Assembly (NCBI GenBank): GCA_018901755.1
Contig: JAHIDZ010000001.1
Location: 10,454 to 74,453, forward strand
From: Nanobdellota archaeon
GTDB lineage: Archaea; Aenigmatarchaeota; Aenigmatarchaeia; Aenigmatarchaeales; Aenigmatarchaeaceae
DNA: 64,000 nucleotides
Direction of reading: 5' to 3'
A program made the position numbers and the translations under genes. How positions within the stretch are numbered: position 1 is the stretch's first letter; each line of letters opens with the position of its first letter. Below the pieces are notes generated by a model. The model had not been told where the DNA came from and searched no databases. It saw only the letters and a list, made by a program, of their open reading frames with translations. Of the stretch, positions 1-64,000 are shown piece by piece.

Positions 1-312
1 AACGTTTACACATTTTCTTAATTCATTAATAAATATATGAACAGTATTGCATGGAATAACAATGAAATTTACACCAGAAGATTCTAATTTTCTTAATCCA
101 TCTTTAATCATTTCTAATGTTAGATCTTTGTTTTTTTGATCATTTATTATATCAGGTGCGGGTAAATTGTAAATTAAAATATGAGGATAATGGTGATTAT
201 CTTTAAGACCAGATTTTTGACATTTTTCTATGATAGTTTGATAAAACCGTATTGTTGCCGATGGTCCCATTCCACCTAAAACTCCTATAATTTTTTTATT
301 AGAATATTTCAT
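1..312 (-). CDS. Aspartate/amino-acid racemase, runs off the window edge (absent from ORF track)
   Basis: Manual translation MKYSNKKIIGVLGGMGPSAT...FIVIPCNTVH has the GxxGGMGP and PCNT racemase motifs; GGTG RBS-like sequence upstream. Confidence 0.9.
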   Translation of the reverse strand, partial: MKYSNKKIIGVLGGMGPSATIRFYQTIIEKCQKSGLKDNHHYPHILIYNLPAPDIINDQKNKDLTLEMIKDGLRKLESSGVNFIVIPCNTVHIFINELRKCVNV

Positions 313-634
313 ATTTTGACACCATTTTATTTTTGGTGGGAGCAGAGGGAATTGCACCCCCATCAGTAGTTTTGGAGACTACTATCCTGCTGTTAGACGA
401 TACTCCCTCTAGAATCTGATAGATTTCGTTGCCAAATTGTGTATATGATAATGGGAATCCATTTTCGTATTGGATTAGATTTTTTCCAGTTAATTTTCTC
501 AGAATATACTTAACAGTACTCTCTGGATATTTTCTAGAGAACAGTCTTACTATCTGTGAAAATGTTTGGTTTTTAGAATTTTTTAAATCAAGAAATATTG
601 CTGCTTCTTTTTTAGATAGTGATTGCTCTAGCAA
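299..634 (-). CDS. Winged-helix DNA-binding protein; C-terminus encoded through tRNA-Trp; may initiate at ATG 671 via a +1 frameshift
   Basis: HTH-wing pattern TFSQIVRLFSRKYPESTVKYILRKLTGKNLI...YTQFGNEI; frame stays open upstream to 661; no Trp codons. Confidence 0.7.
   Translation of the reverse strand: MLEQSLSKKEAAIFLDLKNSKNQTFSQIVRLFSRKYPESTVKYILRKLTGKNLIQYENGFPLSYTQFGNEIYQILEGVSSNSRIVVSKTTDGGAIPSAPTKNKMVSKYEIF
334..407 (-). tRNA. trnW: tRNA-Trp(CCA), intronless, CCA end encoded, atypical D and T loops
   Basis: Acceptor GGGAGTA/TGCTCCC, anticodon arm GTAGT-CTCCAAA-ACTAC, T arm GGGGG-TGCAATT-CCCTC, ends ACCA. Confidence 0.9.
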
Positions 635-671
635 AGTCTTCAGTTCGTTTTTGCCAAAGTTTTATTACCAT
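612..671 (-). CDS. 19-aa leader MVIKLWQKRTEDFARAITI containing a candidate CTT-TGG-C +1 shift site (659-653)
   Basis: GTGAT RBS-like motif directly upstream of ATG; removing one T joins MVIKL to GKNELKTLLEQSLSK of the wHTH ORF. Confidence 0.55.
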   Translation of the reverse strand: MVIKLWQKRTEDFARAITI

Positions 672-771
672 TTAATCACTTAACAATAGTTAGTCTATAA
701 ACTATATAAATATACTGGATAAAAATATTGCCCATGTATTTATAATATAAGAAATGAAATGATATTATAAA

Positions 772-2244
772 GTGATTTTAATGCCAACAATAGATGAGAT
801 TGCAACATTCGCTAAGAAGAAAGGATTTGTGTTTCCAAGCGCAGAGATATATGGAGGTATGGCAGGATTTTATGATTATGGCCCACTTGGTTCAGAAATG
901 GTTATGAAGATTAAGAATCTGTGGTGGAAGTCAATTGTTCATGATAGAGAAAATGTAGTTGGAATTAACGGTTCTATAATTGGGTCAGAAGCTGTCTGGA
1001 ATGCTTCAGGTCATGTTGCGAACTTTATAGACGTCGTTGCTTTCTGTAAGAAATGTAAATTGAAGATAAAAGTAGACAAACATGAAATCGGAAAGGCAAA
1101 ATGTGATTGTGGTGCGTTATATGAAAATCTTGGAGAATTTAATCCGATGTTTTCAACAGAAGTCGGTGTGATTAAAAGTGAAGCTGTTAAAGCTTACCTG
1201 CGGCCAGAAACAGCACAAACTATTTTTATAAATTTCAAGAATGTTTTAGATACTTCTCGTGTTAAATTACCATTCGGAATTGCGCAAATTGGTAAAGCGT
1301 TTAGAAATGAGATTTCACCAAGAAATTTCTTATTTAGGATGAGAGAATTTGAGCAAATGGAATTGGAATTCTTTACACATCCAGATAAGAAAAATGACTG
1401 TCCGATATTTGAAGAAGTTGAAAAAGTTAAAGTTAATGTTTTAACAGCTAAAGAACAAGCCGGAACAGGAAAAATGGAAAGCATGACAATGGGAGATTTG
1501 TTAAAGAAGAAAATAATTAAAACCAAATGGCATGCTTACTGGATTGGTTATAGATATAATTGGTATTTAGATTTAGGAGTAAATCCAGAAAAATTAAGAT
1601 TAAGAGAACATGTACCAGAAGAATTAAGCCACTACTCAGCAGCGACGTGGGATATAGATTATGAATATCCAATTGGTTGGAAAGAACTTGAAGGAAATGC
1701 AGATAGAACAGATTACGATCTTCAACAGCATACAAAATCTTCTAAAGTAGATTTGTCATACTATGATGAAGATACAAAGGAAAGAGTAATTCCTCACGTT
1801 GTTTCAGAACCATCTGCTGGAGTAGATAGAGTATTTTTAACATTGCTAATGGACGCATATCATGAAGAAGAAGTTAAAGGAGAGACGAGAATTGTATTAA
1901 AGTTACATCCAGACGTTGCGCCATTCAAAGTAGCCATACTCCCATTGGTTAAGAAAGATGGATTGTCTGAAAAAGGTAAAGAAGTATTTAATAATTTAAA
2001 ACAAAAGTTCAATTCATTTTATGATGAGTCTGGTTCAATCGGGCGTCGCTATAGAAGAATGGATGAAATAGGAACGCCATTTTGTATAACAGTAGATCAT
2101 GAAAGTTTGGAACAAGATGACTGCACACTCAGAGAGCGAGATTCTATGCGTCAGATTAGAATCAAAATCAAAGATTTGTCCGATATTATCAAAAAGCTTT
2201 CAGAAGGAGAGAAACTAGAAACGTTTGGTAAATTTATTAATTAA
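772..2244 (+). CDS. glyS: Glycine--tRNA ligase (alpha2 type)
   Basis: YDYGPLG, YLRPETAQ, FRNEISPR, GSIGRRYRR motifs. Confidence 0.97.
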   Translation: MILMPTIDEIATFAKKKGFVFPSAEIYGGMAGFYDYGPLGSEMVMKIKNLWWKSIVHDRENVVGINGSIIGSEAVWNASGHVANFIDVVAFCKKCKLKIKVDKHEIGKAKCDCGALYENLGEFNPMFSTEVGVIKSEAVKAYLRPETAQTIFINFKNVLDTSRVKLPFGIAQIGKAFRNEISPRNFLFRMREFEQMELEFFTHPDKKNDCPIFEEVEKVKVNVLTAKEQAGTGKMESMTMGDLLKKKIIKTKWHAYWIGYRYNWYLDLGVNPEKLRLREHVPEELSHYSAATWDIDYEYPIGWKELEGNADRTDYDLQQHTKSSKVDLSYYDEDTKERVIPHVVSEPSAGVDRVFLTLLMDAYHEEEVKGETRIVLKLHPDVAPFKVAILPLVKKDGLSEKGKEVFNNLKQKFNSFYDESGSIGRRYRRMDEIGTPFCITVDHESLEQDDCTLRERDSMRQIRIKIKDLSDIIKKLSEGEKLETFGKFIN

Positions 2245-2433
2245 TTTTTCACCCTTTTTAGTTATTAAAAATTCAAATGGTCGGCCAGTTTTTCTAATCC
2301 TATTTCCTATTAAATATTCATTTCTTTCAGAATCACACTTAACAGATATTGCTGTTGATAAAATTGATGCCTGTAAAACCAAGCGGGATAAAAGATCCGA
2401 ATTATTAAAATATTCAACCAACTTACAAACCAT
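2215..2433 (-). CDS. Hypothetical protein
   Basis: ORF filling the gap downstream of the Zn-ribbon ORF; no motif recognised. Confidence 0.3.
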   Translation of the reverse strand: MVCKLVEYFNNSDLLSRLVLQASILSTAISVKCDSERNEYLIGNRIRKTGRPFEFLITKKGEKLINKFTKRF

Positions 2434-2471
2434 ACGACAATACTTTTATGATCATAAACTTCCAAGATAAT

Positions 2472-2594
2472 TTAGATTTCAAATTCTGTACTACAATCTG
2501 TACAAAAACATTTCTGTGGATAAAAATTATCTAGTTTAGAATGGCCACCAATAACCTGAACGTTTTCGCCATTACAAGAACAACAACGTACCAT
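2472..2594 (-). CDS. 40-aa zinc-ribbon microprotein (absent from ORF track)
   Basis: MVRCCSCNGENVQVIGGHSKLDNFYPQKCFCTDCSTEFEI; two CxxC pairs. Confidence 0.6.
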   Translation of the reverse strand: MVRCCSCNGENVQVIGGHSKLDNFYPQKCFCTDCSTEFEI

Positions 2595-2660
2595 AATAAT
2601 TCTTTTGATACGCACATATTTAAAACATCTGGAAAACAAATATGAATCGGCGATTGACTA

Positions 2661-3644
2661 ATGAACGACATAATCAGAGTGAATAATTTAAGCAAACACT
2701 ATAAAATTTTGCAGCGAGGAGAAGGCAGATTTGAGATAATTAAAACTTTCTTTAGTCGAAAATATAAAACTGTTAAAGCTTTAGATAAAGTTAGTTTTAC
2801 TATTGGAGAAGGAGATTTTGTAGGAATAATCGGACCGAACGGAGCAGGCAAATCTACACTAATTAAGATACTTACAGGAATACTTACACCAACTTCAGGA
2901 GAAGCGGTGGTGACTGGCTTTGTTCCATACAAACAGAGAAAGAAATATGTTCAGAATATTGGAGTTGTATTTGGGCAGCGAACACAGTTGTGGTGGGATC
3001 TTCCTGTTAGAGATTCTTTCGATATGTTAAAATACATTTACAAAGTTCCAGAAAAACAATTCAAAACAAATATGAAGAAATTCGCAGAAATACTTGAGAT
3101 TAATGATTATATGTTAAAACCAGTTAGAAAGTTATCTCTCGGTGAGCGTATGCGTTGCGACATGGCAGCATCCCTATTACATAATCCGAAAATAATATTT
3201 TTAGATGAACCGACAATTGGTCTAGACGTAGAAGCAAAATATAAACTAAGAGAATTTTTGAAAGAGGTAAACAAATTAGGAGTTACAATTATACTTACAA
3301 CACATGACATGGGAGACATTGAAGAATTATGCCCAAGAACTATTATGGTAGATCATGGCAAAATTGTTATAGATGCGCCAACAAAAGATATAAAAAATAA
3401 AATTTCTAGTCAAAGAACATTGTTAATAGATTTCAAGGGGGCTCCTCCGAAATTGAAAAATAAAAAAGGAATGAAAATTGTAAGTAAGGAAGGAGACAGA
3501 ATAATGATAACCATAGATACACGAAAACATTCAGTATCTTCTGTAATGAAAATGATTCTAAAAAAATATGAAGTAGATGATATAACTATTTCAGAACCAT
3601 CTATTGAAGAAAATGTTAGAAAGATTTACAGAGGAGAATTATAA
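2661..3644 (+). CDS. ABC transporter ATP-binding protein
   Basis: Walker A GPNGAGKST, LSLGE signature, FLDEPT. Confidence 0.95.
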   Translation: MNDIIRVNNLSKHYKILQRGEGRFEIIKTFFSRKYKTVKALDKVSFTIGEGDFVGIIGPNGAGKSTLIKILTGILTPTSGEAVVTGFVPYKQRKKYVQNIGVVFGQRTQLWWDLPVRDSFDMLKYIYKVPEKQFKTNMKKFAEILEINDYMLKPVRKLSLGERMRCDMAASLLHNPKIIFLDEPTIGLDVEAKYKLREFLKEVNKLGVTIILTTHDMGDIEELCPRTIMVDHGKIVIDAPTKDIKNKISSQRTLLIDFKGAPPKLKNKKGMKIVSKEGDRIMITIDTRKHSVSSVMKMILKKYEVDDITISEPSIEENVRKIYRGEL

Positions 3645-4432
3645 TGTTTTCAAGATATTATGGAGTTCTATTAATAAAATTTAGAGAAGCATTCGCTTAT
3701 AGATTTAATTATTTTGTGAAAATTGCCTCAAATTTTATTAGTCTTCTTATTATCTGGTTTATTTGGAAAGCAATATTTGCAGCATCAACAGGCGTAATGG
3801 CAGGGTTTACATTTGATAGCATGATGATATACATGTCATTAATAATTGTACTCAATTGGTTGTTTTCTTCTTTCGAAGAGCATACTATGGAATTTGAGGT
3901 AAGAAGTGGAGCCATTGCGATGTATTTAATTAAACCAATATCTTATCCAATTACTTGTTTTTTCAGAGGCATCGGATCAAGAATTTCTACTTTGATATTG
4001 CAAATTTCTCCATTTTTACTAACTGCAATCTTTTTAGTAAAATTAACATGGCCTGTTTCCTGGTGGTTTTTCCCAAGCGTTTTACTTAGCTATTTGATAA
4101 GTTTCAATTTAATATTTATGACAGGATTATGGGCGTTTTATTCAAGTGGTCATATTTGGGGGATAAGACTTTCGAGACAACTAATGCAAAATATATTTTC
4201 AGGTGCTCTGATACCATTAGCATTTTTCCCATTATGGCTTATGGATATAGCAAATGTGCTTCCATTCATAGCAATAATTCACATACCAGTTTCAATATAT
4301 CTTGGTGCAATTTCCGGAACAACAATACTACCATCAGTCGGATTACAAATATTTTGGGTGTTGGTAATGTCTGGACTTTCATACTTATTATGGGCTAAAA
4401 CAAGAAAAAAGATATTCGTGCAGGGTGGTTAA
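3644..4432 (+). CDS. ABC-2 family permease
   Basis: Multi-TM protein coupled to the ATPase; C-terminal VQGG. Confidence 0.9.
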   Translation: MFSRYYGVLLIKFREAFAYRFNYFVKIASNFISLLIIWFIWKAIFAASTGVMAGFTFDSMMIYMSLIIVLNWLFSSFEEHTMEFEVRSGAIAMYLIKPISYPITCFFRGIGSRISTLILQISPFLLTAIFLVKLTWPVSWWFFPSVLLSYLISFNLIFMTGLWAFYSSGHIWGIRLSRQLMQNIFSGALIPLAFFPLWLMDIANVLPFIAIIHIPVSIYLGAISGTTILPSVGLQIFWVLVMSGLSYLLWAKTRKKIFVQGG

Positions 4433-5227
4433 ATGAGTAAACTAAAATTAATATGGAAATTTTTCATGATAAACGTGCGGCAGAATTTAGAATATAGATT
4501 AAATGCAACAATCGGGACGATAGCAATAGCTCTTACAAACATACCATCGATAATATTTTTTTGGATAATCTTTTCAAATATACCAACACTTAATGGTTGG
4601 GGGATTGGTGAAATATTATTTATGGTGGGAATAGGAGCACTTGCACACGGAACATTTCACACATTTTTCTCAGGTGTATCTGGATGGCAAATCGAACAAT
4701 TAATCAGACAAGGTAATATGGATAGAATACTTCTAAAACCATTAAGTGTTATACCGCATTTAGCAATGGAAGGATCATTTGATGTAGATGGACTTGGAGA
4801 TATTATTTCCGGTTTGATTATAATATTTATTACATCGAACATGCTAGGACTACAATGGAATATATTTAATTCATCATTGTTAGTATTGTTTGTTTTAAGT
4901 TCAGCTGTTATAATAGCGTCATTTCATTTGATAATAGGAACACTTTCTTTTTGGGTTACAAGATCAGGCGCATTGATAGATTTATTTTATACAGTGATGA
5001 GATTTGGGGAATATCCGTTAGATATCTATAATCTATCTACGAAAATTATGCTAACTGTAATTATTCCTGTAGGATTTATTAATTATTATCCAGCGCAAAT
5101 ATTTTTAGGAAAAGGATTATGGGTGCCAGCAGCATATCTTACTCCAGTAGTTGCAATAATAATGTATGCAATCGCCCATAGGTTTTGGGACTATGGGCTA
5201 AAGCATTACACTTCTACAGGTAGCTAG
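4433..5227 (+). CDS. ABC-2 family permease
   Basis: Multi-TM; YPLDIY motif; C-terminal YTSTGS. Confidence 0.9.
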   Translation: MSKLKLIWKFFMINVRQNLEYRLNATIGTIAIALTNIPSIIFFWIIFSNIPTLNGWGIGEILFMVGIGALAHGTFHTFFSGVSGWQIEQLIRQGNMDRILLKPLSVIPHLAMEGSFDVDGLGDIISGLIIIFITSNMLGLQWNIFNSSLLVLFVLSSAVIIASFHLIIGTLSFWVTRSGALIDLFYTVMRFGEYPLDIYNLSTKIMLTVIIPVGFINYYPAQIFLGKGLWVPAAYLTPVVAIIMYAIAHRFWDYGLKHYTSTGS

Positions 5228-5660
5228 GTACAGCTTCTACTTTAAACGAATATTCACCTAGATTTGCAGCTGGACTAAATTCATGTTTTATGTAAATATA
5301 TGCATCACTTGGCTGAACGACTATTGGGTTTGTTAATGTTGTATTCTTTCCATCATTTACTACAGATAGTACTACATCTTCAGAAGTTCCACCACTTATT
5401 ATTGTTGCCGTAATGTTTAGATTTACTGGAACATTTGCTGAGTTAACTAATTTTATTTCTGGAGAATATTTACTTTCTCCTTGTTTTGCAGATATCGTAT
5501 AGTTGATATCAATTGATGAACCCATTATGTCCATTTTCATTGCTTGATCAACTGTCGCATATCCTGTTACTGTTCCGTATGAATTCAATACAGCTAGTCC
5601 TATTCCTGTTCCAAACAATGTGACTAGCACACCGGCCACTATGAAGATTTTATTTTTCAT
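5214..5660 (-). CDS. Secreted or surface hypothetical protein
   Basis: N-terminal hydrophobic signal; beta-rich body. Confidence 0.75.
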   Translation of the reverse strand: MKNKIFIVAGVLVTLFGTGIGLAVLNSYGTVTGYATVDQAMKMDIMGSSIDINYTISAKQGESKYSPEIKLVNSANVPVNLNITATIISGGTSEDVVLSVVNDGKNTTLTNPIVVQPSDAYIYIKHEFSPAANLGEYSFKVEAVPSYL

Positions 5661-5715
5661 ATTTAGAAAGAAAGAGTAAGTTTAGAATAAAGACTGTTTA
5701 CCCATGATGGTAGAA

Positions 5716-7071
5716 CTATTTTTTAGCAATCTTACTGTAATCTAATAGAACTTTCATTGATCTAATAGCACGTTCAGGTGTTGGATAAACTGGTAGACCA
5801 AGTTTTTCAAGTTTTTTAGTTCTTTCTTGTGTATAAGCTCCACCCATTGCACAAACTACAATTGGCTTACCATGTATTTTTGTATCTCTAAGAACATCAA
5901 GAATTTCATCATTCATTGTTGGTAGTTGTAATAATGTTATAATAACAAGTCCAGCTATTGATTTATCTTTAAGTACTGCAGCGATTGCTTTCTGATATCG
6001 TTCTGTTGTCGCATCACCAGTTAGGTCAACTGGGTTAGTAAATGACGCGTATTTAGGTAAAAACTTCTTTAATGCATTCTCAGCATCTTTAGAAAGATTA
6101 ACTACGTCAAATCCATTTTTAATGGCATAATCAGTGGCGATGACTCCAAATCCACCACCGTTTGTGATTATTCCTATTTTGTTACTCTTTAAGCCTGGTT
6201 GTGACGATAAAATCTTTGCATAATCTAAAATATCCTCTGTTGTCTCTGCTTCTATGATTCCGCACTGCTTAAATGCCGCAGAATACACTTCTTCAGGACC
6301 TGCTAGTGCGCCAGTATGTGACGTTACAGCAACGCTTCCTTTATGAGTCTTTCCAGATTTGAAAGCAATGATTGGCTTGCTAGATACGATTTTTTTAGCC
6401 TTGCTTATTAATTCGGCACCTTTTTGTGTCGATTCTAAGTATAATACAATACAACGAGTCTCTACATCCTTTCCAAGGTATTCTAATAGCTCGATTTCAT
6501 CTACATCTATCTTGTTTCCAATAGACGCAAACTTACTTACACCAACGCCTTCTGAAGACGCTAAGTCGAGTAAACAAGCTCCAACAGCTCCAGACTGTGT
6601 AATAATACCTATTGAACCATCTGAAGGTCTTTTAAGCCTTTTTCGGTCTAAAAACATTGTGTCTAGCTTATTTGGTGTAAATGTACCTATACAATTAGGT
6701 CCTATCATTCTAATCTTGTTTTTTAGCTTTTCAAGGCTTAATTCTTTCGCTTTTTCACCAATCTCGCTGAAACCAGCTGATATAATAATAACACCCTTTA
6801 CTTTCTTTTTAATACACTCTTCAACTGATGATTTAACTAGATCGGCAGGAACAGCGATTACAGCTAGGTCTATCGGTTCCTCAATCTCTTTTAAGTCAGG
6901 AAAGACCTCTAAACCAAGTATTTCATTAGTATTAGGGTTTATAGGGTATATTTTACAATTATAAGAACTTTTAACATTCTCTAAGATAACATGACCAACT
7001 TTGCCAGGAGTTCTGCTAGCGCCTATTACTGCAATAGATTTTGGATTAAAGAATACATCAAGGTTTGCCAT
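5716..7071 (-). CDS. acdA: Acetate--CoA ligase (ADP-forming), alpha subunit
   Basis: FFNPKSIAVIGAS, GPNCIG, SHTGALAG phospho-His motif, NPVDLTGD. Confidence 0.92.
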   Translation of the reverse strand: MANLDVFFNPKSIAVIGASRTPGKVGHVILENVKSSYNCKIYPINPNTNEILGLEVFPDLKEIEEPIDLAVIAVPADLVKSSVEECIKKKVKGVIIISAGFSEIGEKAKELSLEKLKNKIRMIGPNCIGTFTPNKLDTMFLDRKRLKRPSDGSIGIITQSGAVGACLLDLASSEGVGVSKFASIGNKIDVDEIELLEYLGKDVETRCIVLYLESTQKGAELISKAKKIVSSKPIIAFKSGKTHKGSVAVTSHTGALAGPEEVYSAAFKQCGIIEAETTEDILDYAKILSSQPGLKSNKIGIITNGGGFGVIATDYAIKNGFDVVNLSKDAENALKKFLPKYASFTNPVDLTGDATTERYQKAIAAVLKDKSIAGLVIITLLQLPTMNDEILDVLRDTKIHGKPIVVCAMGGAYTQERTKKLEKLGLPVYPTPERAIRSMKVLLDYSKIAKK

Positions 7072-7101
7072 TCATCTTATATAGCATACCTTCTATTTAA
7101 A

Positions 7102-7356
7102 TTATGCCGTAAGCTTGAAGACTTGTGCACCTTCTTTAACCGGATGTGATATTTTCATACCAACATCCATTCCAACTTTAGCAACTGGTATGTTTTTATG
7201 TTCAACTTGCATTGATTCTACAATCTGTTCAAATGCTTCTCCATCTTTTTCAATAGAGATCTTATCTCCAGTTTTTAATTCTGCAGAAAGTTGAACTACT
7301 GCCACGTTTATTTTTGGAAAGAAGTGCGTTATTTTTCCTACAAGTATTTTATTCAT
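7102..7356 (-). CDS. Small translation-factor-like beta-barrel protein
   Basis: VGKITHFFPKINVAVV...FEQIVESMQVEHK pattern. Confidence 0.75.
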   Translation of the reverse strand: MNKILVGKITHFFPKINVAVVQLSAELKTGDKISIEKDGEAFEQIVESMQVEHKNIPVAKVGMDVGMKISHPVKEGAQVFKLTA

Positions 7357-7402
7357 AGATACACCTAATAATTATGCGCTTTAGAAAGTTAAAAGTTTAT
7401 CT

Positions 7403-7843
7403 ATGAGTGGTATTTATATACTTTTCGGTAGTAATATATTTATGACAAAATTCGGATTGAAACAAGCAAAAAAGTTTCTCGGAGAATTGCAAATAGAAAA
7501 AGCTAGACCTTCATATGATTTGATGAAAGTAACTCATAAAGAAATAGATATGCTTGTGGACGAATATGCTAGTTTACTACTTAGTTCAATAGCACTTCCC
7601 AAAATAAAAGAGAAAATAGAACTGCGAATAAATAGTTATGATATTCCTATGAATGATCCAGTTCTAATTGCTCCAATTAAAGCGTTGGAGGCATGTTTAG
7701 GTCCAACAGAAGATGATACAATGATTGTTGACATGGTAGGAAAGTATGCGACTGAAGCTAATCTTACTGTTAAAGAAGAAACAAAAATACAAACAATCGC
7801 AGGAAAATTCGGATATAAACTTGAAAATTGGATAACACTATAA
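7403..7843 (+). CDS. Hypothetical protein
   Basis: 146-aa ORF with normal composition; start may be at 7442. Confidence 0.65.
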   Translation: MSGIYILFGSNIFMTKFGLKQAKKFLGELQIEKARPSYDLMKVTHKEIDMLVDEYASLLLSSIALPKIKEKIELRINSYDIPMNDPVLIAPIKALEACLGPTEDDTMIVDMVGKYATEANLTVKEETKIQTIAGKFGYKLENWITL

Positions 7844-7943
7844 ATAAAAACATAGTATTCTAATTTCTACAAAACAATTAAAGTTCAAATTCAAATAAAG
7901 TCTTTATATGCTCTGGTAGATAACTAAATTCAGGTGATAAATT

Positions 7944-8165
7944 ATGGCAGCAAGAAAACGAACAGTAAAAGCACAAGCAACAAATTCATGTAATTGTGTA
8001 GGTATGAGTCACCATCATTGTGGGTTCATGCCAATATTGCTAGGTATTGCAATGTTGTTAGCAGTGTTCTTGAGATACATGGGATACAGTTACAAAATGA
8101 TTGTAGCAGTATTTGGCGTTCTATTGATTCTTAAGGGAATCATGAAAATGACAATGCACAAATAA
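7944..8165 (+). CDS. Small two-TM membrane protein with Cys/His-rich N-terminus
   Basis: GGTGAT RBS; SCNCVGMSHHHCG followed by two hydrophobic helices. Confidence 0.75.
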   Translation: MAARKRTVKAQATNSCNCVGMSHHHCGFMPILLGIAMLLAVFLRYMGYSYKMIVAVFGVLLILKGIMKMTMHK

Positions 8166-8258
8166 GAAAAATCTTTTTTTATTTTCTTTTATATATTTTC
8201 AATCATTTAGCATAGGCTATCCAAATTCCCTTATATCTCATTTCATAATTGTTAGTTT

Positions 8259-8840
8259 ATGTATGTTACAATCAGCGGCGTGCACGGGATTGGGAAATCT
8301 TCTATCTGTAACCTTCTAGTTAAAAGAAATAAATGGGAATTGCTTCCAGAGATTCTTGATGTTTTAGTGTCGCCGCCGGTCTTTGGGCCGAAATCAGATA
8401 ATAAATTATTATCAGAACTTTGGTTTATGCGTCAAATGATTGTAAGAGAAAATAAGATAAGAAGTTCGCCCGGACCAATAATACTCTGCGATAGAGGTTG
8501 GCATGACGTGTTAATTTATTCTAAAGTTCTTCTTAGCGAAAATGAATTTAATGTATTTCAGAGTGTTATATCAGCGATACCTAAGAAGTTTCCAGATCTA
8601 GAAATAGTACTTTGGGCTGAAAATAAAAAGGTTATGGAGAGAATAAATAGCAGAAACAGAAACAATCTTGGTTCCTGGGGCGAAGATGATTTAGAATATT
8701 TAAAAAGTGTTAACGAATTATATAAGAAATATCATGATGATTTTAAAGATGTTAAAAATATTGTTTTAGTTGATGCATCTGGTTCATTAGAAGATACATA
8801 TTCTCAAGTTAGAGCAACAATTGATAATTTTTTGCGTTGA
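8259..8840 (+). CDS. Deoxynucleoside/thymidylate kinase family P-loop protein
   Basis: ISGVHGIGKSS Walker A, ILCDRG, RINSRNR lid. Confidence 0.85.
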   Translation: MYVTISGVHGIGKSSICNLLVKRNKWELLPEILDVLVSPPVFGPKSDNKLLSELWFMRQMIVRENKIRSSPGPIILCDRGWHDVLIYSKVLLSENEFNVFQSVISAIPKKFPDLEIVLWAENKKVMERINSRNRNNLGSWGEDDLEYLKSVNELYKKYHDDFKDVKNIVLVDASGSLEDTYSQVRATIDNFLR

Positions 8841-8918
8841 TAGTTTTTTAATCACTTACTGAAAATAAATTTTATGCCAAAAATCAAGCATAAATACTTT
8901 ACTTCACCAGTTTAAACT

Positions 8919-9110
8919 ATGATAACGAGTTCTCTTGATGAAAATATTCTTAAAAGTTCAAAATTAATCATGTCGCACGAAGCTATGATGGCAACTGAAG
9001 TCATTTTAGAAGATGAAGAAATGATTTGTAGTAGTTGCGATATAGATACGTCTTTAGATATGTCTGAATTTGCGCAAGATTTCATATGGCATCCTGCGAA
9101 GAAATATTAA
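8919..9110 (+). CDS. Small acidic hypothetical protein
   Basis: 63-aa ORF with one CxxC. Confidence 0.45.
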   Translation: MITSSLDENILKSSKLIMSHEAMMATEVILEDEEMICSSCDIDTSLDMSEFAQDFIWHPAKKY

Positions 9111-9115
9111 ATTTC

Positions 9116-9163
9116 TTATTTCTTTCTCTTAGTTGCTATTTTCTTTCTCTTTTTTACTGCCAT
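9116..9163 (-). CDS. 15-aa basic microprotein MAVKKRKKIATKRKK (absent from ORF track)
   Basis: GTGAT RBS upstream of ATG; directly downstream of acdB on the same strand. Confidence 0.5.
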   Translation of the reverse strand: MAVKKRKKIATKRKK

Positions 9164-9173
9164 TGTATCACAA

Positions 9174-9962
9174 TTATTCTATAATTCGAATGTCGGCTAT
9201 GTGGCATCCTTTATCATCACAAAATACTGGATTCATGTCCATTTCGTTTATTCCGTTTTTCAAAGCGAAGTTTCCAACCCTTACTAAAAGATCATAAAGT
9301 GAATTAAAATTAATTGGAGGTTTACCACGTGCGCCAGCAAGCATTTCATAGCCAGCCAATTCTTTAACCATTGCTTCAGCATCACTAACAGCAATAGGAC
9401 AAACTCTAAATTTAACATCTTTGAACACTTCTACATAGATTCCTCCAAGTCCGACAGAAACAACACAACCGAATTGTGGATCTGATTTAGCACCAATAAT
9501 AAGTTCAATACCGTCTTTGAATTCCTGGGCTAAAACTTTTTCAGCACCTTTAATTTTCATTAATTTTTTAAATGCTTCATCTGCTTCTTCAGGAGTATTT
9601 ACTTTGATAATTCCATCTACTTCTGTTTTGTGTACAATTTTTGTACTAGAAACTTTAAACATGCAAGGAAATCCTATAGCTTTTAATGAAGGTATGTCTT
9701 TCTCAGTTTTTAAGAAAATAGTTTTTAGAGTAGGTAATTTAGCAGACTTAACCATATCGTATGCTTTATTATCATCTAGCTTTTCTATTATTGGTAGTTT
9801 GATAGCTGATTTATGTTTAGATTTGGTCACTGGTTTACGTACAGGTTTAGAAACCCTTTTTACGACTTTTTTATGAATAATAGCCTTTTTTACAGTCTTT
9901 GGCTTAGGTTTAGAATGTTTTACAACTTTTTTTACAGGTTTCTTAAAAAGAGTGAATGCCAT
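9174..9962 (-). CDS. acdB: Acetate--CoA ligase (ADP-forming), beta subunit, with Lys-rich N-terminal extension
   Basis: HKTEVDG, DPQFG, GLGGIYVEVFKD, EMDMNP motifs. Confidence 0.9.
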   Translation of the reverse strand: MAFTLFKKPVKKVVKHSKPKPKTVKKAIIHKKVVKRVSKPVRKPVTKSKHKSAIKLPIIEKLDDNKAYDMVKSAKLPTLKTIFLKTEKDIPSLKAIGFPCMFKVSSTKIVHKTEVDGIIKVNTPEEADEAFKKLMKIKGAEKVLAQEFKDGIELIIGAKSDPQFGCVVSVGLGGIYVEVFKDVKFRVCPIAVSDAEAMVKELAGYEMLAGARGKPPINFNSLYDLLVRVGNFALKNGINEMDMNPVFCDDKGCHIADIRIIE

Positions 9963-9998
9963 GTATCATTATGTGGTTAACTTTTATTTAAATGTTCT

Positions 9999-10739
9999 AT
10001 GAGTATTGATATTATGGATTTCACACTGATAGGTTTACCATACGATGAAACACAGACATTTCGTAAAGGGGCAAGCAAAGCACCAGATATGATTAGAAGT
10101 ATTTTTCCTAAACTAGAGACGTTTGTTAATGGCGTTGATTTAACAGAACATTTTATTGAAGATCTCGGCAATCTGACTAAAGAGCAACTATCTACTGCGA
10201 ATATTACAAAGTTTCCTATTTTTATCGGTGGTGAACACACGGTTACGGAGTGGGCTGTCGATAAACTGAAACCTAAAAATGTTGTTATCTTTGATGCGCA
10301 TCCTGACTGTGAAGATAGTGGTAAGCACGATGGAGTTACAAAACGCCTTGCTGGGAAGGGATATAATACCTATATTATAGCATATGGGCTGAGAACTATA
10401 TCTAAAAAAGAACAAGAATACTTGAATAGTGGAAAAGTTAAAGTTATTGACGCAAGTGAACTTGCTACACTGAAAGGTGATACGTTTGTTTCTTTTGATT
10501 TAGATATTTTAGATCCAGCAGTATTACCAGCTGTAGGTAATCCAGAACCAAGTGGTTTGTCTTTTGGAGAATTAATTGCGATATTCAATATGCTTGAAAA
10601 TGCAAATATTGTTGGTGTTGATTTTGTTGAATACACACCGACTGAGAAGGATAATGATATTTATTTATCTATAGCTGGAAAATTAATATATTCTATAATG
10701 AGTGAAATTATAAGAAAAAAAGAAAATAAAATTGCCTAA
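9999..10739 (+). CDS. speB: Agmatinase/arginase family ureohydrolase
   Basis: GGEHT, DAHPD, SFDLDILDP, GNPEPSG motifs. Confidence 0.85.
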   Translation: MSIDIMDFTLIGLPYDETQTFRKGASKAPDMIRSIFPKLETFVNGVDLTEHFIEDLGNLTKEQLSTANITKFPIFIGGEHTVTEWAVDKLKPKNVVIFDAHPDCEDSGKHDGVTKRLAGKGYNTYIIAYGLRTISKKEQEYLNSGKVKVIDASELATLKGDTFVSFDLDILDPAVLPAVGNPEPSGLSFGELIAIFNMLENANIVGVDFVEYTPTEKDNDIYLSIAGKLIYSIMSEIIRKKENKIA

Positions 10740-10740
10740 T

Positions 10741-11049
10741 TTAGAATCCCATTATTCCAGTCTGTTCTTCGCTAGAAGATGCAGGTTCTTCAGGCATTGT
10801 TGGTGTTATGTGTTTTATGATTACAACATCACTTACATTATCTACAAGTCTGTAAGGTATGATTACTCCTTTTTTACCACCAACTACGTTAGCTAAAAAT
10901 GAACCTCTAGATGCTTCTATTACCAACGAATCTACTCTGAATTTAGTCAGATCTACAGAAAGGTCTACAACTTTCCCACAAAAACTACCCTTATTGGTAA
11001 ATACATCCTTACCCATCATTTCTGTTGCGTTTTTTACAGTTATTCCCAT
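10741..11049 (-). CDS. PRC-barrel domain protein (CdpB-like)
   Basis: GKDVFTNKG.FCGKVVD...IIPYRLVDNVSDVVII. Confidence 0.85.
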   Translation of the reverse strand: MGITVKNATEMMGKDVFTNKGSFCGKVVDLSVDLTKFRVDSLVIEASRGSFLANVVGGKKGVIIPYRLVDNVSDVVIIKHITPTMPEEPASSSEEQTGIMGF

Positions 11050-11142
11050 GTTTTTTACCTCCTAAAATAATACAATCGTATTAAATAACTACGAGTGTCT
11101 AATAAATAAATAACTGCGTTGATATATAAAGTTTATAGGAAT

Positions 11143-11231
11143 GCTGGGGTCGCGCAGCTTGGTAACGCGCAGGCCTGCTAAGTCTGTTTCCCTTTCGGGA
11201 TTCGTGGGTTCAAATCCCACCTCCAGCGCCA
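11143..11231 (+). tRNA. trnS: tRNA-Ser(GCT)
   Basis: GCTGGGG/CTCCAGC acceptor, CAGGC-CTGCTAA-GTCTG, long variable arm, TTCAAAT, GCCA. Confidence 0.96.
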
Positions 11232-11244
11232 TTATGCTGATTTT

Positions 11245-11838
11245 ATGAAAATTACAAATAATATCATAAAAGAGATTAAACAAAATATTCATTCAACTGT
11301 AAAAGACAAGAAAAAATTGCAGAAATTAATAGATTCTTATTTCCCTGGTGGAAAGGCTTACGGAGCAAGAAATCCAGAAGTTAGAAAAATAGCTAAAAAA
11401 TATTTAAAAGAATTGAAAAAAGATAAAAAAATTTTACTTAAAGTTTCTAAAGAACTTTGGAAAGACGGCCACATTGAACCAAGAATAATTGCTTCTATTT
11501 TTATTGGTTCAATTATATATGAAAAAGAGTCTATCGTATTAATTAAGAAATGGGTGCCAACTTTAGATAATTGGGCAAACGCAGATTTACTGATGGGTGA
11601 AACGAAAAGATACTGGATTGAACATTCTAAAGAAACTTTAGTATATTCTAAAAAATTAATCAAATCTAAAAATCCATGGGATAGAAGATTTGGTTTAATA
11701 ATTCTAATATTTCCAATTCGACGACATAAAATAACTAAAAAACAAGCAACTGATATTGCCAACAGATTAAAAGATGATAGAGAAAAATATGTAAGAAAAG
11801 GATATATCTGGCTAATGGACCAAATATCTAAATCATAG
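11245..11838 (+). CDS. AlkD-like DNA alkylation repair protein
   Basis: YGARNPEVRKIAK, LDNWANAD, SKNPWDRRFG, DREKYVRKG.IW. Confidence 0.85.
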   Translation: MKITNNIIKEIKQNIHSTVKDKKKLQKLIDSYFPGGKAYGARNPEVRKIAKKYLKELKKDKKILLKVSKELWKDGHIEPRIIASIFIGSIIYEKESIVLIKKWVPTLDNWANADLLMGETKRYWIEHSKETLVYSKKLIKSKNPWDRRFGLIILIFPIRRHKITKKQATDIANRLKDDREKYVRKGYIWLMDQISKS

Positions 11839-11882
11839 AAATAGTGCTTCAACTCGATTCAATATTCAAATTTTTAATAAAA

Positions 11883-11905
11883 AATAAAGATATAAATATT
11901 CTAAA
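11883..11905 (+). repeat. 23-bp direct repeat, copy 1 (BRE/TATA-like), upstream of the phosphatase
   Basis: AATAAAGATATAAATATTCTAAA, identical to 13908-13930. Confidence 0.8.
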
Positions 11906-11917
11906 CCTATCTTATTT

Positions 11918-12481
11918 ATGAAATTAATAATTGTAAGACATGGTGATATAGGTACTGTAAAAAATACCTTTACAGGTAAAACTGATAAGCTTCTAACAGA
12001 AAACGGTAAAGAAGAAGCTAAGAAGCTTGCTCAAGAACTTTCTAAATTTAAAATTGATAAAATATATTCTAGTCCATATATTAGAGCAGTTCAAACTGCA
12101 GAGGAAATATCAAAAATTGTAAAAAGAAATGTTATAATAACTAATGCTCTCAAGGAAGTAGATTTTGGTATTTTTGATGGGCTTACATCTGAAGAAGCAC
12201 TTGAAAAATATCCAAATCTATTTGAAAACCGATTAAAAGATAAATGGAACTATAAAATATTAGATGGGGAAAGTTATTCTGGTGCTTCAGCAAGAGTTAT
12301 AAATTTTATTAATTCAATTGTTTCAGAAACTGAAGATAATATTATTCTTGTTACACACGCAACACTGATAAAGATAATAATGGTTTCTATCTTGAATAAA
12401 AAACTTGAAGATGTCGAAAAGGATTATATAAAAACAGCTTCATATCGAATAATAGAATTTAAAGATGGAAAATTTAACTAG
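11918..12481 (+). CDS. Histidine phosphatase (phosphoglycerate mutase family)
   Basis: IVRHG, YSSPYIRAVQTA, LKEVDFG, GES, VTH. Confidence 0.92.
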   Translation: MKLIIVRHGDIGTVKNTFTGKTDKLLTENGKEEAKKLAQELSKFKIDKIYSSPYIRAVQTAEEISKIVKRNVIITNALKEVDFGIFDGLTSEEALEKYPNLFENRLKDKWNYKILDGESYSGASARVINFINSIVSETEDNIILVTHATLIKIIMVSILNKKLEDVEKDYIKTASYRIIEFKDGKFN

Positions 12482-13856
12482 ATTTCTTTTGATGCTCGAA
12501 GAAATATGGTTTTGTTATATTATGTTGTTTTAATTCTGATTCTATAAAATTGTCAATTTCGCGAGTATTGCTACCACATATAAGTTCTCTATTAATATTA
12601 AATGTTTTTTGAGCTCCCCATACTCTCTCTTGTGTATCCTGTATAATGGATGCATCAAGCATGGTTAATATTTTTGGGGCAATGAAATCGGGTATATGTT
12701 CAATAAATTCTAAAAAATTGAATTCGTTTTTTTCAGCTTCAGCGTGTAGATTATTTTTATCGAAGTGATATATGAGCCCGTATAAATTTTTGTTAGCTGC
12801 CGTATAAAAGCAATGTGAATGAAGTTTTAAGACCGGTAAGTTCAACAGAATATCATATTCTTTTAAATTGGCTATTCTAAAATTAGTATTATTATATGAG
12901 CACTGTTTAAAACTGAAATCATACATACTTACGATATCTGTTTTATGTTCTTCTGCAACGGTTTTCAATTTTAATCCATTAATAATTTGTTTAGAACGTT
13001 CTTCTATTTGTTTGTCGGCCAACATAGCCGATAGAAATCCAGCAATATATGAATCGCCAGCGCCTACATGATTTATTTGTTCTGTTTCAAATGGAGCAAT
13101 TTGTATATTTTTCCCCTTATTTTTTATTACTGATCCATTTTTTCCAAGTGTTACTACCACAATGTCTGAAAAGCCATTAAGGTATTCTGTTGCGCTATCA
13201 ACGTTTTCCGTTCCAGAAATTTTTTTAGCTTCAGATTCGTTTGAAAATATAATATTAGCTTTCCGTATTACTTTTTCTAATAATCTGTTGTCCATTATTT
13301 TAGTTCCGCTAAGATTTAGTGCAATAATAGAGAAATTTGAGGCATAATCAACTATTTCTAACATATTTTCGTACGAATTTCCAATAAAAGAATATATGCT
13401 CGTGTTAAATATGTCGCATTTTTCTATTAACGTTTTGGTATCTTCATCAAAAACAAGATCATCGGATGATCCATAGTTGCATACATTTGTAACATCATTT
13501 TTTACTTTGAAATTAAAAATATATGGCGTACATTTGTGCGAGTGTTGAAAATGGCATTCTACACCGTTTTCTTTTAAAATCTCTTCATATTCTTTACCAT
13601 TTTCATCTGTACCAACACATGCTACTAGCTGGGAGTTGGCCCCTAAAATAGACATCAAAGAGGCGGTATTTCCTTCACTTCCACCATAGTACTTTCTTGG
13701 TTTATATGGCTTGAGCATTTTTAATATTTCTTCTGGCTTTTGCTTCAAATAATTTACTTTTCCAATTTCATAGTTATTTTCATGTAGGAATATATTATCT
13801 TTTAATTCGATAAAATAGTCTATCATGGGTCTTCCGATAGCCAAGAATGATGACAT
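12474..13856 (-). CDS. PfkB family carbohydrate/nucleoside kinase fused to a DUF362-like C-terminal part
   Basis: GGSEGN, NESEA, VTLGKNGS, GAGDSYIAGF; then LNLPVLKLHSH...ANKNLYG. Confidence 0.8.
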   Translation of the reverse strand: MSSFLAIGRPMIDYFIELKDNIFLHENNYEIGKVNYLKQKPEEILKMLKPYKPRKYYGGSEGNTASLMSILGANSQLVACVGTDENGKEYEEILKENGVECHFQHSHKCTPYIFNFKVKNDVTNVCNYGSSDDLVFDEDTKTLIEKCDIFNTSIYSFIGNSYENMLEIVDYASNFSIIALNLSGTKIMDNRLLEKVIRKANIIFSNESEAKKISGTENVDSATEYLNGFSDIVVVTLGKNGSVIKNKGKNIQIAPFETEQINHVGAGDSYIAGFLSAMLADKQIEERSKQIINGLKLKTVAEEHKTDIVSMYDFSFKQCSYNNTNFRIANLKEYDILLNLPVLKLHSHCFYTAANKNLYGLIYHFDKNNLHAEAEKNEFNFLEFIEHIPDFIAPKILTMLDASIIQDTQERVWGAQKTFNINRELICGSNTREIDNFIESELKQHNITKPYFFEHQKKSS

Positions 13857-13907
13857 AATTTAATAATATATAGTAAACTATAAATATTGATATTTTAAAT
13901 GACATAC

Positions 13908-13930
13908 AATAAAGATATAAATATTCTAAA
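13908..13930 (+). promoter_or_regulatory. tRNA-Glu promoter (TATA-like); copy 2 of the 23-bp repeat
   Basis: TATAAATA about 27-34 nt upstream of the tRNA start. Confidence 0.7.
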
Positions 13931-13949
13931 TACAACTAGTTATTACGAT

Positions 13950-14104
13950 GCTCCCATCGTCTAGTCCGGTCAAGGATCCGAGCCTTTCGAATTCTATTCG
14001 AAAGGATTGAGCCTGTTGGCTATGAATAGGATAAAGACAGCTCGTGATGACACGAATTTTTGGTGTCACGAGAAACTTGGGTTCAAATCCCAGTGGGAGC
14101 ACCA
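13950..14104 (+). tRNA. trnE: tRNA-Glu(TTC) with two introns: 13990-14038 (37/38) and 14047-14074 (45/46)
   Basis: GCTCCCA/TGGGAGC acceptor; BHB central helices CTTT/AAAG and CTCG/CGAG; splicing restores CGAGC-CTTTCGA-GCTCG and a TGAC variable loop. Confidence 0.92.
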
Positions 14105-14176
14105 TGATTCTATTACCCCTTACGGATACGTGGAACGAATCGTAATAAGGATACTTCTATAAGTAAAAATTAAAGG

Positions 14177-14999
14177 GTGATAGAAGTGGATATCCACCAA
14201 ACCGAGCAGAGATTAAAAACACTTTGGATCAGGACAGAAAAATATTGCGTTAAAGATATTGATAACATTAGAAAATTCCAGGATGAAATGTTTGCAAACG
14301 GACTTTCAAACAACAGAGCTTTGCTGTATCTGAATGCGATTTATTCTATTTCCAAGATCACTGAAAAGAAACTTGCTGATTTGACTAAAGACGAAATAAA
14401 AGAAATTGTCGCTGAAATAGAACGAAGCAATAAAGCTGAATGGACTAAAGTAAAATACAAACTAACCTTAAAGAAGTTCTATCAATTTGTGGAAAAACTT
14501 GAATGGTACTCCAAAGAATATCCTGACCGGGTTAAATGGATAAACTCAGGAGCTAGAAAATCTAAACTTTTAAGACCAATTATTCTGACTGAAGACGAAG
14601 TTAAAAGATTGTTTAAAGCAGCTGAACGAGGAAGAGAAAAAGCAATGTGCTCGTTTATGTACGAGAGCGGTTGCAGATGCCCGGACGAATTGTTTCATAT
14701 GAAAGTTGGAGATGTTGAATTTGATGAGTATGGAGCTAAAGTTAAACTGACTTCAGGAAAAGTAGGAACGAGAAATATAAGAATTATTTCAAGCGTGCCG
14801 TATATGAAAATATGGATAAATGAGGATCATCCTTAAGGAATTGGCTAAAACAGAGCTGATCAAGATAGTGCCAAATCGCGGAATCAGAATCCTGGACACA
14901 GATAAAACAAAAGAAATTATGGCCAGTCAGTTGCCTGAATGGTACACTGAACTGATGGAAAAGTATGTAAAAGAGATGAAACAAACAATAAAAGTTTAG
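14177..14999 (+). pseudogene. Tyrosine recombinase/integrase, internally deleted
   Basis: N-terminal domain and YESGCR present; stop at 14836 before any HxxR or catalytic Tyr; out-of-frame tail-like remnant to 14999. Confidence 0.85.
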
Positions 15000-15005
15000 A
15001 GCTAT

Positions 15006-15045
15006 TGGGTGACTACGTTTTCTTATTTTGTAGTCACCTATTTTT
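15006..15045. terminator. Hairpin between convergent integrase and HEPN genes
   Basis: GGTGACTAC-N13-GTAGTCACC followed by a T tract. Confidence 0.55.
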
Positions 15046-15065
15046 CTATAAGTTAACTATAATTA

Positions 15066-15578
15066 TTATTTCTCTATAATTACTTTAGTCTTATCTAAGA
15101 TCTTCTTAGCTAAATCTAAAAGTTCACTTAATATTTTATCTTCTAATGATAATTTTGTAGTGTACTGATACATTTCTCTTATATTAACAGCTGTAGGTTC
15201 TTCGTGTCTTTCTTCTATATCAAGAATAGTTATTTTATCCATATCTTCTTTCTCAATATCAATAGAACCGTCTTCAATTAAACTCTCTATTAGAGCAAAT
15301 GTGCATTCCTGATTTCTGCTCTCATATCCAAATTTTGCGATAATAGACAGAAAGCAATGATACATTGTATAAAATAAAGTGCTTGAGCACCAGTCTGTAT
15401 ATCCTCCTTTTTGCAGATATAAAGTTGCTTTAAGATTATGTTCAGCTTTCATTATATGCTCTCTTGCTTTATTTATGTCAGGTTCTGTTTTAAGCAGACC
15501 TCTATGTGTTTTGCCTTCTTTTATTTCTTTTTCTGCTTTGCTTAAGCACCATTTTATCTTATTCTCTGCATGACTCAT
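15066..15578 (-). CDS. HEPN domain protein (toxin)
   Basis: HIMKAEHNL, YTMYHCF, RNQECT, R...Y motif; overlaps the upstream MNT gene. Confidence 0.85.
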   Translation of the reverse strand: MSHAENKIKWCLSKAEKEIKEGKTHRGLLKTEPDINKAREHIMKAEHNLKATLYLQKGGYTDWCSSTLFYTMYHCFLSIIAKFGYESRNQECTFALIESLIEDGSIDIEKEDMDKITILDIEERHEEPTAVNIREMYQYTTKLSLEDKILSELLDLAKKILDKTKVIIEK

Positions 15579-16161
15579 TGTAAATCTCCAAAAACTTTTC
15601 TTCTCCAAATACAATAATGCCACTTATTGCATTTAAAACGACCTTATCTCTTTTTTTAATATTGCTAATCATGTCTTCAGGCGACTGATAAACAGGATGT
15701 ATTTTTTTGACATTTATATCATTTAGTTCTTTTATTTCTTTTTTCAGGTTTTCAAATTTCTTCTGATCTGTCACAAACAAGACGTCGATGTCGTTAGGTT
15801 CCTTATCTTTTAACACAGAACCGAATAAAATTGATATGTCAGAACTTTTTATTTTCTTTATTTCATTTACCCATCTTTTAATTATCCCGACAGAGCTTGT
15901 AGATTCTCTGGATAATAGGAGTTTGATATAATTTCTTGAATAATTATTTTTAGTGTCTATTCTATAGATAGTTGATCTTCCAATTTTCTTTGGTATTAAT
16001 ATTGATTCCTTTTCCAGCTTTTTTAGTATCTTTAATGCTCCCATTGAACTTATCCCTGAAATCTTCGAAATGCTATTTGCATTGTACATGATATGCGGAT
16101 TTTTTATAATGCTCAATACGATTTTCATTTCATTTTCAGTTATATCCTTATATAAACTCAT
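15559..16161 (-). CDS. wHTH plus minimal nucleotidyltransferase (antitoxin)
   Basis: N-terminal HTH; LFGS...NDIDVL. Confidence 0.88.
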   Translation of the reverse strand: MSLYKDITENEMKIVLSIIKNPHIMYNANSISKISGISSMGALKILKKLEKESILIPKKIGRSTIYRIDTKNNYSRNYIKLLLSRESTSSVGIIKRWVNEIKKIKSSDISILFGSVLKDKEPNDIDVLFVTDQKKFENLKKEIKELNDINVKKIHPVYQSPEDMISNIKKRDKVVLNAISGIIVFGEEKFLEIYNESCRE

Positions 16162-16190
16162 AGTTTATATATATAAACCCGTAGTTTATA
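16151..16190. promoter_or_regulatory. Tandem palindromic operators over the MNT start and promoter
   Basis: TATAAACT-cat-AGTTTATA (16151-16169) and TATAAACC-cgt-AGTTTATA (16172-16190). Confidence 0.65.
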
Positions 16191-16310
16191 AAGCTATTAC
16201 TTTGTTTATTTTTCTCTAAAATCATGAAAGAAGAAATTTCAAAAATAAGAGTTGGATATAAATTACTTGCTATTACAATAATGTTTATTGGAGTATTCCT
16301 AATATTATAA
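16185..16310 (+). pseudogene. 3'-terminal remnant of an EamA-type transporter gene
   Basis: LFFSKIMKEEISKIRVGYKLLAITIMFIGVFLIL resembles the C-terminus PKIMKEEFEGRVLWTKIIAIVLLLIGTFIM of 19764-20660. Confidence 0.65.
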
Positions 16311-16320
16311 TGGTGTTTGA

Positions 16321-16716
16321 ATGAAAGAAAATAGAGTATCAATTGAAATCAATTGTTCAGCTTCAAAGATTTTCAAGTTTACCATAAATCCTGCTAACAC
16401 ACATTTATGGATTGATAGTATTGTTCGTGAGGAAACTAATGAATCCCCCACAAAAATTGGAACCGAATACAAAAATCTTAATAAGCAAGGCAAATGGGCA
16501 GCCTATACAATTGTTCAGTTCGAGCCGAATAAGATGTTTGAACTGAAGAAGAAGAATAGCTTCTATCATGTTCGTTACATATTTGAACCAGTTTCTGACC
16601 ACAAAACAAAATTTACTTATTTTGAGTGGGTCGAAAAAGGCGAATTGGAAGAACCATTTTCTCTAACTGTCTTGGAAAAACTCAGAGAAATTGTTGAAAC
16701 GGATAAAGGTGAATAG
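16321..16716 (+). CDS. SRPBCC/START-like protein
   Basis: SIEINCSASKIFKF...W...FEPNK pattern. Confidence 0.75.
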   Translation: MKENRVSIEINCSASKIFKFTINPANTHLWIDSIVREETNESPTKIGTEYKNLNKQGKWAAYTIVQFEPNKMFELKKKNSFYHVRYIFEPVSDHKTKFTYFEWVEKGELEEPFSLTVLEKLREIVETDKGE

Positions 16717-17025
16717 ATGAGTTTCATACTTTGTTATATTACAAATTCAAGCGAAGAAGAAGCATTGAAGATAATTAATTATTTAACTGAAAAGAGAATA
16801 GTTGCTTGTGGAAACGCATTTCCAATTAAAAGTGCTTTTTGGTGGAAAGGAAAGATTGATAACACAAATGAATGGGTAGCTATTATTAAGACTAAGGAAG
16901 AAAATTGGGAGAAAGTAAAAGAAGAGGTTAAGAAAATACATTCATATGAAATTCCATGTATTATTAAGATTAAAGTTGAAGCAAATGAAGATTATGAAAA
17001 GTGGTTGAATGAAGAGGTAAGGTAA
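16717..17025 (+). CDS. cutA: Divalent-cation tolerance protein CutA
   Basis: VACGN, FWWKGKI, IHSYEIPCI. Confidence 0.92.
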   Translation: MSFILCYITNSSEEEALKIINYLTEKRIVACGNAFPIKSAFWWKGKIDNTNEWVAIIKTKEENWEKVKEEVKKIHSYEIPCIIKIKVEANEDYEKWLNEEVR

Positions 17026-17262
17026 ATGATTGAATTAAAACCAGGTATTTACAAACATTTCAAAGGAAATATGTATGAAGCAATAGGTGTAGCCAGACAT
17101 TCGGAAACATTAGAAGAACTTGTTGTTTACAAAGCACTTTATGACCATCCAAAATATGGAACAGATTCAATTTGGGTTAGACCATTAAAGATGTTTATTG
17201 AGAACGTTATGGTCGAAGGTAAGGAAGTTCCGAGGTTTAAGTTTGTTGAAGAGGTGAAATAA
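17026..17262 (+). CDS. DUF1653 protein
   Basis: [29 protein letters not shown]. Confidence 0.9.
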
Positions 17263-17263
17263 C

Positions 17264-17839
17264 ATGAAAAAAATATATAATTTTATCTCGTTTATACTTG
17301 CCGCGCCAATTGTAGCAATTTATGTTTCAATTATATTTGCATTTTTTGGTCCAGAACAATTTGTTAATATGAATAGAATAGTTGCTGCTTTTTTAGGATC
17401 ATTATTTCTGGGTGTAATACCCCTAACAACAACAGTCATGTTGTATAAATTTAAGGCCATAAATGATGTTGCACCAAAAAAAGAAGACCGCCCAATGGGT
17501 TATGTGGTTGGTATAATGAGTTTCATATTTGCTCTCATACTGTTTTATTATTTCGATTCACGTGTGATGTTTTTAATATCATTGGCATATATTGTTGTTA
17601 GTTCAGTTTCATTGTTAGTAAATAAATTTTCAAAGCTAAGCGTGCACGTAGCAGGTGTGATTGGTCCAATTACGGCACTTGTTTATGTGTTTGGATTAGG
17701 TTTAATTCCACTGTATGTCTTAGTTCTTCCTGTTGCCTATGCAAGAATAAAGTTAAAGGCGCATAGTTTAATGGAAGTACTGTTGGGTGTTATTGTAGGA
17801 TTCAGTGTTACATATTTGACCTATTTTATAATGTGGTAA
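17264..17839 (+). CDS. PAP2-like membrane protein
   Basis: KLSVH, ARIKLKAHS motifs; multi-TM. Confidence 0.75.
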   Translation: MKKIYNFISFILAAPIVAIYVSIIFAFFGPEQFVNMNRIVAAFLGSLFLGVIPLTTTVMLYKFKAINDVAPKKEDRPMGYVVGIMSFIFALILFYYFDSRVMFLISLAYIVVSSVSLLVNKFSKLSVHVAGVIGPITALVYVFGLGLIPLYVLVLPVAYARIKLKAHSLMEVLLGVIVGFSVTYLTYFIMW

Positions 17840-17886
17840 ACGCGTCTTTGAGAAGCATTTAAATCCTTTTCTATTCTATTATAATT

Positions 17887-18438
17887 ATGAATAAAGTTGA
17901 CGGTATCAGAAGCAAACCATCATATGATATTATTGAGAGTATGCCGGATGGTTCAATAAAAAAATACTTTAATAAACACTGGAGCAGAACCCATTCTTTA
18001 GCTAATATAATTCATGATTGTGAACAGGACGGTTATAATTTTGATAAAGAAGCGGGAATGTTATTTAAACCGAGAAAAATCGCAGAAGAGGAACTTAACA
18101 AAACATGTTTAGACATTGTATTTTTAAGACCGAGTACACTTCATTATCATCCAGACGTTATAGAATTGGTAAAATATAAAAGCGGTGCAGGACAGTTGCA
18201 TGAGTTTGGTTACAATTACTCTTCTGATAGTATTCTTGAAAATATGATAAATGGAAAAGTTCATAAAATTCATCAATTTTCACCTCGAAGATCGGAAAAT
18301 TCATCTGCAATAGGTATTGATATAACACATGGATTTAAACCAAGTCCAAAACCCGGTTATTTAGAAATAGAGTTGGTTTGTTCTGGGATTTTAGATATGA
18401 ATCAAGAAGTTACTATAAAGCCATTTAATGAGTGGTAG
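17887..18438 (+). CDS. Hypothetical protein, possible cupin-like fold
   Basis: LHYHPDVIE...THGF. Confidence 0.55.
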   Translation: MNKVDGIRSKPSYDIIESMPDGSIKKYFNKHWSRTHSLANIIHDCEQDGYNFDKEAGMLFKPRKIAEEELNKTCLDIVFLRPSTLHYHPDVIELVKYKSGAGQLHEFGYNYSSDSILENMINGKVHKIHQFSPRRSENSSAIGIDITHGFKPSPKPGYLEIELVCSGILDMNQEVTIKPFNEW

Positions 18439-18465
18439 ACCATTTCTTAAAATAGTTTAATTTTA

Positions 18466-18498
18466 TGGGTCCGCTCAGCCAAATGACAACCGTTATAT
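18466..18498 (+). repeat. 33-bp intergenic element, copy 1
   Basis: TGGGTCC-N6-CCAAATGACAA-N3-TTATAT, 26/33 identical to 24947-24979. Confidence 0.7.
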
Positions 18499-18554
18499 GG
18501 GTTTTAATAAGCAGATGTTAACTATTTATATACAAGTGTTAACAATCTATTAAC

Positions 18555-19133
18555 ATGTTAGAAGAGCTATTTTCATCAAAGGCAAGGGTAAAGATACTGG
18601 AGTTATTAATATTCAAACAGGAGCAGCTCCATATAAGAGAAATAGCGAGAAGAATAGACGTTTCTGCACCTTACGTGATCAAAGAATTAAATAAACTAAA
18701 AAAACTGAATTTGGTGGCAGAATCAAGAATAGCCAACATGAAACTTTATCGAATCAATAAAGCATCCCCCATTTACGAACCATTAAAGATAATATTCATG
18801 AGAACAGAAAATTTGGGGAAACACCTCAATGAGACTCTTAAAAACAAAAATATGAAATATGCTTTAATATATGGATCGTTCGCATCTGGCAGAGAAACTG
18901 AAAAAAGCGACATAGATTTATTAATCATTGGGTCCATAAAACAATCAGACATAATTGATGCGATAAGCGGTTTTGAAAGAAAGATGCTTAGGGAAGTAAA
19001 TTATATCATATGGACTGAAAAGGAACTTGAAAAAAGAATTAAAGAAAAACATCATCTTTTAGTCGATATCGCTAAAAATCCTGTAATAATGATAATCGGG
19101 GATGAAGATGAATTCAGAAGAGCTGTTAAGTAA
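18555..19133 (+). CDS. wHTH plus minimal nucleotidyltransferase (antitoxin)
   Basis: HIREIARR HTH; YGSFASG...SDIDLL. Confidence 0.9.
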   Translation: MLEELFSSKARVKILELLIFKQEQLHIREIARRIDVSAPYVIKELNKLKKLNLVAESRIANMKLYRINKASPIYEPLKIIFMRTENLGKHLNETLKNKNMKYALIYGSFASGRETEKSDIDLLIIGSIKQSDIIDAISGFERKMLREVNYIIWTEKELEKRIKEKHHLLVDIAKNPVIMIIGDEDEFRRAVK

Positions 19134-19542
19134 AGGCATGATAGAGGCATTGGACATAGACAGCAATCTAATCAAAAAGACGCTAACGCGCGGAGAAAAG
19201 AATCTAAAAAGTTCTAAGAAAATATTCAAAAGCGAAGAATATGACTGGACTTTGGCTGTCGCTTATAGCGCCATGCTCCAGGCTGGAAGAGCTCTGATGT
19301 TTTCTAAAGGCTATCGGCCAAAAGGTGAATTCAAGCATCTATCAGTCATAGAATTTGTTCATTCTGAATTCGGAGACAAGATTTCAAGCAAAATGATCAG
19401 ATTATTTGATAATTACAGAAAAAAGAGAAACAAGATAGTATATGAAGAATATGACATTGTTTCAGAAGACGAGGCTGAAGAAGCTATTAAATTTGCAGAT
19501 GAATTTTTGAATATGGTCAAGAAGATTTTAAAAGTAGCATAA
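19102..19542 (+). CDS. HEPN domain protein (toxin)
   Basis: AYSAML, KHLSVI, RKKRNKIVY. Confidence 0.88.
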   Translation: MKMNSEELLSKGMIEALDIDSNLIKKTLTRGEKNLKSSKKIFKSEEYDWTLAVAYSAMLQAGRALMFSKGYRPKGEFKHLSVIEFVHSEFGDKISSKMIRLFDNYRKKRNKIVYEEYDIVSEDEAEEAIKFADEFLNMVKKILKVA

Positions 19543-19553
19543 CGGTGAAATAA

Positions 19554-19739
19554 ATGAAAAGAAAACTTATTATAGTTTGTTCGGAATGCAGGAAACCCTA
19601 TGCTTTTAGGAAAAAAGGTTCAAATGAAATAGGAAGAGTTCCTTGCAAATGTGGTGCATCAATCTTAGTTATTACCAAACCTACTAAAGAAAAGATCAGG
19701 CGAAAAATGCTCAGAAAAATATTAAAACGTAAATTGTAA
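19554..19739 (+). CDS. Small basic Zn-ribbon protein
   Basis: CSEC...CKCG; GGTGA RBS. Confidence 0.65.
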   Translation: MKRKLIIVCSECRKPYAFRKKGSNEIGRVPCKCGASILVITKPTKEKIRRKMLRKILKRKL

Positions 19740-19763
19740 AGCTTCCAAACATTTAAATAATTA

Positions 19764-20660
19764 TTAACTAACCATAATGAACGTTCCAATAAGTAAGAGC
19801 ACTATTGCAATAATCTTTGTCCAAAGTACGCGTCCTTCAAATTCTTCTTTCATTATTTTGGGTCTAAACTTGCCTATAACAAATGCAAATAAACATACGA
19901 ACAAAATGTTCAAAGATTTTAATGATGTTATCAATGATATTGGCCCAATTAGTGTGGCATATGAAACTAAAAGGAAAGCTATAAGGGCAAATGATTCTGA
20001 TAGTAGCACCAGTTTTAGATTTCTGAAAATTTTATAATTGGTTGAAAAATTATGTCTGAGTTTTTTACTAAACCAAAGAGGAATTGTTCCAAGGAAAAAT
20101 CCAAAGAACCCGCAAAATAGATAAATTGTATAGTCTAAGCCATTTGAAAGAACGAATTTCACCATCACTGTAGCTATTGCAAAAATGATGTTTGATAATA
20201 TCACAAGCTCAAGAGATTTTATCTTTTTTGGAAGCCCTGCTTCAAATTTAAAAGATAATAAGAAAGAGCCAACAAACATTACAATTATTGCGAAATATAT
20301 GAGTGGAGTGAATGTTTCATTTATTAAGAATGCTGCAAATATCGCAACGAAAATAGGGGTTGTGGCCATCAGTGGTATCACCCTCGAAACCTCATCATGT
20401 TTTATGGAATGTAAAATTAGTATAGCTGATAGAGCTCCCAATACACCAGAAGTTATGCCGAGAGCAAGATTCAGTAAAGAAGCAGAAAAATTAGGTATAA
20501 TTAATAGGGTTGCTGTGGCATATATCAAATTCATAAGACATATGAGCATGACATAGGTAAGAGATCCGAAATCCCCCCTTAACACGTATTTTTGAATAAT
20601 ACTTGAGGCCGCATATAAGACAGCTACAAGCATGGTGATAATAACCCACAGCGGAATCAT
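19764..20660 (-). CDS. EamA/DMT family transporter
   Basis: About 10 TM helices in two repeats; EVSRVIPL. Confidence 0.88.
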   Translation of the reverse strand: MIPLWVIITMLVAVLYAASSIIQKYVLRGDFGSLTYVMLICLMNLIYATATLLIIPNFSASLLNLALGITSGVLGALSAILILHSIKHDEVSRVIPLMATTPIFVAIFAAFLINETFTPLIYFAIIVMFVGSFLLSFKFEAGLPKKIKSLELVILSNIIFAIATVMVKFVLSNGLDYTIYLFCGFFGFFLGTIPLWFSKKLRHNFSTNYKIFRNLKLVLLSESFALIAFLLVSYATLIGPISLITSLKSLNILFVCLFAFVIGKFRPKIMKEEFEGRVLWTKIIAIVLLLIGTFIMVS

Positions 20661-20725
20661 AGAAATATATTCAACTGTTTAACTTATTAAATTTTCTATC
20701 AATAAAGTATATTGGAGATGTATAG

Positions 20726-21697
20726 ATGAAGATAATATTGAATATGAAAAAATCACTGGTAATAGAACCAAAACCGCCGTACAATTTTGATGCTACGATT
20801 TTCAAGCCATCTCACTATCCAGATCCACTGAGTAAATATGAGGCTGGGAAATACTGGTTTCCAATGAGATTCAAGAACAAGGTATATGGAATAAAAATGG
20901 AAAATCTCGGAATAGTAAACAGGCCAAAAATCAAGATTAGTATCTTCTATAAATCGAATTTATCAAAGAACGAAATGAAGGAAATTGTAGATGAACTGGA
21001 TTATAGGCTTGAGTTTAATCGTGATATTTCAGAGTTCTTTAGAAGATTCAAAAACGATAAAGTGCTTTCGCCGTTCATAGCGAAATGGTATGGAATGCAT
21101 GGAAGTTGCACCCATGATTTATACGGTCTTTTAATGGTGGGGATATTCCTGCAAAATGCTACTGTTAGGAGAACTGTTCAGATGACAGAAGCTATGCTAA
21201 AGAAATATGGTACTAAGGTTATATTTGATGGGAAGGAGGTCTATGAATTTTGGAAACCTGAGAAAATAATAAAGGTATCTGAAACAGATCTTAGAGCGCT
21301 GAAGGTAGGATACCGGGCTAAGCTGTTCATAAAACTCTCCGAGACGTTTGTTAAAGAGTACATTGATGAATTTGAACTGAGAAAAATGTCGGTAGAAAAC
21401 GCTAAGAAAAAACTGATAAAATTATATGGTGTCGGACCAGAAACCGCACGCATTCTATTGCATGAGGCTTTGCACCATTACGATATATTTGAACATGTCT
21501 CGCCTTGGCAACAAAAGATATACTCAAAACTCCTATTTGGTAAGAAACTGGTTCCAGTTGAAAAGATAATTGGATATGTGAATAGTCACTGGGGCGAATG
21601 GTCGGTTCTTGCCACAAACTATATCTGGGAAGATATCTTTTGGAGAAGGAAACATGGAGAAAATATCCCTTGGCTGGAAAAGGAGATAAGGTTATAA
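20726..21697 (+). CDS. HhH-GPD (AlkA-like) DNA glycosylase
   Basis: LQNAT, LKVGYRA, HhH motif LYGVGPETA. Confidence 0.85.
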   Translation: MKIILNMKKSLVIEPKPPYNFDATIFKPSHYPDPLSKYEAGKYWFPMRFKNKVYGIKMENLGIVNRPKIKISIFYKSNLSKNEMKEIVDELDYRLEFNRDISEFFRRFKNDKVLSPFIAKWYGMHGSCTHDLYGLLMVGIFLQNATVRRTVQMTEAMLKKYGTKVIFDGKEVYEFWKPEKIIKVSETDLRALKVGYRAKLFIKLSETFVKEYIDEFELRKMSVENAKKKLIKLYGVGPETARILLHEALHHYDIFEHVSPWQQKIYSKLLFGKKLVPVEKIIGYVNSHWGEWSVLATNYIWEDIFWRRKHGENIPWLEKEIRL

Positions 21698-21731
21698 GAA
21701 TTGCTTCTAAATAATGTTTAAGGTGAAATAG

Positions 21732-22421
21732 GTGGAAAAAATAACTAAACCTTTAGATGCTAAAGATAAAGCAGGAATATTCACTGAAGGAATAAATTAT
21801 TTCGTTACTGGTGAAAATTCTATATGGGGTAAAGGAGATAAAGAAACTTTAGAATTTTTAGATAAAGAAGAAATTAAAGGCAAATGGTTGAATTTAGCTT
21901 CAGGTGATGGGAGATACAATTTAAATTTATTGAAGAAAGCCAATTTTGTAGTAGCTTCTGATATTGATGAAAGTGCTTTAAGTAAATTATGGCACACCAC
22001 TCCGGAAGAATATAGAAATAAATTAGAAACTAAAGTATTTGATATAGTTAAACCATTTCCGTTTGAAGGCAATTCGTTTGATGGTATTTTCTGTGCAGGA
22101 ACTCTACATCTGTTCCCAGTAGAAGTTTTCAAGAAAATAATTAAAGAAATAGATAGAATACTTAAACCGGGGGGAAAGATTATAATTGATTTCGCAACTG
22201 ATATTAAAAGAATTTCTTCAGAAGGCAAATTAATCACATTTGGGGATGAACCACTTTATACTTTGGAAGAAGCTAAAATATTATTAAAAGAACTTTTCAA
22301 AGATTACAAAACTATGATTAATGAGTTATCGGTGTTTGAAGAAGATTTTAAGGCATGCAATCCGCCATATAAATTTACTTGTAGAGGTGTTTTATTGGTA
22401 GCTGAAAAGGTGAATAGATGA
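21732..22421 (+). CDS. Class I SAM-dependent methyltransferase
   Basis: LNLASGDGR, FDGIF, RILKPGG. Confidence 0.9.
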   Translation: MEKITKPLDAKDKAGIFTEGINYFVTGENSIWGKGDKETLEFLDKEEIKGKWLNLASGDGRYNLNLLKKANFVVASDIDESALSKLWHTTPEEYRNKLETKVFDIVKPFPFEGNSFDGIFCAGTLHLFPVEVFKKIIKEIDRILKPGGKIIIDFATDIKRISSEGKLITFGDEPLYTLEEAKILLKELFKDYKTMINELSVFEEDFKACNPPYKFTCRGVLLVAEKVNR

Positions 22422-23071
22422 AGTTAGCTGATATGACTTGGAAAGAAGCAACAGAAAAATGCAAAGATAAGATTATTCTTATTCCACATGGTTCAACAGA
22501 ACAACACGGATATCATTTGCCATTAAAGACAGATGCCTTTATTGCTGAAAAGGTTTGTGAGATATTTTATGATTCTAAAGATGTTGTAGTTGCTCCGGTA
22601 ATGAATTATACAGGTGTTAGGGCCGGAAAATTTAAACTTGGAACAGTTGGACCAAATGCCGATGAATATGAAGAGTGGCTAAAAGTAATTATTTCTGATT
22701 TTATGAAACTTAAACCAGGGAAAGTATTTTTCTTTTTAGGTCATGATGGAAAAACACAGAGATTGGTTTTGAATAAATTAATTGAAGTATATGGTGATAA
22801 GTTAGGTTATCTTGGTGCAGGAGATTGTGATATAAATGATATTACTGAAACAGGGGGTCATGCAGGTGAAGGAGAAACTTCATTGATGTTATATTTAGAT
22901 CCTAAAAATGTTCAAATGGATAAAGCTGTCGACGAACCATGGCCTGAAGATACAACTAATGGTATAAGCGAAAGTGGTTCTGACGGATTTCCAACTAAGG
23001 CAACTGCTGAAAAAGGAAAACTTCTATTAGAGCTTTTTAGAAAAACGCTTAAAGAAAAGGTGTTTGGATGA
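22418..23071 (+). CDS. Creatininase family amidohydrolase
   Basis: GSTEQHGYHLPLKTD, HAGEGETS. Confidence 0.92.
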   Translation: MKLADMTWKEATEKCKDKIILIPHGSTEQHGYHLPLKTDAFIAEKVCEIFYDSKDVVVAPVMNYTGVRAGKFKLGTVGPNADEYEEWLKVIISDFMKLKPGKVFFFLGHDGKTQRLVLNKLIEVYGDKLGYLGAGDCDINDITETGGHAGEGETSLMLYLDPKNVQMDKAVDEPWPEDTTNGISESGSDGFPTKATAEKGKLLLELFRKTLKEKVFG

Positions 23072-23622
23072 CGGAATTGTTTGATATATTAGATGAAAAT
23101 GGAAATAAAACAGGTAAAACTGAAAATAAGAAAATAATACATGAAAAAGGTTTATGGCATTCAGCTGTTCATATTTGGATATATAATTCAAAAGGAGAGA
23201 TATTGCTACAAAAAAGAGCTATGAATAAAGATTATTGGCCAGGTAGATGGGACATTTCGTCTGCCGGACATATTTCTGCAGGAGAAACGCCTGAACATAG
23301 TGTTGTTAGAGAACTTGAAGAAGAGCTTGGAATTAAGGTTATGCTATCAAATTTGAAAAAAATTAAAATTAGAAAATCGACAAATAGTGTTCCCGAAATA
23401 AACTACTATAATAATGAATTTGATCATGTATTTCTTTTTAGATTTGACGGCGATATATCAGAGTTAAAGTTTGAAGATGGCGAAGTTGAAAAAGTAAAGT
23501 TTATTTCAGCTGAGCGATTCGAGAAAGAGCTTAACGATAAAGAGCTTTTGAAAACATATGTCCCTCATAGACAGTATTATTTTGATATAATTGAAGCTGT
23601 GAAAAAAGAGCTGATCAAATGA
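23068..23622 (+). CDS. Nudix hydrolase (IDI-like)
   Basis: Nudix box GHISAGE...RELEEELG; LLQKR...WPGRWD. Confidence 0.9.
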   Translation: MTELFDILDENGNKTGKTENKKIIHEKGLWHSAVHIWIYNSKGEILLQKRAMNKDYWPGRWDISSAGHISAGETPEHSVVRELEEELGIKVMLSNLKKIKIRKSTNSVPEINYYNNEFDHVFLFRFDGDISELKFEDGEVEKVKFISAERFEKELNDKELLKTYVPHRQYYFDIIEAVKKELIK

Positions 23623-23942
23623 AAATAATAATAAAGAGTCAAAGAAATAGTAGATTTCTATATCAACTTTCATCAATTTGTGTCTTAATTGGTGTTTTCA
23701 TGTTTACTGCTTCATTATCATACATACAAAGTGGTTTATCTTTAGGCAATTCTTCTGATGGTACTGTAGGAATTTTATTTGGATTTGCAAACTATTTTAT
23801 AAATTTTGGTGGTTATGTTGTTTTACTTGGCATTTTCTTTGCGTTTTTAGGATTTGGAATAGATTATGATGAAAACGAAAAGAGAAAAACTTTGAAAACA
23901 AATGATCCAGTTGGAAGATTTTTTAAATGGTGTAATAGATGA
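23619..23942 (+). CDS. Membrane hypothetical protein
   Basis: Two TM helices; ATGA overlap with the previous gene. Confidence 0.6.
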   Translation: MKIIIKSQRNSRFLYQLSSICVLIGVFMFTASLSYIQSGLSLGNSSDGTVGILFGFANYFINFGGYVVLLGIFFAFLGFGIDYDENEKRKTLKTNDPVGRFFKWCNR

Positions 23943-24166
23943 TACAAGTTATAGTATATCTAAAAGCTATATTTACAGTTATATTAAAAAGGGCATCACT
24001 TGGTCTATTAATATTTTTAATTTATTCTGGTATTGCCAATTTCATTTTAAATTTTATGCAATTTGGCTATATTATACCAATAAACTCTAATTTGACTACA
24101 GCAATTATATTTGGAAGTATTGTAGGTTTTATTCAACATACTGTTTTACAAATAAGGAATAAGTGA
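23939..24166 (+). CDS. Membrane hypothetical protein
   Basis: Two TM helices; overlapping start. Confidence 0.55.
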   Translation: MIQVIVYLKAIFTVILKRASLGLLIFLIYSGIANFILNFMQFGYIIPINSNLTTAIIFGSIVGFIQHTVLQIRNK

Positions 24167-24299
24167 AATTAATGTTATGAGGGGTTAAACACTTTTGATA
24201 TGCGTACTCTGAGTTCGCTATTAAAATTTTAAAGAAACCCAATAGCAAAATCTTAGACCAATATCTAAAACTTATTAAGACATAATTTCATTTAATAAT

Positions 24300-24935
24300 A
24301 TGGTTACTCGTATACTTTGTTTCGGTGATTCGCATGTATGGGGATATATTCCTAATACGGACCATGAGAGATTTTCTGATAAAGAAAGGTTCCCAAAAAT
24401 ATTACAGAAATTATTAGGGTCGAAATATGAAATTATTGAAGAGGGATTAAATAGTAGGACATTAGTTTCTGAAGATACAAGACCTAATAAAGAGGGTAGA
24501 AGTGGGAGCACTTATTTGATTCCATGTTTAGATTCACACGACCCTATAGATTTAGTCATTCTTATGCTTGGTGCAAATGAATTAAAGCACAACTTCAATA
24601 ATTCGTCTGAACAGATTGGAAACCTTTTAGAAAAACACTTTGTAAAGGTAATCTTAAAAAGAAAATCTCAATTTAGAAACACTTATCCTAAGTTAATAAT
24701 TGTTTCTCCTCCAATAATAAATGAAGAAACAGAATATGCTCAAAAAAGATATATTGGAGGAACTGAGAAATCAAAACAATTAAGTAAAGTTTATGCGAAA
24801 ATTGCTAAGAGAAATAATTGTGAATTTGTTGATACAAGTCAATTAAAAGTTGGTTCTGATGGGGTTCACATGACTAAAGAAAGTCATACTAAACTCGCAG
24901 AAATTATCATGAGTAAAATAACTCAATCTATGTAG
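24300..24935 (+). CDS. SGNH/GDSL hydrolase
   Basis: FGDSHVWG, EGLNSR, MLGANE, DGVH. Confidence 0.92.
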   Translation: MVTRILCFGDSHVWGYIPNTDHERFSDKERFPKILQKLLGSKYEIIEEGLNSRTLVSEDTRPNKEGRSGSTYLIPCLDSHDPIDLVILMLGANELKHNFNNSSEQIGNLLEKHFVKVILKRKSQFRNTYPKLIIVSPPIINEETEYAQKRYIGGTEKSKQLSKVYAKIAKRNNCEFVDTSQLKVGSDGVHMTKESHTKLAEIIMSKITQSM

Positions 24936-24946
24936 GACGATTCTCG

Positions 24947-24979
24947 TGGGTCCACCACACCAAATGACAATCTTTATAT
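24947..24979 (+). repeat. 33-bp intergenic element, copy 2
   Basis: Matches 18466-18498; lies about 65 bp before attR. Confidence 0.7.
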
Positions 24980-25042
24980 TACCCCGAAAGCACATACAAA
25001 TCACTACAGAAGCGCCTGAAAAGGTAATAGAAGCCCCTAACT

Positions 25043-25056
25043 CAGTGGGAGCACCA
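25043..25056 (+). repeat. attR-like copy of the tRNA-Glu 3' end
   Basis: CAGTGGGAGCACCA identical to 14091-14104. Confidence 0.8.
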
Positions 25057-25137
25057 ACTATTTTTTCTTATTTTATTACATATTGTAACCAATCAATATT
25101 TTTATATACTATAAATTCCATTAGAGAATAGATTGAT

Positions 25138-25422
25138 ATGAATTATAATTATCATCATAGAAAAATAATAAAGAAATTTGAAGGAAAAACAGACGAATTT
25201 ACAAAATTATTTTCTGATAGTGAGATAAAGATATTATTATTATGGGCAATAATTGGACCATTCTGCGCATTAGGTTATATTGTTTGGTTGAAATATCCTA
25301 AACTAAGATTATTATCATTGATATTCTTTTTAGCCAATATGATATATTTCGTAGGACAGTTAGGCGGTATTTTATATATCCTACCAAAGGCTAATATTAT
25401 ACTAAGTAGACTATTCGTATAA
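25138..25422 (+). CDS. Membrane hypothetical protein
   Basis: Two TM helices. Confidence 0.6.
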   Translation: MNYNYHHRKIIKKFEGKTDEFTKLFSDSEIKILLLWAIIGPFCALGYIVWLKYPKLRLLSLIFFLANMIYFVGQLGGILYILPKANIILSRLFV

Positions 25423-25443
25423 TGAAAATTGAGGTGAAATAAA

Positions 25444-25605
25444 ATGGCATTAGTTGTAAAAAACGCAGTAAAGAAATCTACAAAATTGAGAACATCTGGA
25501 GATTTTATCAAAGCATTAGATAAACATGTTGCAGAAATTATGAAAACAGCAGAAGTAAGATGCAAAGCAAACGGAAGAGCAACAATAAGACCTTGCGATT
25601 TATAG
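25444..25605 (+). CDS. Short histone-fold protein, 53 aa (absent from ORF track)
   Basis: MALVVKNAVKKSTKLRTSGDFIKALDKHVAEIMKTAEVRCKANGRATIRPCDL; GAGGTGA RBS; NGRxTIRxxDL histone motif. Confidence 0.9.
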   Translation: MALVVKNAVKKSTKLRTSGDFIKALDKHVAEIMKTAEVRCKANGRATIRPCDL

Positions 25606-25636
25606 GGAACTAGGTTCCCTCCTATTTTTCTTTTTC
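25604..25636 (+). terminator. Hairpin plus T tract after the histone gene
   Basis: AGGGAAC-TAG-GTTCCCT then TTTTTCTTTTT. Confidence 0.5.
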
Positions 25637-25666
25637 AGTTAATTTTATAACAACATAATATTATTC

Positions 25667-26419
25667 TTGTTTATGGATCCATTATCATTTTTAGCAGTAT
25701 TTGCTATAGGAATTATAGCTGCATTTATGGGTAATTTTGCAGGCGGAGGAGGAGGATTACTCTCGATACCGTTATTGATATTTTTAGGATTGCCGCCAGC
25801 TATAGCAGTTGCAACGAATAAATTCGGGGCGCTAGGTGTCTGCGGTTCAGCGGTGTATAAATTCTCTAAAGCAAAAAAAATTGATTTCAAAAATGCCGCG
25901 CCGTTTATAATAATATCTGTAATTGGGGCAGCAATCGGCGCAAATGTGCTTCTAACGTTAGATCAGGCGTTACTTATGAAAATCATAGGCGTGATAATTC
26001 TTTTACTGCTCCCGGCGATATTTCTGAAAAAAGATTTTGGACTAAAGAGGAACCGTGTTGCTAAGAAAGGCAGAACATTGGGTTACATGATATATTTCTG
26101 TATTGCCATTTACAATGGATTTATGGGCGCGGCTGCCGGGTTATTTTCAATATTTTCACTTACTAGATTATTTGGATATACTCTCATAGAATCAATTGCG
26201 CTGGATAAGTTTGTTTTATTATTCAATACAATAATAGCTGTTATAATTTTCGCATCAGCAGGAATAATAAATTATGAGTTTGGTATTGCTATACTTTTAG
26301 GAATGACAGTCGGCGGGTATTTTGGCGCGAAGACCGCGATAGACAAAGGAAACAAGTATGTTAAAATTGCGTTCGGATTGGTCGTATTCGCATCTGCTAT
26401 AAAACTATTATTCTTTTAA
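25667..26419 (+). CDS. TauE/SafE family (sulfite exporter-like) membrane protein
   Basis: AGGGGGLLSIP, AVATNK, YNGFMG. Confidence 0.9.
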   Translation: MFMDPLSFLAVFAIGIIAAFMGNFAGGGGGLLSIPLLIFLGLPPAIAVATNKFGALGVCGSAVYKFSKAKKIDFKNAAPFIIISVIGAAIGANVLLTLDQALLMKIIGVIILLLLPAIFLKKDFGLKRNRVAKKGRTLGYMIYFCIAIYNGFMGAAAGLFSIFSLTRLFGYTLIESIALDKFVLLFNTIIAVIIFASAGIINYEFGIAILLGMTVGGYFGAKTAIDKGNKYVKIAFGLVVFASAIKLLFF

Positions 26420-26446
26420 ATATTTTAGAAATCCATTAAAATTAAT

Positions 26447-26589
26447 GCGGGAGTCGCCCAGCTAGGTCAAATGGATGAATCCAGACCAAAGGCGCAAGCG
26501 TCATTTTGAGTAATGATTCAATATGATTGCGAAACTCAAGATCTTGTCGCTTAGTGCGTTCGCAAGTTCAAATCTTGCCTCCCGCACCA
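26447..26589 (+). tRNA. trnL: tRNA-Leu(CAA) with two non-canonical introns: 26471-26489 (D loop) and 26499-26533 (30/31)
   Basis: GCGGGAG/CTCCCGC acceptor; BHB helices GGTC/GACC and CGCA/TGCG; splicing gives CAAGA-CTCAAGA-TCTTG and a long variable arm. Confidence 0.92.
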
Positions 26590-26620
26590 TTTAAATCTCT
26601 TTGTTATTATATAGTTTTTT

Positions 26621-26992
26621 ATGGTAAGTGAAGTAATTAACGGAGACGAATTTGTTCAAAAAGACATGCTTAGCAGAACAAAGCCATTCACAATAAATGA
26701 AATGGTGGAAAAACACAATCGCGGAAGCATATCAATAAATAACACAGCTGATTATCTTGTAAAATTTAAGAATGTATTCTATCAGACAATCGGATCAAAA
26801 AAACACTACATTAATAGAGATCATGTAAACCCAGAAGAAATTGCAAAAATTAGACTGAGTGATGGTTGCGCATATACTAGCAATGATGAAATTTTAAAAA
26901 CAATATGTGAAGAGTTTTGCTCACGCCTTAATAGAAGAATACAATCTAATAACAGATGTAATGCATATTATTTTAAATTTATTAAGAAATAA
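26621..26992 (+). CDS. Hypothetical protein
   Basis: 123-aa ORF after the tRNA. Confidence 0.55.
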   Translation: MVSEVINGDEFVQKDMLSRTKPFTINEMVEKHNRGSISINNTADYLVKFKNVFYQTIGSKKHYINRDHVNPEEIAKIRLSDGCAYTSNDEILKTICEEFCSRLNRRIQSNNRCNAYYFKFIKK

Positions 26993-27190
26993 TTAAATTG
27001 CTCTAGCGTTTTTACCGACAACTCTTACGATATAGCCACACATTTTATTTTTAATGATTTTATCGTGAACAAGATTCATCTCGTTTATACTTTTTTTATT
27101 TTTATCAAAATCAGTGCTAAATTTATCAGGACATTGACTAACTAACTCTTCTGCCATACTTTTAATCCATCTTGTTTTTACTCTTCCCAT
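26993..27190 (-). CDS. rps17e: 30S ribosomal protein S17e
   Basis: MGRVKT...FSTDFDKNKK...NKMCGYI. Confidence 0.93.
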   Translation of the reverse strand: MGRVKTRWIKSMAEELVSQCPDKFSTDFDKNKKSINEMNLVHDKIIKNKMCGYIVRVVGKNARAI

Positions 27191-27255
27191 ATACACAACC
27201 TGTTAAATCTTTATCAACTCTCATATATAAATAGGTTATTGTAGGTGGATTAGTT

Positions 27256-28230
27256 ATGGCTAAGTACATATCAGCATGCATCTTAGGCGTATTCGTTATA
27301 GAAGATGATGTTATTATAGATAAAGTGTTATTCAAAAAAGACGCAGAAGAAATAGCTAAAAAATTAGTTGATATCGAAAATACTGAAGAATTCGCTAAAA
27401 TGAAGAAAAAGTATGGCGGAGAATATAGACCATCTGATTTCTTAACTAATAATATTGCAAAGATTGCAGCTGAAACTAGATTTGTAAGAGATAGAGCAGA
27501 GTTAAATGAACTTATGTCTAAAATTAGCGTTGCTCAGACAAAGACAAAAATATCTAAATTGGAAAGAAGAGATAAATTGATTATTCAAACAGTTTCTGCA
27601 TTAAATGATTTGGATAGGATTCTTAATTATATGTCCGAGCGTTTAAGAGAATGGTACGGATTGCACTATCCAGAGATTAGAGCTAAAGATTATGAAAAAT
27701 TTGCAGACGAGTTAGCTAACTGTGGACGAAGAGAGAATTTCAAAGATTTTACAACTTCAATGGGTATGGAATTAACTGATGATGATGTTAAGTTATTACA
27801 AAATTATGCACGGCAAACTAAGCAAATGTATGAACTGAAAAAACATATAGTTAATTATCTTGAACGAGCAGTTCCAATTGAAGTGCCAAATATCAATGCT
27901 CTTTTAGGAAGTATACTTGCAGCAAGATTACTTGCTAATGCTGGTTCACTTGAAAAGTTAGCAAAGATGCCTTCAAGCAAGATACAATTAATTGGCGCAG
28001 AGAAAGCATTGTTCAAATATCTTAAAGGACAGCAATCATCATCTCCTCGTTTTGGTATAATTTTTACTCATCCAGCAGTAAGTTCAGCGGCTAAAGAAAA
28101 TCAGGGAAAAATAGCAAGACTATTATCATCTAAGTTAACATTGGCTGCAAAATGTGACTTCTATACTAAACGAGATATATCTAAAGAATTAAAGAAAGAT
28201 TTTGAGGACAAAGTAAAAGAGGTTGTCTAA
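27256..28230 (+). CDS. nop5: C/D box sRNP protein Nop5
   Basis: RLREWYGLHYPE, LAKMPSSKIQLIGAEKALF. Confidence 0.95.
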   Translation: MAKYISACILGVFVIEDDVIIDKVLFKKDAEEIAKKLVDIENTEEFAKMKKKYGGEYRPSDFLTNNIAKIAAETRFVRDRAELNELMSKISVAQTKTKISKLERRDKLIIQTVSALNDLDRILNYMSERLREWYGLHYPEIRAKDYEKFADELANCGRRENFKDFTTSMGMELTDDDVKLLQNYARQTKQMYELKKHIVNYLERAVPIEVPNINALLGSILAARLLANAGSLEKLAKMPSSKIQLIGAEKALFKYLKGQQSSSPRFGIIFTHPAVSSAAKENQGKIARLLSSKLTLAAKCDFYTKRDISKELKKDFEDKVKEVV

Positions 28231-29114
28231 TGTTTAAGCTAAGAATCACTCCGGAATTTTCCGAGTGGTTTGGTGCATGGATCGGTGACGGTGACCATTC
28301 TAGTATAAGACGATTGGCACTTTCAAACCAAGTAGTAGAATTATTGCATCTTCATATTAAGATTCTGACAGAATATTTTAACTTTCCTAGAGAAAGAATA
28401 CTCGCAGAAGTTACGACAAGTAGTTTGGATGATAATCAAATTATAAGAGATCGATGGTCTAAATTACTTTTATTACCGCTTCAAAATATCAGGACTATAA
28501 ACAGAAACCCAATCGCCAGAAAAGAATGCGCGAGAGTAATGGCAAATAACGTTGAAATAACTAAATTTGTTAGAAACAATATATCTACAATAAGAAAAAG
28601 AATACTAAATTCTAATAATGAAATCATGTGTGCATATTTAATGGGAATATTTGCGGCAGAAGGAAATGTTAGAACCGAAAAGCACCAAAAGCATGTTAGA
28701 TTAGGTATGAAAACAATTGAAGATATAGATTTCGCAAAGCTTTTACTTGAGAAGATTGGAATAGAAACTAAATTGGCGATTAATACCAGTAATGACTGTT
28801 ATGAACTTTCAATTTTCGGATATGAAAACTTATTGAAGTTTAGAGATTTCGGCGGATTTGGAAAGCATGAGTCAAAAAATATTATCCTAAACAGACAGCT
28901 TTCTACATATGGAAAGTTTCCTTGGTCTTATAGATACCAATGTCTTGAAGCAGTTCTAAGAAATGTCAATACAATTACAAATTATGACGCAGTTAATATA
29001 TTTGATATGAATTATCATAATGCAAAGTTGATGTTATCTAGATTCAGCAAACAGGGTAAGTTAAGTGTTGATAAAACAAATAAAACTTATACCTATAAAT
29101 TAAAGGAGATTTGA
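28230..29114 (+). CDS. Free-standing two-motif LAGLIDADG endonuclease-like protein with C-terminal wHTH-like region
   Basis: WFGAWIGDG and AYLMGIFAAEG motifs. Confidence 0.85.
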   Translation: MFKLRITPEFSEWFGAWIGDGDHSSIRRLALSNQVVELLHLHIKILTEYFNFPRERILAEVTTSSLDDNQIIRDRWSKLLLLPLQNIRTINRNPIARKECARVMANNVEITKFVRNNISTIRKRILNSNNEIMCAYLMGIFAAEGNVRTEKHQKHVRLGMKTIEDIDFAKLLLEKIGIETKLAINTSNDCYELSIFGYENLLKFRDFGGFGKHESKNIILNRQLSTYGKFPWSYRYQCLEAVLRNVNTITNYDAVNIFDMNYHNAKLMLSRFSKQGKLSVDKTNKTYTYKLKEI

Positions 29115-29899
29115 TGTCTGATCAACAGATTAAAAAAGAATTAATTATCATTGCAAAAGATATTGCTAATAAATTAAGAAGACTACCGGAAATAAAAGCG
29201 ATTGCCATTTATGGCGGAGTAGCAGAAGGTTATGCAGACAATTATTCTGATATCGATATAATTTGTTATTGTACTAAAACACCAAGTATTCGAAAAAGAA
29301 AAGAAGTTCTAGGTGTCATAGATATTAGACAACTTCCGGGTCATCCAGACACCGACGAGTTTCAATATAAGAACAAATATCCTAACATATTTTATTGTGA
29401 ATATGTTCCATGGCTTGGAAGATTAATTGAAGATGCGTGTCGAAGTAGAAAATTGCACGATTCGTTTCTTATTAGTCATCTTCTTAATACGGTATCTCTA
29501 TACGATCCAAATAAACTTTTAACTGGATGGAAATCTAAACTTCAACCGATTCTAAAAACACACTTATCATCTATCAAAGAGGGTTCATTTTCAAAATTAA
29601 AACATGAGTTATTGCAAATTGATATTTCAATTAAAAGAAAAAATATGATTCATATAAATCAAGAAATTTCAAAGATGATAGATTTATTTTTAATAGCTTT
29701 ATATGCTTTGAATAATCAGCCATTCATGAGTTCCAAATGGAGTAAAGAAAGGATAAAAGTTTTTAAAATGAAACCAAAGAATTGTGTAAAGCATTTAGAG
29801 CAAATATCTTTACTTGGAAACAATACTAAAGATTTAAATAAAAAATTAAAATTATTAAAGAGTCTTATAAAAGACACGGACCCACTAATAACTAGGTAA
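29111..29899 (+). CDS. Nucleotidyltransferase domain protein (DUF4037-like)
   Basis: IYGGVAEGYADNYSDID; YALN....SSKW. Confidence 0.8.
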   Translation: MMSDQQIKKELIIIAKDIANKLRRLPEIKAIAIYGGVAEGYADNYSDIDIICYCTKTPSIRKRKEVLGVIDIRQLPGHPDTDEFQYKNKYPNIFYCEYVPWLGRLIEDACRSRKLHDSFLISHLLNTVSLYDPNKLLTGWKSKLQPILKTHLSSIKEGSFSKLKHELLQIDISIKRKNMIHINQEISKMIDLFLIALYALNNQPFMSSKWSKERIKVFKMKPKNCVKHLEQISLLGNNTKDLNKKLKLLKSLIKDTDPLITR

Positions 29900-29904
29900 A
29901 TGAT

Positions 29905-30567
29905 ATGAAAGAAATATTTCAAGGAATTTATAATATAAATCAAAAGATTGCAACATTAAATTCTGCTCCAGGAACAAAACCATTCAATGAGATTCTTGTC
30001 ACTATCGATGGTAAAGAATATAGACAGTGGGATCCGAATAGATCAAAAGCATCAGCAGCAATCGCTAAAGGAATTAAGCAATTTCCAATCGGAGAGGGCT
30101 GTGTTATACTTTATCTTGGTATTGCTCATGGGTTTACAGCTAGTTACTTCTCAGATATAATCGGCCCAAATGGCGTGATTTATGGTGTTGAGTTTTCAGA
30201 TCGTTGTTTCAACGAATTATTGAGTATAGTTTCCAGCAGAAGAAATATAATTCCTATTCTAGCTGACGCAAGAAAGCCAGAAGATTTTGTAGAAAAAGTA
30301 ATAGAGAAGGTTGACGTTGTTTATGTAGACATTGCTCAGCCAGATGCTACTGAGGTAGCGATAAGAAACTGTAAAAAATTCTTAAAACCACGAGGTTATT
30401 TAATGTTTACAATTAAGACACAATCAGTCGACGTAACTCAGTCTGTTAAATTGACAGTTAAACTTGAAATAGAAAAGATAGCTCAGGCCGGTTTTGAGAT
30501 AATTGACTGGAAGATGCTTGATCCGTTTGAAGAATGCCACGGATTTGTTTTAGCTAGATTGAAGTAA
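29905..30567 (+). CDS. flpA: Fibrillarin-like rRNA/tRNA 2'-O-methyltransferase
   Basis: YRQWDPNRSK, LYLG, NIIPILADARKP, DIAQPD. Confidence 0.95.
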   Translation: MKEIFQGIYNINQKIATLNSAPGTKPFNEILVTIDGKEYRQWDPNRSKASAAIAKGIKQFPIGEGCVILYLGIAHGFTASYFSDIIGPNGVIYGVEFSDRCFNELLSIVSSRRNIIPILADARKPEDFVEKVIEKVDVVYVDIAQPDATEVAIRNCKKFLKPRGYLMFTIKTQSVDVTQSVKLTVKLEIEKIAQAGFEIIDWKMLDPFEECHGFVLARLK

Positions 30568-31476
30568 TTTCAAAACTTTTTCTTTAAATATAATAAAATC
30601 TTTAACATGCGCCCCGCCAGCTTTAACATGTCCACCACCTACTCCAATTCCTTCAGCGGCTTTTTTGAAAGTAGCGCCAACATCAAATTTGGTCGATCGT
30701 CCACTGACGCGATACCAATCATCTTTCTCGCGATAAATTATAATTGTCTTATCTGGATATTTTTCAAATAGCGCGTTCGATAGAACAGAGATAATACCAT
30801 AGCGGCTTTTTATTTCATGGAAGTTTACCTCCTTCACACCGTGCATTTCAAATCTGATTACTTCATTTTCAATTTCTTTTCTTAATCGATCCATATAATC
30901 TCGATATTCGCTGTAAACAAAGTCCTCAACATTGTAACATCCTAGCATAAATCTAACAAGCTCTGGAAGTTTCTTAGCTTTCTTGAAAGTCTTGAAACCT
31001 TCAATCATCATTACTGCGTCTTTTTCGTTCTTCGTTCCTTTTAGTGCGGCATCACCAACTGCTCCAACTCGCATAATCCAATCAGTATCTTCTACACCAA
31101 GTTTAGTAACTATTTTATGAACAACCTGTGAGCAAGAAATATATTTATTTGGTTCTTTGAATCTAGGATTAATATGAACGAAACCAATTTTGTTTAAATC
31201 GTTTGCAATCGGATGGTGATCTATTACCATAACATCTTTTCCCTTAAGTCTTTCAAACCATTCTAGATATTGATCAACTGGATAATCAACAAATATTATT
31301 CTATCAAAATCATTTCCTAAATTTTTAAACACATCGTCACTTACGTCACCAGACATAAGCTCAGTGTCTTTGATGTATTTCATCATCATTGCTGCTGAGG
31401 CACATCCATCGGTGTCATTGTGAAAGAATATGACAGTTTTGCCAGAGGTGTTCTCTAAGAACTCTTCAGCTCTCAT
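30550..31476 (-). CDS. DHH/DHHA1 family phosphoesterase (RecJ-like)
   Basis: HNDTDG, IDHH, GGGHVKAGG. Confidence 0.9.
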   Translation of the reverse strand: MRAEEFLENTSGKTVIFFHNDTDGCASAAMMMKYIKDTELMSGDVSDDVFKNLGNDFDRIIFVDYPVDQYLEWFERLKGKDVMVIDHHPIANDLNKIGFVHINPRFKEPNKYISCSQVVHKIVTKLGVEDTDWIMRVGAVGDAALKGTKNEKDAVMMIEGFKTFKKAKKLPELVRFMLGCYNVEDFVYSEYRDYMDRLRKEIENEVIRFEMHGVKEVNFHEIKSRYGIISVLSNALFEKYPDKTIIIYREKDDWYRVSGRSTKFDVGATFKKAAEGIGVGGGHVKAGGAHVKDFIIFKEKVLKLLQSS

Positions 31477-34415
31477 TTGCTTACACCAAATTCATATTTT
31501 TCTCCTTCAAATTCAAATGAATATTTTTCGCCTTTAATTGTACCAAATGTTATTGTACTTCCAGTGCTTTCTTTAATCATTTTTTCAGAACTTTTAAATT
31601 CATTTGGTAAATATAATTTTACTTTATCACCGACATTAAGTCCGAGTTTCTTTCTAGCGTCTTGTACAGCTCGTATTAACTCACGAAGTAACCATTCTTT
31701 TTTTAGCGCTTCCGTTACAGTCGTGTCTAGAATAATCCGTCCACCGTCAAATTCTTTACCTTTACCTTTTTCAGCCGTAAATATTAAATCATCTTTTGTT
31801 AATGTGAATCCAGCAACCTTTCTAATCTTTTCTTTTAATTTAGTTGCATCTTCTTTTACCAATGCGTCGGCTATTTGTTTAATATCTTTTCCAAACTTCT
31901 TTCCAGCTACAGCATAATTTAGTTTAACAGAATATTGTTCTTTTTTAGTTGAAAATTCGACGTCTTTAACATTTGCAGATTTCTTAACTAATTCTTTCAT
32001 ATCTTTAATTGTTTTCTTAACTTCATCATTTCCAGAAACAATTAGTTTAGGTAAGACATATTTTAATTTGATATTCTTTTCCTGTCTGTCAAAGTTAGAA
32101 GCTTCAACTATATTTTTAACAATCTTCATTTGTTTTTCTAATTTAGTATCTACCATTTTATTATCACATGCAGGCCAGTCTTCTAGATGTACAGATTCTT
32201 TTGATTTGAAGAATTTCTGATAAATATATTCCGTAGCAAACGGACAAACTGGAGCTAAAACTTTTGTTAATTTTTCTAAAACGTAATATAATACGCCACC
32301 TACTTCATCTGTTCTATTTCTAATATATTTGATGTATGATCTGCTTAGATCGTTTAAAATAAAATCATCAATAAGAGATAGGGCTTCATTATGTTTCATT
32401 TCCTTTACTTTTTTATCAAATTCTGGTATGATACTATTTACTCTAGATAATATCCATTTGTCTTCAACTGTTAGTTTTTTTATTGGTGTTTTCTTGCAAT
32501 ATGTTTCCATGAAATTAACTACATTCATTAATGTAGTAAGTGTACGAGATTCTGTCGCGATTTTATCCCAATCAAAGTTGAAATCCATAGTTGTATCTTC
32601 AATTAAGTAAAAGAATCTTAAAACATCAAGACCGTATTTTTCTGAAAATTCTGATGGACTTATTCCACCTTTAGATTTTGACAGTTTGTTTTTACTGTGC
32701 GCATCTAATACAAATCCATGCATTAATACATTCGTAAATGGTTTTTTATCAAAAGTAATGATACTTGCAATTATCTGAGAATTCCACCATCCTCTGAATT
32801 GGTCAGATCCCTCCATTATTAAATCAGCTGGCCACATTTCTTTGAATAGTTTCTTATCTTTAGGATATCCTATTGATGCCCATGAGCAAACACCAGAATC
32901 AAACCAAACGTCAAGTATATCTGGTATTCTTTTCATCATTGCGCCGCATTTACATTTTAATTCAATTTTGTCAATATACGGTCTGTGGATATCTGGAATT
33001 TTCTGAGGAAGTTCATCTGTCGAACCCAAAACTTTAATCTCATTACATTTATCACATGTCCATATTGGTAATGGTATTCCCCAATAACGTTGTCTAGATA
33101 TTGGCCAGTCATCTAAAGATTGTAACCAGTTGTCAAATCTTTTTCCAGCCCAATCAGGACTCCATGTTACAGTATTATTTTCTTTAATTAATTTGTCACG
33201 GATCGCACTAATTTTGAAAAACCATTGCGGAACTGAAACAAATAGTAAAGGCGATTCGCATCTCCAGCAGTGTGGATATTCGTGTTCAATCTTTTCCGAA
33301 TATACAAAAAGATTTTTATCTTGTAAATCTTCTATGACTATCTGATCTGCATCTTTAACAAATATTCCTTTATACTTTCCGGTTTCTTCTTTATATCTTC
33401 CTTCCATATTTACTGGAGATAAAACAGATAATCCAGCCTCTCGTCCAGCTTTATAATCTTCTAGACCGTGCCCAGGTGCAGTATGAACCAATCCAGTACC
33501 AGTCTCTAATGTTACAAACTGAGCCGAGTTAATTACTTTAGGTTTAACATTTTTCTGAAGAGGAAGTTCGCTAAAAGGACATTCGTATCTTAAATCTTTC
33601 AGGTCAGAACCTTTAACAGTTTTAATTATTTTATAATCTTTACCAATCTTTTTCATAAGAGTGTCAGTAAGTTCTTTAGCCATAATCCAAGTTTCACCAT
33701 CAACATTGACATAAGCATAATCAAATTTAGGATTAACCATTACACCGGTATTGGCTAAAAGCGTCCACGGAGTCGTGGACCATATAATTAGATATTCGTT
33801 GTCTTTAATTTTGAATTTAACATAAATTGAAGTATCAGACACGTTCTTGTGTTCTATTTCATTATATGCGACAGCTGTCTCACATTTTGGACAAATATGA
33901 ATCGGATAAATACCTTTGTATAATAAACCTTTCTCATAGGCAACCTTGAAAGTATACCAGGCACCATTCATGTATTCTTGATCTAAAGTTAGATAAGGGT
34001 GTTTCCAATCCATCCACACGCCAAGTTTGTTAAATTCATCACCCATTACTCCTACATATTTAGTTGCATATTCTGAGCATTTTTTAATGAATTTTTCAAT
34101 ACCAATTTCTTCAATTTCTTGTTTCGTTTTAAGATTAAGTTCTTTTTGAACTTTATTTTCTATAGGCATTCCATGACAATCATAACCAGGTTGACACCAT
34201 ACATTAAATCCGTTCATTCTGTAGTATCGAATGTAAAAATCTTTTAGAATTTTATTTAGCGCAGTTCCTACGTGTATAGATCCTGACGCATAAGGCGGTC
34301 CATCTAGGAAAAAGAACCTTTTCTTACCTTCTCTGGATTTTAAAGTCTTTTCAGGTATATTCTTATCTTTCCACAGTTTACTTACTTCTTTGTCTACTTC
34401 TCTTAGGTCTATCAT
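31473..34415 (-). CDS. ileS: Isoleucine--tRNA ligase
   Basis: DGPPYASGSIHVG, TTPWTL, GTGLVHTAPGHG, ISRQRYWGIP, KLSKS. Confidence 0.97.
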   Translation of the reverse strand: MIDLREVDKEVSKLWKDKNIPEKTLKSREGKKRFFFLDGPPYASGSIHVGTALNKILKDFYIRYYRMNGFNVWCQPGYDCHGMPIENKVQKELNLKTKQEIEEIGIEKFIKKCSEYATKYVGVMGDEFNKLGVWMDWKHPYLTLDQEYMNGAWYTFKVAYEKGLLYKGIYPIHICPKCETAVAYNEIEHKNVSDTSIYVKFKIKDNEYLIIWSTTPWTLLANTGVMVNPKFDYAYVNVDGETWIMAKELTDTLMKKIGKDYKIIKTVKGSDLKDLRYECPFSELPLQKNVKPKVINSAQFVTLETGTGLVHTAPGHGLEDYKAGREAGLSVLSPVNMEGRYKEETGKYKGIFVKDADQIVIEDLQDKNLFVYSEKIEHEYPHCWRCESPLLFVSVPQWFFKISAIRDKLIKENNTVTWSPDWAGKRFDNWLQSLDDWPISRQRYWGIPLPIWTCDKCNEIKVLGSTDELPQKIPDIHRPYIDKIELKCKCGAMMKRIPDILDVWFDSGVCSWASIGYPKDKKLFKEMWPADLIMEGSDQFRGWWNSQIIASIITFDKKPFTNVLMHGFVLDAHSKNKLSKSKGGISPSEFSEKYGLDVLRFFYLIEDTTMDFNFDWDKIATESRTLTTLMNVVNFMETYCKKTPIKKLTVEDKWILSRVNSIIPEFDKKVKEMKHNEALSLIDDFILNDLSRSYIKYIRNRTDEVGGVLYYVLEKLTKVLAPVCPFATEYIYQKFFKSKESVHLEDWPACDNKMVDTKLEKQMKIVKNIVEASNFDRQEKNIKLKYVLPKLIVSGNDEVKKTIKDMKELVKKSANVKDVEFSTKKEQYSVKLNYAVAGKKFGKDIKQIADALVKEDATKLKEKIRKVAGFTLTKDDLIFTAEKGKGKEFDGGRIILDTTVTEALKKEWLLRELIRAVQDARKKLGLNVGDKVKLYLPNEFKSSEKMIKESTGSTITFGTIKGEKYSFEFEGEKYEFGVSK

Positions 34416-34468
34416 AAAATCACTATTACAAACCTAAATTTATATAGATTATGCTTTAGATAATAGTT

Positions 34469-34891
34469 ATGGAATGTTGTATATGTGGTAAGAAAGCTGT
34501 CACACGGGCTAATGTTGATGGTGTAGTTCTTGACGTATGTTCAGACTGTGTTAAGTTTGGTAAAGCAGCACCAAAAGTAATTATGCCCAATAAACAGAAA
34601 CAGTCGTTTCTTCCGGAAATGGAAATTAGTATAAAGTTTGATATTTCTAAGATAGTTAAAAGCGAGCGAGAAAAAATGAATTTGACAAGAGAGCAGCTTG
34701 GAATTAAGCTCGGTGAAAAAGAGTCAGTAATACGTAAAATAGAAGAAGGATGGATGCCGCCATTTAATACTGTTAATAAATTAGAAAAATTCTTTAAAGT
34801 TACGTTAAAAGAAACAACTCCAGACATTAAAATAAAAAAACACGTTAAAGAAGAATTAACCATTGGCGATATGCTAAAGATAGAAGATTAA
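34469..34891 (+). CDS. mbf1: Archaeal multiprotein bridging factor aMBF1
   Basis: N-terminal Zn ribbon plus HTH; LTIGD tail. Confidence 0.9.
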   Translation: MECCICGKKAVTRANVDGVVLDVCSDCVKFGKAAPKVIMPNKQKQSFLPEMEISIKFDISKIVKSEREKMNLTREQLGIKLGEKESVIRKIEEGWMPPFNTVNKLEKFFKVTLKETTPDIKIKKHVKEELTIGDMLKIED

Positions 34892-35097
34892 TTAAATGAA
34901 ATTAGCGTAATATCATAATGCGTGCATATATAATATGGTTTTGTTTCTTCAGTAAAATTATGAGTAGATGTCGGTGAAAACCCACCACGACCCGAATATT
35001 CGCATGAATCTCTTATATCACAATAGCTGCAAACATTTTTTCGTTCATTCTTGCTACCATGACCGAACTTAAGTTTCTTATTACGAAATTTGCCCAT
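34888..35097 (-). CDS. Small Cys-containing hypothetical protein
   Basis: CSYC...C...C; 69 aa. Confidence 0.5.
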   Translation of the reverse strand: MGKFRNKKLKFGHGSKNERKNVCSYCDIRDSCEYSGRGGFSPTSTHNFTEETKPYYICTHYDITLISFN

Positions 35098-35189
35098 ATA
35101 ATAAAATACCTAGAAAAGCTTAAATCCTTTCATATGTCAAAAATTATGCGAAAAATAATCATTTTATAGTATAACTCTTAATTATTCTT

Positions 35190-36395
35190 ATGTTTCAAGT
35201 ACCAAAAGGAACGCGCGATCTAGCGCCTAAGGAAGCTAGAAAGTATTATTTTGTAATAGATGTACTTAGAGGAGTATTTGAGAAGTATGGATTTGGCCCA
35301 TTGATTACACCTGCTTTTGAAGATTACGGACTTCTATCAGCAAAGAGTGGACCTGCAATTAAAAATGAAATATATTATTTTAAAGATAAGTCTAATCGTG
35401 AATTAGGATTAAGATTTGAATTTACTGCATCATTAGCTCGTTTCATGTCTAATAATCCAAATTTAGTTAAACCTTTCAAACGATATCAGGTAGGTACAGT
35501 ATGGCGTTATGATAATCCACAGGCTATGCGTTTTCGTGAGTTCACTCAAGCGGACGTAGATATAATTGGTTCAACGTCTGTGTTAGCTGATTTCGAAGTA
35601 TTGTCTTGTTTCTGTTCATGCATGGATGCGTTAGGTTTCAAAGATTATTATATTCGAATTAATTCACGTAAACTTTTAGAAGAAAAATTAACCATACTTG
35701 GTAAAGTGACAAATGTTAATGATGTGTTTAGAATAATTGACAAAACAGATAAGATCGGCGAGTCTGCTGTCAAAGAAGAATTAAAACGAAGAGGTTTTGA
35801 TCCAGTTAAAATAATGAAAATAGTAAAATCGTTAAAACCTGAAGGCGAGATTAAAGAATTATTAAAATATGCTAAAGATAACGGAATTGAAAAGAAACTT
35901 AAATTCGACGCATCATTAGTTCGTGGCTTAGAATATTATACTGGTTTAGTGTTTGAAGTTTATGCTGGTAAAGGATTAAGCTGTGGCGGCGGAGGACGTT
36001 ATGATAATTTAATTAAACAATTAGGCGGACCAGAATTGTCTGCTACAGGAATTTCTTTCGGAGTTGATAGATTAATCGGATTAATGAATGAATTAAAATT
36101 ATTTAAGCCGTTGGAAGAAGGCGTGTTCATAATAACTGCTAATGAAAAATTAATGGATAACACTATTGAACTTTGCAAAGATCTTCGCGCGCAAGGAATT
36201 AAATGTGATTATGATTTAATGAATAGAAAGTTTTCTAAACAATTAGAGTACGCATCGTCGATAGAAGTTCCCTATGTAATAATTGTTGGTGAAAAAGAAT
36301 TAAAACAAGGAAAAATTCTTCTGAAAGATATGAAAACAGGTAAAGAAGAATTAATTAATTCTGAAGATGTTTGTAAATTAATAACAAGTTCCTAA
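35190..36395 (+). CDS. hisS: Histidine--tRNA ligase
   Basis: PKGTRD, REFTQAD, RGLEYYTG, GGGRYD. Confidence 0.97.
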   Translation: MFQVPKGTRDLAPKEARKYYFVIDVLRGVFEKYGFGPLITPAFEDYGLLSAKSGPAIKNEIYYFKDKSNRELGLRFEFTASLARFMSNNPNLVKPFKRYQVGTVWRYDNPQAMRFREFTQADVDIIGSTSVLADFEVLSCFCSCMDALGFKDYYIRINSRKLLEEKLTILGKVTNVNDVFRIIDKTDKIGESAVKEELKRRGFDPVKIMKIVKSLKPEGEIKELLKYAKDNGIEKKLKFDASLVRGLEYYTGLVFEVYAGKGLSCGGGGRYDNLIKQLGGPELSATGISFGVDRLIGLMNELKLFKPLEEGVFIITANEKLMDNTIELCKDLRAQGIKCDYDLMNRKFSKQLEYASSIEVPYVIIVGEKELKQGKILLKDMKTGKEELINSEDVCKLITSS

Positions 36396-36938
36396 ATTAG
36401 CTACAACTGGGTCTGGATAGAATGTGCAACTATAAACTGCTTCTACTCTTCCTGTAACATATACTTTTATTCCAAATGGTTTTATTAATGTTCCTTCTTT
36501 CTTCATAATCGTTTCTGGTACAGCTACTTTGGTTGTAAACCCACCATTAGCATCTGTTCTAAACATACCACTTTTATAATTTCCATTAGCAACATTTACG
36601 ACTAATTTAGCTTCTGAATCAGCCACAACTCCACCAGTATCATAATAAACAGTTCCGCTTACAGTAACATAATGAGGCACTTCAAACAGTCCAGTGCAAA
36701 ATATCCCTAAACATAATTTATAGTTAGTTGTATCTGTTTTATCTAAAAAAGATTTTATAATAGGTTGCATTAGTGCAAAATGCATAGTATAAGGAGTTTC
36801 TGTATAAATTCCTGTTATGCTTTTTCCACCGTTAGATATAATTGCATTTATTTTGTAATTTGGACCGCTCATTACAAAAGCAAAAGAACTCATAGAAAAT
36901 ATTATAATTAAAAGCAACGCTATTGCTACTAACTTCAT
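36378..36938 (-). CDS. Secreted hypothetical protein
   Basis: Signal peptide; beta-rich; in operon with the adhesin. Confidence 0.75.
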   Translation of the reverse strand: MKLVAIALLLIIIFSMSSFAFVMSGPNYKINAIISNGGKSITGIYTETPYTMHFALMQPIIKSFLDKTDTTNYKLCLGIFCTGLFEVPHYVTVSGTVYYDTGGVVADSEAKLVVNVANGNYKSGMFRTDANGGFTTKVAVPETIMKKEGTLIKPFGIKVYVTGRVEAVYSCTFYPDPVVANLGTCY

Positions 36939-37309
36939 TGACTCACGTCCGCAACCAATTCAAATGATTTAAGTATTTTTCCTTCACTGTCGTCGTAAAG
37001 GACTAAATAATTTTTTTCTCCCTGTATCTGAGCGCGATATATTCCTTTATTTATGTTACTATATACTTCTGGATACTGCGCTGCTAATTCTGTAACTTGT
37101 CCGATTGTTAGATATTCCATTGAAACATCGTATCCTTGTTTGAATTCTTGCATTTCTTCTAAAGCCATCAAACGATCTAATGGAGTCTCGGTATATAGTT
37201 TATTTATTATCATTTGATTTTGAGCGATGACAATAATAAAACCTATTACAATTATTGCTATCATCGCCTGATTAATTATTTTTTGATTCATAATTATCAT
37301 TTTACACAA
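36935..37309 (-). CDS. Membrane-anchored hypothetical protein
   Basis: N-terminal TM helix. Confidence 0.7.
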   Translation of the reverse strand: MCKMIIMNQKIINQAMIAIIVIGFIIVIAQNQMIINKLYTETPLDRLMALEEMQEFKQGYDVSMEYLTIGQVTELAAQYPEVYSNINKGIYRAQIQGEKNYLVLYDDSEGKILKSFELVADVSQ

Positions 37310-40035
37310 TGTATATATATTGTTTTACTCGCAGCAGAAGACGTGTCACATCTCCATCCAGTAATTGCCGGAGAATTACTCCAAGTGGTTGTAACGCTAT
37401 TTGGTGCATTATATGATAAACCTGTACCGACACACCCACCAGATATCATATATCCATCATTACACCATGCTGTAACACTAGTACTTGAACAAGCTACATC
37501 TATCAAAGTTATAGCTCCACCACCACCACTTTTTACACTACTAGCACTACATATAGCAAACCCACCAATATACTCTGAATAAACACCAGGTATATTTTCA
37601 CCACCTGCTGTTATTGTTCCATCTACATCCAATTTCGTTGCAGGATCGGTTTTCCCAATCCCAACATTTCCACCGACTATTCTCATCACTTCTCCAGCAG
37701 TAGCAGCAGGATACTTAGTAATAAAGCTAATGTAACTATTGTCAGTTCCAGTAGGTCCATAACCACCTATTATATTAGATAATTCCGCACCACCAGCACC
37801 ATAAAAATTTATTTGCCCTCCATTATATCCGTTTGCTGTTGTACCTATTCCCACTTTTACAATTTCGTTAGTGGCAGAGCGAATATCTAATTTATTAATA
37901 GGCGTGCTCGTTCCAATTCCAACATTGCCAGTGTTTGCTTTTATTGTCAATCTTGTTCCATCATTATCACCAGTTGAATATTGACCAAAAATTAAATCAC
38001 TACCACTTGTTGTCATTCTATATTCAACAACATTAGTTTTAAAAATTGAAAATCCATTATCAGCATTACCAACACTTTTAGTTTTTATGAAAGCATTATC
38101 TCCATACACCATTAATTTAGTATCAGGACTCGTTGTCCCAATCCCAACATTTCCGCCACTTGATATTCTTACTTTTTCCGAATAAGTTCCTCCACCAGTA
38201 TAAAGTGCCATTCCAACCGAATTAGCCCAATCTGATTCAGATACTGCATAAAGACCAGTCGCTTTGTTCGTATTTGCGCTATCATATATTTTCAATCCAA
38301 CTCTACCTCCAGTAGAAGATTCCGAAGAGCCAGTCTTTACTATATGAATTACATCATTCGCATCATCAGATGTCCACGAATCAGAACTACTGGCTTTTAT
38401 ATTGCCAATTACATCTAATTTCTGCGTCGGAATACTTATCCCAATCCCAACATTCCCCTTTACTATTAAGTCATTTTTTCCAGGATTTGCATAAGCATAA
38501 GTATCAGAAACTAAAATACCGCCAGCTTTAAGCCCCGAAGCAGTAGTCAACAATGGGGAATTAAGTAACATAACATATCTGTTTAATTCGATGTTACCTG
38601 TTCCGGTGAAGAATTCTGGACTTTGTTCTTGTTCCAAAATAAAATTTCCACGCACATCTAATTTCGCACCAGGATCTATCGTCCCAATCCCAACATTCCC
38701 TCCATTTGGCTGAAGAATAATATAACCTTTTGTAGTAGCACTTGTACTTTCTAAAGTTAAACTATTAGAATTAGCTGTTCCACCTTTTAATGTTTGTCCA
38801 CCAGATCTACCGGTAAGATTTGCATATTGTGTATGATCATCGTCACCTAAACCTCCCAATAAACCATGATCACTTATTACTGCTTCCCATATAGCATTTC
38901 CACTTCCATCAGAAGTTAGAACATATCCATCTGTAGTAGTTCCACCAGTTACTTGTAATGTAGTAGTTTTTGTTTTACCAGAAACATCAAGTGTTGTAGT
39001 AGGCGCATTGTTTCCAATACCTAATCTATTATTTCCTACATCCCAGAATAATTTAGTATTAGCATATGTTAAAGAATTTGCATCAGACCAGTATGCAATA
39101 TATCCACTAGATCCAGCGCCATCTGTAAGAGTCGTTCCCCAAACTCTAGAATCAGGAGCTCGTTGCTTTACAACATTTCCATCATTAACTAATGTGTTGG
39201 TTGCCGTAGTAGATAGGTCTATTGTATTAATTTTTAAATCATCATTAATAGTTACTTCACTATCTGGATCAGAAATACTACCAGCAGTTAAAATATTACC
39301 ACGAGAATATATTCCACCATTAGGAATAGCTGTTTTATAATCAGCATAAGCCTCCCCGCTTTTTACAGCTAATATTCCGCCAGTGTGTATTATTTGCGCT
39401 GTCCAATCATCAGTTGCTGGATTTTCATCATCTCCAAAAAATCCAAATGGCGCAGACGATCTTATTGCGTCGCCAGAAATAGTTACGTATCCGTTGCCAC
39501 CGACATAAATATTACCAATAACATCAAGTTTTTCAGAAGGATTATTTATTCCTAAACCAGTTTTCCCATCAACTTGTAAATCGCTTTTTAATGTAGTTTT
39601 ACCACCAACAGTGGCTGTTCCACGAACATTAAAATCATTTGCAGCGCTTGCAGTGAATGCATAACCAGATGATGTAATTTGCGCAGTCGGTTTTAGAGTC
39701 TGATAACTTTCATCTAAAGGCCCTTTTACTTTTACTTGAACATAAAGAGCTTGATCAAAATTAATTTTAGAAGTATCAATAGGCACTAGAATGCTGAATA
39801 TTCCATTGTAGACAGAAAAATCTTCTTTAGTATAAATGTACGGTGGACTTGAACCATCAGCATTTGGAGTGAAATCAAATTCAAAATCATAATTACCATC
39901 AGTAACTGGATCATCGGTTGCGTCAGTTAATTTACCTTGTATTGTAATAACTTTTGGAATTTCTTCCCATACAGCAAAAGCAAAAGAACTCATTACTAAT
40001 AAAAATATAATCAAAATTGGAATTATTTTATTCAT
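37297..40035 (-). CDS. Large secreted fibre/adhesin-like protein with GNVGIG repeats and Cys-rich tip
   Basis: Signal peptide, ITIQGKLTD N-domain, repeated GNVGIGxxxPxxKLDV modules, C...SGGC...W.C C-terminus. Confidence 0.85.
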   Translation of the reverse strand: MNKIIPILIIFLLVMSSFAFAVWEEIPKVITIQGKLTDATDDPVTDGNYDFEFDFTPNADGSSPPYIYTKEDFSVYNGIFSILVPIDTSKINFDQALYVQVKVKGPLDESYQTLKPTAQITSSGYAFTASAANDFNVRGTATVGGKTTLKSDLQVDGKTGLGINNPSEKLDVIGNIYVGGNGYVTISGDAIRSSAPFGFFGDDENPATDDWTAQIIHTGGILAVKSGEAYADYKTAIPNGGIYSRGNILTAGSISDPDSEVTINDDLKINTIDLSTTATNTLVNDGNVVKQRAPDSRVWGTTLTDGAGSSGYIAYWSDANSLTYANTKLFWDVGNNRLGIGNNAPTTTLDVSGKTKTTTLQVTGGTTTDGYVLTSDGSGNAIWEAVISDHGLLGGLGDDDHTQYANLTGRSGGQTLKGGTANSNSLTLESTSATTKGYIILQPNGGNVGIGTIDPGAKLDVRGNFILEQEQSPEFFTGTGNIELNRYVMLLNSPLLTTASGLKAGGILVSDTYAYANPGKNDLIVKGNVGIGISIPTQKLDVIGNIKASSSDSWTSDDANDVIHIVKTGSSESSTGGRVGLKIYDSANTNKATGLYAVSESDWANSVGMALYTGGGTYSEKVRISSGGNVGIGTTSPDTKLMVYGDNAFIKTKSVGNADNGFSIFKTNVVEYRMTTSGSDLIFGQYSTGDNDGTRLTIKANTGNVGIGTSTPINKLDIRSATNEIVKVGIGTTANGYNGGQINFYGAGGAELSNIIGGYGPTGTDNSYISFITKYPAATAGEVMRIVGGNVGIGKTDPATKLDVDGTITAGGENIPGVYSEYIGGFAICSASSVKSGGGGAITLIDVACSSTSVTAWCNDGYMISGGCVGTGLSYNAPNSVTTTWSNSPAITGWRCDTSSAASKTIYIHCVK

Positions 40036-40044
40036 TCATACACC

Positions 40045-40644
40045 TCAATTTATTTTAACTGAAAGCACTGCGCTATCTTTTGTTAGTGCTTTTCTGCTTA
40101 TTTCAACTATTTTACCAGCTTCACCTGGCGTGTAATCAAATTCAACTATAACAGTTACAGTTCTGAACGTTACACTGGTATCAAATTCTATATTATATTT
40201 GACATCGTCCCTTTTTAATACTTCTCCTGTGAAGTCTTTACCCTCGATTTTAACATTGCTAGGCCATCTCCATCTCATTGTGTATGTTCTAGCCGTACCG
40301 AGATCATCGCACATAGATTCAAGATGACGTTCTAAATCAACTTCAACCCAATCATGCTCATCGCATATTGGTGCTTTAGATAAAAGATTATAATAAATCC
40401 CATCTGTTAATGCTGAAACTTTTCCACGGTTAGCAGAAAATACACAACGGTTTGATGTTCCAGTGCGCGCTGTTTCTATTAGTTTATCATTGCATAATAC
40501 CATCTGATCTCTTATCACACCCATTTCAGAAGTATCCATTGTTTTTTGTAAAGTGTTATATGCCCACGGCGCAGCTGCCGCGGCAAGAGAAGTGGCGATA
40601 GCAAATAATAATACTACTTGTAAGATTGTTGCTGCTCCTTTCAT
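40045..40644 (-). CDS. Pilin-like protein (class III signal peptide)
   Basis: MKG followed by a hydrophobic helix; resembles 54910-55413. Confidence 0.75.
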   Translation of the reverse strand: MKGAATILQVVLLFAIATSLAAAAAPWAYNTLQKTMDTSEMGVIRDQMVLCNDKLIETARTGTSNRCVFSANRGKVSALTDGIYYNLLSKAPICDEHDWVEVDLERHLESMCDDLGTARTYTMRWRWPSNVKIEGKDFTGEVLKRDDVKYNIEFDTSVTFRTVTVIVEFDYTPGEAGKIVEISRKALTKDSAVLSVKIN

Positions 40645-40710
40645 AAGAAAATAATCAGTTTTTCTCCATATAAAATTGAGCCCTAAGTCTAATAGAAACT
40701 AAAGTAGACT

Positions 40711-40815
40711 TTAATTGCATAACACTTCATCATCTACTACGAAACCACAGCCTTTGCATGTCGTTTCTTTTATCTGCTTTTTCAAACTTTTTGATCCACA
40801 TTCTGGACAATTCAT
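40711..40815 (-). CDS. Stand-alone TFIIB-type Zn-ribbon microprotein, 34 aa (absent from ORF track)
   Basis: MNCPECGSKSLKKQIKETTCKGCGFVVDDEVLCN. Confidence 0.75.
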   Translation of the reverse strand: MNCPECGSKSLKKQIKETTCKGCGFVVDDEVLCN

Positions 40816-40953
40816 CTTGCTCACAAATAATAATTGGAAAATAATTTATTTAAAGACTTATGGACCTCTGGTATATACGACAAGAAATATATTACACGCT
40901 TTTAAGAGTAAAAGAAAGTTTATAAATAGTTTATATAGTTTGGAAATAAGAAA

Positions 40954-42798
40954 ATGTATATGCGAAGAATAATAAAGAAACCAGACGAAAAAAACATTAG
41001 TCTAAAAAAAGTCGTTGCAGACACAAGTGCAATAATTAGCGGTAATCTTACCAGATTAATTGAACAAGGAAAAATGAAAAATTCTGAAATAATAATTCCA
41101 GAAATTGTAATGGGAGAATTGCAAGCACAAACTTCTCGTATGAAAGAATCAGGATTCTTAGGTTTAGCAGAAATAAAAAAAATAAGAGAGCTTTCAAAGA
41201 AAAATAAAATAACAATTAAATTCGTAGGAGAGCGACCGTCATATGAAGACATCTTATTATCAAAATCAGGACGTGTAGATGCTTTAATACAAGATATTGC
41301 AAAACAGAATAAGGCAGTTCTTATTACTTGTGATTTGCCACAAGCATTAGTAGCTGAAGCAGAAGGAATAGATGTAAAATATTTCGAATCATATGAAAAG
41401 AAATTAGAATTAAAGATTGAAAAATATCTAACAAAAGACACATTGTCCGTACATCTAAAGGATAAAGCAATACCTCTTGCTAAAAGAGGAAAACCTGGAA
41501 AAATACAACTAGTAAAATTAAAAGATACGCCATCAACGCTTGAAGAATTAGAAGAGATTTCGAAAGAAATATTTGAAGCAGCTCGTTTTGAAGATAATTC
41601 ATTTTTAGAAATTGGAGAACGTAATGCATCTGTAATCCAATTGAAAGATATGAGAATTGCAATAGCAAGACCACCATTTTCAGACGGATTAGAAATAACT
41701 GTAGTGAGACCAATTATAAAATTAAATCTTGATGATTACAAATTATCTAATAAATTAAAAGAAAGAATAGAAACTAAAGTAGAAGGAATGCTTATTGCAG
41801 GTCCGCCTGGATCTGGAAAATCTACTCTAGCAGCATCAATAGCCGAATTTTTAATGAATAGATCAAATGCAATAGTAAAAACAATGGAATCACCACGAGA
41901 CTTACAATTGCCGCCAGAAATAACTCAGTACGCTCCATTAGATGGTTCATTTGTAAAAACAGCAGACATTCTTCTTTTAGTTCGTCCAGACTATACTATT
42001 TTTGATGAAATAAGAAAAACTAAAGATTTTGAAATATTTTCAGACATGCGTTTAGCAGGAATAGGAATGATTGGTGTTGTTCACTCGACTGATGCAATAA
42101 GCTCTGTACAAAGATTCATCGGACGCACAGAACTCGGAATGATACCGCACATAGTTGATACAATTATATTTGTTAAAGACGGAGAGATAAAAAAAGTTTA
42201 TTCTTTGTCATTAACGGTTCGAGTTCCGCATGGAATGTGCGAAGCAGATTTAGCAAGACCAATCGTAGATGTTAATGATTTTGAAACAGGAAAATTAGAA
42301 TATGAAATTTATACTTACGGTGAACAAACGGTAGTAATGCCAATAAAAGAAGAAAAGAAATCAGCAGTAGAAAAGCTAGCTCTAGAAAAAATAAAAACAG
42401 AAATATCTAAATTTGATCATAATGCTAAAATAGAATTTGTTAATGCTAACAGAATTTCAGTTCGTGTTCGAAACGACGCAATACCATATATAATTGGTAA
42501 AGAAGGAAAGACAATTAAAAATTTAGAAGATAGATTGGGAATTTCCATCGACATCGAACCAGTCGTTGAATCATTAGGGAATGAAATAGACCACCATATA
42601 TCAGATACTGGAGGATATGTAATATTAGAGTTTACAAATGCAACTGGAAAAAACATTAACATCTATATTGATAATGAATATCTTTTCACAGCAACCGTAG
42701 GTCGTTCTGATCAAATTAGAGTAAATAAAAAATCTGATTTAGGAAGACAAATAATAAAAGCACTTACAAGAAAAAGCACAATAAAAACATTCGTATGA
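40954..42798 (+). CDS. PIN-ATPase-KH protein (PINA)
   Basis: PIN VVADTS, Walker A GPPGSGKST, FDEIR, KH IIGKEG. Confidence 0.93.
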   Translation: MYMRRIIKKPDEKNISLKKVVADTSAIISGNLTRLIEQGKMKNSEIIIPEIVMGELQAQTSRMKESGFLGLAEIKKIRELSKKNKITIKFVGERPSYEDILLSKSGRVDALIQDIAKQNKAVLITCDLPQALVAEAEGIDVKYFESYEKKLELKIEKYLTKDTLSVHLKDKAIPLAKRGKPGKIQLVKLKDTPSTLEELEEISKEIFEAARFEDNSFLEIGERNASVIQLKDMRIAIARPPFSDGLEITVVRPIIKLNLDDYKLSNKLKERIETKVEGMLIAGPPGSGKSTLAASIAEFLMNRSNAIVKTMESPRDLQLPPEITQYAPLDGSFVKTADILLLVRPDYTIFDEIRKTKDFEIFSDMRLAGIGMIGVVHSTDAISSVQRFIGRTELGMIPHIVDTIIFVKDGEIKKVYSLSLTVRVPHGMCEADLARPIVDVNDFETGKLEYEIYTYGEQTVVMPIKEEKKSAVEKLALEKIKTEISKFDHNAKIEFVNANRISVRVRNDAIPYIIGKEGKTIKNLEDRLGISIDIEPVVESLGNEIDHHISDTGGYVILEFTNATGKNINIYIDNEYLFTATVGRSDQIRVNKKSDLGRQIIKALTRKSTIKTFV

Positions 42799-43667
42799 TT
42801 AATATGAAAAAAATATTATTAGTTTTAATGTTGGTAATTATATCTACTTCGGTTTTTGCTGTTCCTATTGCGCAAGATAAGTACGTTAATGATTATGCAA
42901 ATATTTTTAGTTCTGCACAAATATCAGAACTTCGAGCAATTTTTACAGGAGTAGATTCTACTACAACAGCAGAAATGACTTTACTAACAGTTGACACGGT
43001 TGCACCATTAGATATGTTTTCATATGCTCAGGAAGTTGCAGAAAACTGGAAGATAGGAAAAGCTGACAAAGACAATGGTTTGTTAATTCTTTATGCAAAG
43101 CAGGAAAACAAAATATGGGTTTCTACCGGCTACGGTCTTGAAGGAATACTTCCAGACTCTAAATTGGGTAGAATACTTGATGAAATGTATGTACCGGCTC
43201 GAGACACGAATAATACAGCAGAAGGAATAATACTTGTTGCAAGAGAATATGCCAATGTTATAAATCAAAATGCAGATGATGTGCGTTCTGGTCAAGCAAC
43301 ACCTGCACACAATGTAGATTTCATTTTCATGCTATTTGTTATCATGATATTTTTCATGTTCCCATTAATCGGATTTATTGGGAACATCATATTCACTCCA
43401 AAATGTAAGAAATGTAATTGTAGAATGAAGCTAGTTAGTACAAAATATATTACTGAAAAAGAAAAAGGAACATTTGGGATTGACCATAATGTTCATTATA
43501 CAATTAGAATATATAGATGCTCAAAATGTGACTGTGAAGTTGTTAAGAAAACTAAATCACAACGTGGCGGATTTATACCAATTTTCATTGGTGGTTCGCG
43601 CGGAGGCGGATTTTCAGGTGGCGGTTTTGGCGGAGGAGGCTTCGGCGGTGGCGGAGCAGGAAGGTAA
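42795..43667 (+). CDS. TPM domain membrane protein with Zn ribbon and Gly-rich tail
   Basis: YVNDYA, WKIGKADKDNG, TGYGLEGILPD, GGGFGGGG. Confidence 0.92.
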   Translation: MINMKKILLVLMLVIISTSVFAVPIAQDKYVNDYANIFSSAQISELRAIFTGVDSTTTAEMTLLTVDTVAPLDMFSYAQEVAENWKIGKADKDNGLLILYAKQENKIWVSTGYGLEGILPDSKLGRILDEMYVPARDTNNTAEGIILVAREYANVINQNADDVRSGQATPAHNVDFIFMLFVIMIFFMFPLIGFIGNIIFTPKCKKCNCRMKLVSTKYITEKEKGTFGIDHNVHYTIRIYRCSKCDCEVVKKTKSQRGGFIPIFIGGSRGGGFSGGGFGGGGFGGGGAGR

Positions 43668-43696
43668 TTTTATATCTTGCTTAATATAATATCTAT

Positions 43697-44830
43697 ATGA
43701 TGATAACTGCTGACATAGAAACAGGAAGCATAAGAATTACAGCATTTGGAGAAGATGCTTTCATTGTACGAAAGAGTAGAAAAATAAAAATAACTTCTGA
43801 AGAAAAACTTAAAGACGGCGATACAATAGCCTGCGGATCAAAAACCGTTATAAGCATTGACGTTAGTTATAACAAAGGAAAAGATAAACCAATTGATGAT
43901 TATAAATCTAGAGAATCTAAAACTGTTTACATGGGGCCAAATAGTGAATTGCAGGTCAGCGGTTTTGAAGAATGGGATAAGACAGACAAGGAAGGACAAA
44001 GACATCATGGCGAGCTTATAAGAAACATAGAATTAAAAAAAGGATTTTTCCACGTGTCATATTCACACTGTGAAAATGTACTTAAAACTTCAGTCGCTTC
44101 TATAAAATTTATTTTTAGCGGAGGCGGATTTTTTGACGTATGCAACGATTCAGTTTATAGCAGCACTATACCATCAACTTCTGTCGGCGCAGGCGGAATT
44201 GAATATACAAACAAATTAACCAGAAGAACATTTATTGCAAAGTCATCTATTGGCGAGGAAATAATAGTTACCAGAGACGGAATCTACAAGAAACCTATAA
44301 CGAAAATGGATGACATCTTTCAAAATTCAATACAATTATTAGGCTACTTTACAGGAAAAATGCACCAAGCGTTGCCAACAATGGATCCAAAGAAAATGGC
44401 AGAGCAGTATAAAAACATGCCAAAACAAATGGAAGAGGGACTTGGCGGGATTGAAATGATGAAAAATATGTCTCCTAAAGATATAGAGAGAATGATGAAG
44501 ATGGCAGAGTCTCACGGAGCCAAGCTTAGTGCCGAACAGATGAAAATGATGAAAGAGCTTCCTGAAAAACTTAAAGCACTGGAAAAAAGCGGCAAAATGA
44601 CGCAGATGAAAAAAGGAATGGCTATGAGTAAAGGAATGCTGGAAGGATTGGGAGACAAAGGAACAGATAGATTTGCAAAAATGCAAACAGAGGGAATGGA
44701 GAAGATGAAAAAAATGTCCGGTTTACCAGTTAAAATCACTACATCTGATGGCAAGACTACAGATATTGAAACACTTCTTGAATCTCCGAGAAGATATAAG
44801 CCATTAACAGACGCGAAGAAGGTTGCATAG
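43697..44830 (+). CDS. Hypothetical protein with FecR-like beta domain and Met/Lys-rich helical C-terminus
   Basis: LKDGDTI...MGPNSELQV...IELKKG pattern. Confidence 0.65.
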   Translation: MMITADIETGSIRITAFGEDAFIVRKSRKIKITSEEKLKDGDTIACGSKTVISIDVSYNKGKDKPIDDYKSRESKTVYMGPNSELQVSGFEEWDKTDKEGQRHHGELIRNIELKKGFFHVSYSHCENVLKTSVASIKFIFSGGGFFDVCNDSVYSSTIPSTSVGAGGIEYTNKLTRRTFIAKSSIGEEIIVTRDGIYKKPITKMDDIFQNSIQLLGYFTGKMHQALPTMDPKKMAEQYKNMPKQMEEGLGGIEMMKNMSPKDIERMMKMAESHGAKLSAEQMKMMKELPEKLKALEKSGKMTQMKKGMAMSKGMLEGLGDKGTDRFAKMQTEGMEKMKKMSGLPVKITTSDGKTTDIETLLESPRRYKPLTDAKKVA

Positions 44831-46377
44831 TGTTTAAAATGGCTACTAAAAAATCTAAAGAAATAAAGGAGAGCGACGAAGAATTTCTTAAAATTTTATT
44901 CAAAAAGAAAGAAGAATCAGCTAAAAAAATATCAGAAGAAATAAATGCATATTCAGAAGTAGGAGAATTCAGAGAAAAAGGAAAGCAGATTGGAAAAGAT
45001 CTTGATGAAAGAGAAGAATGTAAAAAAATAGTTGAAGAATTTAAAATTTCTCCCCCGATTATGGAATCTGTACATATTAATGACGTATCATTTGATTTTT
45101 CATGCAAAAACAGCAACGTTGTAAAGAAAATTGAATTGCTTAAGAAACACGGATTTCCTTTTATCACTGCCATAAAGAGCGCATCAACATATCCTGTAAA
45201 TTTCAAAACATATGGTAAAACATATCTCAAGCGTGGCATGCAGAAAATTTATCTTCCAGAAACTTCAAAACCTCCAATAATGCCTGATAGCAATATGGGA
45301 ATGGGGAGCGGAATAGCTTTAGATCCAAAGAATCAGGGAGTCATACTTCAGGACGGGGATGTTCTAGGAACAGAACGAGATAGTTATATTTACGAGTTTA
45401 TGGATACGAAACAAAACATGGATAATCATAACACTGATATTATCATCTTTCCAGAGAGCGAACTTAGAATTACTATACAGAGAGAAATAACTCATCCAGA
45501 ACCAGAGTTCATGGTTCCGGAAAAAGTTCCTTCTACCATCAAACAATTATCCACCAATACCGTCAATTCAGATGCAATTGAAGGAATAGAGTTAATTAAG
45601 GGATTATTCAAAATCAGTCTATTAAGAAAAGGAAAAAATATAAATAAACTAATCGCAATTCCGTCTAAATATCCTCAAATAGAATTTGAGTCTACTTCAA
45701 AAATGATAATGAAAACTATAAGACAAATGGCTGAGAACGCAAGAAAAAATAGTCCAAAGGTTGCCGACCTACTTATGGCGCAGATTTCCAACGCAAGAAG
45801 CGCAAGTTCTGGAGTATGTGACGACATGGTAGCTACCATCGAGTTAAATTATGACGGTTCTCTTGTGATATTCGGCACGCCAAATAATATTATTCATAGA
45901 GGCATTGGCAAAGAAACGAAAAGAATTGACCCAAGAAAAAAGATAACCCTGACACAAAGCGCTCTTTATGAAACTGACTGCAGCAAGATCAAGGATCCGA
46001 GGGTCGACTTAATTGAAAAAAAGACAATGGCTGTAACAGTTTATATCGCTATGCTAGTTTCAAAAAAAGAATTTGAACAAAACATCGCCAAACCGATTGA
46101 CATGGAAGCTGAAAATAAAAAGATGCGCGAAGAGGATGAGTTAATGTTAAAAAACGCAGAAGAAATTGGAGACGATGACCTGATAAACATGGCAAAACAA
46201 AAAATAAAAACAGATGAAAACTGGATTAATGCAGTTATACCAAAACAATTAGAAGAAAACAAAAAAGAAATAGAACGGGCAAAAGATTTTATCAGGAAGA
46301 ACACCGAGTTCTACAAGAGAGATTTTGAAGCAATTCTCCCCGCATATGATTCTCCAAATGAAAGTGATAAAGTATAA
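44830..46377 (+). CDS. Hypothetical protein, apparent paralog of the upstream gene
   Basis: LQDGDVL...IFPESELRI...IELIKG pattern. Confidence 0.65.
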   Translation: MFKMATKKSKEIKESDEEFLKILFKKKEESAKKISEEINAYSEVGEFREKGKQIGKDLDEREECKKIVEEFKISPPIMESVHINDVSFDFSCKNSNVVKKIELLKKHGFPFITAIKSASTYPVNFKTYGKTYLKRGMQKIYLPETSKPPIMPDSNMGMGSGIALDPKNQGVILQDGDVLGTERDSYIYEFMDTKQNMDNHNTDIIIFPESELRITIQREITHPEPEFMVPEKVPSTIKQLSTNTVNSDAIEGIELIKGLFKISLLRKGKNINKLIAIPSKYPQIEFESTSKMIMKTIRQMAENARKNSPKVADLLMAQISNARSASSGVCDDMVATIELNYDGSLVIFGTPNNIIHRGIGKETKRIDPRKKITLTQSALYETDCSKIKDPRVDLIEKKTMAVTVYIAMLVSKKEFEQNIAKPIDMEAENKKMREEDELMLKNAEEIGDDDLINMAKQKIKTDENWINAVIPKQLEENKKEIERAKDFIRKNTEFYKRDFEAILPAYDSPNESDKV

Positions 46378-46423
46378 AAGCAAGATATTACATATAAAAT
46401 TATTAAATAGAAGGTGATATGAG

Positions 46424-46696
46424 ATGGGATTCCTAGAAGATGTTGGAAACAGACTTAAAAGTGAGGCAACGTATAAAGCCAGCAGCGGAGCTTCTAACGC
46501 TATTGTAAAGGCGGGAGAAAAACTTTTCAAGAAAGGAGATAAAAATACCAAATGTCCAAAGTGTAAAGCACCAATAACACCTGGATTGAAATTCTGTTCA
46601 AAATGCGGGGCAAAATTAATGGTTACCTGCAAGAAATGCAATGTTGATTATTCTATTGGAACAACATTCTGTGCTCAATGTGGCGGAAAATTATAG
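46424..46696 (+). CDS. Double zinc ribbon protein
   Basis: CPKC..FCSKCG..CKKC..FCAQCG; GGTGAT RBS. Confidence 0.88.
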   Translation: MGFLEDVGNRLKSEATYKASSGASNAIVKAGEKLFKKGDKNTKCPKCKAPITPGLKFCSKCGAKLMVTCKKCNVDYSIGTTFCAQCGGKL

Positions 46697-46702
46697 ATTA
46701 TT

Positions 46703-47359
46703 ATGAAAAGGTTATTAGTATTACTGATACTTAGTATTGTATTGATTAGTGGATGCGTTATGGAAGATAGTTTAATTAATCTTGGGTTCGGAACAAACGC
46801 AGGTGTTGCCTCGGGTGGTATACCATTATCAGGAGAATCAGATTCACAACCAGAAACATCGCCGTCAGAAACTTCTCCAGGAGCACCAGTTTCAAAATCA
46901 CTTGATTGCAAACTTCTTGAAAACATAGACTCAGACGCATACAAATGTTCATCTGAAAAAGATTGTATAATTTATATTGATAAATGTTGTTCAATTCTTT
47001 CAAAAGCAATCAATAAGAATTATAAATCCTGTATCCCAGAAGGAGATGTAGATTTGTTTGGCAAGCCTTGTGGAGAGGAGATTTGTCCAGGGTCTGGCAC
47101 ACCAATCGCAGCTCTTTGTGCTAATAATAAGTGCATGCTTGGATTTGATAATGTAACATCAGCATACACTATTCCAACAGTAACATGTACAACAGATGAT
47201 GATTGCGAACTGAGCTTATGCAATTGTCAGTGTCAAAAGAATGGAACCGATAATGGAATATGCGCCATGATCATGCCTGCGAGCAATTGTATAGATAATG
47301 TAGGAATTTCCGGTTGTAAATGCACCAATGGGGAATGTGAAGAAACGGCTGTTAAATAA
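46703..47359 (+). CDS. Cys-rich lipoprotein
   Basis: ISGC lipobox; two Cys-rich modules CxxxxDC. Confidence 0.8.
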   Translation: MKRLLVLLILSIVLISGCVMEDSLINLGFGTNAGVASGGIPLSGESDSQPETSPSETSPGAPVSKSLDCKLLENIDSDAYKCSSEKDCIIYIDKCCSILSKAINKNYKSCIPEGDVDLFGKPCGEEICPGSGTPIAALCANNKCMLGFDNVTSAYTIPTVTCTTDDDCELSLCNCQCQKNGTDNGICAMIMPASNCIDNVGISGCKCTNGECEETAVK

Positions 47360-47404
47360 TGTTCATGTAGATAAATTTATAAGGTCTACAAGAGATGATT
47401 AATT

Positions 47405-47992
47405 ATGCCAAAGAGTTTTTTTGAAAAAAATAAGATGCTAATTATAGTTGGAATAGTTGTTCTTGTAATTTTACTTATGGTAGTCGGCATGTATAATAGT
47501 TTTGTAACTTTAGATCAAAACATAAAAGGAAAATGGTCTCTAGTTGAAAATGATTATCAGAGACAAGCAGATTTGATTCCTAATTTAATATCTACTATTT
47601 CGAGCCAAGTTGGAGTTGAAACGAAATTTGTTAAAGATGTTATTGCCTTAAGAACTGTTTATGCTTCGGCGCAAGGCCAATATCAAAAAGATTCCGCGGG
47701 CCAGCAGATGAATGGCGGCATTACAGTACTTGTTAACGCTGTAGCTGAAAATTATCCTCAATTATTGGCAAGTGAAGGTTACACCGCATTAAGAGATGAA
47801 TTAGCAGGAAGTCAAAATAGAATAACTGTTGCTAGAAAAAATTATATCGATGCATTGCAAGCATATAATACAGCAATAAAGAGATTCCCAGGAGTATTAT
47901 TTGCAGGAATGTTTGGTTTTTCAGAACTAGAATATTATGAAGCACCTGCAGGAACAGAAACACCACAATTGGGTTCTGGGCAGTTACCTTAA
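47405..47992 (+). CDS. lemA: LemA family protein
   Basis: YNSFV, YQRQADLIPNL, ENYPQL, NRITVAR, FPG. Confidence 0.93.
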   Translation: MPKSFFEKNKMLIIVGIVVLVILLMVVGMYNSFVTLDQNIKGKWSLVENDYQRQADLIPNLISTISSQVGVETKFVKDVIALRTVYASAQGQYQKDSAGQQMNGGITVLVNAVAENYPQLLASEGYTALRDELAGSQNRITVARKNYIDALQAYNTAIKRFPGVLFAGMFGFSELEYYEAPAGTETPQLGSGQLP

Positions 47993-48035
47993 TTCTTTGA
48001 ACGTTTAAAAGTCTCAGAAACTTCTAATTAATTAT

Positions 48036-48117
48036 GGGCATATAGCTCAGCATGGACTTTCAGAGCGGCGGCATCCTAAGCCGTAGGTCGGGGGTTCAAA
48101 TCCCTCTATGCCCGCCA
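48036..48117 (+). tRNA. trnR: tRNA-Arg(CCT) with enlarged D loop
   Basis: GGGCATA/TATGCCC acceptor, GCGGC-ATCCTAA-GCCGT, TTCAAAT, GCCA. Confidence 0.92.
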
Positions 48118-48118
48118 G

Positions 48119-48658
48119 TTATCTAATTCTTTTATTATCTTTACTGAATATTTTTGAAGGCTTTCCAGAAAGTTTTCCATCATCTATATATAAATCGATA
48201 GACTTTCCAAACATTTTTTGTATATCTTGTATGTTGTTTGGCGTTGGTTGACCTGAAACATTTGCAGAAGTCGTAGTTATTGGTTTTCCAAACTGTTTTG
48301 CAATTTTTACACACCAATGATTTGGTATTCTAAAGCCAATATAATCTTTTGCAATAGGAAGATTTTTTTTCGATTTTAAAATAAAAGTATATTTACCAGG
48401 AAACTTTCTAATAGCAAGTTTTGAAGGGAAAGAATATTCTTTAAGCATTTTTTTATTAGAAACAAGAGCTGATATAAAAACTTTTTTTGACCGTTTTTTT
48501 ATCTTATAAATTTTTTCAATGCTTTTTCTTTTTGTAGCATCGGCGCCTATACCATAAACCGTATCTGTCGGATAAACAATTAGACCGCCTTTTTTCAAAA
48601 TACGAACAGACTCTTTGATAATTATTGGCTCTTTTTTCTTTGAATATTTTAGAAGCAT
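48119..48658 (-). CDS. tsaC: Threonylcarbamoyl-AMP synthase (single YrdC domain)
   Basis: YPTDTVYGIG, KKR, TTSANVSG. Confidence 0.92.
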   Translation of the reverse strand: MLLKYSKKKEPIIIKESVRILKKGGLIVYPTDTVYGIGADATKRKSIEKIYKIKKRSKKVFISALVSNKKMLKEYSFPSKLAIRKFPGKYTFILKSKKNLPIAKDYIGFRIPNHWCVKIAKQFGKPITTTSANVSGQPTPNNIQDIQKMFGKSIDLYIDDGKLSGKPSKIFSKDNKRIR

Positions 48659-48670
48659 TCTATCACAAAT

Positions 48671-49309
48671 TCAAATAAATCTTATACAAATAACATCTCG
48701 GTATACATTTTGTCCATCTCTCATTGTTACTAATTTAAAACTTTTAGTAACTCTACAGTCGAATTTTCTTTTAACAGTTTCAGAAATCGAAATTGCTGAT
48801 TTTTTATTTCCAAATTTTATATCAATTCCGCCACTTACATCACTGGAACTAAAGAATGATTTTGGATCCTTTCTTTCATCATGGAGCATTAAATCTATTA
48901 TGAAATTCATTATTTTATCATTGAATTCCCCTCTTATCTGTATTGTCGCTTCATAATAATCGCAGAATTTTCTCGCGCATACTGGGCATATCATTGTTCT
49001 TACAGTAGTGTCAACTTTATGTACTTCATCTTTACCTTTGGTTGCAGTAATTTCCCAAGATTTGCCTTTTTTTATTAATTTAATTTTAACATTTTTTTCT
49101 AAATCTTTTACGTTATTCAATATAATTTGTTCTATGGATGCTTTCTTCCAATCATTTTTGATTCTATATAATTCACATTTTTTACAAGCAACAAGATTGA
49201 TATTTTTAGGTACATCAACTAATTTTGTTTTTTTCTTATAACATTCTAAACAATAGCCATCTTTCAATCGTGTTCCTTTTTTACCACACAAAAAACAAAA
49301 TTTTTCCAT
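48671..49309 (-). CDS. nmd3: NMD3 family protein
   Basis: FCFLCG..CLEC, CPVCAR..YYEATIQIR. Confidence 0.9.
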   Translation of the reverse strand: MEKFCFLCGKKGTRLKDGYCLECYKKKTKLVDVPKNINLVACKKCELYRIKNDWKKASIEQIILNNVKDLEKNVKIKLIKKGKSWEITATKGKDEVHKVDTTVRTMICPVCARKFCDYYEATIQIRGEFNDKIMNFIIDLMLHDERKDPKSFFSSSDVSGGIDIKFGNKKSAISISETVKRKFDCRVTKSFKLVTMRDGQNVYRDVICIRFI

Positions 49310-49310
49310 A

Positions 49311-50459
49311 CTAATACACGTACCACAAGACTAATGAAGTTTCCGCTATCTCTGGTATATCGCAACATAGCGAATTTAACCTAGGAATTTCAATATAACC
49401 ATCGCCAGGCTTTCCAAGATACCATTCTTTTGCAGAGTTTGATATAATAGCTTTTAGAAGAGTTGAGTACTCCGAATCTTCCAATAGTTTAGAAATCCAT
49501 ATTGCATTTCCAAATTTAGTTACAGCGGCATTATCATTACTACCAATTATGCTGTTCCCATCGACAATTGGTTTATCTGACCCAGCAATAGCAGTGTTGA
49601 ATATAAAATCACTATCGGATATTGCAAATTGAACATTACGTGAACTTGATAGTTCAATCTTCTTAACAATTACATTTATTGATATTCCCGGTATAGATAC
49701 GATAGATCTTTCCGGATATGTTGGTCTACAGCTCGGCGGAGTCGAGATACATACTTTTTTAACATTACCTTCAATTGTAGCATTAACAATTAGTTCTTGA
49801 CCACTTACATTCCAATATCCATAATAACTATTTGCTTCAGGGTCTCCTACACGTGGTGTCTGAACCGTGAATCCAAATCCAAGAAAATATTTTGAAATAT
49901 CATTATATTCTGTAAAGTTCATTTTACCAGGAATATTTACAGTAGTTTCAATGTTGAAAAAAGTTTCATAATTTATACCTTCAGTACCAATACCTATTAC
50001 TGTTTTTTCTTTTACAAAATCATTTAATGTTTGATTCGAATAATCAAATGTACCATTAATTATAATTACATCATATGTGTCAAAATCATAAGCAAGAGAA
50101 GATACATTAAATTCTATTGCTCTGTTGTTAACATGTGTGCCAGTACTAAGAAGTATAGATTCGATGTAATCTTTATCATTTGTACCAACATTTATTACAT
50201 TTTTAGGTATTCCTGAGAATTTCATAGTGTATCTTATGTTCGCAGCTTTCATATCATCTATTTCTTCAAAGATACTTGTTTCATTAATAGTTTTAATTAT
50301 ATTAGGGCCAAGAATATCCATAACATTATTTCCAATTCCTATCAAATCGCCTTTAGTCCAATCTGAACCACTGCCTTGAGCGGCAAAGAAACTTTGAAAT
50401 ATTATAGTTATTAAAACTGCCGCAACAATAATTTCAACTAAATATAGGAATCCTTTCAT
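49311..50459 (-). CDS. Large minor pilin-like protein
   Basis: MKG-FLYLVE class III-like N-terminus; LVLWY tail; in pilus operon. Confidence 0.7.
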   Translation of the reverse strand: MKGFLYLVEIIVAAVLITIIFQSFFAAQGSGSDWTKGDLIGIGNNVMDILGPNIIKTINETSIFEEIDDMKAANIRYTMKFSGIPKNVINVGTNDKDYIESILLSTGTHVNNRAIEFNVSSLAYDFDTYDVIIINGTFDYSNQTLNDFVKEKTVIGIGTEGINYETFFNIETTVNIPGKMNFTEYNDISKYFLGFGFTVQTPRVGDPEANSYYGYWNVSGQELIVNATIEGNVKKVCISTPPSCRPTYPERSIVSIPGISINVIVKKIELSSSRNVQFAISDSDFIFNTAIAGSDKPIVDGNSIIGSNDNAAVTKFGNAIWISKLLEDSEYSTLLKAIISNSAKEWYLGKPGDGYIEIPRLNSLCCDIPEIAETSLVLWYVY

Positions 50460-50460
50460 T

Positions 50461-50904
50461 TTACCACATCTCTAACGTTATTGTTCCATATTTTATTGGA
50501 TTTGTATTTTCTCTAATATATTCACGCATAGTCATTGTTCTTATTTGGGACAATCCAACAAATCCACAGAATAGAACTTCGTCGGTTCCATCATTTATTG
50601 CCAATCTATATCCGCTGAGGTTAAATCTATCAAGCCCAGGGCACCGTCCATCATTTTCATTTGAATAATCATTCCATTCTTGTAATTTAATCGTGCTTAA
50701 TGTATTTGGACTAACTGATAGTCCTATATCTGTGTCCAATAGAATCATATTTAACACAGAAACTGATTCAGATTTTAACATGTCAATTCTTGCATCCATA
50801 TTGGCAGAATTAAACGCTGTACCTATCTGATTCCCAACATAAAGAACAATTATAGCAAATACTACTACACCTAATATGAATTCAATTTTTACAGCGCCTT
50901 TCAT
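50461..50904 (-). CDS. Minor pilin-like protein
   Basis: MKG-AVKIEF N-terminus; TLEMW tail. Confidence 0.72.
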   Translation of the reverse strand: MKGAVKIEFILGVVVFAIIVLYVGNQIGTAFNSANMDARIDMLKSESVSVLNMILLDTDIGLSVSPNTLSTIKLQEWNDYSNENDGRCPGLDRFNLSGYRLAINDGTDEVLFCGFVGLSQIRTMTMREYIRENTNPIKYGTITLEMW

Positions 50905-51852
50905 TTAAATCAATCCTGTTTGGAATAAAATCATCAATATACCGAATCCGGAGAATGCCATTATCATGCTGTGTTTGATACCTGCAATTACAGAATTTTC
51001 ACCGATTTGCCCAGCAACCAATCCGGCGAATATACCTTGCATGACAACCATCAGTAAGAATAATGAATTATAGTAACAAGCTGATCCGCCACCAAGATTA
51101 AACATTTGGCAAGTTAGTGCGTATACTGAACATGAGATACAGTAGATGTTTGACGATCCGATGCAAGCAATACATGGATCTTGGAAACTTAGTATTCCTC
51201 CCATTGCAGCAGCTTCACTATTCATATCTAACATTGGTATTAGTGTTTTGGAAAGACCAATTATAATTCCAATAAAAATAAAGTATATTGCATACATAAC
51301 CATTACGTGCTGCAACATCATGCTTTCTCTCTCTTTTTCAGTATCTTTTATTGTACTAATGTCTCCAGCGATTGCTTCCATAGTTCTTACAATGTCACCA
51401 CCAGACATGTATGCTTCATTAATTATTCTAATTACTCTTGATATTGTACCGGATCTTCTCATTCTTCTTGCAAACATATCTAAAACTTGTTGTAGAGGAG
51501 TTCCCCAAGAAAGCTGATCATTCATTTTTTTTATTTCATCGCTTAATTTTCCATAATCAGTTTTTGATACAATTTTTAATGCATCAGGTAATCCCATTCC
51601 AGCTTTCTGCGTTTCAGCAAGATCTAGAAGAAATACTGGAAGCTGATCTTCAATTACTTTGATGCTCTGATATTCAAAATATGAAATAAGTATGTAAGGA
51701 ATAACACCAACCAATATTGCTAATAGTAAAAAGTTTCCTATCATACCAATATTTCCCCAGAATGCAACTATTCCTATGAATACTAAAATGGCCGCAATTA
51801 TAGGCGGTAGTTTTTTCAAATCTATTTTTGTTTTTATATCTTTCATATCCAT
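50905..51852 (-). CDS. Type IV pilus platform protein (T2SS F/TadC-like)
   Basis: LPVFLLDLAE, DYGKLSDEI, QGIFAGLVAGQ. Confidence 0.9.
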   Translation of the reverse strand: MDMKDIKTKIDLKKLPPIIAAILVFIGIVAFWGNIGMIGNFLLLAILVGVIPYILISYFEYQSIKVIEDQLPVFLLDLAETQKAGMGLPDALKIVSKTDYGKLSDEIKKMNDQLSWGTPLQQVLDMFARRMRRSGTISRVIRIINEAYMSGGDIVRTMEAIAGDISTIKDTEKERESMMLQHVMVMYAIYFIFIGIIIGLSKTLIPMLDMNSEAAAMGGILSFQDPCIACIGSSNIYCISCSVYALTCQMFNLGGGSACYYNSLFLLMVVMQGIFAGLVAGQIGENSVIAGIKHSMIMAFSGFGILMILFQTGLI

Positions 51853-51856
51853 ATTA

Positions 51857-52732
51857 TCACGCCGATGGAGATATTGTTTTAATTAAAAATATGAATCCAA
51901 TAGATACGACTGGAAGTATCACAAATATTATCATAAATTGTATAAATGTCATAAATAGATTATTTCCACTACCACCGAATATTGACATCAGCGCGCTCAT
52001 TATGACAAAAAATATTGAACCAACAAGGATAACAGTAAGATAAACTTCTATAAGTAATGATAGTGTTTGTGAATATTGTTCAAGTCTTCTTTTATATTCA
52101 GCCATAAATCCTTTTGATTTTTCATGAAGAAAATCTGCAACATTTCCACCAGTAGTTAAAACAGTATCTAACCCCCATAATAATTCTTTAAATTCTGGAG
52201 ATGGTGTTCTTCCAGCAGTTTTTCTTATTGCACTTGTTAAATCCATTCCAAATGCTTCAACATCTCGGTTTATTTTTTCAGCTTCTCTAGAAATTTCACC
52301 ATATTCTTTAAATTTGGATAATACTTTGAACATAGTTGCTGGTGGTGCTCCACTCGATGCAATCGTAGACATGTATGTTGTAGCAAAGGATATAGATGAT
52401 TCTATATTCTTTTTTCTATAATTAGCTACACTTGATGGATGTGTGTAAAACAAGAAAAATATTCCAAGTTCTAAAAATATTGTTATTGTAAAAGAAAATA
52501 TGAATGCCATTATCGCATCCTTGAATAGTAGTGTTGCTATTATTACTATGAAAGGAAATTCTATTACGAAAGCTAGTAGCAGGATGAAAAACATCGCATA
52601 AACATATTCTGTAAGACTGAGAGGGATATTTGCATGTTGTAAATCACCCTTTATGCTGTCAAAATGTTTTATGTAGGGTTCCAACGTTCTGCCGAAAAAT
52701 TTAAATGATAGACGTTTAAAAGTGTTCCACAT
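51857..52732 (-). CDS. Type IV pilus platform protein (T2SS F/TadC-like)
   Basis: YMSTIASSG, EYGEISRE, TPSPEF. Confidence 0.9.
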   Translation of the reverse strand: MWNTFKRLSFKFFGRTLEPYIKHFDSIKGDLQHANIPLSLTEYVYAMFFILLLAFVIEFPFIVIIATLLFKDAIMAFIFSFTITIFLELGIFFLFYTHPSSVANYRKKNIESSISFATTYMSTIASSGAPPATMFKVLSKFKEYGEISREAEKINRDVEAFGMDLTSAIRKTAGRTPSPEFKELLWGLDTVLTTGGNVADFLHEKSKGFMAEYKRRLEQYSQTLSLLIEVYLTVILVGSIFFVIMSALMSIFGGSGNNLFMTFIQFMIIFVILPVVSIGFIFLIKTISPSA

Positions 52733-52740
52733 TATTATCC

Positions 52741-54465
52741 CTAAATTGAATCTAGTAGCTCATCTGGTCGCGTGCTATATGCCTTTGTGATTCTTGCCAT
52801 GTCTTTATAGTCTGTTATATTACTGTCAGTCATCCAAGTAAGTATTTTTGATCTTCGTTCCATTTCCTTTTGAAGTACAGCCGCATTTATTCCATGCTGT
52901 TCGCTTATTCTTCTTAATACTACAGAAGAATTTTTAGCATCAAATTTATCTGTTAGTGGGTTCCATCTGAATATTTCGTTGAATATAGGCATATTTCTTT
53001 CACGATCGAATCCATTGATTTCATATACGTTAGTTATTTTTCTAACGTAAGAATTTTCATATTTTATTTTTGTTATGAATATAACTACATCCAACGCTTC
53101 AATAAGATTAGGCGGTAAACTAATTGGTGGCGTTGTTATTCTATTTACTAATCTTTCGATAGTATCAGCATGGATTGTTGCCAATGAAGGATGTCCAGTT
53201 GCTATCTGTTGGAATAATACAAATGCTTCTTTACCTCTTACTTCTCCAACTATTAGGAAGTCCGGTCTTTGTCTTAATGATTCTCTAAGCAGATCAAATA
53301 AATCAACTTCTCCAATGTTTCTTCCACTTATTTCAGCAATTGGTTGACGAGCTACCTGAGGTATCCAGTGTGGATGTGGTAGACGTAATTCCGGAGTATC
53401 TTCTATCGATACAATTTTTAATTCTGGTTTAATGAATAATGATAATGCATTTAACAACGATGTTTTACCAGAAGCTGTTCCTCCAGATACAAGTATTGAT
53501 CTTCCATATTCAATTATTAACCACAAATATGATAGAACCTTTGCGTCAACTGTTTTGAATTTCATAAGATGTATTGGAGTAAGTGGTTCTTCGGTGAATT
53601 TTCTAATTGTAAAGTTTGATCCACGTCTAGCAATATCAGTACCAAGTGTTGCTTGTATTCTAGATCCGTCTGGTAATGATCCGCCGACCAGTGGAGATGC
53701 TACAGAAACAGTTTTACCACATCTTTGCGCGATTTTATTTACAAATTTATCAAGTTCTTCCCCACTATCAAATGTAACATTTGTTCGTATGCTTCCAATT
53801 TTAGGATTTCTATGATAAATATAAATTGGTATACCTATTCCGTCGCAGCTAATATCTTCTATGTCGGCATCTTGCATCAATGGTTCTATTTTTTCTAATC
53901 CAACGAAGTCACGTTCAATATAATAAAGTAATTGATCTTGTTTTTCTTTTGGCATATTTTTTGCAAGTAGATATACCATTTCTTGGAATTTCTCCATCAA
54001 GTATGTTCTAGCATCACTTTTTCTTAGTGTAGTGAAATCAACATCAAGTTTTTCAACTAAAGAACTTTTTATTCTATATAAGATATCTTGTTCATCTGGT
54101 GTAAGTTTAGGTTCCATTAAATTATACACAAGTGCAGATTCGGCAGCAATCCATCTTATATTTGTAGCTGCAAAAGGTTTTACAGAATTTCTAGGAATTA
54201 AAGCATAACTGATATTTATGTCTCTATTGCTACTATCACTGTCTTTGCTAGGTATTGTATATTTCGGAGCAACATCTACAAGCGAGATGCCTTCTGTTTT
54301 CTTAGGTTCTTCTTTAGGTGCCGATTGCATTTGAAATTGTACTGGATAAGGATATGGATAGGGTTGCATCGATGGTGTTTGTTTTTTCTTTTTAGCTTCT
54401 TCCTCATCAAGTATATTTTGATATCCCTTTACTGCTTTTTTAAAAGTTTTTTTTGCTAAATTCAT
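52741..54465 (-). CDS. Type IV pilus assembly ATPase (FlaI/TadA-like)
   Basis: GGTASGKT, SIEDTPEL, LRQRPD..IVGEVRG. Confidence 0.95.
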   Translation of the reverse strand: MNLAKKTFKKAVKGYQNILDEEEAKKKKQTPSMQPYPYPYPVQFQMQSAPKEEPKKTEGISLVDVAPKYTIPSKDSDSSNRDINISYALIPRNSVKPFAATNIRWIAAESALVYNLMEPKLTPDEQDILYRIKSSLVEKLDVDFTTLRKSDARTYLMEKFQEMVYLLAKNMPKEKQDQLLYYIERDFVGLEKIEPLMQDADIEDISCDGIGIPIYIYHRNPKIGSIRTNVTFDSGEELDKFVNKIAQRCGKTVSVASPLVGGSLPDGSRIQATLGTDIARRGSNFTIRKFTEEPLTPIHLMKFKTVDAKVLSYLWLIIEYGRSILVSGGTASGKTSLLNALSLFIKPELKIVSIEDTPELRLPHPHWIPQVARQPIAEISGRNIGEVDLFDLLRESLRQRPDFLIVGEVRGKEAFVLFQQIATGHPSLATIHADTIERLVNRITTPPISLPPNLIEALDVVIFITKIKYENSYVRKITNVYEINGFDRERNMPIFNEIFRWNPLTDKFDAKNSSVVLRRISEQHGINAAVLQKEMERRSKILTWMTDSNITDYKDMARITKAYSTRPDELLDSI

Positions 54466-54878
54466 GATAGTTCAACCCAGCCTTCGTTGTATTTTATATT
54501 AATTTCTCCTTTTGTGCTATATATTATATTTGATGGCCTAATATTAATGTTATATACGTCTAGGGTAGTCCCTATTTTATAGTTTTCTGTGCTATTGACA
54601 TTGAGTAAGTTGTCATATTTTATTAAATACATACCACCAGATATCTTGGTAGGTATTTTTAGCTTGTATTCTATTGTGCTGTCTGTGATAATACCATATT
54701 CATATATTTTTACAATAGAGCCCCTGATAGATTCGCCTAATTTTTCAAATTGAACAATACCAGAATCTTCTCTTATTCCAGCATTAATGCTATTAAACGT
54801 AGTGTATATTCCTACCACAAGCGCAATTCCTATTGCAAAGAAAAGAACATATTCAATGGTAAGATACTGCCCTTTCAT
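54462..54878 (-). CDS. Minor pilin-like protein
   Basis: MKG-QYLTIEY. Confidence 0.78.
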   Translation of the reverse strand: MKGQYLTIEYVLFFAIGIALVVGIYTTFNSINAGIREDSGIVQFEKLGESIRGSIVKIYEYGIITDSTIEYKLKIPTKISGGMYLIKYDNLLNVNSTENYKIGTTLDVYNINIRPSNIIYSTKGEINIKYNEGWVELS

Positions 54879-54909
54879 AAAATTAGTTAGTCATAACCAG
54901 TATAAAAGA

Positions 54910-55413
54910 TTATTTAAAAGTGATTTTTATCTTCACATATGTTATATCATTCTTGGTAAATACAGAATCCTTTTCTATATACACTCTTAATGGTGTTGCT
55001 ATACGGATTTCATCTGTATATAGGTAAGGAGTTATTTGGCTTTGTGGATAATGTAATTGCATTCTTAGTGTAGTTCCTTCGAGCTTTTCACTTATGACTG
55101 AATAACCGGATGATATATTGATCCATTCATTGGGTATGTCTACAGCAAACTGGCTTCTTATTTCAATTGTACTTGGATCTAAAACTTCAATTGTTGCTGC
55201 GATATCATAGTTTAGCGAATCCTGTCCGCCGAATTTTATAATATTTTGTATTTTTTGATCTAAATTATTTAGGAAGTTTTCAGCAGAATTAAGTTTTGCC
55301 ATATCATTGCTTCTTGTAAATATACCTTGACTCCACACAATAGCAGACATGAATAGAGATACGCTTATTACAAAAAGTAGAATAAATACAATTATCTCCG
55401 ACGCGCCTTTCAT
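54910..55413 (-). CDS. Pilin-like protein
   Basis: MKG-ASEII plus hydrophobic helix. Confidence 0.78.
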   Translation of the reverse strand: MKGASEIIVFILLFVISVSLFMSAIVWSQGIFTRSNDMAKLNSAENFLNNLDQKIQNIIKFGGQDSLNYDIAATIEVLDPSTIEIRSQFAVDIPNEWINISSGYSVISEKLEGTTLRMQLHYPQSQITPYLYTDEIRIATPLRVYIEKDSVFTKNDITYVKIKITFK

Positions 55414-55438
55414 AGATAATTGTTTGTTAAATTAGTAT

Positions 55439-55912
55439 TTATTGGCAAGCCATTGTGGTTACTTGTTCTAAATCGCCATATATTACAGTAACTTGTTTAC
55501 CACACCATTCGCCAATATATCCACTGCTCGTTGTGGCGTTAGTTATAGTATGCGTTATAGTTTCTCCAGATATCAAATCGCCTGTTTGCGTGGAAGTTAT
55601 TTCTGCTGGTATACCAGGTGTTACCGGAATAGTAACTGTACCTATTAAAATATTGAAATATTCTTTTTTTAATGTTGTTGTTCCAGTGTTTGTTACTTTT
55701 ACATATGCTTCATCGGCTACAAGATTATTATCATACGCTGAAACTATTGAGAATCCGGATCCTATCTGTGCTGCCGCGGCACCTGCTGCTTCGCCTGCGC
55801 TACCAGATATGTCTTCGAAAACTCCAGTAAACCATACATATGCCATTGCAGACAATGCTACGGTAATCATTAATATCAAAACAACTGCTATTACAGCTGA
55901 TATTCCTTTCAT
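55439..55912 (-). CDS. Type IV pilin (archaellin-like N-terminus)
   Basis: MKG-ISAVIAVVLILMITV. Confidence 0.9.
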   Translation of the reverse strand: MKGISAVIAVVLILMITVALSAMAYVWFTGVFEDISGSAGEAAGAAAAQIGSGFSIVSAYDNNLVADEAYVKVTNTGTTTLKKEYFNILIGTVTIPVTPGIPAEITSTQTGDLISGETITHTITNATTSSGYIGEWCGKQVTVIYGDLEQVTTMACQ

Positions 55913-56136
55913 TTTTTTCTACCTCCTTTCATATGAGTTCCTAATAGTATGTTAACTATTAGCATTTGTATTAGTATTAGTATTAAGATTGACAATAGTG
56001 CGTTAGTAAGCATTGCTGTATCTGTTGGTCTTAATGCAAATACTGTTAATAACAACAGTGATACTATAGCTATTAGAATTTCCACTACGCAAAATATTGG
56101 TTTTAACCATTTTGGTTCTATCAATTTCATAATCAT
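55909..56136 (-). CDS. Small two-TM protein
   Basis: Two hydrophobic helices; in operon. Confidence 0.7.
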   Translation of the reverse strand: MIMKLIEPKWLKPIFCVVEILIAIVSLLLLTVFALRPTDTAMLTNALLSILILILIQMLIVNILLGTHMKGGRKK

Positions 56137-56628
56137 TTAAAACTCCCTCTTTATTTTCATATTTGGATATGACGATAATATTTTTGAAACAGGTGTTCCT
56201 GCTTTAATCTTTTTGTTAAGATTTTCTATTGCTTCCATCATAGCCTTGTTTTGTTCTTCCATATTTTTTATCTGATCAAATATTGGTTTCATTGCTTCTG
56301 GTCCAGGCGCTGATGTTTCTTCGCGTCCAGCAGATTCTATTAGTTTAATCAAGTCTCTTATTTCATCAATCATTTGATCTATTTTTAATGGAAGTTTTGC
56401 TAATTCGTTTCTTAAGTCTAAATTAGCATGTATAACTTCATTAATTATTTTTTGATTTGTTCTAATTAATTCAATTATTTGAGATATCAGTCCTTGTAAT
56501 TGTGGTACTGAGCCAGCTTTTTCTAATCCTTCAATTCTTGCTTCTAAACGTTTCATAGGAGCAACTGGTATCATAGAATAATTATCTTTGTCGCTGGTAG
56601 ATTCGACTATTTCAAACTCTTCTGACAT
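56137..56628 (-). CDS. Coiled-coil hypothetical protein
   Basis: Heptad-rich; heads the pilus operon. Confidence 0.75.
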   Translation of the reverse strand: MSEEFEIVESTSDKDNYSMIPVAPMKRLEARIEGLEKAGSVPQLQGLISQIIELIRTNQKIINEVIHANLDLRNELAKLPLKIDQMIDEIRDLIKLIESAGREETSAPGPEAMKPIFDQIKNMEEQNKAMMEAIENLNKKIKAGTPVSKILSSYPNMKIKREF

Positions 56629-56697
56629 AAAGTAGAATTTGTTAAACCTATATTTAAATGTTCCTAAAAGTTTTAATTTAAGTAATTATTTCTGAAT

Positions 56698-57222
56698 CTA
56701 ACTATCTATTGGGTTTGGTGGATTTATTGGACTTAAGCATATTTCTAACTCAGGACATAAAACTGTTTCTTCAACAGAACCTGCAGGAGCACTTACCTTA
56801 AGAATAATTTCTTTATCAGTATTAAAGTATATTTCATCGCTTGTTCTATAACTAAATTGTTTGACTTCGCCTGCATCAAGACTTGTATCTTCTTTTATAG
56901 ACACTGAAGTGGTGAATAGATTGTCTATATCAGTATTGTCAATGAATGCGCCCATTTCACCAGAAGCAATATTTTTTGTTCCTGTATTTTTAACAGCAAA
57001 TGTAAGAACATTATCACAGTGCGTTTCATCTCTATATTCACATTTTATAGTCAGTATTTCTACAGTTTTTGAAAGGCTATCTGTTGCGCCACTTACTTGC
57101 TCTTCGGATGTATCTCCAACCATCTCAAACATTCCAGTTGCCCATCCATAAGCCATTCCAATTATAGCTACCGTTATGACTACTATCAGAACAGTTGCCA
57201 ATACAGCTGATATTCCTTTCAT
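56698..57222 (-). CDS. Type IV pilin
   Basis: MKG-ISAVLATVLIVVITV. Confidence 0.9.
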   Translation of the reverse strand: MKGISAVLATVLIVVITVAIIGMAYGWATGMFEMVGDTSEEQVSGATDSLSKTVEILTIKCEYRDETHCDNVLTFAVKNTGTKNIASGEMGAFIDNTDIDNLFTTSVSIKEDTSLDAGEVKQFSYRTSDEIYFNTDKEIILKVSAPAGSVEETVLCPELEICLSPINPPNPIDS

Positions 57223-57708
57223 ATTAATATTTTAATATATTCTGCTATTTAAACATATCGAAAATAAGAATAAAGAAAAAAAAGAGATTAATTAGCATGT
57301 CACATCTTCTTCAACAGAACCTGCAGGAGCACTTACTTTAAGAGATCCACTAACTGCGTTAGAAATTGTGAATTCTTGAGTTATTCCTGAAGTTATTTCA
57401 GTAGTTGCTGTGTCTGGACTTGTTGTTTGCATTTCATTTTCTAAAAATACACTTAGTTCTCCAGCTTCTATATCTTTAGTTCCAGTTGCTCTGACAGAGA
57501 AAGTTATTGTCTCGCCTATACAACCTGCTGTTACGATTTGAACAGATTTTAACATATTATCAGTGACGCCTGCTACATTTTCTTCGGATGTATCTCCAAC
57601 CATCTCAAACATTCCAGTTGCCCATCCATAAGCCATTCCAATTATAGCTACCGTTATGACTACTATCAGAACAGTTGCCAATACAGCTGATATTCCTTTC
57701 ATATTAAT
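57101..57708. repeat. 128-bp identical repeat (57101-57228 = 57581-57708) covering the pilin 5' ends
   Basis: Direct base comparison; a second 36/37-bp match at 56767-56803 versus 57307-57343. Confidence 0.92.
57292..57702 (-). CDS. Type IV pilin (start corrected from ORF track to MKG)
   Basis: N-terminus identical to 56698-57222. Confidence 0.9.
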   Translation of the reverse strand: MKGISAVLATVLIVVITVAIIGMAYGWATGMFEMVGDTSEENVAGVTDNMLKSVQIVTAGCIGETITFSVRATGTKDIEAGELSVFLENEMQTTSPDTATTEITSGITQEFTISNAVSGSLKVSAPAGSVEEDVTC

Positions 57709-57733
57709 TATTAACATTACCCGATATATAAAA

Positions 57734-59371
57734 CTAATATTCGCCCATTGGCATTCCACCAGGTGGCATCTGTGGCGATCTATCAAGTTTACCTGCCGAA
57801 ATAATGTCATCAATTCTTAGAATCATTTCAGCTGCTTCTGCTGCTGATTTAATTGCTTGTGTTTTTATTTTCAGCGGCTCGATTACACCAAGTGTTTTCA
57901 TATCAACTATTTGACCAGTGTATACATTTACACCGTAAGTAGTTTTACCTTCTTCATGTGCAGCTCGTATTGCAACTAAAATATCAATTGGATCTAAACC
58001 TGCGTTCTCAGCTAAAGTTCGTGGAATTATTTCCATTGCTTCTGCGAATGCAATTATAGCTAATTGTTCACGTCCATGATATTCTTGTGAAAATATTCTT
58101 AATCCATGAGACACAGCTTCTTCTGGCGAACCACCGCCAGCTACAACTTTACCAACTTCTAAAGCAGATGCAATTCCTTTTACTGAATCGGTTACAGCAC
58201 GTTCAACTTCTTCTATTACATGTTCTGTTCCGCCACGTATCAGAATAGAAACAGCTTTTGGATTAGTGCATTCTCTTACAAATATCATATTATCTCCAGC
58301 AATTTTCTTTTCTTCAACCAATCCAGCAAAACCTAAATCATCAGAAGATAAATCTTCTATATTCATTAGAACTTTTCCACCAGTTGCTCTTGCTAATTTT
58401 TCCATGTCAGATTTTTTAACACGTCTTGCCGTAGTGATTCCTTTCTTGAATAGATAATGTTGCGCCATATCATCAATTCCTTTTTGTGAAAATAATACAT
58501 TACATCCAGTTTTTACAATTTTTTCAACCATTTCTTTCAAAATTCTATCTTCTTGATTTAAGAAATTTTGTAATTGTTCTGGTGAAGTAATTTGTATTTG
58601 TGTATCTGTTTCAGGTTTTTCAATTTCTAAAGAGTAGTCGATTAAAGCAATTTTTGCATCTTTAATGCTTTTTGACATTCCAGGATGAACAATTTCTTTA
58701 TCAATTATTATTCCTCTTATTAGTTCTGTATCTTCTATTGATCCGCCAGTTTTCTTTTCAATTTGTATATTTGCTATATCTACTATAGTTTTATCATTAA
58801 CAGTTTCAGCTATGGTGTTTATTGCATCTACTGATATTTTTGCTAAATATATTGCTGCTTTTTCAGAACTTTTTCCAGTCATCGCGGTTATAGCAAGTTT
58901 ATTTAAAATATCTTTATCTTTGTATGTTATTTTTTCAGAAATTTGATCTAAAATTTCTAATGCTTTTTCTTTTGCAAATTTGTAACCTTTAGTTATGACA
59001 GTTGGGTGTATATTTTGATCTAAAAGTCCAACTGCTTTGGTTAATAATTCGCCTGCAAGAATAGCAGCTGTTGTGGTTCCGTCTCCAACTTCCTGATCTT
59101 GTGTTTTAGCTACCTCTACTAGCATCTTAGCTGCAGGATGTTCAATCTGCATTTCTTCAAGAATCGTAACTCCATCGTTAGTAATAACAATATCTCCCAT
59201 TGAATCAACTAACATCTTATCCATACCCTTTGGGCCTAGTGTAGTTCGTACTGCATCAGCCACTACTCTGGCAGCAGCTATGTTAGCATGTTGTGCTCCT
59301 TTACCCATTGCTCGAAAAGTTCCTTCTGGTAATACTAAAATTGGTTGATTCCCCATTTGATTTTGATTCAT
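57734..59371 (-). CDS. ths: Thermosome subunit (group II chaperonin)
   Basis: [27 protein letters not shown]. Confidence 0.97.
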
Positions 59372-59435
59372 TATTATTCACCTCATATTTTTATGTGCAT
59401 GTAAGTATACTGCTTTTCAAAGATATTTAAAGGTT

Positions 59436-60647
59436 ATGTTTAATAAGTTCAGATTTAATATTTTTGCTATGTCAAACTATAACGCAAATATTTGGAAAAT
59501 GTATATTTTTAAATTCATGTCTAGTTTCCACCTTATTGGAGCTGTTATGGTTCCATTCTTCACAGAGTGGGGAAACATAAGTTTCTCACAGATAATGATT
59601 TTACAATCCTGGTTTATGTTATGGATGTTCATATTAGAAATCCCAACAGGAACAGTAGCTGATTTTATTGGAAGAAAACAGTCGTTGGTACTTGGTGCAA
59701 TGGTAACAGCAATAGCAGCTCTTGTTTACATCAGTTCTCCTAATTTTTACATATTTCTATTAGCTGAATTTCTATGGGCAGTTGGCGGAGCGCTAGTATC
59801 TGGAGCAGATGAAGCATTTACTTATGATACATTGAAGAAGTTAGGAAAAACCAGTATATCGAAAAAAATATTTGGAAGAATTGATAGTTTGCATCTTACA
59901 GGAATAATGATCGCGGCACCAATAGGAAGTGTTGTCGCTGCAAATTTCGGACTTACTGCGCCAATGATGTTAACGGCTGTACCAATCTCTATCGCAGCTC
60001 TGATAGGATTAACATTCAAAGAACCAAAGGTAACAAGGAAAATAGAATCAAAAAGATATTTGCTTATACTGAAAGAGGGTATGAAATATTTTTACAAAAG
60101 TAAAGTTCTGAAAATTTTAGCATTGGATATGATAGTCATAGCCACAATATCGTATTACATGATATGGTTGTACCAGCCGATGTTAAAAGGTGCTGGCGTT
60201 GATATTATGTATTTTGGTATAGTTCATTCGGCATTTGTTGCATCTCAGATACTAATAATGAATTATAATATTAAATTGGAAAAGCTTCTTGGATCTAAAA
60301 GAAGATTGATATTTTTGAGTGCACTGATAACGGGAATAATGTTTATAGTTGGAGGATTGACAAATATGCTTCCGTTAGTATTATTATCAATTATCGTGGG
60401 TGGTGGATTCGGATTATCTAGAAAACCATTATTTGCAAGCTATATCAATAAACATATTCCTTCATCGAAAAGAGCAACAGTTTTATCCACAATATATATG
60501 TTAAGGCAATTTGCAATAGCTGTAGTAAATCCTATTGTTGGTTTAGCAGTAGAGTGGTCTCTCGGAAATACATTAATAATACTTGGTGTAATAGCAGTGA
60601 TATTTTCATTCATATCTAGAATAGAAGAAAAACATTTGCTTGATTAG
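59436..60647 (+). CDS. MFS transporter (start may be 59469)
   Basis: LEIPTGTVADFIGRK, SGADEA, RATVLS; about 12 TM. Confidence 0.92.
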   Translation: MFNKFRFNIFAMSNYNANIWKMYIFKFMSSFHLIGAVMVPFFTEWGNISFSQIMILQSWFMLWMFILEIPTGTVADFIGRKQSLVLGAMVTAIAALVYISSPNFYIFLLAEFLWAVGGALVSGADEAFTYDTLKKLGKTSISKKIFGRIDSLHLTGIMIAAPIGSVVAANFGLTAPMMLTAVPISIAALIGLTFKEPKVTRKIESKRYLLILKEGMKYFYKSKVLKILALDMIVIATISYYMIWLYQPMLKGAGVDIMYFGIVHSAFVASQILIMNYNIKLEKLLGSKRRLIFLSALITGIMFIVGGLTNMLPLVLLSIIVGGGFGLSRKPLFASYINKHIPSSKRATVLSTIYMLRQFAIAVVNPIVGLAVEWSLGNTLIILGVIAVIFSFISRIEEKHLLD

Positions 60648-60720
60648 GGCCGATGGTCTAGCTCGGTATGACGCAACGTTCGCAACGTTGAAATCGTGGG
60701 TTCAAATCCCACTCGGTCCA
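60647..60720 (+). tRNA. trnA: tRNA-Ala(CGC), CCA not encoded
   Basis: GGGCCGA/TCGGTCC with G3:U70, CAACG-TTCGCAA-CGTTG, TTCAAAT. Confidence 0.95.
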
Positions 60721-60721
60721 C

Positions 60722-61630
60722 CTATTTTTTTACTTTCTTTGCTATTTTTAATATTTCTTTAGAAGTTAATTCTTTTAGATCCTTTCTTTTTATTATAGGT
60801 ATTCCTTCTACATTTTCTTCTCTAGATTCTTCAGCAATCATCACAGCTGGGCGTTCTACTGTATGTATAAATCCTCTAAGTTCTGTAGCCCGTTTTTTCA
60901 TCTTTCTTTTATTTGATTCAACATCAGATACTATCATAGTTTTTTCTTTAGCAAACACATCAAATGGTGCTTGTCTTACATAATCTATTTTAAATCCTAA
61001 TTTACTTAATTTCGATCCAACATCTTGTTCAATTATATCTTTTGGATATGTTTGTATCTTGTGCTGCACATGATTCAATATATTAATTGGTTTAATTATT
61101 TTTTTATTTAAGATACCTTCTAATTTTTGCGCAATATCTAAAACCATTCTTAATTCTTTTTTTTCATGCTCGTAGATTACTTTTTTATTTACACCAACAA
61201 TTTCGGCCAATTCTCTTTGCGTTAACTTTTTATTTTCTCTAGTCTCTTTAAGCATCTCAGAATTGATTTCTACATATAATCCGCCTTTATCTCTATAGAT
61301 TTTAGGAAATATTTCATGGGTTATTAATGAATCTAATGTCTTTGGTGAAATACACGGTATCTCAAATCTTTCATAAACTATTCCATCCTTTAATTTTTCA
61401 CGCGTAGTATTTTCACCGATAAGAATAGCAACAGCATCTAAGTTGTTAGCAATAGTTTTAAGATTATTCGCCTGCTCTCTAGAGAAGGAATCAATGTTTT
61501 GCAGTATTTTTAGTAATAATAATCTGTCTTTTTTAGCAACAATGTCAAAACAACCATTATAGTTGCATATAACATATCCAGCATTTTCCAGAGTTTTTAC
61601 TGAAACTTTCAATACTGCTTCTTTAAGCAT
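60722..61630 (-). CDS. Archaeal HTH transcriptional regulator (COG1395-like)
   Basis: CFDIVAK..LLLKILQNIDS, VYERF, GGLYV, central XRE HTH, APFD. Confidence 0.88.
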   Translation of the reverse strand: MLKEAVLKVSVKTLENAGYVICNYNGCFDIVAKKDRLLLLKILQNIDSFSREQANNLKTIANNLDAVAILIGENTTREKLKDGIVYERFEIPCISPKTLDSLITHEIFPKIYRDKGGLYVEINSEMLKETRENKKLTQRELAEIVGVNKKVIYEHEKKELRMVLDIAQKLEGILNKKIIKPINILNHVQHKIQTYPKDIIEQDVGSKLSKLGFKIDYVRQAPFDVFAKEKTMIVSDVESNKRKMKKRATELRGFIHTVERPAVMIAEESREENVEGIPIIKRKDLKELTSKEILKIAKKVKK

Positions 61631-61745
61631 ATTTTTAAATTGTTAAGATTAACTAATAAATACATAATGGGCTTGTAACTCTAACCAATTACTCTTAATT
61701 TTGAGTTCTATGGTGAATAAATATAGCTAACTGATTAATGTAAGC

Positions 61746-62519
61746 ATGAAAAATGATTTCAATAATTTTGAGGATTATTATAGCCCCAAGGACAAGAAGA
61801 AAAATATTATTCTACCAGCAAAAATGACAGAAGATTTAGCAGAAGATATTGGAATACATATTGGCGACGGTAGTATGTATCTAAATAAAAATGGTGGATT
61901 TGCGATAAGTTGTTTTGGAGATATAAATGAAGATAAAGAGCACTATCTAAAAAGAATAATACCGTTGAAACAGAAATTATTTCATGTTACAATAAAAGTT
62001 AACGGAAGAAAGGATGTGTTTGGTTTTACAATTTGTTCCAAAGCACTATATCATTTCTATCTTTTACTTGGGATACCCAATGGATCAAAAGCAAAAATAT
62101 CTCACATACCAGAAATAATCAAGGAATCTGATAAAAATATAAAATGTGCTTTTATTAGAGGTCTCGCCGATACAGATTTTTCATTGATGTTTAAAGCAAA
62201 AAGGATAAAATACGATAAACACCATTATCCAATGATTTCAGCAACATTCGCAAGCGAAAGGTTAGTTAAAGATATAAATGAAATTCTGCGAGAACTGGGT
62301 TTCAAAACCGCGATTTCAAAACGTACTTCGAAAAGATGGAATAAAGAACGCGAAGATTATAGAATAGATATCAACGGAAAAGAGAATCTAGAAAAATGGA
62401 TGAAAATGATAGGATTCAAAAACCCAAAACATTACACTAAATATCTTATTTGGAAAAAATACGGTTTCTGTGAACCAAGAAGCACTTTAGTTCAGAGAAG
62501 ACACATTTTGTCAAATTAA
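61746..62519 (+). CDS. Free-standing two-motif LAGLIDADG endonuclease-like protein
   Basis: LAEDIGIHIGDG and AFIRGLADTDF; IGFKNPKH tail. Confidence 0.88.
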   Translation: MKNDFNNFEDYYSPKDKKKNIILPAKMTEDLAEDIGIHIGDGSMYLNKNGGFAISCFGDINEDKEHYLKRIIPLKQKLFHVTIKVNGRKDVFGFTICSKALYHFYLLLGIPNGSKAKISHIPEIIKESDKNIKCAFIRGLADTDFSLMFKAKRIKYDKHHYPMISATFASERLVKDINEILRELGFKTAISKRTSKRWNKEREDYRIDINGKENLEKWMKMIGFKNPKHYTKYLIWKKYGFCEPRSTLVQRRHILSN

Positions 62520-62554
62520 TATATTTAAAGGATGTTATGTTATTCTATAAGTAA

Positions 62555-62672
62555 GGGCCCGTAACTCAGCCTGGTTAGAGTGCCAGTCTTATAAAAGAGC
62601 GTTTAGCTTTTTTAGGTGACTGCGCTTTGTAAAAACTGGAAGTCTGGAGTCCAAATCTCCACGGGCCCACCA
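62555..62672 (+). tRNA. trnI: tRNA-Ile(TAT) with a 40-nt anticodon-loop intron (~62595-62634)
   Basis: GGGCCCG/CGGGCCC acceptor; spliced arm CCAGT-CTTATAA-ACTGG; intron stem AGAGCG/CGCTTT; T loop TCCAAAT; ACCA. Confidence 0.88.
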
Positions 62673-62687
62673 TCGTGATTTGATTAT

Positions 62688-62945
62688 ATGATTCATAAAA
62701 AACTACATCATCACATTAAGAAACACCTAAGAAAACATAAAAGAAAATATGCAAAATTTATGTTGTATTTTTTAGTATTGCTTACTTTCAGTGTTATAGA
62801 AGATGTTACTGCAGTTTACATAACACAAACAGAAGAACTTATCGAAGTTGTCGGTGTGGCAATAGTATTATCTTTTATATTCACGGTTATTGGCGAATTA
62901 GTTGAAGAAGTATATTTGGCCGAAAAAAAGAAATTTAAACGTTAA
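62688..62945 (+). CDS. Small membrane protein with His/Lys-rich N-terminus
   Basis: HKKLHHHIKKH followed by two TM helices. Confidence 0.7.
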   Translation: MIHKKLHHHIKKHLRKHKRKYAKFMLYFLVLLTFSVIEDVTAVYITQTEELIEVVGVAIVLSFIFTVIGELVEEVYLAEKKKFKR

Positions 62946-63317
62946 TTATAAACATTTTTTACAATCTAAAAGTTTAGGAGAAGCACTTTTATGCATTTCA
63001 CATATCAATTTTTTCTTTCTTACCAATTTACATATTTCACAAAATTCGTCAGATGTAGATGCATAACTCATTTCTCCAGAAGCAATTTTTCCGGCAATTC
63101 TTTGTATCGCTTCTTTAACATCTTTATCCTTTTCAAGAAATGCTGTTTTAGATCCACGTATTGCTCTATAGTATTGAGATATGGCTGCTTGCGATGTTCC
63201 TAGTTTTTCTGCAGCACTCTGTTGTGTTAATTTATGTTTTTCTATTAGGTCTTTTGCAATTAATGCACGCACCGATGGTAGAAGATTCTGTACAGCCACT
63301 TCACAATAAGGTTTCAT
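62946..63317 (-). CDS. HTH transcriptional regulator (COG2522-like)
   Basis: PYCE...LPSVRALIA...TQ..AAEKLGTSQAAISQY..RG; C-terminal Cys/His. Confidence 0.88.
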   Translation of the reverse strand: MKPYCEVAVQNLLPSVRALIAKDLIEKHKLTQQSAAEKLGTSQAAISQYYRAIRGSKTAFLEKDKDVKEAIQRIAGKIASGEMSYASTSDEFCEICKLVRKKKLICEMHKSASPKLLDCKKCL

Positions 63318-63360
63318 ATAACACTGTTATATTTTTAAGCATATAAATATATTGAGTATT

Positions 63361-64000
63361 ATGAAGCCTGAATGTATTTTAATCCGAGTAGGTGAGCAAT
63401 CTCTTAAGTCAAGACAGGTCTGGTTAATTTTTAATAGAATATTAATAAAAAATATTAGAGCTTCCTTAGAAGGAATCGATTATGAATTAAAAAACGAAAC
63501 AAATAGAATATTCATTTATACGAAAGATGTTGATAAATCAATAGATCGATTAAGTAGAGTATTTGGAATAACTTCCATTTCTCCAGTTTACGTTTGTGAT
63601 GCAACGATAGAAGATATGCAAAAACTTGCTAAAATTATTTTCAAACCAGGAAAAAAGAAATTTGCTATTCGTGCAAGAAGAACGGGTATGCACAAATTTA
63701 CATCTCAAGAAATTGGAAGTAAAATAGGCTATATTATACCAGGTTCTGTGGATTTGTCAAATCCTGCGAAAGAACTTTTTGTAGAATGTAGACAGAAAAA
63801 ATCATACATGTATACTGATAAATTTGTAGGGCCAGGTGGTTTACCATTAGGTTCCGGTGGAAAAATATTTGGAATATTAAATGATGATCAAGATTTTGTA
63901 GCATGTTGGCTTCTGATGAAACGTGGATGCGAAATATTAGTAGTGTCAAATAAAAAACCTCTTGTTAGAAAATTGCAGAAGTGGCACACAGGATTGAAAA
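63361..64000 (+). CDS. thiI: ThiI-like THUMP protein with degenerate PP-loop; runs off the window edge (absent from ORF track)
   Basis: IRVGEQSLKS, RVFGITSIS, FAIRARR, VDLSNP, GPGGLPLGS, LLMKRG. Confidence 0.85.
   Translation, partial: MKPECILIRVGEQSLKSRQVWLIFNRILIKNIRASLEGIDYELKNETNRIFIYTKDVDKSIDRLSRVFGITSISPVYVCDATIEDMQKLAKIIFKPGKKKFAIRARRTGMHKFTSQEIGSKIGYIIPGSVDLSNPAKELFVECRQKKSYMYTDKFVGPGGLPLGSGGKIFGILNDDQDFVACWLLMKRGCEILVVSNKKPLVRKLQKWHTGLK

What the first reader, a model, noticed from the sequence alone, without database searches (positions are those of the whole stretch)
299..680. Candidate Trp-tRNA-sensing +1 frameshift: CUU-UGG-C leader feeding a wHTH ORF that reads through tRNA-Trp
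Seen: on the minus strand GTGAT-TAA-ATG GTA ATA AAA CTT TGG CAA encodes a 19-aa peptide (671-612). The +1 frame opens at this point (in-frame stop at 664-662) and continues GGC AAA AAC GAA CTG AAG ACT TTG into a winged-helix protein with no Trp codons. That frame crosses the whole tRNA-Trp gene (407-334) without a stop. Established: CUU followed by a slowly decoded codon is the classic +1 slip context (RF2 CUU-UGA, Ty1 CUU-AGG-C), and CUU to UUU re-pairing is what RF2 uses. Inference: when charged tRNA-Trp is scarce, ribosomes pause at UGG, slip, and make MVIKLGKNELKTLLEQ..., so a Trp codon would control a regulator co-transcribed with the tRNA that reads it. I know of no described archaeal circuit like this.
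Basis: partly seen in the sequence, partly recalled or inferred. Interest (0 to 1): 0.88.

Follow-up and report, generated by a model that had tools for sequence, protein, structure and literature searches.

The report
Tryptophan-codon frameshift switch in archaea
A small regulator gene beside the tryptophan tRNA of a tiny archaeon can only be read if the ribosome slips one base at a tryptophan codon, which looks like a built-in gauge of tryptophan supply and appears to be one of a whole family of such switches.

Summary
On the minus strand a Shine-Dalgarno site and ATG (671) open a 19-codon leader containing CTT TGG (659-654). A winged-helix gene continues in the +1 frame and runs through tRNA-Trp (407-334).

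The same layout recurs in all 20 orthologues found in 371 Aenigmatarchaeota genomes: an out-of-frame SD-ATG, 4-15 codons, then NTT TGG (CTT 11, GTT 7, TTT 1; one CTG). An anti-SD-complementary stretch usually sits just upstream, as in bacterial RF2.

TrpRS lies downstream on the same strand in 17 of 20 loci and tRNA-Trp in 4. In some genomes trpE and a TrpB-like gene carry the same cassette.

Paralogous regulators carry a leader needing a -1 shift at 'C CAA XXX'. XXX matched the downstream synthetase (Tyr, Pro, Phe, Ser) in 25 of 25 identifiable cases. Each regulator class is depleted in its own amino acid.

Best reading: starvation-sensing programmed frameshifting at the head of aaRS/tRNA operons. 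No such circuit turned up in my literature searches. All evidence is comparative; none is experimental.

The parts
717..733 (-). Palindrome-like box GGGCAA-N6-TATCC just upstream of the TATA box; a candidate operator.
   Evidence: A box of this form lies 4-6 nt upstream of the TATA box in 14 of 20 orthologous promoters, and its right half in 17 of 20. In control windows the counts were 5 and 101 of 3162. The pattern was written after seeing the sequences. In G000 it occurs in a promoter-like setting only here. That the regulator binds it is inference.
703..712 (-). Archaeal TATA box (TATTTATATA).
   Evidence: Read directly from the sequence. The A/T octamer starts 36-45 nt upstream of the ATG in 17 of 20 orthologues.
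675..679 (-). Shine-Dalgarno site GTGAT, 3 nt before the leader ATG.
   Evidence: It is complementary to the 16S 3' end ...GGATCACCTCCT found in the genome. An SD-like GTGAT/GGTGA lies 3-6 nt before the ATG in the orthologues.
612..671 (-). Zero-frame leader ORF, MVIKLWQKRTEDFARAITI*, made when UGG is decoded normally.
   Evidence: Orthologous leaders end 2-19 codons after the TGG.
664..669 (-). Weak internal SD-like hexamer GGTAAT, 4 nt upstream of the slip codon.
   Evidence: The anti-SD duplex energy of the 14 nt upstream of CTT is only -2.9 kcal/mol here, against a mean of -7.9 over 32 cassettes.
662..664 (-). TAA that closes the regulator's frame upstream, so the regulator can only be entered from the ATG frame within AAA CTT T.
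654..659 (-). Proposed shift site CTT TGG: P-site CUU re-pairs on UUU while the A-site UGG waits for Trp-tRNA.
   Evidence: NTT TGG lies in frame with the SD-ATG in 19 of 20 orthologues, plus one CTG TGG. It also heads 11-12 further genes. In L060 the overlap between the two frames is exactly GTT TGG.
408..658 (-). Winged-helix regulator core in the +1 frame, (F)GKNELKTLLEQ...YQILE.
   Evidence: Pfam Penicillinase_R 3e-4 and TrmB 1e-3, both below their cut-offs. AlphaFold2 pLDDT 87.5, four helices, a hairpin wing and a C-terminal helix. MarR-type Foldseek hits with TM about 0.7. 40-54% identical orthologues.
334..407 (-). tRNA-Trp(CCA), the only tRNA-Trp gene in the assembly, lying inside the regulator's open frame.
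299..333 (-). Tail of the open frame after the tRNA, with stop TAA at 301-299.
   Evidence: In 9 further loci the cognate tRNA lies inside the regulator's open frame in the same way; where I measured it, the stop follows 7-35 nt after the tRNA.
1..312 (-). Start of an amino-acid racemase-like gene. TrpRS follows it just outside the window, at G000:C11:10090-8993, on the same strand.
   Evidence: Pfam Asp_Glu_race 4e-16. tblastn with a verified TrpRS gave 40% identity, E 5e-74. The reading frames are shown.

Best explanation
The window holds the head of a tryptophan operon of an Aenigmatarchaeota (DPANN) archaeon. The gene order is regulator, tRNA-Trp, racemase-like gene, TrpRS.

The first cistron is a recoding switch. 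Ribosomes start at the SD-ATG (671) and read MVIKL. They arrive with peptidyl-tRNA-Leu on CUU in the P site and UGG in the A site.

If charged tRNA-Trp is plentiful, UGG is read and translation ends after a 19-residue peptide.

If charged tRNA-Trp is scarce, the ribosome waits. The P-site tRNA re-pairs one base forward on UUU, GGC is read next, and the winged-helix regulator (MVIKL-GKNELK...) is made. In most relatives an SD-like stretch 3-4 nt upstream helps the slip.

The regulator contains no Trp. It probably binds the palindromic box just upstream of its own TATA box and adjusts transcription of the operon; from the box's position I guess it activates.

Shown here: the anatomy, its conservation, the linkage to Trp genes, and the parallel system in paralogues. 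Inferred: the slip itself, its dependence on Trp-tRNA, DNA binding and the sign of regulation.
For: (1) Frame architecture. In 20 of 20 orthologues from 20 genomes, a well-placed SD-ATG lies in the frame that needs a +1 shift. It is followed after 4-15 codons by NTT TGG: CTT 11, GTT 7, TTT 1, CTG 1. Leader length varies but the frame relation is kept.

(2) The constraint is on nucleotides. In the regulator frame the codon before TTT always ends in the slip-codon base, whatever amino acid it encodes (TAC, AAC, TGC, GCC, GGC, GCG, GTG ...), and Phe is always TTT.

(3) The residues after the junction, GKxELK, are conserved with synonymous changes, so they are translated.

(4) Six of 20 orthologues, the window included, have no in-frame ATG/GTG/TTG before the junction. 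In L060 the open overlap between the two frames is just GTT TGG.

(5) RF2-like stimulator. The anti-SD duplex energy of the 14 nt upstream of the slip codon averages -7.9 kcal/mol. For 436 other NTTTGG sites in the same loci it averages -3.2. It reaches -6 or lower in 27 of 32 cassettes against 50 of 436 controls.

(6) Trp linkage. TrpRS lies downstream on the same strand in 17 of 20 loci. tRNA-Trp follows directly in 4. The same cassette heads trpE (Pfam 6e-92) and a TrpB-like gene (NF009057, 1.9e-192).

(7) Specificity. 30 cassettes lie on the operon strand and 2 on the opposite strand in about 190 kb. The bare motif is not enriched genome-wide.

(8) Parallel system. Paralogous regulators have a leader needing a -1 shift at 'C CAA XXX'. 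XXX equals the amino acid of the downstream aaRS in 25 of 25 loci where an aaRS was identified.

(9) Each class is depleted in its own amino acid: W 0 of 1569 residues; Y 1 of 1445 against 2.2% in the other classes; P 2 of 680 against 2.5%; F 7 of 680 against 4.6%.

(10) It is not an assembly error.

(11) The 2016 review PMC5009743 (passages read) states that no example is known of hungry-codon frameshifting producing a starvation-specific trans-frame protein.
Against: - There is no RNA, ribosome-profiling or peptide evidence. No RNA run holding the locus was on offer.
- The window's own internal SD-like stretch is weak (-2.9 kcal/mol).
- The closest relative (L004) has CTG TGG, which cannot re-pair on UUU.
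- Fourteen of 20 orthologues have an in-frame GTG, TTG or ATG 1-9 codons before the junction, which could serve as an ordinary start. I read most of the GTGs as a by-product of GGTGA at a fixed spacing, but that is an argument and not a test.
- SD-stimulated +1 frameshifting has never been shown on archaeal ribosomes. The review PMC8211752 (passages read) reports only one demonstrated -1 case in archaeal cells.
- Only 20 of 371 genomes searched carry the Trp-type gene.
- The sequences are related, so the P values overstate independence.
Confidence: 0.72

Rival explanations
1. No frameshift. The regulator starts at an in-frame GTG or TTG (TTG 634 in the window). The SD-ATG leader is an overlapping upstream ORF whose Trp codon modulates that start, for example by ribosome stalling.
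For: Fourteen of 20 orthologues have an in-frame GTG, TTG or ATG within 1-9 codons upstream of the junction. The window has TTG 634.
Against: Six of 20 orthologues have no such start. TTG 634 would remove the conserved GKNELKT stretch and most of helix 1, and no SD precedes it. The GTGs lie within 3-9 nt of the leader ATG, so a ribosome on the leader would cover them, and stalling would then repress under starvation, which is the wrong sign for trpE. The invariance of NTT before TGG is left unexplained.
Confidence: 0.13
2. The +1 frameshift is real but constitutive. UGG is simply a slow codon (one tRNA-Trp gene), and the site sets a fixed low output of the regulator without sensing anything.
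For: There is a single tRNA-Trp gene in the assembly. Ty1-type sites work constitutively through a rare tRNA (PMC5009743, passages read).
Against: A fixed-ratio device would not need the sensor codon to match the operon's amino acid, as it does in 25 of 25 paralogous loci. It would also not need the product to avoid that amino acid.
Confidence: 0.1
3. A broken gene or a sequencing artefact: a one-base indel in an ordinary gene.
For: The leader contains short A runs.
Against: Independent contigs from two other studies are identical. The same offset occurs in 20 of 20 orthologues with different leader sequences. The +1 frame stays open for 119 codons in a 32% G+C genome.
Confidence: 0.01

Closest known systems
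Bacterial prfB (release factor 2) programmed +1 frameshift, CUU UGA C with an upstream SD-like stimulator
   Same: A short leader is followed by P-site CUU re-pairing on UUU. The A-site codon is read slowly when its decoder is scarce. In most orthologues an SD-like stretch lies 3-4 nt upstream. The logic is autoregulatory, because the operon encodes what reads the codon. The signal is described in PMC3711429 (passage read).
   Different: The A-site codon is a sense codon (UGG) read by a tRNA, not a stop read by a protein. The product is a DNA-binding regulator unrelated to RF2. The host is an archaeon. GUU and UUU also serve as slip codons.
Yeast Ty1 / ABP140 / EST3 +1 sites (CUU AGG C): 'hungry' sense-codon frameshifting
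   Same: CUU is in the P site and a slowly decoded sense codon is in the A site (PMC5009743).
   Different: Those sites rely on a permanently rare tRNA and are not known to report amino-acid supply. They have no link to the cognate tRNA or synthetase genes.
Bacterial leader-peptide attenuation (trpL, pheL, hisL) and T-box riboswitches
   Same: In attenuation a short leader with codons for the regulated amino acid gauges charged tRNA. T-box elements control aaRS and biosynthetic operons amino acid by amino acid, as this system appears to. These properties are recalled, not taken from a call.
   Different: The read-out here is the reading frame, not a terminator/antiterminator fold. No T-box or other Rfam family was found in window 1-3000. 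The output is a transcription factor, and in some genomes the enzyme itself.
Archaeal trp regulators TrpY (Methanothermobacter) and Tar/TK0271 (Thermococcus)
   Same: Tar is a small HTH-type regulator of aromatic amino-acid operons. It binds a palindrome (TGGACA-N8-TGTCCA) upstream of BRE/TATA and activates transcription. Its effector could not be found (PMC6737238, passages read). The box here occupies a similar position.
   Different: Homology to Tar or TrpY was not tested because I held no sequences for them. Neither is reported to be made by recoding. The gene here heads tRNA/aaRS operons.

Membership tests
RF2-type programmed +1 frameshift site | P-site codon that can re-pair one base forward (CUU followed by U) | tested here: met
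   CTT T at 659-656. NTT T in 19 of 20 orthologues; the exception is CTG T in L004.
RF2-type programmed +1 frameshift site | A-site stop codon UGA whose decoder is the gene's own product | tested here: not met
   The A-site codon is UGG, a sense codon. The decoder (tRNA-Trp, charged by TrpRS) is encoded in the same operon. The site therefore works like RF2 but is not a member.
RF2-type programmed +1 frameshift site | SD-like stimulator about 3 nt upstream of the slip codon | tested here: inconclusive
   Strong in the family: 27 of 32 cassettes at -6 kcal/mol or lower, against 50 of 436 controls. Weak in the window: GGTAAT, -2.9 kcal/mol.
RF2-type programmed +1 frameshift site | A trans-frame protein is actually produced | not testable with these tools
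   No RNA or peptide data were available (one search listed DNA holders only).
Winged helix-turn-helix (MarR/TrmB-like) DNA-binding proteins | Three-helix HTH followed by a beta-hairpin wing | tested here: met
   AlphaFold2 pLDDT 87.5, helices 3-13, 16-27, 33-40 and 46-58, hairpin at 61-72, helix 74-82. Foldseek top hits are MarR, MexR and MepR, with TM 0.6-0.7 and E about 0.02.
Winged helix-turn-helix (MarR/TrmB-like) DNA-binding proteins | Score above a curated family cut-off | tested here: not met
   Pfam Penicillinase_R 21.6 bits (cut-off 22.6) and TrmB 18.9 bits (cut-off 25.6). No NCBIfam hit. PDB profile hits at E 0.001 or weaker.
T-box / Rfam-described leader RNAs | Match to a curated covariance model | tested here: not met
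   cmscan of window 1-3000 at E up to 1 found only the tRNA and one chance miRNA match.
Leader-peptide transcription attenuator | Alternative terminator/antiterminator hairpins after the leader | not tested
   I ran no fold of the leader region. The coding sequence of the regulator starts inside the leader, which leaves no room for such hairpins.

The most novel reading that the evidence does not exclude
Aenigmatarchaeota have a general translational sensor system that plays the role T-box and attenuation play in bacteria. Operons for tRNA, aaRS and biosynthesis genes of Trp, Tyr, Phe, Pro, Ser (perhaps Leu and Ile) each begin with a paralogous winged-helix regulator. That regulator can only be made when the ribosome shifts frame at a codon for that very amino acid: +1 at NUU-UGG, or -1 at C-CAA/CGA-XXX. 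These would be the first natural cases of hungry-codon frameshifting that produce starvation-specific proteins, and the first programmed +1 and regulatory -1 frameshifts in archaeal cellular genes.
Probability: 0.6. Interest if true: 0.95.

Novelty: new variant of a known kind. Interest (0 to 1): 0.92.

Why it matters
How archaea sense amino-acid or charged-tRNA supply is largely unknown. Only TrpY and Tar are described for tryptophan, and Tar's effector was not found (PMC6737238, passages read).

Here the sensor would be the ribosome itself. The frame chosen at one cognate codon decides whether a regulator, and in some genomes the biosynthetic enzyme, is made.

The 2016 review of frameshifting says no natural example of hungry-codon frameshifting producing a starvation-specific trans-frame protein is known (PMC5009743). 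The 2021 review of archaeal recoding lists one demonstrated -1 case and no cellular +1 case (PMC8211752).

The system is compact and modular: a leader of about 30 nt with one exchangeable sensor codon. It can be tested directly with reporters. It also matters for annotation, because gene callers will truncate or miss these genes.

Tried and rejected
Genome-wide use of the cassette. The pattern GGTGAN{3,5}BTTTGG is not enriched over its reversed control in 61 relatives, so this is not a general decoding oddity. In G000, only the window locus and one other hit on C4 (which I take to be noise) lack a start codon upstream in the +1 frame, among 5 CTT TGG hits.

trpE across the phylum. Only 3 of 371 genomes have an Anth_synt_I_N match, and only G127's trpE carries the cassette. 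The trpE genes of L079 and L080 start at ordinary ATGs. TrpRS genes themselves have ordinary starts.

The L042 downstream cassette gene looked TrpE-like by eye. It gave no Pfam hit and no tblastn hit, so I dropped that claim.

L062 site 10115 is probably a chance cassette, and the L071 site after tRNA-Trp is ambiguous.

L143 has 'GTT CTC' upstream of LeuRS and could be a Leu-type +1 site. It also has in-frame GTG and TTG starts, so it remains only a lead.

Expression. No RNA holder was listed. The laid runs are DNA contigs only.

Literature searches found no description of a CUU UGG or Trp-sensing frameshift in archaea. I saw only listings and abstracts, except for passages of PMC8211752, PMC5009743, PMC3711429 and PMC6737238. 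Supplementary files were not consulted. Figures S5-S7 of PMC6737238, on Tar and TrpY homologues, might bear on homology.

The profile search against PDB sequences gave only weak HTH hits.

I found no convincing re-pairing rule for the -1 type. Only positions 1 and 3 re-pair on CCA or CCG. That mechanism is left open.
Full report
**The observation**

On the minus strand the window reads GTGAT-TAA-ATG GTA ATA AAA CTT TGG CAA ... TAA. The ATG is at 671-669 and the stop at 614-612. This is a 19-codon ORF, MVIKLWQKRTEDFARAITI.

The +1 frame is closed by TAA 664-662. It then stays open for 119 codons down to TAA 301-299. It passes through tRNA-Trp(CCA) at 407-334 (ARAGORN; Rfam tRNA 54.2 bits).

The first ATG, GTG or TTG in that frame is TTG 634. 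The product has no Trp.

It gives weak wHTH Pfam hits: Penicillinase_R 3e-4 and TrmB 1e-3, both below their cut-offs. It folds with pLDDT 87.5 into four helices, a hairpin wing and a C-terminal helix. The nearest solved folds are MarR-type (TM about 0.7, E about 0.02).

Contigs from three groundwater runs of two other studies cover 624-729 with no difference and no gap. The frame offset is therefore real.

**The organism**

The window is G000:C11:10454-74453 of an 835-kb, 21-contig genome with 32% G+C. It has an archaeal 16S gene. One related contig is titled Candidatus Aenigmatarchaeota. The phylum and class samples held here are the same 371 genomes.

**Conservation of the architecture**

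A six-frame search found orthologues of the regulator in 20 genomes (E of 6e-27 or lower with the profile).

In all 20:
- a Shine-Dalgarno-like GTGAT/GGTGA lies 3-6 nt before an ATG;
- that ATG is in the frame needing a +1 shift;
- 4-15 codons later comes NTT TGG, where the regulator continues as TTT GGN.

The slip codon is CTT in 11, GTT in 7 and TTT in 1. The closest relative, L004, has CTG TGG. Zero-frame leaders stop 2-19 codons after the TGG.

No orthologue is continuous from its SD-ATG.

The residues after the junction (G-K/R-x-E-L-K) are conserved with synonymous changes, so they are translated. TTG 634 lies downstream of them.

In the regulator frame the codon before TTT ends in the slip-codon base whatever it encodes, and Phe is always TTT. 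That is a constraint on nucleotides, not on protein.

Six of 20 orthologues, the window among them, have no in-frame start before the junction. The other 14 have a GTG, TTG or ATG 1-9 codons upstream. Most of the GTGs are the GTG inside GGTGA.

**An RF2-like stimulator**

The 16S 3' end is ...GGATCACCTCCT. The 14 nt upstream of the slip codon pair with it at a mean of -7.9 kcal/mol in 32 cassettes. For 436 other NTTTGG sites in the same loci the mean is -3.2 kcal/mol. It reaches -6 or lower in 27 of 32 cassettes against 50 of 436 controls (Mann-Whitney p = 2e-15). The sequences are related, so this p value overstates independence.

The usual form is GGT GAN xxx NTT TGG. This has the spacing of the prfB signal, CTT_TGA_C with an upstream SD (PMC3711429). 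The window's version, GGTAAT at -2.9 kcal/mol, is among the weakest.

**Linkage to tryptophan**

- tRNA-Trp follows the regulator directly in 4 of 20 loci, once with an intron.
- A gene verified as TrpRS (NF008927, about 1e-151), or homologous to it, lies downstream on the same strand in 17 of 20 loci. The other three are one 13-kb locus without it and two short contigs.
- In G000 the order is regulator, tRNA-Trp, amino-acid racemase-like gene, TrpRS. No trpE, trpB or trpD was found in G000 by tblastn.
- In other genomes the operon also holds trpEGDCBA (L059) or trpBA (L065, L066).
- The same cassette precedes 11-12 downstream genes. These include trpE (Chorismate_bind 6e-92) and a TrpB-like enzyme (NF009057, 1.9e-192).
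- In L060 the +1 frame is closed by TAG immediately before TTT and the zero frame by TGA immediately after TGG. The only place to change frame is therefore GTT TGG.
- Cassettes number 30 on the operon strand and 2 on the opposite strand in about 190 kb. The bare motif is not enriched genome-wide.

**A conserved promoter box**

A palindrome-like box, GGGCAA-N6-TGCCC, lies 4-6 nt upstream of the TATA box in 14 of 20 promoters. Its right half is present in 17 of 20. In control windows the counts were 5 and 101 of 3162. I wrote the pattern after seeing the sequences. In the window the box is at 733-717.

This is the position of the Tar activator site in Thermococcus (PMC6737238). That the regulator binds it is inference.

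**A parallel system in paralogues**

This lies outside the given finding but bears on it.

G000 has a paralogue followed by tRNA-Pro and ProRS. In it, and in 38 of 60 paralogous loci examined, the SD-start leader lies in the frame that needs a -1 (or +2) shift. The junction carries an invariant 'C CAA XXX', read as 'CCA Axx' in the regulator frame.

Twenty of these 38 loci have no in-frame start before the conserved core.

XXX is TAT or TAC, CCA, TTT or TTC, TCC, ATA or ATC, or TGG.

An aaRS could be identified downstream in 25 loci: 10 by NCBIfam above cut-off, and 15 by tblastn with those verified references. Its amino acid equalled XXX in 25 of 25:
- Tyr 13 (one of these leaders, L117, also has a Phe site);
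- Pro 7;
- Phe 4;
- Ser 1.

In the other 13 loci none of my reference aaRS was found in the stretch held. The reasons were short contigs, a racemase gene instead, or aminotransferases after the Ile-type leader.

Two further loci have 'C CGA TAT' and TyrRS.

The cognate tRNA gene lies inside the 3' end of the regulator's open frame in 10 loci: Trp 4, Tyr 5, Phe 1. So 'reads through the tRNA' is a recurrent trait, and I cannot explain it.

**Cognate amino-acid depletion**

In the 85 residues after the junction:
- Trp-type regulators have 0 W in 1569 residues;
- Tyr-type have 1 Y in 1445, against 2.2% in the other classes;
- Pro-type have 2 P in 680, against 2.5%;
- Phe-type have 7 F in 680, against 4.6%;
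- the one Ser-type has 1 S in 85, against 9%.

One-sided Fisher p values run from 0.008 down to 1e-10. This is what is expected of proteins that must be made when that amino acid's charged tRNA is short.

**Interpretation**

The best reading is a programmed +1 frameshift of the RF2/Ty1 kind, in which UGG is the hungry A-site codon. It makes synthesis of an operon regulator depend on scarcity of charged tRNA-Trp. In some genomes it does the same for trpE and a TrpB-like enzyme.

The rivals fit less well:
- An ordinary GTG/TTG start with a regulatory upstream ORF cannot explain the 6 start-less orthologues. It also leaves the invariant NTT unexplained and gives the wrong sign of control for trpE.
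- A constitutive frameshift does not explain the codon-to-synthetase match or the amino-acid depletion.
- Pseudogene or assembly error is contradicted and by conservation.

What is not shown: that slippage occurs, its efficiency, its response to Trp, DNA binding by the regulator, and why the ORF runs through the tRNA.

**Comparison with the literature**

Reviews state that in archaeal cells only one -1 case has been demonstrated and no cellular +1 case (PMC8211752). They also state that no natural example is known of hungry-codon frameshifting giving a starvation-specific trans-frame protein (PMC5009743).

Eight full-text searches found no description of this circuit.

Noticed in passing
G000:C5:37002-37250 (-) = L002/L098; also L067, L073, L081-L094, L107-L144: Paralogous wHTH regulators carry an SD-start leader that needs a -1 (or +2) shift at an invariant 'C CAA XXX'. 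XXX matches the downstream aaRS (Tyr, Pro, Phe, Ser) in 25 of 25 identifiable loci. Two loci use 'C CGA TAT'. The re-pairing rule for the -1 shift is unclear.
   Followed up: yes
window 299-407 (-); L073 4560-4634; L087, L122, L124, L127, L128: The cognate tRNA gene (Trp, Tyr or Phe) sits inside the 3' end of the regulator's open frame in 10 loci, with no stop before it. Whether ribosomes translate through it, or tRNA processing leaves a stop-less mRNA, is unknown.
   Followed up: partly
window 1-312 (-), continuing to G000:C11 about 10100; L081:957-1646, L082, L083, L089: An amino-acid racemase family gene (TIGR00035, 1.3e-49 for the L081 copy) recurs directly after these regulators. It lies between tRNA-Trp and TrpRS in G000 and follows Tyr-type regulators elsewhere.
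   Followed up: partly
G000:C4:6797-9870 (-) (L058): The 16S rRNA gene is interrupted. The Rfam match spans 1992 nt for a 1478-nt model, and the true 3' end (GGATCACCTCCT) lies about 1 kb further on. This points to large insertions or introns.
   Followed up: partly
whole G000 genome: ARAGORN in intron mode tRNA genes, about half with introns, some at non-canonical positions. Some calls (for example Leu 'AAG' and Pro 'AGG') may be mis-set.
   Followed up: no
L143 (= L051) operon-strand positions 367-680: A regulator upstream of LeuRS (NF008957, 1200 bits) has a leader ATG AAA GGT GTT GCT GTT CTC ... in the +1-requiring frame. 'GTT CTC' could be a Leu-type +1 site, but in-frame GTG and TTG starts exist.
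   Followed up: partly
L092 operon-strand 605-700; L081; L083: Some leaders carry two or three 'C CAA XXX' units in a row (Tyr-Trp-Tyr; Trp-Tyr; Tyr-Phe). This would act as an OR gate for aromatic amino acids.
   Followed up: no
L113 2842-5323; L115 1886-3124; L138 3031-4059: Genes after Ile- and Phe-type regulators that lack a nearby aaRS: two aminotransferases (best match alanine aminotransferase, just below cut-off), aIF2-gamma, and a protein with a weak RelA/SpoT-like stretch (2.6e-13, far below cut-off).
   Followed up: no
window 1331-1388 (+): A sub-threshold Rfam match to mir-1255 (28.6 bits against a gathering score of 63) lies inside the GlyRS gene. It is a chance match.
   Followed up: no
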